Source: a virus | Taxonomy: Duplodnaviria > Caudoviricetes | IMG/VR virus record: IMGVR_UViG_3300020045_008761 | Location: 1-35,490 of that record | Direction: 5' to 3' (one strand) | Length of the DNA: 35,490 bases | In this document: piece by piece, positions 1 to 35,490 of the stretch | Layout of the letters: each line of letters starts with the position of its first letter | Numbering within the stretch: the stretch's first letter is position 1 | Program-made: the position numbers and the translations under genes | Notes under the pieces: generated by a model | What the model saw: the letters and a program-made list of their open reading frames with translations, nothing else | What the model was told of the DNA's origin: nothing | The model's database searches: none

Positions 1-38
1 CCCAAACTCTTTAGTTTTTTAGCTAGTTCGTAGTTCAT
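1..38 (-). CDS. 5' end of a small hypothetical phage protein (MNYELAKKLKEFG...), runs off the window
   Basis: ATG at 38-36, two bases after the groEL stop; frame open to the window edge. Confidence 0.6.
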   Translation of the reverse strand, partial: MNYELAKKLKSL

Positions 39-40
39 AA

Positions 41-1585
41 TTAAGAGTGTTGATAATTATGTTCTGATTCTTCTTGTGAAGGTGCATTCTCTACTTCTTG
101 GACATACTTAGGCTTTACTCTCTCGGTAACAATAGCTCCGTTAGCGGTGGCAAATGATGAGGCAACTGAACAAGCATTTCTTAATGCTGTTTTCAAGACT
201 AACATAGGATCTCTTACCCAATCTTCTATTACAAATCCACTCGGTGCGGTGGCAATTATCTGATTATAGATTGATAGCAAAGGTCTTTTTAGGATATAGT
301 CATTAGGTAGAGATTCTGAAATTTCTTTAAAAGCTAGTCCAGCACCTTTCACCACACCTCCTTGGAAGGCTACTCTGACAGCATTTACCGCATCTTCGGC
401 TTTATCATTCAGTCTCTTTCTTTCAATATCTGAATGTGATCCAACTTTTAAGATCGCAAAACCTTTAGTAAGTTGGGCAATCCTTAGTTTTAGATTTTTC
501 TTTTCAAATTCAGATTTAGAACCATTGAGATAATCTTCGATTTCTTTTACCCTTTTCTCAATTTTCTCTGTTATCTCATCTTTAGCAGTGAAAATAGCAG
601 AATACCTACCAGCCACCAGTTTTTCTACATAACCCAAATCAGTTATTTGTATATCTTCTATGTTATAAGTCTCATCATGATAAAAAGTACCCCCGAATAC
701 AGCCTCCATATCTTTCATTATTTCATTTTGGTCAGTATATGGTGCATTGACAGGATAAACCTTTATTCTTGATTCTTTGATGTTATAAAGACAGGTTTTT
801 ATAGCTTCTGATGAAAAACCTCTGGCTACAACAATTAGATTGATCGGTTTGTTGAGCTGATTCAACTGATTGAATAGGTTAGTAAACACGCCCAAATCCT
901 TTAGAACCACATTAGTCATGGCGATCAAACACTTTTCAACTTCTAGTGTCTGCTTTTCTTGGTTATTCATTATCATAGAAGTACCGAATCCATTATCAAT
1001 CTTTATCCCTTTGACAAACTCAACCGAGCAAGTCTTTTCGGCTGTTTCTTCTGCCAAGATTATTCCATTTTCTCCTAGTTTAAACTGTGTTTGACCGATC
1101 AATTGACCTAATTCTTTATCCTCTACTGCAACCATAGCTGAATTTATTAAATCGTCCTCGGTTTCAATCTTTTCAACCATAGCTTCCAGTTTTTCTGTTA
1201 TTTCCACTCGCTCATTTTCAATTTTCCTAATAAGTTCTGATGGTGTTATCTTACCCATCGATCCTTTTTCAGAATCAGGTAGCAATTTAACACTTTCTTT
1301 TAAAATAGCTTGAGCGAGAGTAATAGCGGTAGTCGTACCATCACCGACTTCATCATTAGTCTTGACTGAGGCTTCTTTGAGGGTAGAAGCACCCATATTC
1401 TCTATTTCGTCTTTTAGCTCGACTTCTCTAGCAATAGTTACACCATCGTTAGTAACCTTTCTCCCTTTTTCAAGAAAGACATTTTGACCAAAAGGACCAA
1501 GAGTAGACTTGACCAAATCTGCTACCACATCAGCACCTTTGATTAACTTATTTCTAGCTTTTGATCCACTTTCAACTATTTTCAT
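41..1585 (-). CDS. groEL: GroEL/Cpn60-like chaperonin, divergent and phage-encoded
   Basis: Motifs [47 protein letters not shown]...TALRNA. Start moved to ATG 1585, which follows GAGGA. Confidence 0.95.
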
Positions 1586-1648
1586 GTTTGTTTCCTCTGT
1601 CCTGTACCCACCTAACAAGGAGATACAGGGCAGAAAATGTTAGGTTAA
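1586..1648 (-). promoter_or_regulatory. Structured groEL 5' leader sequestering the Shine-Dalgarno site (fourU-thermometer-like)
   Basis: RNA UUUUCUG-c-CCUGUAUCU pairs with GGGUACAGG-a-CAGAGGA; UUUU lies opposite AGGA. Confidence 0.65.
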
Positions 1649-1655
1649 TAATCCC

Positions 1656-1664
1656 ATTATATCA
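1656..1664 (-). promoter_or_regulatory. Extended -10 promoter for groEL (TGATATAAT)
   Basis: Perfect TGnTATAAT in intergenic DNA about 70 nt upstream of the ATG. Confidence 0.75.
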
Positions 1665-1698
1665 CGTTATTTATTTAAAATCTAAGGTCTAGCCTACC

Positions 1699-1707
1699 TG
1701 TGGATAA
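1699..1707 (-). promoter_or_regulatory. Perfect DnaA box (TTATCCACA)
   Basis: + strand TGTGGATAA, intergenic, upstream of the groEL promoter. Confidence 0.6.
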
Positions 1708-1722
1708 CGAAATCTGGGTTAT

Positions 1723-2148
1723 TTAATAGCTCCCCAGAGTCTCTTTAGTTACCCATTTACCTCCGACTTTCTTTTTACCGTCTTCATAGTTTTTCAATTC
1801 TGCCAATAAGTCTAAAAGTGTATCCAGGTATATTGTGCAAAGTGTTTCTGATAAGGGTTGATTGTGGAGTTTATAAACTAATACTGGCTCTCTACCTAGA
1901 CTTTGTAATTTTCTTGTTTGCGACCACCAGTCTGGTATTGCTAGATTTTTATGGTTCTTGCATTCTATACCGGCATTTTGACCGAGTATCATCATGGAAG
2001 TCCAAATATCCCCTTTTTCACTATTACCATTACCCGAGCCGTGAGAGGGATAGGCTTTTAAATCAATACCCTTAGCTCGAATCTCGTCAGCGACATATTT
2101 CTCCAATAATTTTCCTTTTTGTACTCTTGTTTTCATCTTTTCAATCAT
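1723..2148 (-). CDS. PD-(D/E)xK nuclease, Holliday junction resolvase-like
   Basis: KGKLLEKYVA...GSG...KGDI...IECKN pattern typical of Hjc-like phage resolvases. Confidence 0.75.
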   Translation of the reverse strand: MIEKMKTRVQKGKLLEKYVADEIRAKGIDLKAYPSHGSGNGNSEKGDIWTSMMILGQNAGIECKNHKNLAIPDWWSQTRKLQSLGREPVLVYKLHNQPLSETLCTIYLDTLLDLLAELKNYEDGKKKVGGKWVTKETLGSY

Positions 2149-2170
2149 ATAAATTATAACATTTTATTGT

Positions 2171-2320
2171 TTACTGTACGAATAAATAAAATACGGTTAA
2201 TCCTAAACAAATAACACACAATTTAAAATCTATACCGTCGGTTCCTCTATTAGAAACAATCGCACAAAGTCCATACCCGCTTATAAAGCTAAAAATACTT
2301 AAAATTATTAAATTGATCAT
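2171..2320 (-). CDS. 49-aa membrane protein with two hydrophobic segments
   Basis: Hand-translated MINLIILSIFSFISGYGLCAIV...LCVICLGLTVFYLFVQ; ATGA overlap with a 17-aa upstream ORF (2317-2370). Confidence 0.55.
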   Translation of the reverse strand: MINLIILSIFSFISGYGLCAIVSNRGTDGIDFKLCVICLGLTVFYLFVQ

Positions 2321-2378
2321 TTCTCTTGTGTTAAAAGGTCTAGTAAATCATCCTTTTTCTCTGGTTCCATATATTTAT

Positions 2379-2720
2379 TTAATTACTAATTACTTCTTCT
2401 AAGGGGACTATTACGCCATCCCAATCTCTTGGCTCCCTCCCACCTTTCGCAGCATTGCATTTAGGATGCATGAGTTGGCAATTTTCAATATCATTCGTGC
2501 CACCTCGCCAAATTGGGATTTTGTGGTCAATGTCTACATCAATATTTTTCCGTTTGACCCTCGCAATTTTCATACTTTTTCTCATCTTCATCCATTGGAC
2601 ATATTTTTTCAACCCTTCAATGTCTAATTTCTTGCCACACCAAGGACAAGTATCATTCATAAAAGGCAGAATTTTGTCTAAGAACCTATAACCGTTTTTT
2701 CTTAATTTTCTCTTTTTCAT
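2379..2720 (-). CDS. HNH endonuclease (McrA-like, Zn-binding)
   Basis: CPWC...DIDHKIPIWRGGTNDIENCQLMHPKCNAAKG. Start placed at ATG 2720 because the longer ORF extension is a hairpin. Confidence 0.88.
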   Translation of the reverse strand: MKKRKLRKNGYRFLDKILPFMNDTCPWCGKKLDIEGLKKYVQWMKMRKSMKIARVKRKNIDVDIDHKIPIWRGGTNDIENCQLMHPKCNAAKGGREPRDWDGVIVPLEEVISN

Positions 2721-2736
2721 GTTTACCTTTTCCCTG

Positions 2737-2838
2737 GTATCAGGAGCTAGTGATGGGCGGGTGCGTTCGGGTTGCAGTTGTCCCAGGAAAGCCCTAGAAC
2801 GTTCAACCCCATACCCGACCATCAACAACCCCCGATAC
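2737..2838 (-). ncRNA. About 100-nt rod-like RNA hairpin in intergenic DNA
   Basis: Long GC-rich imperfect inverted repeat; many mismatches become G-U pairs on the minus-strand RNA. Confidence 0.6.
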
Positions 2839-2851
2839 TTTCTTTCATATA

Positions 2852-3256
2852 TTATTTGTTTAAATTATAGCCTATAATTTCTCTTAAAGTCATTTTTCTT
2901 TCTGACACTACTTTCTCTAGCGTGTATGAGGTAGGCCCTTTACATTGTCCTAAATACATACTAACAGTTAGATTAAAAATCCACTGGTCGTCATATATTT
3001 CTCTCAAAGAGAGATCATTAATTTTTAATTGAGTATGCTCATTTACCTTATCTAATCCTTTTTCTTCTGCGTATTTATTTGTTTCTTTATACACCAAATC
3101 TTTGCAGTCTTTAATTTCTTTCTCTGAAGGATATGTACGTGGGTTTATTTCATAACCTATCTCTGCGGTCAAAATTGGTTCGTAATAAAAAGACAAAAGA
3201 CCAACAGTAATCGGAATTGTTAGTATAAAAAATACGTAAATAAGTATTTTCATCAT
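2852..3256 (-). CDS. Hypothetical protein with N-terminal transmembrane anchor
   Basis: 134-aa ORF with hydrophobic N-terminus; ATGA overlap with the upstream gene. Confidence 0.75.
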   Translation of the reverse strand: MMKILIYVFFILTIPITVGLLSFYYEPILTAEIGYEINPRTYPSEKEIKDCKDLVYKETNKYAEEKGLDKVNEHTQLKINDLSLREIYDDQWIFNLTVSMYLGQCKGPTSYTLEKVVSERKMTLREIIGYNLNK

Positions 3257-3513
3257 TTTAGTTTTGAGATTATATCTGAGAGAGCGACATTAAAACCTTC
3301 GTAATAATTATCTAGCTCTTTAATGTGGTCTCTCTTGTCAACTTTCATCCCCTCTCCCATCTCCTCCACACTTTGCAGGAGGTCTTTGGTGTAGGTAGAA
3401 AAAAGAGAGTTTATGTCCTTAATATTAAGCGTGATTTCTCCTTCGTGCGGAAAATCAACAGCTAGGTCTAAAATTTTTATCTCCGCTTGTGCTATAACAT
3501 CTTTGATTTTCAT
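3253..3513 (-). CDS. Hypothetical phage protein
   Basis: 86-aa ORF, tightly packed; ends EGFNVALSDI, typical of small phage proteins. Confidence 0.75.
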   Translation of the reverse strand: MKIKDVIAQAEIKILDLAVDFPHEGEITLNIKDINSLFSTYTKDLLQSVEEMGEGMKVDKRDHIKELDNYYEGFNVALSDIISKLK

Positions 3514-3518
3514 ATTAT

Positions 3519-3704
3519 TTAATTTAAATTCTTTCTTACTCTTTCTAATGTGTTTCTAAATTTATTGAACCAATTTAAGCCAGAATTTTCGCACTCTTTC
3601 TCTTTTGTATCTCTAATTTCAAAAGCTAAAAGGTAAAGTAAATCAAAGATATTTTCTTGATGTTCTAAACTATATCGTTCTTCTCTGTTTTCTTCTTTCA
3701 TCAT
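3519..3704 (-). CDS. Small hypothetical protein with CENSGxNWF motif
   Basis: ATG directly after the intergenic repeat; paralog at 4398-4562. Confidence 0.75.
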   Translation of the reverse strand: MMKEENREERYSLEHQENIFDLLYLLAFEIRDTKEKECENSGLNWFNKFRNTLERVRKNLN

Positions 3705-3711
3705 ATAGAGG

Positions 3712-3843
3712 TTAAAATAATAAATTATAAATATATATCGTAATTTCACCAACCGCTCGCATAGTATTTAGAAGTAAAGATAATAGAATTAAGCCAAGCC
3801 ACCACCCAGGGACTATCCAATTTGTCTTTAAAAATTCTTTCAT
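3712..3843 (-). CDS. 43-aa hydrophobic protein
   Basis: Hand-translated MKEFLKTNWIVPGCGLGLILLSLLL...; fills the space between two repeat copies. Confidence 0.6.
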   Translation of the reverse strand: MKEFLKTNWIVPGWWLGLILLSLLLNTMRAVGEITIYIYNLLF

Positions 3844-3867
3844 TTCATAGAGGTTTAAATAATAAAT

Positions 3868-4125
3868 CTAAAATTTGTCAATACTAATAAGTTGATATTC
3901 TCTGGCGTTGTTCCAGTCGTGCCCCTCTTGCATAAATATTTTACCAGTCCATTCCCACTCACAAATTGTTTCTATTGGTTTATCAATTAGCGGATAATCT
4001 TTAAAGTCAATCGTTTTGACACTTATCGGCTGTGTCATCGCCAACCTAAATCTGTTCCCTGTTTCTTCAGGAACTTCCATTACACCGCTCAATTTACTTC
4101 CAAATGCTCTTAATACTATTTTCAT
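3868..4125 (-). CDS. Hypothetical protein
   Basis: 85-aa ORF bounded by repeat copies. Confidence 0.75.
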   Translation of the reverse strand: MKIVLRAFGSKLSGVMEVPEETGNRFRLAMTQPISVKTIDFKDYPLIDKPIETICEWEWTGKIFMQEGHDWNNAREYQLISIDKF

Positions 4126-4148
4126 CTCATAGAGGTTAAAATAATAAA

Positions 4149-4370
4149 TTAAATTCGTTTTTGGGCTTTTAATATTGCCTGTGCGTGTTCTGGACTAATT
4201 CCTTCTCGTCTTGAAAAATCAGCGACAATCGGAGGAAAACTAGAGAGATGCTTTTCTTCTAGTATTCTGTTCATATTTGCGTCTAAAGCATCTTGTGATG
4301 TCTGTAAATCAACATAAAAGCGATATGTGGTGTTAGTGAGATATTTCCAAACGTGTTTTAGTTTCTTCAT
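4149..4370 (-). CDS. Hypothetical protein
   Basis: 73-aa ORF bounded by repeat copies. Confidence 0.7.
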   Translation of the reverse strand: MKKLKHVWKYLTNTTYRFYVDLQTSQDALDANMNRILEEKHLSSFPPIVADFSRREGISPEHAQAILKAQKRI

Positions 4371-4397
4371 TTCATAGAGGTTAAAGGGGTTGATAAA

Positions 4398-4562
4398 TTA
4401 TTTTACTTTGTTAAACATTTGTAAAAATTCACCATAGAACCAGTTAGTGCCAGAATTTTCACAGTTTTCATCCTCTAAGTAAGCAATCTTGCCCGCCAAA
4501 TGAAATATCAAATCTTTAACTGTAATTTTCTCTTTCACTACCTTTTGTTTCTTTGTTCTCAT
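4398..4562 (-). CDS. 54-aa hypothetical protein with CENSGxNWF motif
   Basis: Hand-translated ...DLIFHLAGKIAYLEDENCENSGTNWFY...; similar to 3519-3704; ATGA-coupled to an 18-aa ORF (4559-4615). Confidence 0.75.
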   Translation of the reverse strand: MRTKKQKVVKEKITVKDLIFHLAGKIAYLEDENCENSGTNWFYGEFLQMFNKVK

Positions 4563-4617
4563 TGCTCTCTAATTACTTGTAAGGTTTTCTCCTCATTCTC
4601 TTTGTTTGTGGTCATGG

Positions 4618-4899
4618 TTATTTAACTTCTCTTAATATTGCCTCATCTATAATCTTTTTATACTCCTCAAACTCCCCTGGAGTAAGCATGAGTATTCCAT
4701 TCTCTGTCCTTACTTTTATCTTACCTTCATTTCTATTGTTCTCTTCGTCAAACATTTGTTTTATCTTTTGCTCAGCGTACCAGTCGCACACTTCAATCAA
4801 CAAATCTTGATCTTTACTCGAAAGGTCTCCTACTACATCTTGGAGTCTTTCAATTAGTGTATCGACCAATATTTCTCTTTCACTTGATGATCTACTCAT
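4618..4899 (-). CDS. Hypothetical protein
   Basis: 93-aa ORF in a packed operon. Confidence 0.75.
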   Translation of the reverse strand: MSRSSSEREILVDTLIERLQDVVGDLSSKDQDLLIEVCDWYAEQKIKQMFDEENNRNEGKIKVRTENGILMLTPGEFEEYKKIIDEAILREVK

Positions 4900-4905
4900 G
4901 TTATT

Positions 4906-5235
4906 TTAATTTAATTTTTCAATATAGCGTTCTCCTAGCACTGCAAGCTGTTGACGTCTCCATGTGTTAAAGTCAATCTCAATCCCTTTCTGTTTATGAT
5001 AGACAAACATTCTCCTTCGTAATACTTCGCTAGCGGATAGTTCGTCCTCTTGGGCATTTTCGTCTGGTATCACCTCATCTTTATTCTCAGAGAAAATAAG
5101 CCAACCAAAAGCATTGTGATGTTTCTTTAGTTCGGCAAAATCATCTGCTGATAACTCTTGAGTGGCAAATCTTAAACCTGCCGATCCATCGCTCTTTGAA
5201 CTAAACCCTGTAAAATATGCTGGTAAGCGAATCAT
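4906..5235 (-). CDS. Hypothetical phage protein
   Basis: 109-aa ORF; stop/start overlap with the upstream gene. Confidence 0.8.
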   Translation of the reverse strand: MIRLPAYFTGFSSKSDGSAGLRFATQELSADDFAELKKHHNAFGWLIFSENKDEVIPDENAQEDELSASEVLRRRMFVYHKQKGIEIDFNTWRRQQLAVLGERYIEKLN

Positions 5236-5726
5236 TAGAATGGGGGTTGTGTAAGAAAGAACTCTCTCCAGTGTAGGTATTTTTCTTTAAGGAGCTTCTC
5301 TTTCTCTACTGATAATAGTGGATCACTGGCAAGCTCAGGATAAAATGTTGTTACCATTAGCACCGCATCTCTTTGAGCCTGACTTTCCTTTATGGCTTCT
5401 TGTTTAGTTTCCTGTGCTTCTTTGATAAATTCTCGCTTTTCAGTTGCCATCTGTTGCATACCTGCTTTTAAACCCCCTTTATTGCCACCTGTTTGCCCCG
5501 TAGTAGCTGGTTTAGGTGGGTAAAGGGTAAACTTACCAGTCCCAGGTTTTTCCCATAGGTTGCCCTCTATAAAGCCTCCATTTTGGATTTCATTGAAACC
5601 AGGGAAGTCACCCCAAACAGAGAATTTAACTTTATTATTCTGTTCATCGGTACCATCAATCTCCATTACATCCTTGTTGAGACTGTCTATGTGCTTTTTT
5701 TCTAACCAATCTATTTTAATCTTCAT
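5235..5726 (-). CDS. Possible single-stranded DNA-binding protein (OB-fold-like)
   Basis: Beta-rich aromatic N-terminal domain, Gly-rich linker, C-terminal PPF like SSB tails; function inferred. Confidence 0.5.
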   Translation of the reverse strand: MKIKIDWLEKKHIDSLNKDVMEIDGTDEQNNKVKFSVWGDFPGFNEIQNGGFIEGNLWEKPGTGKFTLYPPKPATTGQTGGNKGGLKAGMQQMATEKREFIKEAQETKQEAIKESQAQRDAVLMVTTFYPELASDPLLSVEKEKLLKEKYLHWREFFLTQPPF

Positions 5727-5874
5727 TGTTTTCTTGATTACTTATAAAATCATCATCCAAACCATACACTCGGTCAAAATCTATTCCCTGTTCTCTGGCT
5801 ATGGCGTGTACTTCGTTTACACTCATGCCCTTTTGAATTAAGTCAGAGCAGATTTCGTTTAAGTTAGTTTCCAT
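5716..5874 (-). CDS. 52-aa acidic hypothetical protein
   Basis: Hand-translated METNLNEICSDLIQKG...; overlaps both neighbours by 11 nt. Confidence 0.6.
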   Translation of the reverse strand: METNLNEICSDLIQKGMSVNEVHAIAREQGIDFDRVYGLDDDFISNQENNED

Positions 5875-6007
5875 CTTGGAGCTTAGTTAGTATTCCTTTT
5901 AAGATTACTCTTGAAGTATTAGATTGTTGGTCAGGATTTTCTAGTTCTTGTTCGCATAACCATTTTAGATATTCAATTTGCTGTTCATTAAGTTCAAATG
6001 TTTTCAT
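5864..6007 (-). CDS. 47-aa hypothetical protein
   Basis: Hand-translated MKTFELNEQQIEYLKWLCEQ...; fills the operon gap. Confidence 0.6.
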   Translation of the reverse strand: MKTFELNEQQIEYLKWLCEQELENPDQQSNTSRVILKGILTKLQDGN

Positions 6008-6022
6008 GTTCGTTTGGGTTAG

Positions 6023-6535
6023 TTACTTTAATAATTTATTTGGAAGAGCAAAATCACCAAAAAGTTTTTTTGTAGCTACATCATACGCTTTCCCTGCTGT
6101 TTTACTGTCACTAAAAACCCCAAGTGAAATTTTTTTACCCCCAACAGTTATTCTTGCCACCCATTTTTTTAGTCCTTTGTGCCACCCAACACCTTTAAAC
6201 CCAGATGAATTATCTTTTCTTCTTAGGGCGTTTCTGTTATTCAACATTGAATTACAAATTCTTAAATTTGATTTCCTATTATCGAGTCCGTTATGGTTTA
6301 TGTGATCAACCATAACCTTAGGATCAGAAAGTCCTAATACAACCCTATGCATAAGAATTGATTTTGTTTTTCTAATTACACCCTTTAATCTTATCGATCG
6401 TATTACATAGTCGGTATTTAAACTTTTATGTAAACACCATTTAAATTTATTAAGTCGACTAAAATCATCATCATCAACTATGGCATATTTTTGCTGTGTT
6501 AATTTAATTTTTTTCATCATTTTTTGGTGGGTCAT
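6023..6535 (-). CDS. HNH endonuclease with C-terminal AP2 DNA-binding domain
   Basis: MHRVVLG...VDHINHNGLDNRKSNLRIC...N, then SSGFKGVGWHK...KWVARI...LGVF...AGKAYD. Confidence 0.95.
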   Translation of the reverse strand: MTHQKMMKKIKLTQQKYAIVDDDDFSRLNKFKWCLHKSLNTDYVIRSIRLKGVIRKTKSILMHRVVLGLSDPKVMVDHINHNGLDNRKSNLRICNSMLNNRNALRRKDNSSGFKGVGWHKGLKKWVARITVGGKKISLGVFSDSKTAGKAYDVATKKLFGDFALPNKLLK

Positions 6536-6647
6536 CCTGTCGGTCTGATTCTAGATCAAACCAGGTCTCCTCTTTTGGCTCGGCTTCATCAATATCATCA
6601 ATCCTCTGGTGATCGGCTGATATGTTCTCGTCTAAAAAATTTGTCAT
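6504..6647 (-). CDS. 47-aa highly acidic peptide
   Basis: Hand-translated MTNFLDENISADHQRIDDIDEAEPKEETWFDLESD...; ATGA-coupled. Confidence 0.55.
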   Translation of the reverse strand: MTNFLDENISADHQRIDDIDEAEPKEETWFDLESDRQDDPPKNDEKN

Positions 6648-6730
6648 TGTAATGAAGTTAATACCAGATAAATAACCCAGCCTGCTAAAATCATAAAGGC
6701 TACTGCTACAATTGCTTCTGCGTTTGTCAT
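6644..6730 (-). CDS. 28-aa single-pass membrane peptide
   Basis: MTNAEAIVAVAFMILAGWVIYLVLTSLQ; ATGA overlaps at both ends. Confidence 0.6.
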   Translation of the reverse strand: MTNAEAIVAVAFMILAGWVIYLVLTSLQ

Positions 6731-6882
6731 TGTAGTTTATATCCTAGACTAATGGCTGATAATACTACCGCTATGGAACACATTACCAAGATGATGCCGA
6801 CTAATATTGTTACCCAATCTCTATGCTTGTGAGCATTTAGGGTCAATTTCTCGAATGCTAAACCTTTTGTTTTAGTTGTCAT
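6727..6882 (-). CDS. 51-aa single-pass membrane protein
   Basis: ...WVTILVGIILVMCSIAVVLSAISLGY...; coupled to neighbours. Confidence 0.6.
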   Translation of the reverse strand: MTTKTKGLAFEKLTLNAHKHRDWVTILVGIILVMCSIAVVLSAISLGYKLQ

Positions 6883-7006
6883 TGACGCCAATTAGAATTC
6901 TAATAAATTGAGAGCCGGTCATTTTTCTTATCTTAGCGTTTTTCTCTACCTTCTTTATCTCACTAGGAAGGAGATAGTACACTTTGCGTTTTAATCTTTC
7001 TTTCAT
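6872..7006 (-). CDS. 44-aa ribbon-helix-helix (CopG/Arc-like) regulator
   Basis: MKERLKRKVYYLLPSEIKKVEKNAKIRKMTGSQFIRILI fits the strand-helix-helix pattern; first gene after the promoter. Confidence 0.7.
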   Translation of the reverse strand: MKERLKRKVYYLLPSEIKKVEKNAKIRKMTGSQFIRILIGVNDN

Positions 7007-7026
7007 TTGTTTATAATTATGGTTTT

Positions 7027-7110
7027 GGTAGTTGGGGGCAACTGGCGAGAAGGCGAGTAGATTGCATTAACTAAAATCTACAAATCTTCCGCTGTTACTA
7101 CCCCTGTACC
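7027..7110 (-). promoter_or_regulatory. About 85-nt interrupted hairpin in the 5' leader
   Basis: Nested pairings GGUA/UACC, GGGG/CCCC, GCG/CGC, GAAG/CUUC, GUAGAUU/AAUCUAC. Confidence 0.55.
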
Positions 7111-7123
7111 TTAACCTGAGACT

Positions 7124-7152
7124 ATCTTATCATGTGGAAGTTTAACGTGCAA
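7124..7152 (-). promoter_or_regulatory. Sigma70-type promoter TTGCAC-17-TAAGAT with extended TG
   Basis: -35 at 7152-7147, -10 at 7129-7124; DnaA-box-like site at 7172-7180. Confidence 0.75.
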
Positions 7153-7184
7153 TAGGTCTTTTTTATAAAACTGGGGATAACGGT

Positions 7185-7397
7185 TTATTTTAATTTACCC
7201 CTATTGACCATTTCTTTTAAAACCAAAGCTAGATAAATATAAAGTCTGGCTCCAATTCCCCAATTTTTTACCTTAGCCACTTGAATAGCTTTTAATTCAC
7301 CATTCACCCAGCCCATTACCAATTCAAAATCTTCCTCTGTGATAGGAGTGTTTTTTTGACCAACATATATTGTTTTAGCTTTTTCAATTAGACTCAT
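7185..7397 (-). CDS. Small basic protein, possibly DNA-binding
   Basis: 70-aa ORF with helix-turn-helix-like stretch (LKAIQVAKVKNWG). Confidence 0.7.
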   Translation of the reverse strand: MSLIEKAKTIYVGQKNTPITEEDFELVMGWVNGELKAIQVAKVKNWGIGARLYIYLALVLKEMVNRGKLK

Positions 7398-7403
7398 ATT
7401 GTT

Positions 7404-7670
7404 TTATTTAGATTTTAAACTCCACCAGAAAAACTTACCCATAGCATCTCTGCCTCTTCTATTATCGATGTCTTTGCAAACACTGATAAAGTAGTACAAG
7501 TCTTTAGTTGGTATATGGCTCAGTTTTATAGCTATCATCCTGGCGGAAAAAGATTTGTTGTTTTTGTTTCGCAGATTATCTACAAAGAAAGAAATTAGTT
7601 CAGCTCGTTCACTGGTTTTCTTTTCTTTCTTTAACTGCTTATTTAATATTATTTTATCTATCTGTTCCAT
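7404..7670 (-). CDS. Basic helical hypothetical protein
   Basis: 88-aa ORF downstream of a structured leader. Confidence 0.75.
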   Translation of the reverse strand: MEQIDKIILNKQLKKEKKTSERAELISFFVDNLRNKNNKSFSARMIAIKLSHIPTKDLYYFISVCKDIDNRRGRDAMGKFFWWSLKSK

Positions 7671-7684
7671 TGTATTAAGTATGA

Positions 7685-7845
7685 GGCCGCTTTTCCCTCT
7701 GATCCCCTACTGGGCGGTACTGGTGAGCTCCTCTATTTAGTATTGGTTATATCTAATTAAAGACTTAATGAAATAAGAAGCATATCAGATGGACGGGCAA
7801 GAGCGGCCAACTTGTTTTCCCGTCTTTCGCATATACTCCCTATTT
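7685..7845 (-). promoter_or_regulatory. Long hairpin whose loop can pair next to the downstream start (pseudoknot-like leader)
   Basis: 15-bp outer stem 7771-7785/7831-7845, inner GACGGG/CCCGUC, loop UUGGCCGCU complementary to AGCGGCC at 7691-7685. Confidence 0.6.
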
Positions 7846-7853
7846 CAAATTAC

Positions 7854-8180
7854 AAATTCTCTGAAGACTGGATAGGTTGGTTAATAATTATTTATCTTTG
7901 AGGGGGGATTCGTAATATCTCTTTCCCTCTTCTTCTAATTTCTTTACTTCTTCGCTGATTGAGTTTTTTTCAACCAATTCTATTGAGTAATAACACCAAT
8001 TTTTCTTATGAGTTCCTCTAAGATGACCAGCGATAGCAGTTCCAACTCCTTCAAGTAGGCTCCTCGCATGGTCATATTGGAAATCTGAGCCAGCCTCAAA
8101 TCCTATTACGAGTTTTAAACACTCGCCATTATGTTTTTCCATGTTTGTTCTATTTAGCCTATCCAGTTGTCAAAGAACTT
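7854..8180 (-). repeat. About 25-bp imperfect inverted repeats flanking one ORF; upstream arm is boxA-like
   Basis: AAGTTCTTTGACAACTGGATAGG (8180-8158) pairs with CCTATCCAGTCTTCAGAGAATTT (7876-7854). Confidence 0.75.
7888..8142 (-). CDS. Hypothetical protein
   Basis: 84-aa ORF enclosed by the inverted repeats. Confidence 0.7.
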   Translation of the reverse strand: MEKHNGECLKLVIGFEAGSDFQYDHARSLLEGVGTAIAGHLRGTHKKNWCYYSIELVEKNSISEEVKKLEEEGKRYYESPLKDK

Positions 8181-8225
8181 TGGTTTACCAGAGGAGTTTT
8201 ACTTCTTACCCCTGAAAGGAAGGTT

Positions 8226-8447
8226 CTAACCAATTTTATTTTTATTATAGAGTTCGACAAAAAAAGCCAACGCCTCTACAGGATCGTCAGCTTCTACTCT
8301 GTCAATAGTTAAACCTCTGCCATAAGCACAAACCCATTTATCCTTTGCAGTCGAATAGTGGAGAGAAAAGCCAGCAAAAAATTCTTTGCCATCTTTTTCT
8401 TTTCCAGCGTATTTCTGTTTTGGGATTGAGTTAATAAGTTTCTCCAT
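8226..8447 (-). CDS. Hypothetical protein
   Basis: 73-aa ORF, first gene after promoter 8524-8552. Confidence 0.75.
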   Translation of the reverse strand: MEKLINSIPKQKYAGKEKDGKEFFAGFSLHYSTAKDKWVCAYGRGLTIDRVEADDPVEALAFFVELYNKNKIG

Positions 8448-8459
8448 AATAACCGATCA

Positions 8460-8517
8460 ACAAAAAAGGTTGCGAACGATTTGCTTTATCGCAACCAACC
8501 TTTTTTGTGCAAATCGT
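8460..8517 (-). terminator. Leader terminator/attenuator-like hairpin with an alternative pairing
   Basis: GGUUGCGA/UCGCAACC stem followed by U6; 5' ACGAUUUGC is complementary to loop GCAAAUCGU. Confidence 0.65.
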
Positions 8518-8523
8518 ACTGTA

Positions 8524-8552
8524 ATAATAACCAATCATTTACGACATATCAA
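8524..8552 (-). promoter_or_regulatory. Sigma70-type promoter TTGATA-17-TATTAT
   Basis: -35 at 8552-8547, -10 at 8529-8524; DnaA-box-like site at 8571-8579. Confidence 0.7.
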
Positions 8553-8625
8553 GTATAGATTATCTAAAAGTGTTGATAACTTGCATATTAGTAGCATTAC
8601 AAAACACTTTATGATACTATGTAAA

Positions 8626-8707
8626 GGTGGAAGTTGACTAGATCGGCTTTAACCCACATCTAAATTAGATAAAAACAAAAAAACTGCTTTATGGGCAGTC
8701 TTTTTGT
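8626..8707 (+). ncRNA. Candidate ~80-nt small RNA
   Basis: TAGCAT-17-TACTAT with extended TG (8592-8620), two hairpins, then terminator ACTGC/GCAGT-CTTTTT; no ORF. Confidence 0.4.
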
Positions 8708-8720
8708 GATAAGTAGTACA

Positions 8721-8793
8721 TAAACATTATAACAAAAAAGGACAAGATTTCTCAAGTCCCTTTTTGCTTCGCGGCGCGTTAAACATTATAACA
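8721..8793 (-). repeat. Two copies of TAAACATTATAACA (TGTTATAAT extended -10 on the minus strand), each followed downstream by a terminator-like hairpin
   Basis: Copies at 8721-8734 and 8780-8793; hairpins at 8676-8707, 8733-8766 and 8794-8863. Confidence 0.7.
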
Positions 8794-8898
8794 GAAAACT
8801 GCTATACAAGCTACACCCAGTGTTTATCTCATACGAGCACCAAGTGTTCTCAAAGCAGTTTTCACTAGCGTAGGGTTACTGACATTTATTAAAATTGT

Positions 8899-9186
8899 TC
8901 AGATACCCTTTTTAAGTATATAATACTTACTAGATTTTTTATACTGTTCATAACATTCACGAGAGCAAAAAACACTTCTTATTTTTTTATAAGTCTGTAT
9001 AAAAACCCTATCACACTCCTTGCAAATAAAAGTTCTTTCATTTAGGGGCCGTAATTCTACAGGAATTTTCCTGTTTAAGGTGACGCCGGTCGAAAGGGTA
9101 CAGATAGGACACTTAGAAGCATATTTTGAAATTATAAAATCGCAGTGAGGACAGATAATGTTTCGGTAAGAATCTTTCATTTTCAT
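8899..9186 (-). CDS. Zinc-finger protein
   Basis: CPHC, CPIC, CKEC and FCSRECY motifs. Confidence 0.7.
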   Translation of the reverse strand: MKMKDSYRNIICPHCDFIISKYASKCPICTLSTGVTLNRKIPVELRPLNERTFICKECDRVFIQTYKKIRSVFCSRECYEQYKKSSKYYILKKGI

Positions 9187-9194
9187 AAAAGTAT

Positions 9195-10136
9195 TTAGTG
9201 TTTTGGTATGAAAGATAAAATATGGGCGACCACATCCACATTGAAAGCATTGCCGAGCATTTTGTATCGCTGTGTGTTTGAAACTCCTTCGGTGTAATTA
9301 TCTGGAAGTCCTTGCAATCGTTCACATTCCACTGGCGTTAGTTTTCGGACAAAATCTTTTACAGCATATAGTCCAGTTTTAGCACCACGCCCACCGCCAA
9401 GAGCAGAAAGAGCAGTTGATTTTGCTTCAATGGAATACACTCTATCCCCCTGCCCCCCTTTTCCTATTTTTGCAATTCTTACTGGTTTTGTAATTACTTG
9501 TTGGAATGTTGATGAGCGACTTGTGCCACACCCCGTTCCTAACGTATAGGATTTATCCCACAAAACCTTATTATTGTAGTCGGAATAAACTCCATTGTAT
9601 TCGTGGTCTAGCTGTAAAATATCTTTTAGAACAATCTCTTTATCATCAGGCAACTTCACATTCGGTATGTTCGTCCAAAACAATCTCTTACGATTTTGAG
9701 CTGATACAAGTGAGGCGTTTATCATTATCGGTTCTACCCCGAGAGTTTCGGTGATGACTTGCTTGGCTTCCTTTGGCATTGAGTTCACATTCTCAAGTAT
9801 GAAGTATTTTGGTTTGACTTCTTTTAAGATACGGACATACTCCCAGAATAATCCCGAGCGTTCGCCATCTAGTCCTTTACGGTCTTTCTTGGCGATTGAG
9901 AGATCTTGGCAAGGAGAGCCACCGATAAGCAAGTCAATATTCCTTGTCTCTTCAAAATTTAGAGGTTTAAAATCTACTACGCTTCCAACATGGACTATGT
10001 AGGGATAGTTTTTTTGGCTTATTTGAATTGCATACTTGTCTATCTCACTGGCATAATATTCATCCGCCTGAATACCAGCCTTTTCTAAAGCAACTCTGGC
10101 ACACGATATACCGTCAAATAAAGATAAAATTTTCAT
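9195..10136 (-). CDS. DNA (cytosine-5)-methyltransferase
   Basis: LSLFDG, GGSPCQDLS, ENV, QNRKRLFW, RKLTPVECERLQG, YKMLGN motifs. Confidence 0.96.
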   Translation of the reverse strand: MKILSLFDGISCARVALEKAGIQADEYYASEIDKYAIQISQKNYPYIVHVGSVVDFKPLNFEETRNIDLLIGGSPCQDLSIAKKDRKGLDGERSGLFWEYVRILKEVKPKYFILENVNSMPKEAKQVITETLGVEPIMINASLVSAQNRKRLFWTNIPNVKLPDDKEIVLKDILQLDHEYNGVYSDYNNKVLWDKSYTLGTGCGTSRSSTFQQVITKPVRIAKIGKGGQGDRVYSIEAKSTALSALGGGRGAKTGLYAVKDFVRKLTPVECERLQGLPDNYTEGVSNTQRYKMLGNAFNVDVVAHILSFIPKH

Positions 10137-10152
10137 AAAAGTATTTTAACAT

Positions 10153-11793
10153 TTAAAATAATGGGGTTGTAATTTCCGTTAATCTAGCTTCGATTATTGG
10201 TATGTATTCCGGTGTCAGTTCTATGCCGATGTATTGAAAGCCATTTTGTTTAGCGGCAACTAATGTAGTGCCTGAACCTGCAAATGGGTCTAATACTATT
10301 CGACCTTTAGGAGTTACCATTTTTATTAGATATTCCATAAGGGCGATGGGTTTAACTGTGGGGTGGTGGTTGGTTCTAAGCCTGTTATGGTTCGTAGTAC
10401 TTGTGCCATCTTGATTACTAAACTCACCACCAGACATTTTGCTAGCGTTCTTCTCCTCCAACCCCTCACACCCCATATTCCTCTCACTCTTACTTGCCTT
10501 TGCTTGATAGATTATTGATTTGAAGAAACGAGAGGCATTGCCTGAGTCGTAGTTTATCCTTTCTCCCGTTAAGTGCTTATTCCCTCCATTAAATACAGTT
10601 GTTGTACCACTGCTTTTTGCTGGAAAACCACCTTTACCAGTTTCAGGAAAAAACTCTCTTACTTCTTCACTGTTGTCGTGGATTAAATTAGCTGGAAAGC
10701 GACCAGTTCTTTCATTTCCAGTTTCTACTGTTTCGTAGTGTCCATAAATTCCACCATCACCAGTATTTCCTTTTCCGTTTGAGTGAGTTGTGATTACTTC
10801 ACTACTTTCCACCCTACTCTCATCTATATTTATTCCACCTGTTCCATACTTCAAGACATTTTCTGCTACTGTCTTTTCTGCTAGTGGTTTACGAGCCATA
10901 CAGATAGGTTCGTGTGATGGTTTTAACGCCGTGCCAAAACCTCCTGTGCCTCGTATTGCTTGTGCATCGCATTGTTCGCAAACAACATTAAGTTCTCCAA
11001 GCGATTGTCCAATGGCTTGTGATTTATATGATGAACACACTCCGTTCTCGTCAATAACCTCCCAAGATGTTTCGCCATTATTAGTCTGTGTTCCATAACA
11101 TACCCATCTTTTCTTGCCATTAACAAAAAGTCCTGTGGGCATCTCACATATTTGACACTTACAGTATAATTCCCCTTGCGGTGTCGGTAAGTCGCCCCAC
11201 CTTTCCAAGCAGGATTGTCTTTGCCTTTCGGAAAACGGAATGATTTTGCTTTCGCTTCTGGGGTGTGTAAATATTTTGTGTTGTGTTCCTTTGTCCAAGT
11301 CCTCCAACAAATCCGACAAATCCCTCCTGTCGTTATTTTCTTTTTGAGCCAAGGTCTTAGATATAATGGCTTTCCACACATCTTGCATTTGTGATTGGGT
11401 TTTCTGTTGGGTTGTTTCATACTCTCCCATATTACCATATCCATACTTCTTTAACAAGTGTTTTTGTATGTTTAGAGATTTCGGAAATCCGCTCCCGTAT
11501 ATATATTCAATCATATCTCTCACTTCAAAACCTGCGTCTTCAATAGCTACTGCCATTCGGTGGTAGGTTCTAGTTCCTGAAAAAGCTAGTAAGTGTCCTC
11601 CTGGCTTTAATACCCTTAGACACTCGCCCCACATATCTTTATTGTTAGCGATGCCTGTGTTATCCCAAGACTTACCCATAAAGCCTAGTTCGTATGGTGG
11701 ATCAGTTACTATACTATCAACCGAGTTTTCAGGTAAAATTTTTAAAACCTCTAAACAATCCCCTTGTATTACTTTATTTATATACTGATCCAT
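10153..11793 (-). CDS. DNA N6-adenine/N4-cytosine methyltransferase (beta class) with a large insertion
   Basis: DPPY, GSGFPKS, GTALKPSHEPI, GRFPAN, HPTVKP, LDPFAGSGTT. Confidence 0.96.
   Translation of the reverse strand: MDQYINKVIQGDCLEVLKILPENSVDSIVTDPPYELGFMGKSWDNTGIANNKDMWGECLRVLKPGGHLLAFSGTRTYHRMAVAIEDAGFEVRDMIEYIYGSGFPKSLNIQKHLLKKYGYGNMGEYETTQQKTQSQMQDVWKAIISKTLAQKENNDRRDLSDLLEDLDKGTQHKIFTHPRSESKIIPFSERQRQSCLERWGDLPTPQGELYCKCQICEMPTGLFVNGKKRWVCYGTQTNNGETSWEVIDENGVCSSYKSQAIGQSLGELNVVCEQCDAQAIRGTGGFGTALKPSHEPICMARKPLAEKTVAENVLKYGTGGINIDESRVESSEVITTHSNGKGNTGDGGIYGHYETVETGNERTGRFPANLIHDNSEEVREFFPETGKGGFPAKSSGTTTVFNGGNKHLTGERINYDSGNASRFFKSIIYQAKASKSERNMGCEGLEEKNASKMSGGEFSNQDGTSTTNHNRLRTNHHPTVKPIALMEYLIKMVTPKGRIVLDPFAGSGTTLVAAKQNGFQYIGIELTPEYIPIIEARLTEITTPLF
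10923..11444 (-). CDS. HNH homing endonuclease nested in the +1 frame of the methyltransferase
   Basis: CKMC/CRIC, GKDNPAWKGG, YVMEHRLIMAKHLGR...VHHINHKPLDNRLENL; start may be 11420. Confidence 0.88.
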   Translation of the reverse strand: MDMVIWESMKQPNRKPNHKCKMCGKPLYLRPWLKKKITTGGICRICWRTWTKEHNTKYLHTPEAKAKSFRFPKGKDNPAWKGGATYRHRKGNYTVSVKYVRCPQDFLLMARKDGYVMEHRLIMAKHLGRLLTRTECVHHINHKPLDNRLENLMLFANNAMHKQYEAQEVLARR

Positions 11794-11845
11794 TCCCTTT
11801 ATTATAAAACTTTTTAAACTTTAATAAATAAAACCTGGGGACAAT

Positions 11846-11875
11846 AAAAAGGCCGTCCAAGCAGTTAGGACGGCC
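11846..11875 (-). terminator. Intrinsic terminator
   Basis: GGCCGTCC/GGACGGCC stem followed by U5 on the minus strand. Confidence 0.85.
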
Positions 11876-11926
11876 ACCATGCCTCTCTCTCCCCGAAAGA
11901 GGTCAAGGATTTATGCGGCTAGTATA

Positions 11927-12292
11927 TCACGCAACTCGTTTGGTCTGGTGCTTTTTGGCACGGACTACTCTTTCGAGTAGAGCAAGGACTTCCTCAGCAG
12001 TAGCATTCTTAAAAATCCGATGCCACGCCTCGTGCTTCTCAATGTCGATGAGGAGCAGGTTGTTGAGGGACTTATCACCCCCTCGGGATTTTGGCAAGAG
12101 AAAGTGATGCCAGTTCCGGCCTGCGAAACGCCGACGACTTTTTTTGGCTCGCCGCCGCCACCTGTTCTTTTTTCGCCAGGTGCCGCGAAAGACATCCATT
12201 ATGTACAATGTACTCTCCGAAGTTGACGACCCGTTCGTACCTTGAGGTGCGAATGTGGCATTCTCGGCAGTACCTCTCGTTGCCTTTTTCAT
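11927..12292 (-). CDS. Small HNH-motif nuclease-like protein (true start possibly 12199)
   Basis: WHHFLLPKSRGGDKSLNNLLLIDIEKHEAWHRIF. Confidence 0.75.
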   Translation of the reverse strand: MKKATRGTAENATFAPQGTNGSSTSESTLYIMDVFRGTWRKKNRWRRRAKKSRRRFAGRNWHHFLLPKSRGGDKSLNNLLLIDIEKHEAWHRIFKNATAEEVLALLERVVRAKKHQTKRVA

Positions 12293-12299
12293 AGTTCAT
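12075..12299 (-). CDS. Possible zinc-finger protein overlapping the HNH ORF
   Basis: YCRECH...VHNGCL (CxxC...HxxC); GAGGAGG directly upstream. Confidence 0.5.
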   Translation of the reverse strand: MNYEKGNERYCRECHIRTSRYERVVNFGEYIVHNGCLSRHLAKKEQVAAASQKKSSAFRRPELASLSLAKIPRG

Positions 12300-12308
12300 T
12301 GAACCTCC

Positions 12309-12563
12309 TCAATCAATCTTGATGTGTGCTTGACGTGCGAACTCCTGGTCAAATACGGTTACAGCGTTTACAGCCATAGGTGCAGGTGGCACCATTTGAG
12401 TCATAAGCTCAAGTGGTAGCATAGATTGACACTTGCGACCACAAGAACACTCCCACTCCACATAGAGTTGGTAGTCTGATGTGACGGACACGAAGTCAAC
12501 AGCGTACACCACCCTTTTGCAAGGGCATGTATATTGAACCTTGCGATAGGCGAACGGTATCAT
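12309..12563 (-). CDS. Cys-rich (zinc-ribbon-like) protein
   Basis: CPC...CSCGRKC; GAGGAGG 9 nt before ATG 12563. Confidence 0.65.
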   Translation of the reverse strand: MIPFAYRKVQYTCPCKRVVYAVDFVSVTSDYQLYVEWECSCGRKCQSMLPLELMTQMVPPAPMAVNAVTVFDQEFARQAHIKID

Positions 12564-12564
12564 T

Positions 12565-12735
12565 TTATGATACCTCCTCGAAAAGCGAGAGTTGCACTGG
12601 TCGCTTTTCACGTTGGAAAAGATACTGGTGACCTCTACAAAGTTTCAGCTCGACACTTCCTTGAGAGAAAATGTCAAAGGTACAAACTTTGTAGCAGTGC
12701 TGACAATACATTTCTTCGGTGCGAACGTACTGCAT
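12565..12735 (-). CDS. Small zinc-finger-like protein
   Basis: YCQHC...LCRGH; GAGGTG before ATG 12735; ends QLSLFEEVS. Confidence 0.6.
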   Translation of the reverse strand: MQYVRTEEMYCQHCYKVCTFDIFSQGSVELKLCRGHQYLFQREKRPVQLSLFEEVS

Positions 12736-12823
12736 ATAACACCTCACTATCAAAGAACATAAAACTTTAGTTTAATTATACACCCAAACTATTAGTCAAT
12801 AAAGAAAATCGGTTGATAACACA

Positions 12824-12843
12824 AACACCTCTTTCAAGGTGTT
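12824..12843 (-). terminator. Terminator-like hairpin at the end of the lysis module
   Basis: AACACCT/AGGTGTT inverted repeat. Confidence 0.45.
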
Positions 12844-12926
12844 CATGCAAATTCCTGTATTAGAAAAAGTTTGTGGTTTTCTAATAATGTCTTCGTTAGT
12901 CCACTTGGTTATAGCGATGTCCGAAG

Positions 12927-13376
12927 TTACTCCATAGGAAAGCCACTTCTAGTAAACCCTAGAATACTTTTGTCATCGAATTTAATCTTTCTGTATGTTA
13001 TTGGACAAGTAGGGTCTTTAGAAAAGTTTTGTTCTGAGATGTTTATTCCATCTGGGTCTATGCTTTCGACATAGGCCAGGTGGTATACATCACCATACTG
13101 CATTTTTACTATACCCCTTTTGATAGGAGGGGAGTTTAGCGTTATATCTAGGTTACGAGCGTCATATAGGGTAGGCATTGGTATACCTTTGGATCGAATA
13201 TACATAACGCACGAGCACTCAATTTTTAAGGGCTGTGTGGCTTCACTGGTGGCCTCTAGCTTAACGATAGTTTCAGAGGTGGGGATAGATACCTCTATTT
13301 TCTCTGTCAGAGGCTGATTTACTATTGGTTCTATTGGGGGAAGTGGGATTATGGATGAGGCAAATACAATAGGCAT
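12927..13376 (-). CDS. CHAP-domain amidase-like protein, likely exported
   Basis: CSCVMYIR...YHLAYVE...ISEQNF; Pro/Thr-rich linker. Confidence 0.75.
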   Translation of the reverse strand: MPIVFASSIIPLPPIEPIVNQPLTEKIEVSIPTSETIVKLEATSEATQPLKIECSCVMYIRSKGIPMPTLYDARNLDITLNSPPIKRGIVKMQYGDVYHLAYVESIDPDGINISEQNFSKDPTCPITYRKIKFDDKSILGFTRSGFPME

Positions 13377-13434
13377 AATCCAAGATAAAATACGTTCTAT
13401 ATTGGTTGGTTAATTGTAATCCTGAAGATAGGTT

Positions 13435-13683
13435 TTATTGAGCAAACTTAACTACGATCTTTTTTAGAAGACCATACAAAGTTTTGCAAGCACCAAAGAA
13501 AGCAACACCAAGTGTTACAGCGGTTCCTACTTGATCTGCGACAGTGTTCACTTCACCGGTGATTTGTGAGTAACCAAAGAAGACGGCAAGACCGCCCAAT
13601 AATTGAATTACGCCTTTTACTGTGTCAGCTAATTTTTGAGGGTCTTCACTTGAACTTAATGCACCGAATTTTCTATTTTCCAT
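13435..13683 (-). CDS. Holin-like two-TM membrane protein
   Basis: Two hydrophobic helices, basic C-terminus, lysis-module context. Confidence 0.6.
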   Translation of the reverse strand: MENRKFGALSSSEDPQKLADTVKGVIQLLGGLAVFFGYSQITGEVNTVADQVGTAVTLGVAFFGACKTLYGLLKKIVVKFAQ

Positions 13684-13693
13684 ATTTTAAATC

Positions 13694-13822
13694 TTAAATT
13701 ACTAATCTTAAAATCTCATTACAAAATTCCATAAAGGACTTTAAGCTAAAATAAATTATACATGAAAGCATGATGAGGAAAATGCCGAAAAAAATTAAAT
13801 CTGATTTAGTTATTGGATACAT
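13694..13822 (-). CDS. 42-aa membrane peptide
   Basis: Hand-translated MYPITKSDLIFFGIFLIMLSCIIYFSLK...; fills the gap. Confidence 0.5.
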   Translation of the reverse strand: MYPITKSDLIFFGIFLIMLSCIIYFSLKSFMEFCNEILRLVI

Positions 13823-13823
13823 A

Positions 13824-14381
13824 TTAGTCTACTATTTCGTAAATCCTAGTTTTTAAATTTCGTTTATACTCCATTTCATTTCTCCAACTTTCATCATCAT
13901 AATTACCTCTAAAAATGCCATCTAAAGACCCATTGGAAGCAATCCTCTCATTGGTTATATAGACTCCAACATGACCGTTTTTCTTTGGTGTTCGTGGACT
14001 GATTATTATTCTACCTTTATTCGGTAAATCTCTTGATTTAAACCTTTTATCACTCGCCAATTTATTATCTAAATCTCTTGTCGATGGGAGGATGGGGAAG
14101 TCAGGGAATACCTTTTTGAGCAGGGTACAGACCACTTGTGCACACGCCACATCATCCGATATTTCATCTCTAGGTGTTGGGTCAGTGTCTAGGGCATTTA
14201 GACACACTTTTATAAATTTTTCTTCGTTAGTTTCCATAATTGGGTGAATAATAGGTTGTAAATCTGGGTCTAAAATTGGTGGCAAATATTCCATCTCCTC
14301 AATTTCTTTTTTGGAGAGTAGAGTTAATAATTTCGCCAGCAATATTTGCAGACTTTTTAATAAGGTGGACAAGGAGTTCAT
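13824..14381 (-). CDS. NlpC/P60-superfamily amidase-like endolysin candidate
   Basis: VACAQVV...GRIIIS...NGHVGVY...IASN (Cys-His arrangement). Confidence 0.7.
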   Translation of the reverse strand: MNSLSTLLKSLQILLAKLLTLLSKKEIEEMEYLPPILDPDLQPIIHPIMETNEEKFIKVCLNALDTDPTPRDEISDDVACAQVVCTLLKKVFPDFPILPSTRDLDNKLASDKRFKSRDLPNKGRIIISPRTPKKNGHVGVYITNERIASNGSLDGIFRGNYDDESWRNEMEYKRNLKTRIYEIVD

Positions 14382-15159
14382 ATAGTTTAATTATAAGACT
14401 CTTTTGGGTGGCATTCAATATTTCTTCTGGGGATTTCTTTCTGATTGTCCAATACATGCCAAAATCGGGGTTAGTATTCGGGGCGAGTGTCTTTATAAAA
14501 GGTTCGTAAGTGTCCCTTAAAATAAGACAGTTGTCCTTTATACCTATTACAATACCAGTGACTAAATGGGTATCCCTAGTGTTTTCAGGCTTATAATACT
14601 TGCCGTCTTTTTCTAACCAAGCATAGACAGAAATTGGAACAGGGGAGCGTTTTAGAGCTTGTCTTATATTGTTATATTTTACTTCGATAGGGTCGTCTTT
14701 TTCAAATAGAATGTAGTATTTTTTGTCCCATTCTCTAGCCTCCTGTTGTCCTTTAACAATACAGGCTTCTTTGTCTACACCTTTCCAACTATGAAAATCA
14801 TCAAAATTAAACACCCCTTTCCAGTCCATCATTGATTGGGGGATAAGCCCATCTTTTTTGATAGAATACGCACCTTTGAGTGGATCACCCCCTGTTGGAG
14901 TACCATTAGATAGCAAAGCATTAAACCTAGCAGAGTAGTTTTCGTCTTTGATGCCGTAAATATACTCTTTTAAAATAGCAACAGTGGCTTGGTTGGCTTC
15001 CACATAACAGCTCGAAGGTTCTACGTTGTTTTGCGATTGCAATTCATCAGGAGGTAAAAAGGCTTGCCAGTTTCCACTTGGGTTGATGACATCACCAGCT
15101 ATGCCAGCGTATTTTCTATCTTCCTTCTTAATGTCAGGGTAAATAAAGCTGTTTATCAT
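14299..15159 (-). CDS. Papain-like (C1-type) cysteine peptidase
   Basis: ELQ...SSCYV, NYSARF, THLV, LRDTY motif order. Confidence 0.65.
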   Translation of the reverse strand: MINSFIYPDIKKEDRKYAGIAGDVINPSGNWQAFLPPDELQSQNNVEPSSCYVEANQATVAILKEYIYGIKDENYSARFNALLSNGTPTGGDPLKGAYSIKKDGLIPQSMMDWKGVFNFDDFHSWKGVDKEACIVKGQQEAREWDKKYYILFEKDDPIEVKYNNIRQALKRSPVPISVYAWLEKDGKYYKPENTRDTHLVTGIVIGIKDNCLILRDTYEPFIKTLAPNTNPDFGMYWTIRKKSPEEILNATQKSLIIKLYELLVHLIKKSANIAGEIINSTLQKRN

Positions 15160-15488
15160 GTTATCCAGTTAAATAATCCTGCTAATACTCCCAGAGGGGC
15201 CGCCCAAACAAGGAACTTCTTGATTAGTTGGGCGACTGTCAAGGTTTGAACTAAGGGTAAGGTTTTTTCCTTTAGGTCATCAATTTTGCCATCCATGAGT
15301 TCAAGTTTAACGTCTTGTTTTTCAAGGTGTTCTTTGATTTTGTCTATCTTACCATTAACAGTTACCACTACTTGTTCTTTCACCGCATCGGTTACCTTTT
15401 TGGTAATGTCTTGTACCAATCCACTTGTTTCAGACTTGCCAGCCTGATGTGCTTGGAATATGTATTCTTTTATCTTCTGCTCATTCAT
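15156..15488 (-). CDS. Coiled-coil protein with C-terminal TM helix (lysis-associated)
   Basis: NGKIDKIKEHL coiled coil and hydrophobic C-terminus. Confidence 0.7.
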   Translation of the reverse strand: MNEQKIKEYIFQAHQAGKSETSGLVQDITKKVTDAVKEQVVVTVNGKIDKIKEHLEKQDVKLELMDGKIDDLKEKTLPLVQTLTVAQLIKKFLVWAAPLGVLAGLFNWIT

Positions 15489-15496
15489 GTTATCTA

Positions 15497-15751
15497 TTAA
15501 ATTGATAATAATTTTCTATTTCTATCTGGTGATACCCCGCTTGCCGCAGTACAATTAGCCGTGCTATCAAACACCGGTGTTGGGTCGCCATTGGTGAAGT
15601 CGTAACGCACTGTTGCGGTGTCGGTACAGGTGCTAGTGGTATCTTCCATTACTGTCGGAGCACCTTGTGTGAAGTCAAACCTAGCATTGTTCGCCGCTAT
15701 AAGCGGAGAGGGTAGGCAGAGTATAGTTAAGATTATAAGTAGTTTTTTCAT
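15497..15751 (-). CDS. Small exported protein with internal duplication
   Basis: Signal peptide MKKLLIIL...LIAA; repeats RFDFTQGAPT...C and RYDFTNGDPT...C. Confidence 0.75.
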   Translation of the reverse strand: MKKLLIILTILCLPSPLIAANNARFDFTQGAPTVMEDTTSTCTDTATVRYDFTNGDPTPVFDSTANCTAASGVSPDRNRKLLSI

Positions 15752-15752
15752 T

Positions 15753-17360
15753 TTAGTTTACTACTGGTGTTGCATCCATGTAGAAGAAGTTAGTTTTTCC
15801 CGATTCGACTGGTTTGGCATACCAACCCCTTAGGTAGAGCACTCCTGCTTGTGTTGGCTGGCAGGTTACGGATATGGCTTGCCAATCAGTAGAGCCATTG
15901 AAGTCTACTGCAGATGTTGAAGTGGCTACGCCCAGGCTGGATTTTTTCAAATATCTATCAGCATCAGTTGGGTCTACTAAATACTCACATTCAATCCACA
16001 TTTCAGCTACCGTTGGATCAGCAGTGAAGTTTGAAGTTGATGTGGACATGAAATACATAGTATAAGTCTTTGAGGTTGTGTCTGCATAGATTGGAGATTC
16101 AAAGAGCCTTAAAGCCGAGTAAGGGAAGAATTTAGTAGATATTCCAGTGTTTCCAGTTCCCGAAGGTGGCATTATAAAATTATTTTTCAGTCCGCCACCA
16201 GTGCGTAAATTAGTGGTAGTGGAAACAGTGGTAGTGGCTGTTGTGTTAGAGGCTGCAATGGTAGAAATTATGCTGTTTAGTCCTGGTATACCGAAATCAT
16301 CCTCAAAGGAAACCTCTGTATATGAGGAGGTTGAAATAGTAACAGCACCTGTTCTTTTGAAGTTCTTAGCTTTAAATATTCCTCCTGGAGCAGTACCACC
16401 AGTTGTAAAATCAAGAGCGCAGTTTGCTGGTTCCACATCTTTAACATAGTTTGTAGTTCTTGATGAAACACTGGTAAAAATAGCGATCCCAGAGCTTGCA
16501 CAATCAACATACAAATCTTCAAATCTCCCACCAGTCGGGAAACCAGGAGTGCTCATATTTGAGACTCTTGATTTTTTAAGCAGGACACTTATATCACCAC
16601 CCCCAATCCATGAAGCAGTCACTCCATTAGTTGATAAAATCATATCTTCAAATTTCATAGACTTGTGTTGTGTAACAGCAATTACACCTCCTGTGTCAGT
16701 GCTTCTTAAATCCAAGCCTTTCAAATACCAGCCAGTGTCCACCACATAACTTAAATTGAAATCTCCAGCAGTATTATTCCACTTCGGAGCTGGTGGCATC
16801 CTTCTCAAAGATTGACCAGAGCCTGATTGGTTGCCTTTATAAGGTAGGTATAGGTTTATTTCCGTAGTGGTTAAAGACTGCACTTCGTAAGCAAATTCAC
16901 AGTTATTCTCAATAGTCGGTTGGTTCCAATATTCAATACAATCTCCATAAACATAAATCCAGTCTCCAGCCACTATACCAGTGGTTGAAGCGGATGAAGC
17001 CATAACCCTACTACCCTGGACAGGTGTGTAGGTTTGAGTAGAAGTGGAGTTGTCATCCCACAAATCCCAATTATCAGCCATTATGCTTATAGGATTAGTT
17101 ACTGTTCCGCTAGATGTGAAAGTGATGTCGGATGTGATGGTTGTGCTGGCTGTACCCCTTCTTACGATCAAAACATCACCAGCAGACCGAGCCGCTTCAG
17201 TGAATTTATCTATTGTCTCCCAAGAGGTAGTGGTAGCAGTACCAGCCGCCGCATCAGAGCCACCACCACCTGGATTTAAGTTAGTATAGAAAATTGCTGC
17301 CTCGACTTTTGGAGTGAAGCCTAGTAACAAAAATATAGCTATGAGTGCGAGTTTTTTCAT
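15753..17360 (-). CDS. Exported Thr/Ser-rich beta-structured protein (tailspike/adhesin-like)
   Basis: Signal peptide ending VEA; 'W.TI......AGD.LIVR.GT' resembles the start of beta-helix proteins. Confidence 0.75.
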   Translation of the reverse strand: MKKLALIAIFLLLGFTPKVEAAIFYTNLNPGGGGSDAAAGTATTTSWETIDKFTEAARSAGDVLIVRRGTASTTITSDITFTSSGTVTNPISIMADNWDLWDDNSTSTQTYTPVQGSRVMASSASTTGIVAGDWIYVYGDCIEYWNQPTIENNCEFAYEVQSLTTTEINLYLPYKGNQSGSGQSLRRMPPAPKWNNTAGDFNLSYVVDTGWYLKGLDLRSTDTGGVIAVTQHKSMKFEDMILSTNGVTASWIGGGDISVLLKKSRVSNMSTPGFPTGGRFEDLYVDCASSGIAIFTSVSSRTTNYVKDVEPANCALDFTTGGTAPGGIFKAKNFKRTGAVTISTSSYTEVSFEDDFGIPGLNSIISTIAASNTTATTTVSTTTNLRTGGGLKNNFIMPPSGTGNTGISTKFFPYSALRLFESPIYADTTSKTYTMYFMSTSTSNFTADPTVAEMWIECEYLVDPTDADRYLKKSSLGVATSTSAVDFNGSTDWQAISVTCQPTQAGVLYLRGWYAKPVESGKTNFFYMDATPVVN

Positions 17361-17872
17361 TTTTTTAGTTTGTTAAGCTCCTCTCTTTCTTTTTCAGTTG
17401 AAGGCTGGATTTTTAATATATCGGCTGTTCTATCGACTTTGTTAAACATTTTGCTACGCAATTCAATTTCTTTGTCTATTCTTTCAATAGATTGCATTGT
17501 TTTTTCTCGTGCCCATTTTATTTGAGCAATCTTGTCATTGACCTCTTTGGTAAGTTCTGGCTCTACTATTCCCTGTTCCATGAGTTCCCAACGGATAGCA
17601 TCGGGGTATAGAGTGGCTTTATCATAGAGTTTATTTATTGCTGGCAGTCTTTCTTCTTGGTCTTTTTTCATTTCCTGTAATTGGTAGTCAAACCTTATAT
17701 GTAGCTGTTCTTTTTTGACATCTTCCGCCCATTCTTCGTCAGTGGTGGGTTTTTGCCAGACTATTACTTGTGGGTCTACCAAAGTTATTTTTTCTTCTTC
17801 TAAAGATACGATAGCACCAGTGGCTACGCCCGCTAGTACCAAAGTTCCTGCTATGAGTGTGGTTTTATTCAT
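17357..17872 (-). CDS. Membrane-anchored helical protein
   Basis: Hydrophobic N-terminus, charged coiled-coil body. Confidence 0.75.
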   Translation of the reverse strand: MNKTTLIAGTLVLAGVATGAIVSLEEEKITLVDPQVIVWQKPTTDEEWAEDVKKEQLHIRFDYQLQEMKKDQEERLPAINKLYDKATLYPDAIRWELMEQGIVEPELTKEVNDKIAQIKWAREKTMQSIERIDKEIELRSKMFNKVDRTADILKIQPSTEKEREELNKLKK

Positions 17873-17875
17873 AAT

Positions 17876-19609
17876 TTATATGCTAAATGTTCCTAACACA
17901 GTAAAGTTGGCGTCATCGGGATTACCGCTACCAGACCCACAAGCCACAGTTACTTCTCCTGCCAGGGTTACAGAGTCAGAAGTCTGTCCTGCGGTGGTTG
18001 TGAGCACTCTAGTTGAAGATGCGGTGCCGTTACCTATTTCACAAAGAAGTGATGTACCTGTTCTGATTGAGCCACCTATTGCGGTGAAGCTAACAGCTCT
18101 TGGTAGGTAGATTTTAAGTGTAGAAGTAGCACCAGAGGCATAGATTTGACTGTTGAAGTTTGGAGTAGTAGAAGCCCAGTTGCTAAACATTCGTTCATAG
18201 AAGACAGGAGATGTAGTGGCAACGGCAGTACCAGAGGAGTTGAAGTATGGGAACGAGTTAGCAAGAGACGGCATACTTAGAGTTCCAACATTGGCAAAGG
18301 TTGAAGATGCAGTGAGGAAGGAGGAGTATGCCGTTGAAGATGAGTAGTTGAATGTCTGATTGACTGTCCAAGTGTTGGCGTTGCCTAAGTTAAGTCCAAT
18401 GGTTCTAGCGGTAGCTCCTGTGTAAGTACCTGAGAAGGTAAGAGTTGAGTCTGTTGCAGTGAGGTTAGCTAGGGAAACATCAGCCGAGCCGACAGTAGCA
18501 CAAGTCGCTACACCAAGAGCGGAGAGACTTCTAACAAATTGATTAGTACAAGAAGTCCCAGCGTATTCCGCTAGCTCACCTCCTGCTCCTGTAAGAGTTA
18601 GAGCTGAGGTTAGAGCTGGGATTGTGAGTGTACCTGCGGCTGGTAGTGAGACATTACCGGCTGTATCAATCGTAGTCGAAGCCGTACCACCTACCTTTAG
18701 CCAGTTACTAGAAAACAAAGTTGATGAGGCACTACCAAAGAAGTCTTGCTTCGCTGTCCAAGTATTAGCGTTGCCTACATTTAGTCCCACTGTTCTTGCT
18801 GTGCCTCCGTTATATGCACCTGAAAATGTAAGGGAGGCATTTGTTGCTGTTAGGTCGGCAAGATTGTTTCCGTTTGTAATACCACTGATTGAAACGGCGG
18901 CACAAGTTTCTACTGCACCAGAAGCGTCTACACCTAGAGGGAATGAACCAGCCGAACAGTTAGCACCATTGGCGGCTAAAGCAGTTGCTGTACCAGCGAG
19001 GGTTACCGTTATACTATCTGGAACCTGGGCATCTGTTACGGCACCTCCTAAGTCTTGAAGTAGTATTGATGAGGAGGCGAGAGAGTTTAGTTGGCCACCA
19101 GAGCCTATGTAAGCAAAACCATTGGAAAGTCCTGTAAATAGAGTGCCTAAGTTGGCTATTGTGGATGAGGCATAACTTGTTGAAAGGTTGGTTGTCGAGG
19201 CGTTTACTACAGTCAATCTATCCCCTGCTGCCGAATAGGTCATGCCAGAGTCGTTACCTATAGAAGCCACACCTGTTGAGTAGACCACGTTTGTATTTAC
19301 TAGAGCAGTAGAGGTACTTATTACACCTTCTGCACCACCACCACCAGCAGGCCATGCAGTCTCACAAGTATCGCCTGTAAAACAGATCTCATCTATCCAA
19401 AACTGTCTATATGCTTTTGTAGAAGTACCTATGTCCCAGAGAGAGTCGTCAAGAGGAACAAGGGTTGGGGTATAGTTTACTGTTCCAGCCGCAGGACCAC
19501 CAACAGATAGTTCAGGACTAGATTTCTGAAACCAAGTAAGCGGATTGTACCAGACTGCCGAAGCGGTTAGAGGGAGTATTACTAGAGCTAAAATTAAAAG
19601 TTTTTTCAT
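17876..19609 (-). CDS. Fibre-like repetitive protein with signal peptide
   Basis: MKKLLILALVILPLTASA; ASST/ASTT motifs; duplicated ~36-aa unit LTAT..LTFSG.Y.G.TART.GLN.GNANTWT. Confidence 0.8.
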   Translation of the reverse strand: MKKLLILALVILPLTASAVWYNPLTWFQKSSPELSVGGPAAGTVNYTPTLVPLDDSLWDIGTSTKAYRQFWIDEICFTGDTCETAWPAGGGGAEGVISTSTALVNTNVVYSTGVASIGNDSGMTYSAAGDRLTVVNASTTNLSTSYASSTIANLGTLFTGLSNGFAYIGSGGQLNSLASSSILLQDLGGAVTDAQVPDSITVTLAGTATALAANGANCSAGSFPLGVDASGAVETCAAVSISGITNGNNLADLTATNASLTFSGAYNGGTARTVGLNVGNANTWTAKQDFFGSASSTLFSSNWLKVGGTASTTIDTAGNVSLPAAGTLTIPALTSALTLTGAGGELAEYAGTSCTNQFVRSLSALGVATCATVGSADVSLANLTATDSTLTFSGTYTGATARTIGLNLGNANTWTVNQTFNYSSSTAYSSFLTASSTFANVGTLSMPSLANSFPYFNSSGTAVATTSPVFYERMFSNWASTTPNFNSQIYASGATSTLKIYLPRAVSFTAIGGSIRTGTSLLCEIGNGTASSTRVLTTTAGQTSDSVTLAGEVTVACGSGSGNPDDANFTVLGTFSI

Positions 19610-19613
19610 GTGG

Positions 19614-20456
19614 TTATGCTTCGACATATTCTATTAAAATGACTTGTCCTGCTGCTAATTGGGTGGCCGCATCTATCGTGCTTGTAAATGTGATTGTGGT
19701 TACAGTTGAAGTGTAGTCAGTAGTTGGGACAAAGGCACTGTAAGGGTGAGAGTACGAATGGATAGCAAGTATTCGTGAGTTACGAGGTATTGTGAAGGTC
19801 TTTAATATCCCATTTAATTGAGAAGAAATATCATAAACTTTGACTGTCGAACCCCCTCCGCCTCCACCACCGCCTTTTCTTCCAATTTGATTAGCCAATA
19901 TCCTAAATTGCTCCTCTAAACCACTTATATGTTTGGTGGTCAGTGCGATTTTTCCTTCATTTAACAAAGCTAAAAATTCTTCAGCTAAATCTTCATCTTC
20001 TCCATCTTTTTCAACAACAATAGGTTTTATTTTAGAAGCCGCCTTTTCAGCGATTAAATCGTAGTCAACTTTAGGTATGAGCGATCTGACGATTTTGGTT
20101 ACATCTTCTTTAGAGAGAGTTTGGAGTGTTTGTTGAGGAGGGATTAGGGGTTTGATTAAAGCGATAAGTTCTTGCTCGGTTGGTGTTTTACCGTCCTCTC
20201 CTTTTAGGTATTCAGGTACTACCAATTTTGAGTAAACTGCCTCCACCATTTCCTCGATTTCTTCTTCAGTGAAATAGTCAACTCCTTTTACTGGTGTTAT
20301 TGCATCTTCACCTTTTGGCCCCACCTTCTCATCAATCAGTTTGTTATATTCATCTACCTTTTTTACAAACTCATTGTGAATACGAACCAAATCAGCCATC
20401 ATTTTTAGGGATAGCATTTCCTTAGTCATTTGCATTTTTAGTGGTGATTTATTCAT
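19614..20456 (-). CDS. Tail-associated protein with short collagen-like repeats
   Basis: GPKGEDAITPVKGVDYFT, GEDGKTP, poly-Gly hinge. Confidence 0.7.
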   Translation of the reverse strand: MNKSPLKMQMTKEMLSLKMMADLVRIHNEFVKKVDEYNKLIDEKVGPKGEDAITPVKGVDYFTEEEIEEMVEAVYSKLVVPEYLKGEDGKTPTEQELIALIKPLIPPQQTLQTLSKEDVTKIVRSLIPKVDYDLIAEKAASKIKPIVVEKDGEDEDLAEEFLALLNEGKIALTTKHISGLEEQFRILANQIGRKGGGGGGGGSTVKVYDISSQLNGILKTFTIPRNSRILAIHSYSHPYSAFVPTTDYTSTVTTITFTSTIDAATQLAAGQVILIEYVEA

Positions 20457-20748
20457 TTTCTTTATCTATACCTAATAATCCAGCTACTCCAAAAGCCTCA
20501 ACAGGCATCTTCGCCATTTCTTTATTGATTGGTACTTCTATCCAACTTACCCCCTTATCGTCTACGATTCTTTTACCACCAAACTTATTGAGGTATTTCT
20601 GTACTTCTTTCTCGTAGAACTTGTAGATAGGGTTGTTGGTGTCTACTTTACCTGAGATGTCGAAGGATTCGGCTAGGTTAGAATTAGCTAGATTTTCTTT
20701 AAAGTATTTGCCGAGGGTTTCGGCGTGTTGTGAGCAGATGTTAGACAT
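20449..20748 (-). CDS. Probable C-terminal fragment of the large virion protein
   Basis: Same frame as 21604-24924, separated from it by an antisense cassette; protein-like ESFDISGKVDTNNPIYKFYEKEV. Confidence 0.65.
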   Translation of the reverse strand: MSNICSQHAETLGKYFKENLANSNLAESFDISGKVDTNNPIYKFYEKEVQKYLNKFGGKRIVDDKGVSWIEVPINKEMAKMPVEAFGVAGLLGIDKENE

Positions 20749-20792
20749 AATGTTGTAGGTTAATTATATAATAGTTATCCCCACAATCTTGC

Positions 20793-20821
20793 TTGACCTT
20801 ACTCATCAATCTTGCTAAGAT
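20793..20821 (+). promoter_or_regulatory. Promoter TTGACC-17-TAAGAT (extended TG), probably giving a leaderless mRNA
   Basis: ATG 6 nt after the -10; direct repeat CAATCTTGCT at 20784 and 20807; DnaA-box-like site at 20775-20783. Confidence 0.75.
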
Positions 20822-20827
20822 ACTTGT

Positions 20828-21328
20828 ATGCCAAGAATAAAAGATATTAAAGGTAAAAAATTCGGTAAACTTTTTGTAGTAAGATTCGAGGGTACTTCCT
20901 ACCCAAATGCCCTGTGGTATTGCAAATGTGATTGTGGAAATTATTGTGCAGTGGTCGGGTATAACCTTAGAAGTGGTCACACTACTTCCTGTGGTTGTGC
21001 TAGAGTTTCGGCTCTTAAAAAGACTGCGACTAAACACGGAATGTTTGGAACTAGATTTTATAACATTTATAGACAGATTATCCGCAGATGCACTGAACCA
21101 AAACATAAAGCGTTTAAGAACTATGGAGGTAAAGGCGTAAAGAACTTGTGGCAATCGTTTGATGAGTTTAAGAGAGACATGTACCGTTCCTACAACTCCC
21201 ATGTAAAGAAGTTTGGAGAAAGTAACACCACGATTGATAGAATTAGTAGTGAGGGACATTATTCCAAAGAGAATTGCAGATGGGCGACTTGGAAGATTCA
21301 AGCCAATAACAAGAGAATTATTAAATAA
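20828..21328 (+). CDS. HNH-family homing endonuclease (phage type)
   Basis: GKKFGKL...WYCKCDCG...SCGC...HG...RC...YGGKG...TIDRI...YSKENCRWAT..QANN. Confidence 0.92.
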   Translation: MPRIKDIKGKKFGKLFVVRFEGTSYPNALWYCKCDCGNYCAVVGYNLRSGHTTSCGCARVSALKKTATKHGMFGTRFYNIYRQIIRRCTEPKHKAFKNYGGKGVKNLWQSFDEFKRDMYRSYNSHVKKFGESNTTIDRISSEGHYSKENCRWATWKIQANNKRIIK

Positions 21329-21338
21329 CTTATTATAT

Positions 21339-21623
21339 ATGACAAAACCAAAAATAGACTTAATTTTTAACGGAACTGAATTTAACACGGATTTTCTCCA
21401 TAATGGGAATGGTGAATGCCCGTACTGTTTTCTTAACTTTATGCACCAGCATTGTACTGGATATAAACTCAAAGAATTTATAAAGATAAACTTACCAAAA
21501 GAAGAAACTTGGGAGGAACGGTTTGACAAAGAATTTCCCTTTGGAAGTTTTGCTGGTTCGTGCACCAAAGCAAGTGAAGTGAAAGACTTTATTTGTAGAG
21601 AATTTATAGACATAAAATTATAA
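21339..21623 (+). CDS. Hypothetical phage protein
   Basis: ATG 10 nt after the HNH stop; CPYC and WEERFDKEF motifs. Confidence 0.65.
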   Translation: MTKPKIDLIFNGTEFNTDFLHNGNGECPYCFLNFMHQHCTGYKLKEFIKINLPKEETWEERFDKEFPFGSFAGSCTKASEVKDFICREFIDIKL

Positions 21624-24600
21624 AATCGTTAATTTCCTTCTCTGATATATTAGGAAACGACTTTTTAAGGTCTGAGACAACAGCATCTTTTGGAAGTGCT
21701 TTGAATTTACCTTCTCCTAATTTATTTGAAACAATCCAGTCTGTATTCCCATCATTTACGATTTCACCCATACGGAGATGCTTGTCTTCGAGTTTCTGAA
21801 TACCCATACCTATAGATGCCTTCTTACTGCCACGATTCCACATTTCAGTATCTACCAGACCTTCTATGCGTAATGCTGTCTCTCCTGTAGGGAACTGGAT
21901 TTTAGTTTTACCGTCTTGTGCGGCTTTCTTGAGTTCCTCCCGTACCATACGGAAGTGAGCTGTGGGGTCGTTGTATTGGCGAAGTGCATCTATCTCTTTT
22001 TCTCTTTTAAGGGCACGTTTTCCGTAAGTTTCTCCTGATTCTCCCTCCGTCATGCCCTTAAAGTTGCCTAGTTCATCATCCAACCTCCCCTTCTGATACA
22101 AATCACTCTGTACTTCTATTACTCTACGAGTTTTATTGTCTGCCATGTCTTCTATACGGGTGTGACCGAAGTAGTTAGGTACATCTGAATTAGCTCCTCC
22201 GCCAGCAAAGTGAACATCCCCTGCCGATGTCTTTATTGGAGACTGGTATATATTTTCTTTGTAGTTTTTCACCTTGCCTCGTATCTCATCAGGCAATGCA
22301 ATGTTTTCATATTTTGGAGCACGCCCTGAAAGATAACCAGCATTTTTATTGGTTTCCATCACCTCCAACGGCAACAATTCACTCTTTACTTTATCAGCAA
22401 ATTCTTTGACGTTTATTTGTCCATCAGGCATTGTATCTAACACCGCACGAGTTATATCTCTTTCACTTTGTTTCAATTCACCTCTGTTTGTAGCGTCAAG
22501 AATATACTGTTTTGAGACAGTGGATTTACCTTCTAAGTCTTTGAGGATTTTAGTAGTGAGGTCTTTTTCACCTTTGTAGGCGTTCTTTGATACATCTTCT
22601 ATAGACATACCGAGTTTGGGGTTTTTAACATAATCAATCAAAATTTGAGCCATTTCTTTACCTTCTTTTAGACCTTGACTTATGTATGTCATAGGTGGTA
22701 TAGTATCGTCAATGTTAGCATTAGCTATTGGTTTTATATTGTTAGACATTGTTTTGTTGCTACTTTGGGGCAAAACCATGTCATTTCCTTGGGAGAAGTA
22801 AGTGGGATTACTTACTTTTTCCAATTCATCTGTTGAGAGTAAATTAGCATCTGAAGTTTTTGATGTACCTATTTCATTGTAATTTGTGGTTGGTAGTGGA
22901 GTTCTTGCGAAGTCATTTGATCCTTTGTATCTGTTTAATGTTCTCTCGGAAACCTTATCAAAGGGAAAGTTTATTTTATTTTCTTCTGCCAGTGAAATTG
23001 CTGATCGTAAAGCAGTTGTTGATTTTCCATCCATACCTATTAAATCCTGCTTATTAGCATAATCAATTTTATCCTCAATCTGTTTTAAAATGCCAGTTTT
23101 ATCTTTTACTGTTTCAGTCTTTATACTCTCATCTAATAATTTTTGGCCTGTATTTATCTCATCTAAAAGTCCTCTGGTTCTTTCATCCAGTGCTTTAATA
23201 GCATTTTTAACAACATCAGGGGCTTGCTCTTTTAGATTGTTTATTAAAATCCTTTTAATCGGGTTTGAAATAAACTGACTCTGTACTATATCTGTTAATT
23301 GACTAGCAATAGCTCTACCTCCCATCGCACCCAAGAATGGATGCCCTATAGATTGACCTGCGGCAAAACCAACTATATCGCCACCAACTTTAGCAAAGTG
23401 TTTAGACATCATGCCTCCTTTTGGGGTAAGACCTCTCCATGAGTTCAATAGGTCAATCGCATCGTAGTGAGATTGGATAAATTTATTTAATTCTCTGGTA
23501 GTAGCCGAATCGTCAAACAATTCTATAAGCTCCCTAGCACCTTTGCCTAGGATAGCATGAGCATCGTAGTCAAATTTTGGGGCTTTATTCTTATATGATT
23601 TGGAAAGACCAGTTTGTTCAGTTTTTATCCTATCCCACTCGGACAATTCAAGACCACTTTTATTTTTTACAGATTTGGCGTAAGCTCGCTCATTTTCATC
23701 AATTAAATTTTTGACATCATTTCTGATATTCGCTTTTTTTGTATCACTCCAAGATGGTTGAGCTTCAATCAGATCGTCAACATATTTTCGATAATCTTCA
23801 AAACCAATTCTGGTGTCATTTAAAAATAAATTATCGTTTTTAAGCTGGCTTAACTGACCAATTTTACTATCCAAGAAGTCCACAGCTTCTTTTGGGTTTA
23901 ATTTACCTCCCTCGGCCATTTCAGGAATTGTCTTTTTACCATACATTTCAAACACAGAGATTGGATCAGTACCATGTTTAGCTTCAGCTCTCTCCAAGAG
24001 AACTGACGAACGAGTGTATCTTTTAGCAGTTTCTCTAAAAACTTCCCCCAATTCTCGCCTGGTAGTTTCAGAAGAAAACCTATTAGCCACACTCGCTTTC
24101 GCCCCCATCAAAACTGGTAGTCCAGCACCGATATATTTTCCATAGCCATCAGTGAGTATTTTAAACCCCCTTTTATCGTCTTGGAGATTTTGGGTTACAT
24201 CAAATGCTTCACCGATACCAGCACCTAAAGCTACTTCGGAAGCTCCTCTAAGGGTAAAAAGACCTGATGGCTTTTTTAGTATATTAGCGGTTGCAGATAC
24301 TAAGCCAGGTGTTTGACCACCTAAAGTAAATGATTTTGTTCCAACAGTAGCCTTGCCGTAAGTTCCTGCGGTGAGTAGGTTAAGAGCAGTCATGCCTAAT
24401 TCACCAACTACTTTCTTTGTTGATTTTTGTGATCCTTCGATAGATTCATCAAAAGTTCCTTTTAAATTTCCCAAAGCGTCTAAGTTCTGGTTATAGATTT
24501 TCTTTAGTTTAGTGGTGTCCATTCCTTTCTTTTCGTTCGCTCGAATATTGCGGAGTAATTCTATTTGAGTATTTGTTAGTCTGTCTACTGTCTTTGAGTA

Positions 24601-24924
24601 GTCTTCAGAACTTTCTGCACCTTTGATCCCAGCGATTGTTTCTCCAAGTTGTGATACACCAGGCAATATTGAGTCTGCCACTGGTTTTACATACTTTTCC
24701 ATTAAAGAGTTCGCTTTTTTCGATTCATTTCGAGCAGTTACCGCTTCATTTTGAAAACGAGATACTTTTTCAGCTCTACTTTCTGGTACATCGAACCTAA
24801 AAGAAGATTTAGTCTCGGATTCAGGAGTATCGTTTATTGGTGTACCGTATTTTGAAAAATCCAAAGCTGCCCCTCCTGAGCTATCGTTTGCAACTGTACC
24901 GTATTTTTCAAAGTCTATTGCCAT
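21604..24924 (-). CDS. Large internal virion/DNA-ejection-type protein
   Basis: 1106 aa, Gly/Ala-rich hydrophobic helices, C-terminal FGHTR...RVIEVQSD domain, podovirus position. Confidence 0.7.
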   Translation of the reverse strand: MAIDFEKYGTVANDSSGGAALDFSKYGTPINDTPESETKSSFRFDVPESRAEKVSRFQNEAVTARNESKKANSLMEKYVKPVADSILPGVSQLGETIAGIKGAESSEDYSKTVDRLTNTQIELLRNIRANEKKGMDTTKLKKIYNQNLDALGNLKGTFDESIEGSQKSTKKVVGELGMTALNLLTAGTYGKATVGTKSFTLGGQTPGLVSATANILKKPSGLFTLRGASEVALGAGIGEAFDVTQNLQDDKRGFKILTDGYGKYIGAGLPVLMGAKASVANRFSSETTRRELGEVFRETAKRYTRSSVLLERAEAKHGTDPISVFEMYGKKTIPEMAEGGKLNPKEAVDFLDSKIGQLSQLKNDNLFLNDTRIGFEDYRKYVDDLIEAQPSWSDTKKANIRNDVKNLIDENERAYAKSVKNKSGLELSEWDRIKTEQTGLSKSYKNKAPKFDYDAHAILGKGARELIELFDDSATTRELNKFIQSHYDAIDLLNSWRGLTPKGGMMSKHFAKVGGDIVGFAAGQSIGHPFLGAMGGRAIASQLTDIVQSQFISNPIKRILINNLKEQAPDVVKNAIKALDERTRGLLDEINTGQKLLDESIKTETVKDKTGILKQIEDKIDYANKQDLIGMDGKSTTALRSAISLAEENKINFPFDKVSERTLNRYKGSNDFARTPLPTTNYNEIGTSKTSDANLLSTDELEKVSNPTYFSQGNDMVLPQSSNKTMSNNIKPIANANIDDTIPPMTYISQGLKEGKEMAQILIDYVKNPKLGMSIEDVSKNAYKGEKDLTTKILKDLEGKSTVSKQYILDATNRGELKQSERDITRAVLDTMPDGQINVKEFADKVKSELLPLEVMETNKNAGYLSGRAPKYENIALPDEIRGKVKNYKENIYQSPIKTSAGDVHFAGGGANSDVPNYFGHTRIEDMADNKTRRVIEVQSDLYQKGRLDDELGNFKGMTEGESGETYGKRALKREKEIDALRQYNDPTAHFRMVREELKKAAQDGKTKIQFPTGETALRIEGLVDTEMWNRGSKKASIGMGIQKLEDKHLRMGEIVNDGNTDWIVSNKLGEGKFKALPKDAVVSDLKKSFPNISEKEINDFIILCL

Positions 24925-24925
24925 T

Positions 24926-26422
24926 TTATTGATACTCTACTATTGCTCCATCAATTATTGCCTGGTCAATGCCGTCTCTGGTGGATTCCATTATTTTATA
25001 TTTACCCGTGGTTGGATCAGTGATCTTCACTGTAGCTGGAAGTCCAGCGGCCGTTGAAAAAGCCCCTTTGATCTTACTTAACTCTCGTTTAGCATCAGCA
25101 TCAGACAGGTTTTTACCTAAAGAACTAGAGGCTTTTTGCAAGGTTAAAGACTCAAAATCAGAAATAGCACCTGAACCCTTTAATTTCTGTCTATTTTCGA
25201 GAGAAAGGATAGATACGACCTGGTTTAATTGGTTTTTGGCATACTGTTCATTTGATCCTGGTGTCCAGTATGTAAGAGGATTTTTAAGACCAGTTACTTG
25301 ACTCAGATACGGGTCTTCTAATAAACCAGAAACAAGAGACAGGTTATCCAGTATTTCAGACTGGGCTTTAGCTGTCTTATAGCCTGGCGAATCAATTAAC
25401 GTATCTTGCATTCTTTTAGCTGTTTCGGATTTTAGATTTTCGATTTGAGCTTGCTTAAATGATCTTTCCATGTTATCGCCCACAAATCCTTCAGCATTTA
25501 AAAGGGCTTCAGTTACACTTACTGAATTAACTATTTTTTTAAGAGTTTCAGTAGGTGCCCCATTTATTTGAGCCTGTTTTAATACTTCATCAATATTTGC
25601 TTGAACCTTAGCCTGTTCCACTTGGTTTTTAAAGTTGTAATCTCTTACGGCATCTCTCTCTGTTTGAATATCCTCAATTATTTTCTCAGCAATAGCCGCT
25701 TTCTCCTTTCTCCTAGATTCCAAGACTTCTATTTGTTTACCCATCAACTCAAAATCTTTATCTGCTTGGGCCGAAAGTATTTTATTTTTATCAATTGCTT
25801 CCTTTGAAGTTAGATCAGACATCGCCCTCATATCAGAGTCCAGTTTTGTCTGCATAGTTTGAGGTGAGGAAAGTGGAGTGTATCGTGATCCTAAACGTCT
25901 TTGGGCACCCCTAAGTTGGGCAGTGGTGCTTTCTTGTGATCTTTGTAAATCAGATCGAAGTTGTTGGTATTCAGACGATACTGCACTTAAAAGATTTTGA
26001 GTGGAAGCGTCAGATCGTGATTGCATACTCTCTATAAGTTTAAAGTATGGATCATCTTCAGGAGAAGGTATGCCGAGACCATCAACACGATCTTTATACA
26101 AGCTATCGTATTCATTTTCTTGTTCCGGCTCTGGTGGTTGGTATTCTCCACCTGAATTAACGTCCCTATACCCACCCATATTTCGATTATAGACCGCAAC
26201 AGTATTACCTTTATCATCTAAAATCGGGGCTTTCGATTCATTCCCTACCAGTTTTTGAGCCTTGCTGATTATTGAGGGTATAGTTGTCTCTCGTATGTTG
26301 GCATCAGTAAATACTGTCGGGGAATACATCTCACTTGGTGCAACCGAATACCCTTTATTACCCTGGGCGGCAATTTGAGCGTTGATGTTTTTGACTCTCT
26401 CTGGGATGTATTGCTCTTGCAT
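24926..26422 (-). CDS. Coiled-coil internal virion/ejection-type protein
   Basis: Q/E/K-rich helical 498 aa with LKGSGAISDFE motif; follows tail genes. Confidence 0.7.
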   Translation of the reverse strand: MQEQYIPERVKNINAQIAAQGNKGYSVAPSEMYSPTVFTDANIRETTIPSIISKAQKLVGNESKAPILDDKGNTVAVYNRNMGGYRDVNSGGEYQPPEPEQENEYDSLYKDRVDGLGIPSPEDDPYFKLIESMQSRSDASTQNLLSAVSSEYQQLRSDLQRSQESTTAQLRGAQRRLGSRYTPLSSPQTMQTKLDSDMRAMSDLTSKEAIDKNKILSAQADKDFELMGKQIEVLESRRKEKAAIAEKIIEDIQTERDAVRDYNFKNQVEQAKVQANIDEVLKQAQINGAPTETLKKIVNSVSVTEALLNAEGFVGDNMERSFKQAQIENLKSETAKRMQDTLIDSPGYKTAKAQSEILDNLSLVSGLLEDPYLSQVTGLKNPLTYWTPGSNEQYAKNQLNQVVSILSLENRQKLKGSGAISDFESLTLQKASSSLGKNLSDADAKRELSKIKGAFSTAAGLPATVKITDPTTGKYKIMESTRDGIDQAIIDGAIVEYQ

Positions 26423-26441
26423 TTTAATACTTAATTACTAA

Positions 26442-28085
26442 TTAGAATGAGCTACCATAAACATAAATCTTTGTTCCAGCTATAACATTATTAGCTGTAT
26501 CTCCAGCGATGGAAACAGAGGTTATCTGTTGGGCGGTAGATGATGCCCAAACACCAGCAATGGAAAAAGGTGTTGGTCTTGTTGTGCTTGCAAACGCACC
26601 AGGTACAGTCGAATCTTCATTTATACCCCTCAAAATAACTGGATGAGTTGTAGACACCTTGTTTACAAACTCAAGATCAAGAAAGAAATTGCCACCATAC
26701 CTACCTATCGGAATATACCTCTGTCCTGTCCCACCAGGATCTTCTGATGGAGTAGAGGTTGCGTGATTCCAAGAATAGTTAATGCCGTCATCTCCATTAA
26801 AGAATAATTTTGCTTTAGGGTTTTGATTTATTTTGCCATCAATAAATATTCTAACAATAGTTCTGGCTGGGAATGAGACAGTGGTCGTTGACTGATTTGT
26901 CGAAACGGTGCTCGAAGCTAATTGTACCCACAAAGGAGAAAGACCATCATAGTCTTGAACAGCACTGGTTTTAATAGTTGTAGTGGCTAAAGTAGTCGTT
27001 CCTGTAAGGTAAGCATTACTCGAAACGCTAAGTTGAGTAGTGGAGGCTTGTTGGTTATATCCAACAAGGTTAATTTGAGTAGAGCTTGCCCTACCACCAG
27101 TCATTAAAGAAGGTACATAGAAATTAGGGTCAAAATAAAACTGGGTGGCTGATTTCATTATTCCAATAGTTCGATCTACTGTGCCAGCCGAAGTTGAAGT
27201 AGCTCCTGCGGTGTTTGAAAGATAGACAAACCTACCAGCTACTCCACCAGGGTTTTTACTATCAATACCTCGTAAGATCACACCACCTGAAATACCCACT
27301 CCATCTGTTCCTGATCCTTGAGCAACACCTAAAATCACACCAAGAGTAGTAGACGCTAAATCAGCATCAGCTTTTCGCCATTCTCCCTCGTATTGATTGA
27401 AATAGACAATCTCACCAGAGGAGATTGTCTCTCCTGCTATAGCAGCCACTGCGACACTATCTGTTGAAACTGTCCCACCATTTACCAAGCTTTCAACCCA
27501 AGATTTGGTTGCGGGATTGCCTGGTGCTGTTGGTGTTCCGAATACCCAAGAACCGCTAACAGTCTCATCATTCCTCTTAACAGCATATTCATTGAATAAC
27601 TGTGGAGAATCAGAGAGTATAAAGATAGATTGACCAGGATGGACTAATTGAAGAGTGGTAGAGGCGGTGTAGGGATAAGACCTTGATAAACCCCTTGAAA
27701 CTCCTGTCAAAGTGGCTGTGCCATCAGAATTTTGGGTTATCCCTGTAAAAGATACGAATTCAGAACGATTAGAAATACCTGGGTTTATTGTTCCGTATGC
27801 GATTGCGGTGTTTAGATACGTCATTGTATAAGGCAACAATGAGACTGGTTCTTTAAACGAAGATAGTTTAATTGTAGTAGCACTTGAATTGATCGAACTC
27901 TGTAATCTATAAGTAGCACCACCTGTTGGAGAGAACGCACCAAAGTTTTGTTCTACTTGTTCCTCAACTTTTTGTTCTATTTGAATAGGTGCATCATTTT
28001 GTTTTGGTAAGTCGTACCCAATAAATCCAAGTCCGGCAATTAGAGGAGTGAGTATTATTGTTGTGATTGATTTTAGAATTTCCAT
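26442..28085 (-). CDS. Tail fibre/appendage-like protein with N-terminal hydrophobic signal
   Basis: EFVSFTGI...LTGVSRGL, AGETIS.GE.VY...W.KADA, ITSVSI...GTKIYVYG; TGTTATAAT at 28102-28094 upstream. Confidence 0.7.
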   Translation of the reverse strand: MEILKSITTIILTPLIAGLGFIGYDLPKQNDAPIQIEQKVEEQVEQNFGAFSPTGGATYRLQSSINSSATTIKLSSFKEPVSLLPYTMTYLNTAIAYGTINPGISNRSEFVSFTGITQNSDGTATLTGVSRGLSRSYPYTASTTLQLVHPGQSIFILSDSPQLFNEYAVKRNDETVSGSWVFGTPTAPGNPATKSWVESLVNGGTVSTDSVAVAAIAGETISSGEIVYFNQYEGEWRKADADLASTTLGVILGVAQGSGTDGVGISGGVILRGIDSKNPGGVAGRFVYLSNTAGATSTSAGTVDRTIGIMKSATQFYFDPNFYVPSLMTGGRASSTQINLVGYNQQASTTQLSVSSNAYLTGTTTLATTTIKTSAVQDYDGLSPLWVQLASSTVSTNQSTTTVSFPARTIVRIFIDGKINQNPKAKLFFNGDDGINYSWNHATSTPSEDPGGTGQRYIPIGRYGGNFFLDLEFVNKVSTTHPVILRGINEDSTVPGAFASTTRPTPFSIAGVWASSTAQQITSVSIAGDTANNVIAGTKIYVYGSSF

Positions 28086-28107
28086 ATAAATATATTATAA
28101 CATTATT

Positions 28108-30288
28108 TTATCTTCTTATAAAAGTCGGCTCTTGATTATCTTCTACTGCATTTGTTCCAATGTAAAGTATTTCCCACCGTGAGTCTGGTTCAGTCGAGTA
28201 AACTTGCAAAGCATACTCAAAACAATTTTCCCACTCTAAATCCACGATAGTTCTAAATTTAGGTTGTAATTCTCGATCATCTGGTTCCTCAATAATGCCA
28301 TCTCCAAGTGGATTTTGACCAATAGGGTACTCACCTAAACTTGGGGTATTTAAAGAAATAAAAGTTTCCACCTCATTTTGAGGATCGCTGATTATAAAAT
28401 CTTTAATACCAGTACCACCTTTATAATCGAGAAAAACATACCCATTTAAGTAGTTACCAGGCCCCATATAACCTTCCAAATACATCTTATCCGCATACAA
28501 ATAACCATATTTTAAGCCATGATTTCTGTATGCCATTCTCATAATAGAAGTGTAAGGGTAAAACTCACCAGATGGGTTATCATCATGCCATTGGCCTGTG
28601 TCCCATATCTGATACATCTGCGGATTTGAATTTGAATGTCCGTAAACTATTCCATCAATTACTGCAAACCTAGAAATACTTGAAATTTGAGGTGGTTGCC
28701 AAAATCTCTCGGCTACAAAGTTACCTTGATTATCAATAGACTCTCGAACCTCATACATAAAATGAGTTCCGATCACTGGTGCGGTTATATAAACAATGTT
28801 ATCAATAGTTCTTAAATGCCCCCCTGTAAAATCAACAAATGTCAATTCGTCATGGATCGGTAGTGAGAGCATCGGATTTTTATTGGTCGAGTAGTCCTTC
28901 ACAATACCCAATGTTCTTAGTTGATTGGCTTGGTCAAGGTAAACAATATCATCTCCTAGTGCATCTACGAATTCAAAAGCTTTACACCCAGATAGTCCAG
29001 TACCTGGAAATTTCTCGACTTGGGTGGTAATTGTTTCGGCTGAAAATACATTGATAATGGGTACGTTAGGGGTAACTTTATACCAGCTTGATATACCAGC
29101 AGATACAAATAGATTTTCACCTTTTCTTTTTACAGCAGTTGGCGGTTCATCAAGAACAAAACTGGTAGGATCACCAGTTACCAAATCCCCTGCATTAGTA
29201 AAGTTTAGAAAACCAAGAGTGGTAACGGTTACATCTGCTGATAAATAAGCTATTCTGGCTGTTAAAGAAAAGACTGCTAATTGGTTATTTACAATCTCTA
29301 TAAAATCGTTAGTAAAATCAGCACTAGGTTTATTAGAAGCCACAAATACTGACTGAATTGCCACGCTATCAGCTACCAAACTTGAAGTGTCAGTTGTTAC
29401 ACCTGTTAAAGTGACAGTATCTTCACCGCCTAAATAACTATACTCAACTCCACTTATAACCAGTCTTTTTTCATCGGACAGGTTAGTAGCAAAACCAACC
29501 TCTGCCCAAGTTTCAGTTCCTTGTTTAGTTAAGGTGTAGACTGTTGCAATAGAAGTAACATTGACCAAAAAACCTGTACCAGTTCCACCAGTAACAGCAA
29601 AATCATTAGCTACGGTATAACCCGATCCTCTGGTTGTCAGATCATAACCGGTTATAGCACCACCAGTTACAGATGTCACAGTTAAAGTACCCCCCGAACC
29701 AGTAGCTATCGTCAGTACATCCCCCACAACATAGCCAGAACCAGCATTACTACCAAAAGCGGTACCTGTAATACCACCAGCCACCCCTACTGATCCAGCT
29801 GAAATTTTAGCAATACCACCTGACCAGTGAAGGATATTAGAATCTCCACGCACCATAACTAACCTGTCTTTTACTTCGTCATCATCCCACCAGGAGTTAA
29901 ACGAAAATCTAGTTAGTGATCTGGCTGGATTTAAAACAGTAGAAGATTCAAAGAGTTCATACCAGACATACTCCCCATCAGTGACAATATCTGATTCCAC
30001 CTCCAGTTTATTATTAGCCACTCTTAAAGGTATAGTTCTACCAGTGGAATCTGCCCACTCAAAAGAAGATAATACACCTGCTTCGGTAGTATCACTTGAA
30101 CCTCGTATTTTTAAACCTGGTCTTGGTGCGATTGTACCCCTATATGTTTTAACAACATTTTGAGAACCCTTGATCATAGCCAAGTACGAAACAGACGTCT
30201 TATCAAACGAAGATATATAGCCTAAAAAGGGCTTTTCAGCACCGCCTATTAAGTCAAAATCAAAGTTGTCTGTGCCTCGTTGTCTCAT
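28108..30288 (-). CDS. Tail nozzle/stabilisation-like protein
   Basis: ~726-aa beta-rich ORF, IAPRPG near the N-terminus, follows the adaptor; contains GSGY.VGD repeats. Confidence 0.6.
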   Translation of the reverse strand: MRQRGTDNFDFDLIGGAEKPFLGYISSFDKTSVSYLAMIKGSQNVVKTYRGTIAPRPGLKIRGSSDTTEAGVLSSFEWADSTGRTIPLRVANNKLEVESDIVTDGEYVWYELFESSTVLNPARSLTRFSFNSWWDDDEVKDRLVMVRGDSNILHWSGGIAKISAGSVGVAGGITGTAFGSNAGSGYVVGDVLTIATGSGGTLTVTSVTGGAITGYDLTTRGSGYTVANDFAVTGGTGTGFLVNVTSIATVYTLTKQGTETWAEVGFATNLSDEKRLVISGVEYSYLGGEDTVTLTGVTTDTSSLVADSVAIQSVFVASNKPSADFTNDFIEIVNNQLAVFSLTARIAYLSADVTVTTLGFLNFTNAGDLVTGDPTSFVLDEPPTAVKRKGENLFVSAGISSWYKVTPNVPIINVFSAETITTQVEKFPGTGLSGCKAFEFVDALGDDIVYLDQANQLRTLGIVKDYSTNKNPMLSLPIHDELTFVDFTGGHLRTIDNIVYITAPVIGTHFMYEVRESIDNQGNFVAERFWQPPQISSISRFAVIDGIVYGHSNSNPQMYQIWDTGQWHDDNPSGEFYPYTSIMRMAYRNHGLKYGYLYADKMYLEGYMGPGNYLNGYVFLDYKGGTGIKDFIISDPQNEVETFISLNTPSLGEYPIGQNPLGDGIIEEPDDRELQPKFRTIVDLEWENCFEYALQVYSTEPDSRWEILYIGTNAVEDNQEPTFIRR

Positions 30289-30289
30289 G

Positions 30290-31429
30290 TTAATCGTACC
30301 AATTATCGGTCTTAGTGACTTCCTCTGAAGGATTGTCAGCGTTATAAAGTGCATATTGATCTTTCAATCTTATTTCCAACCTATCTACCATAGCCGAAGC
30401 ATTACCCCCAGCCGCTTGGAAGGCTACCTCTTTGGCTGATTCAACTTCGAGGATGTTATAGGCTGAATCGGTAAGAGTTATATTATCAGAGTCATCGGTA
30501 ATGGTTTGAGTTGGATTAGAACCAGTGACCATAAAGATAGCCGCTGTCTGGTAGATGAGTTCATGAGGAGAAGGTAGCGAAATCCAGCAACCGCCTACTC
30601 TAAAGTTAGTCAAAGTAGCGGCATGAGTAACCCTTACCTGTAAGTAATCAACATCATCAATATCCACTGTACCTGTCTCTGTCGCACCAGATAGATCAAA
30701 AGCAACGATAGTCCATTCGTTAGCTTTCCATGCTCCCAAGAAACCATCAGTATCAGAGACTTCAAAGTAGTTTGAGCTATCTGAACCTAGTCTCACAGCA
30801 ATAGACGTTAAATTTGAAGCCGAAGGCGTGTAAATAGGTATGAAGATAACCCCAACACCCTCATAAGCAGTCAAATCAGTGTTTGATATTGTTTTAGTGA
30901 GTGTACCTACTGAAGCACCTGTTAAAGTAAACCGGAGAGAGGCTGGAGATTCATAATAAACAGTTTCATCGAGTGCCAAACTTGAGCCAGAACCAGCCAA
31001 AGTCCAGTCAGTCGTGTCATTCATGCCGTCTAAGATTATCCTTTGAGTAGGTTTAGGACTAGAGACACGCATTATTGGAGTGCCTTTGTTGAATTCAAAA
31101 GCGATAGTGTATCCATTGGGTAGTGTTTTCTTTAGTCGATCAAATACAGCTATCGGTTTACGATAAACCACATCAAAATCATGCCTTGAATTGCCTTGTG
31201 GCCTAAAGTCAACGAGTGACCCACTAAAGATTGAGGCTGGGGCCGAATAATCATAAACACCACTATAAAGAGTTACGGCTTGTCTACCAGTTGCTTCAGG
31301 AACATTCGCTTTTTGTACCAAATTCCTTGCTGCTCTTTCAATTCCTCCGTTTACGTTTGGTATTCTGTCTATGTTTTGACCCTGAAGCAGACCTTTGAGT
31401 GCAAATTTAAGGTCTGATACGAGTTTCAT
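30290..31429 (-). CDS. Head-tail adaptor-like protein with inserted beta-sandwich domain
   Basis: Helical termini around a central jelly-roll-like region; position after capsid genes. Confidence 0.55.
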   Translation of the reverse strand: MKLVSDLKFALKGLLQGQNIDRIPNVNGGIERAARNLVQKANVPEATGRQAVTLYSGVYDYSAPASIFSGSLVDFRPQGNSRHDFDVVYRKPIAVFDRLKKTLPNGYTIAFEFNKGTPIMRVSSPKPTQRIILDGMNDTTDWTLAGSGSSLALDETVYYESPASLRFTLTGASVGTLTKTISNTDLTAYEGVGVIFIPIYTPSASNLTSIAVRLGSDSSNYFEVSDTDGFLGAWKANEWTIVAFDLSGATETGTVDIDDVDYLQVRVTHAATLTNFRVGGCWISLPSPHELIYQTAAIFMVTGSNPTQTITDDSDNITLTDSAYNILEVESAKEVAFQAAGGNASAMVDRLEIRLKDQYALYNADNPSEEVTKTDNWYD

Positions 31430-32004
31430 TATCTTATCATTTCCGCCTTACCAATAAATTGTGCCCACACTCCGCTATTCGCAGCACCAGCAGGAGCGGT
31501 AAATACAGCTCGAACGTATCTCGTTGGTACTGGTACAGGTATCATGTGGCAGTTTAAGTTGTTGTTAGCGATTACGGCATCAGCACAAGCATTTGTTGAA
31601 GATGCAAAATTTAGTCTGTGATAAGTAGTACCAACATCATAGATTATTCCTGCAGTTGTAGTAGATAGGCCTGTTTGGTCAAATATATTGCTTGCATACC
31701 AGTCTACGCCATCTTGAGAGTATTCAAATCTAATATCAAGGATACTCGAAGTCGATGTGGCAGTATGTTGAAGGGCTAAATATGCTTTTTCAAAAGTGTC
31801 TACCCCGACACCATTTTTTGAGGTATCACAAGTTAGAGTAGTTGTTGCAGTACCAGCTCGAACATAGCTTAAAGTGGTTGTGGCAGTAGCTGAAGCACAA
31901 GATGATGGAGTAGAAATTCTTGATGGATTAGCTTTTGCGTTATCAACGACTAGATAAGAAGTTACAAAAAGTAGACCGATGACTATTAAAATATATTTCT
32001 TCAT
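31429..32004 (-). CDS. Exported beta-rich virion-module protein
   Basis: Signal peptide ending AKA; FEYSQDGVDWY and TRYVRAVF motifs. Confidence 0.75.
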   Translation of the reverse strand: MKKYILIVIGLLFVTSYLVVDNAKANPSRISTPSSCASATATTTLSYVRAGTATTTLTCDTSKNGVGVDTFEKAYLALQHTATSTSSILDIRFEYSQDGVDWYASNIFDQTGLSTTTAGIIYDVGTTYHRLNFASSTNACADAVIANNNLNCHMIPVPVPTRYVRAVFTAPAGAANSGVWAQFIGKAEMIR

Positions 32005-32036
32005 TTTTATAATTTAACTTTTAATTGAGCTAATGC

Positions 32037-32073
32037 TCTTATCTCACTCCCCATAAAGAGAGTGAGTAAAAGA
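32037..32073 (-). terminator. Hairpin/terminator after the capsid operon
   Basis: CTCACTC/GAGTGAG inverted repeat just after stop 32075. Confidence 0.5.
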
Positions 32074-32074
32074 A

Positions 32075-32611
32075 CTATTGATCTGTAACAATATAATTCA
32101 ATGTTCCAGATGCCGAACCTGTCGTTGGCCAGGTATACGTTCCACCAGTCAGATTTGAAATCGAAGTTTCAATATAACCAGCTGTATTAGAAGCCGTAAT
32201 ACCAATAACTACCAAACCATTAGAGGTTAGAGTAGCGGTCGTAGTCGACAGAGTACCGAGAATTACATCCCCACTTGTGATTCCTGATATAGCAGTTAGT
32301 CCTGTTGTATCAGTTCCAGCTTGACAAGTAACTCTTGCCGTAGAAGAAGCAGCTATTGTAGTTGCATCTGGTAATAGGTTACATGTTCCTGTAATGATTT
32401 TATCAATACTTGTCCCTGATGTTCCTATTGCAAGATTACCTGTTCCGTCAATGACAGTTGTGCCATCAACTCTATATCCGTCTGTTGTGTCCAATATATC
32501 GTAATTGGTAACACCAGCGAAGATTGCTTTACCGACTGGGGTAAATAATTCAATGATTGCGATAATTCCTACCACAATCAGTGCCACCCACAATTTTGTA
32601 TTACTTTGCAT
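32075..32611 (-). CDS. Thr-rich protein with N-terminal TM/signal, directly after the major capsid gene
   Basis: KLWVALIVVGIIAIIELF; ASST motifs. Confidence 0.75.
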   Translation of the reverse strand: MQSNTKLWVALIVVGIIAIIELFTPVGKAIFAGVTNYDILDTTDGYRVDGTTVIDGTGNLAIGTSGTSIDKIITGTCNLLPDATTIAASSTARVTCQAGTDTTGLTAISGITSGDVILGTLSTTTATLTSNGLVVIGITASNTAGYIETSISNLTGGTYTWPTTGSASGTLNYIVTDQ

Positions 32612-32635
32612 GATGATTGTGATTAGTGATAGTAA

Positions 32636-33568
32636 TTAAGCCCCAGTTGATCCTACCAAGCCTTCGTAAGAGATTGAATCAACCTCCTCTCTAGCTCGCA
32701 TCTTGTAGACATAATTGTCGTTAGCATCGGTTTCCCAAGGCACAAGATTGGTAAAGAATGCCTCTCTTTCAAATCGCATAACACCGTGACCAGCTGCTCC
32801 AATGTAGTAAGCAGTAGTTGAAGTGTCATCTACGAATGATGAGTAAAGGACTTTCATACCAGGAAACATTTCAGAGTAATAGTTCAAGTCATTGTTTCCT
32901 GTTCCTGCTCGTAGTACAGACTTGCAAGTTTCCATAGCAAGTTTGTGCTGAGCGTTAGAAGTCAAAAGAAAATCTGGCTCATAACCCATCTTAACTCCAC
33001 CCTGGTTTAGTTGATTTCTCAAAGAAACTACAGAAGTGTTAACAGTGGTATCAGTCATAGCACCGCTTTCAGCGTTGTCTACGGTGTCACCGTTAGAGTT
33101 AATGTGAGAGCTGCTAAATAGAACTACACCATCAATAGTTTGCTGAGTTGTAAAACCCAAAGCATAAACACTAATTGCGTTTCGATCTCGTGAAGCCATC
33201 CAAGCAGCATTTTCCTGTCGCACTGATTTAGCGACTGCTCCTTGCTGTTGATCCGCCATGAAAGTTCTAGGAATGTTTAGGTTCTTAGAAAATTCAGCGA
33301 TCAAAGTTGTCTTAGGAGTAGGTGCCGCCTTGTTAGACGATTTCTTCTCTGACTGATCGGAAGTGTTTTTCTTAAAGTATCCACCTCCACCCAATACTGT
33401 AGAAACTACAGCTGCGTTAGAAGCTGAGTCCTGTGTGAAGACTACTGGATCAGTAGCTTCGGCTTTACCTGTTCTAGCATACTGCAAACGTGAACCGTCA
33501 ATCAGCTTATCAAGAGCTGTCTTTACGAGTTCTAGGTTTGGAGAGCTTTGTCCATTTAATCCGTCCAT
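32636..33568 (-). CDS. Major capsid protein (HK97-fold, Mu gpT-like)
   Basis: 310 aa; DGVVLFSSSH, GYEPDFLL, YKMRARE...GLVGSTGA; follows scaffold and decoration genes. Confidence 0.85.
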   Translation of the reverse strand: MDGLNGQSSPNLELVKTALDKLIDGSRLQYARTGKAEATDPVVFTQDSASNAAVVSTVLGGGGYFKKNTSDQSEKKSSNKAAPTPKTTLIAEFSKNLNIPRTFMADQQQGAVAKSVRQENAAWMASRDRNAISVYALGFTTQQTIDGVVLFSSSHINSNGDTVDNAESGAMTDTTVNTSVVSLRNQLNQGGVKMGYEPDFLLTSNAQHKLAMETCKSVLRAGTGNNDLNYYSEMFPGMKVLYSSFVDDTSTTAYYIGAAGHGVMRFEREAFFTNLVPWETDANDNYVYKMRAREEVDSISYEGLVGSTGA

Positions 33569-33592
33569 ATAAGATAAATATTAAGCTACTAA

Positions 33593-34072
33593 TTAGTTGT
33601 TCTCAAAGAAATTGAGAGATGTGTGTGTTACCACAAACCAGACTCGATCCTCCTCTGGTTGTCCGCCTACGATTACAACTGCGTTACCGATTGCATCGGA
33701 TGCCGCTGTGTCAATTGTCCAAGTGGTTGAAGTCAAATCAAAAATAACACGATTGCCCATGAAGGCATCGAGGTCTGCTTGTGAGTTGGCTGCACCTGCT
33801 GTTTTTGGCTTACCTGAATAGATAATGCCAGGGAAAGGGATGTAAGTTAACACCCTTCCTGCGGCTGCTACAGTGTCAGTTGACTCAGACTTAGCGATAC
33901 CAGAAAATCTTTCGGTAGTAGTACCCTCGGCATCTGCCATGATAGCAACTGCACCAGAAGACTCTTTGGTTGGTTCGCCTCGACTAATTGAGTTAGCTGC
34001 ACCAGAAGCAACTGTTCTATCCCAAGAGATGTGTGAATCTGCTTGTTTAGAAACTAATTGGAATGGTCCCAT
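33593..34072 (-). CDS. Capsid decoration/cement-like protein
   Basis: 159-aa Ala/Gly-rich beta protein between scaffold and capsid genes. Confidence 0.6.
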   Translation of the reverse strand: MGPFQLVSKQADSHISWDRTVASGAANSISRGEPTKESSGAVAIMADAEGTTTERFSGIAKSESTDTVAAAGRVLTYIPFPGIIYSGKPKTAGAANSQADLDAFMGNRVIFDLTSTTWTIDTAASDAIGNAVVIVGGQPEEDRVWFVVTHTSLNFFENN

Positions 34073-34119
34073 AATAGTAAAGAATTAAATAAATAATTCC
34101 CCACTTGAGTATGAAAATC

Positions 34120-34749
34120 TTATTTTTGAGCTTTTTGTCTAGCTTTTAGTACGTCCTCTTTCGTTAAATTGAAAGGTGGTCGCATCATAGAGGCTTCTTC
34201 AGGAGTGGCTTCAAAATGAGCTTCATGATTACCTGGATTGCCTGAGCCGGTTCCGATAGGAGTGGCTGGAGTTTTCCTAGCAATTTCAGTAGCTATTTGA
34301 GCGTTCTTCACTGAATTGACAATCGCTCTGGCAAGTTTTAAATCTTCGGCAGGATTACCTGTTGGCTTGATTGAGTTGTTGATGTGGTATTTCGTGAGTT
34401 CACGCTCTACCTCATTTGGAATCTCATCAGCCAAATTGATAGCGGTTTTCTGGGCTTTCTCGCTTTCTAGTTGTCTCCACTTGGAAACAGTGAGAGGCTC
34501 ATCGTCCGTACCTTCAGGTTGCGGTTCTTCTATCCCTTGTTCTTTTTGGAGCTTCTTTATTTGAAATTCCACTTCTCTCTTTTTATGGAGAGCTCGTTCA
34601 AGTTCAGATGTACCTTCCTTCTTAGACTTAACTCTGTCTAATTCGACTTTCAAAGGGTCTTGCGGGGTTTCAGGAGTAACTTCAGGAGTCTCCTTCTTCT
34701 CCTCCGGCTGTGCTCCGGCTTCTGGCACAGATTTATTTTTGTCTTCCAT
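34120..34749 (-). CDS. Capsid scaffolding protein
   Basis: Acidic Pro/Glu N-terminus, coiled coil, basic C-terminal helix, position. Confidence 0.75.
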   Translation of the reverse strand: MEDKNKSVPEAGAQPEEKKETPEVTPETPQDPLKVELDRVKSKKEGTSELERALHKKREVEFQIKKLQKEQGIEEPQPEGTDDEPLTVSKWRQLESEKAQKTAINLADEIPNEVERELTKYHINNSIKPTGNPAEDLKLARAIVNSVKNAQIATEIARKTPATPIGTGSGNPGNHEAHFEATPEEASMMRPPFNLTKEDVLKARQKAQK

Positions 34750-34787
34750 CGTAATTAAAGTCTACGCTACTTTTTATAAAAACCATC

Positions 34788-35189
34788 TCATTCAAAGGAT
34801 GAGCTCCTTTCGCCAGTCAGAATCTTGATTACTTCTTCTTCTTGATCTCCCCACCAAAGGGCAGATTTGGCGAACAACATTTGCTCAGGTAACTCGGCTT
34901 GGTGTATTCCGTGCGTTATAGCAGCGAATTTCACCTGTTCTCTTATTACCTTCCGAGCATAGTTATTCATCAAACCTTTTGCTGAATCACGAAGCTTAGA
35001 AGCGGTCTCGAAGTCTAAAGGGCGATTGTTAATGAGAAGTGTGCCTTCATCATTAACTTTAATTATATCATACAGTGGTAAAGCATCCAAGTTTTCAAGT
35101 ATTTCGTTTGTTAAAATAAGCCTATTTTTCAAGGAAAACTTACTTTTTAACAGCCACTTGACAAGTTTTATTCTTAACCACTCAAACAT
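34788..35189 (-). CDS. Hypothetical head-module protein
   Basis: 133-aa ORF upstream of the scaffold gene. Confidence 0.75.
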   Translation of the reverse strand: MFEWLRIKLVKWLLKSKFSLKNRLILTNEILENLDALPLYDIIKVNDEGTLLINNRPLDFETASKLRDSAKGLMNNYARKVIREQVKFAAITHGIHQAELPEQMLFAKSALWWGDQEEEVIKILTGERSSSFE

Positions 35190-35191
35190 AA

Positions 35192-35386
35192 TTATTTTTT
35201 CTTACTTTTACTCACTTTCTTTGGTTTTTCAACCACTTTTTCAACGACAGGAATATCAATTACAACTCCCAAATGCCTCACATACTCCGCTTTTACATCT
35301 TCTTCTGTAAAGTTAGGGTTTGCTGTTCTACAAGTAGCGATAGCTTGTTGTAGTTTTGACTTATTTTGTCCCCATTTATAATCCAT
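35192..35386 (-). CDS. Small protein with Lys-rich tail
   Basis: 64-aa ORF, packed. Confidence 0.65.
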   Translation of the reverse strand: MDYKWGQNKSKLQQAIATCRTANPNFTEEDVKAEYVRHLGVVIDIPVVEKVVEKPKKVSKSKKK

Positions 35387-35407
35387 AAGATTAAAATTAA
35401 CTAATAA

Positions 35408-35490
35408 TTACGCTCTTTTCTTGACGACCTTTTTCTTACCTTTTGTTGCGATTTTCTGGTGCAAAGGTAGTTTTTTGGCTACTTTTTTCA
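35408..35490 (-). CDS. Very basic short peptide, start at or beyond the window edge
   Basis: ...KKVAKKLPLHQKIATKGKKKVVKKRA-stop. Confidence 0.45.
   Translation of the reverse strand, partial: KKVAKKLPLHQKIATKGKKKVVKKRA

Follow-up and report, generated by a model that had tools for sequence, protein, structure and literature searches.

A probable splicing-free homing endonuclease gene hidden in the +1 frame of a phage DNA methyltransferase

A phage DNA methyltransferase gene conceals, in its +1 frame, a gene for an HNH endonuclease, which, judging from sequence comparisons, is likely to be a homing element that is maintained by selection, is carried in a loop of the methyltransferase and most likely dispenses with splicing. 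The window, that is, the whole stretch of DNA analysed here, is a single contig of 35,490 bases with phage genes, among them those for a head protein and a GroEL homolog (positions 41-1618) assigned with PHROGs. The principle of an HNH hidden in a methylase has already been published: the ShiLan domain is an out-of-frame HNH in a phage methylase, with no stop in the host frame and neither intron nor intein (Arsenault 2025, PMC11855218). That work was computational only and offered leaderless initiation as speculation (PMC11855218), and the cases set out in the available text of the two reports come from a handful of mycobacteriophages (Gosselin 2023, PMC9957025; Arsenault 2025, PMC11855218). 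The published cases settle neither the mode of expression of the hidden nuclease nor the question of selection on the open frame. New with respect to the literature found are the site, the frame, the HNH lineage, the scale and the predicted promoter of the present element; its HNH family provides selection figures together with an exact predicted promoter and start, and the arrangement is widespread in uncultured phages. Hidden HNHs are easily missed in annotation because the host open reading frame (ORF) looks intact. If splicing-free homing is true, it would be a further route for a selfish nuclease to reside inside a gene, beside introns, inteins and split genes.

The methyltransferase and the gene within its loop

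The host gene, the hidden gene and their landmarks are listed in the order of the host reading frame.

10153..11793, minus strand: beta-class N6/N4 DNA methyltransferase (host gene), 546 aa, Pfam N6_N4_Mtase E 3e-36, frame open across the insert
11692..11703, minus strand: methyltransferase catalytic motif DPPY, aa 31-34, read from the sequence
11476..11496, minus strand: conserved GSGFPKS motif, aa 100-106, the 5' border; a sister intein class enters between G100 and S101
10936..11466, minus strand: presumed mobile insert in the host frame, approximately Q110-F286 (borders approximate), replacing the native variable loop, pLDDT 32-59
10923..11420, minus strand: hidden HNH endonuclease gene in the +1 frame of the methyltransferase, 165 aa, CxxC motifs towards the N terminus and the HNH domain at the C terminus
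10980..11090, minus strand: HNH_3 domain, core HH..N..N.L, with H131, N139, N143 and H153 invariant across 48 aligned relatives
10969..10980, minus strand: host-frame CxxC, C272-C275, whose usual partner, a CxC at the 5' end of the insert, is absent from the window copy
10918..10935, minus strand: conserved GTALKP motif, aa 287-292, the 3' border, which gives the HNH stop; the published ShiLan insert sits directly after GTALK
10270..10290, minus strand: methyltransferase SAM-binding motif DPFAGSG, aa 502-508

The methyltransferase has the layout of the beta class of PF01555, with DPPY near the N terminus and FxGxG near the C terminus, and DPFAGSG is part of its product only if the insert itself is translated through. 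In the AlphaFold model of the methyltransferase, the core reaches a pLDDT of 84-96 (residues 1-30, 51-70 and 481-540), strands at residues 90-98 and 294-301 flank the low-scoring insert, and the native region 326-472 is also of low confidence; the model predicts that the host-frame segment is carried by the methylase as a loose loop.

The preliminary description had placed an HNH gene in the +1 frame of the methyltransferase, between GSGFPKS and GTALKP, and both ORFs were recovered there on the minus strand. The nested ORF 10923-11444 matches Pfam HNH_3 (E 6e-8) and 10 PHROG HNH families; the longest +1 or +2 open run within 25 other window genes is 91 codons. The start at 11444 from which this ORF had been taken was rejected: in the close relatives L002 and L122 an in-frame stop directly precedes the third ATG, at 11420, which is therefore the likely start and gives a product of 165 aa. 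The stop had been attributed to the Leu-Lys codons of the methyltransferase, and the TAA (10925-10923) is indeed read out of TTA AAA. This stop is common to L002, L006, L007, L009, L021, L029 and L060, while the HNH ends earlier in L001 and L024 and later in L003, L004 and L035. The predicted HNH model has a mean pLDDT of 79, mostly above 90 in the nuclease half, and PDB sequence searches with the HNH gave no meaningful match to solved structures.

DNA identity of the window to L122 rises near 11463 and drops near 10953. The native loop of empty alleles spans 18-74 aa (median 63), compared with 184 aa in the window by the same measure; since the insert replaces this loop, the net gain is about 120 aa, a correction to the earlier figure of about 170 aa of alternative-frame sequence in the variable region. 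Similarly, both frames are open for about 520 nt, as had been described, but the insert, at 42% GC, is only moderately AT-rich. Some empty alleles carry 120-136 aa at the loop position; such inserts, helix-turn-helix-like by eye, were seen in P0032, P0034, P0054, P0059 and P0109, and further inserts, of 234-306 aa, occupy the same loop in P0068, P0108 and P0114.

The position of the insert corresponds to the loop after the 'W-x-K' strand of related solved methylases (alignment to 5hek up to residue 108), a loop with a putative DNA-contact role in such enzymes. This position, and the dispensability of orphan phage methylases (PMC11855218), would favour an explanation in which a genuine, mobile HNH comes at the cost of methylase activity, which the insert would abolish, the open frame serving only to avoid polarity or stalled translation. 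We consider this improbable: empty alleles tolerate the loop lengths given above, a DPPY-like motif is retained in 54 of 55 hosts, the gene that follows the window methyltransferase has its own promoter-like motif, and host-frame stops are absent despite deep divergence (see below). A strict SAM motif within the same ORF is found in only 39 of the 48 complete intein-less hosts, the misses being variant motifs or earlier-ending genes. The methylase ORFs of L007, L030, L031, L037, L045, L173 and L179 stop before the SAM-binding motif with a similar tail, which suggests a second natural split point in this methylase family.

Among 55 parsed relatives, the host-frame CxC/CxxC pair is complete in 26, entirely missing in 19, and represented by CxxC only in 9 and by CxC only in 1 (co-occurrence, Fisher p 5e-7, with kin that are not independent), and in the split-gene relatives L008 and L176 the two motifs lie on separate chains. 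A CxC/CxxC zinc clasp was considered for the window copy and rejected, the CxC being missing. Cys-forming sites have T in 57/59 cases vs 186/310 elsewhere, but several Trp sites likewise show an invariant T ahead of G. The host-frame insert peptide matched no Pfam family at a useful score and no Atlas family or fold.

Selection on the two frames and tests for splicing

In the window, where 17.1 stops would be expected, none of the 35 stop-forming contexts ends in T (log10 P -11.4), compared with 39 of the 71 contexts that cannot form a stop; the two free-standing HNH genes of the window (2379-2828 and 6023-6535, one of them with AP2) have T in 13/28 and 29/44 stop-forming contexts. Across 133 distinct nested copies, T is found in 0/3927 stop-forming contexts vs 3370/9261 other contexts, and 5 distinct non-nested copies have it in 60/162 stop-forming contexts. 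The +1 frame is cheap because a host stop arises only where a T-ending HNH codon is followed by AA, AG or GA; every such codon has a synonym with C in third position, and choosing it keeps the host frame open without any change in the nuclease. The exceptions are two intein copies, L207 and L211, in which the frame breaks down immediately downstream of the HNH, and L222, which is truncated or broken in both frames.

In 15 pairs among 6 close copies, dN/dS is 0.12-0.40 in the HNH frame and 0.66-1.31 in the host frame, and dS in the HNH is 0.39-1.03 vs 1.1 to saturated in the flanks; dual coding may itself restrain synonymous change and so account for part of the low HNH value. Together with the stop avoidance, the substitution patterns indicate that amino-acid selection acts on the nuclease frame only, that the host-frame peptide drifts and that the host frame is nevertheless kept open by selection. 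The intact HNH residues are under purifying selection, as expected of a homing endonuclease. Stop depletion and two-frame dN/dS had been proposed as checks on dual coding, with frequent stops in homologs as the adverse outcome; the host stops are absent, no +1 nested copy carries stops across the HNH, the HNH is under purifying selection, and dual coding appears to be maintained by selection. The accompanying suggestion that the overlap creates new protein sequence fared less well, the host-frame peptide being approximately neutral and of low model confidence.

The preliminary description had noticed neither intein termini nor intron flanks, and the searches agree: an Rfam search returned no intron match, RNA folding revealed no excess (z 0.05), and a Hint domain search of the insert gave no match, while Hint/intein models do match weakly in the intein copies L065 and L028. 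No ribozyme core of group I or II introns was recognised, and the insert has no precise exon junction, because the native loop is replaced. HNH genes are frequent group I intron cargo (PMC11855218), and an unrecognised intron might remove the segment from the RNA, or the ribosome might skip it; given these negative searches, and the fact that a removed segment would need no open host frame, we regard this as highly unlikely. Removal at the protein level as an atypical intein is brought to mind by the 90 of 174 related loci (see below) in which this HNH family resides in true inteins, inserted some ten codons further upstream, but the window insert does not start with Cys or Ser, does not end in Asn-Ser and has no Hint match, and its host frame drifts, which leaves this explanation barely credible. 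As to the splicing-free dual coding put forward in the preliminary description, the maintenance of both frames by selection is borne out, we infer that splicing plays no part, and the principle had been published before.

Distribution, mobility and relation to known systems

Relatives of the window HNH are encoded by 142 viral and 542 metagenome stretches. Relatives were chosen by HNH likeness alone (the best 80 of the 142 viral, the best 80 of the 542 metagenome and all 14 genome stretches), which gave 174 loci. In 165 of these an uninterrupted methylase frame encloses the HNH in +1 (74 without an intein at the window site, 90 inside inteins and 1 at another site); the remaining nine comprise 6 antisense between split halves, 2 in a fractured gene and 1 free-standing. 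True inteins at YG/SGFPKS with the same HNH family in +1 include L012, L014, L015, L025, L044, L052, L065, L118 and others. The HNH is antisense between the halves of a split methylase in L008:1254-3422, L176:834-2903 and L189:145-1327, where the first half ends in WCxC and the second, in L008 and L176, begins with LCPCCGKP. In L018:2084-3635 the methylase is fractured at the same loop, and the HNH is a separate gene between the halves with a promoter-like motif 6 nt before its ATG. A tree covering 40 of 140 rows needs 3 changes between intein and intein-less states, with L028 and L079 falling among intein-less copies; these two copies hint at repeated switching between the two states, but one clade for the 20 intein-less vs the 20 intein rows is not rejected (p-AU 0.416).

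By its flanks the window methyltransferase is closest to empty alleles, at 90% identity, while methylases with the same insert reach 62-89%. A single clade of 8 carriers vs 30 empty alleles is rejected (p-AU 0.0012), and a clade of the four closest carriers alone is not (p-AU 0.166). The alignment with insertion-free homologs that had been suggested earlier accordingly places empty methylases nearest and shows the patchy distribution that homing predicts; homing is the simplest reading of this sequence pattern. Given the mosaic make-up of the methylases, the insert can also be spread by ordinary recombination, and both conserved borders are intact in occupied alleles, which leaves the avoidance of self-cutting unaccounted for and counts against homing. 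In the proposed course of events, a selfish HNH element would reside in the +1 frame of a stop-free methyltransferase stretch and would likely never be spliced out; the nuclease would be made and, during co-infection, would cut or nick an empty allele near the site, the insert would then be copied into that allele by recombination, and the lengthened methylase would still work.

The nuclease and the methylase are inseparable within the gene, and a second, C5, methylase (9195-10136) adjoins directly downstream, which could point to a domesticated unit resembling restriction-modification, with the methylase in the protective role and the nested nuclease directed at unmethylated DNA of competitors or of the host. 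Such a unit is quite unlikely, given that most close methylases lack the nuclease, that one HNH lineage occurs in methylases as divergent as the above flank identities imply, and that the same HNH family occupies the endonuclease slot of inteins. The cutting of unmethylated alleles raised in the preliminary description likewise finds no support in the present data.

The homing element favoured here resembles the ShiLan domain in its methylase family, its out-of-frame HNH with zinc-finger motifs, its stop-free host frame without intron or intein, and its patchy, disjunct distribution with an insert less diverged than its hosts; the window HNH is 39% identical over 95 aa to that of the ShiLan phage Mantra. 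The differences are equally clear. In Mantra gp64, a clean 202-aa insert, of a length that agrees with the available text of PMC9957025, sits directly after GTALK with the HNH in +2, the third frame, and the first 11 insert residues nearly duplicate the downstream flank, whereas the window element lies between GFPK and GTALK, uses +1, replaces the loop and has no duplication. The window element works like a ShiLan domain but is not a ShiLan domain in the strict sense.

A GenBank-annotated nested +1 HNH at the same site and in the same methylase family is present in Mycobacterium phage StellaBean (gp97/gp98, PP978831.1), where 0/39 stop-forming codons of gp98 end in T; it differs in its unrelated HNH lineage (best BLAST E 0.009) and in a GAGG before the start. 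A literature search on the StellaBean name found nothing relevant. Non-canonical inteins with out-of-frame or antisense homing endonucleases have been described (Gosselin 2025, bioRxiv 10.1101/2025.01.02.630785); the available part of that preprint reports frame-3 EndoVII as well as LAGLIDADG/VSR on the opposite strand, all in hosts that are not methylases. What these inteins share with the window is that the endonuclease gene overlaps a host frame which stays open. The inteins at YG/SGFPKS, which house the sister lineage of the window HNH, are of this type, and the window copy is without a splicing domain. In the Aeh1 nrdA-a/mobE/nrdA-b system, as far as the accessible text of its description goes, the gene is fragmented and the host protein consists of two pieces joined through tails (Crona 2011, PMC3045599); it resembles the window in the splicing-free tolerance of an in-gene endonuclease, but the window host stays one reading frame, and it is the relatives L018, L008, L176 and L189 that split the methylase in the nrdA/mobE manner.

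The methylase family is a hot spot for hidden HNHs. A second hidden HNH was seen at other sites, in +1, +2 or antisense frames, in 17 of 133 host ORFs (L002:2576-2731, antisense; L104, L139, L017, L027, L028, L030, L033, L034, L036, L064, L070, L076, L152, L161, L179 and L203). Unannotated hidden HNHs at the ShiLan site (+2) of the methylase occur in L096 and in Cylindrospermopsis phage Cr-LKS3 (L119, g59, OM373202.1), a cultured cyanophage and possible bench system. Mycobacterium phage Bombitas gp109 (L121) has a +2 HNH ORF inside a C5 methylase gene with the host frame open across it, and in L215:293-2461 a different methylase has, ahead of DPFAG, a distant HNH in +1 with Cys-rich host-frame ends on either side. 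Near-identical inserts are present in the public-run contigs X1, X2 and X4 (contigs of four runs); in 40 of 173 rows, 25 of the 33 listed differences within the HNH fall at its third codon positions.

A predicted promoter within the methylase codons

Two predicted promoter elements precede the hidden gene inside the methyltransferase coding sequence.

11452..11457, minus strand: predicted -35 hexamer TTGTTA (TTG being the host Leu113 codon), conserved across relatives
11429..11437, minus strand: predicted extended -10, TG-G-TAATAT, separated by 17 nt from the -35 and by 8 nt from the HNH ATG downstream

The window promoter matches 8 of 12 consensus bases and falls below the threshold of a plain consensus scan. 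The full motif precedes the ATG in 18/58 intein-less and 14/75 intein copies (L171 being counted under its former class label), compared with 1 match in 34,789 nt of downstream methylase sequence. Selection on the host amino acids alone retained 19 of 59 copies; in these, Leu is encoded by TTG in 18/18 cases (background 63/313), Gly by GGT in 19/19 (background 178/548), and the codon before Gly ends in T in 19/19. A DNA pattern consisting of FPK and the promoter, without the ATG and without the HNH, was searched against IMG/VR and gave 17 matches, of which 14 lie in methylases, 3 outside any methylase and none in an empty allele. All 14 methylase matches have the HNH-opening ATG exactly 8 nt after the -10 (12 HNHs are complete, 1 is cut by the contig end and 1 is truncated); 5 of these methylases (L217, L221, L224, L225 and L226) are on contigs already among the relatives examined.

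Transcripts from sigma-70 promoters start 6-8 nt after the -10, so that the HNH message would have a leader of only 0-2 nt. Where the promoter is missing, the ATG is preceded by GGAG or GAGG in some copies, but in many by none of these elements. The sequence evidence makes it probable that transcription of the hidden HNH begins at an internal promoter of its own and yields a leaderless mRNA. Literature searches, with supplements and most subscription journals outside their scope, found no paper on an internal promoter for such nested HNHs, and on HNHs nested in methylases they yielded the ShiLan paper alone as relevant. None of the public sequencing runs contains more than 26% of the words, and RNA run X20 holds a 226-nt piece, which is no proof of transcription; the public runs offered no sign of expression.

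A bolder joint reading is possible, if somewhat doubtful: the element may be a cassette complete in itself, which places a functional sigma-70 promoter within the codons of the methylase and expresses its nuclease from a leaderless mRNA, one HNH family having taken up, within about ten codons of one methylase family, four architectures (a dual-coded loop, dual coding inside an intein, a fractured gene, and an antisense position between split halves). If true, these architectures would form a living series from a free endonuclease through a harmless in-gene passenger to the homing domain of an intein.

Several inteins at YG/SGFPKS have a promoter-like TGnTATAAT within the codons of the splicing domain, 7-8 nt before an ATG. 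Elsewhere in the window, a small Cys-rich ORF (8899-9186) resembles part of an HNH family. GC climbs to about 50% at 11900-12500, where the ORF 11927-12292 has an HNH-like motif by eye and no Pfam or PHROG match; its start is the sole one with a Shine-Dalgarno match (own pattern) among the 41 window starts checked.
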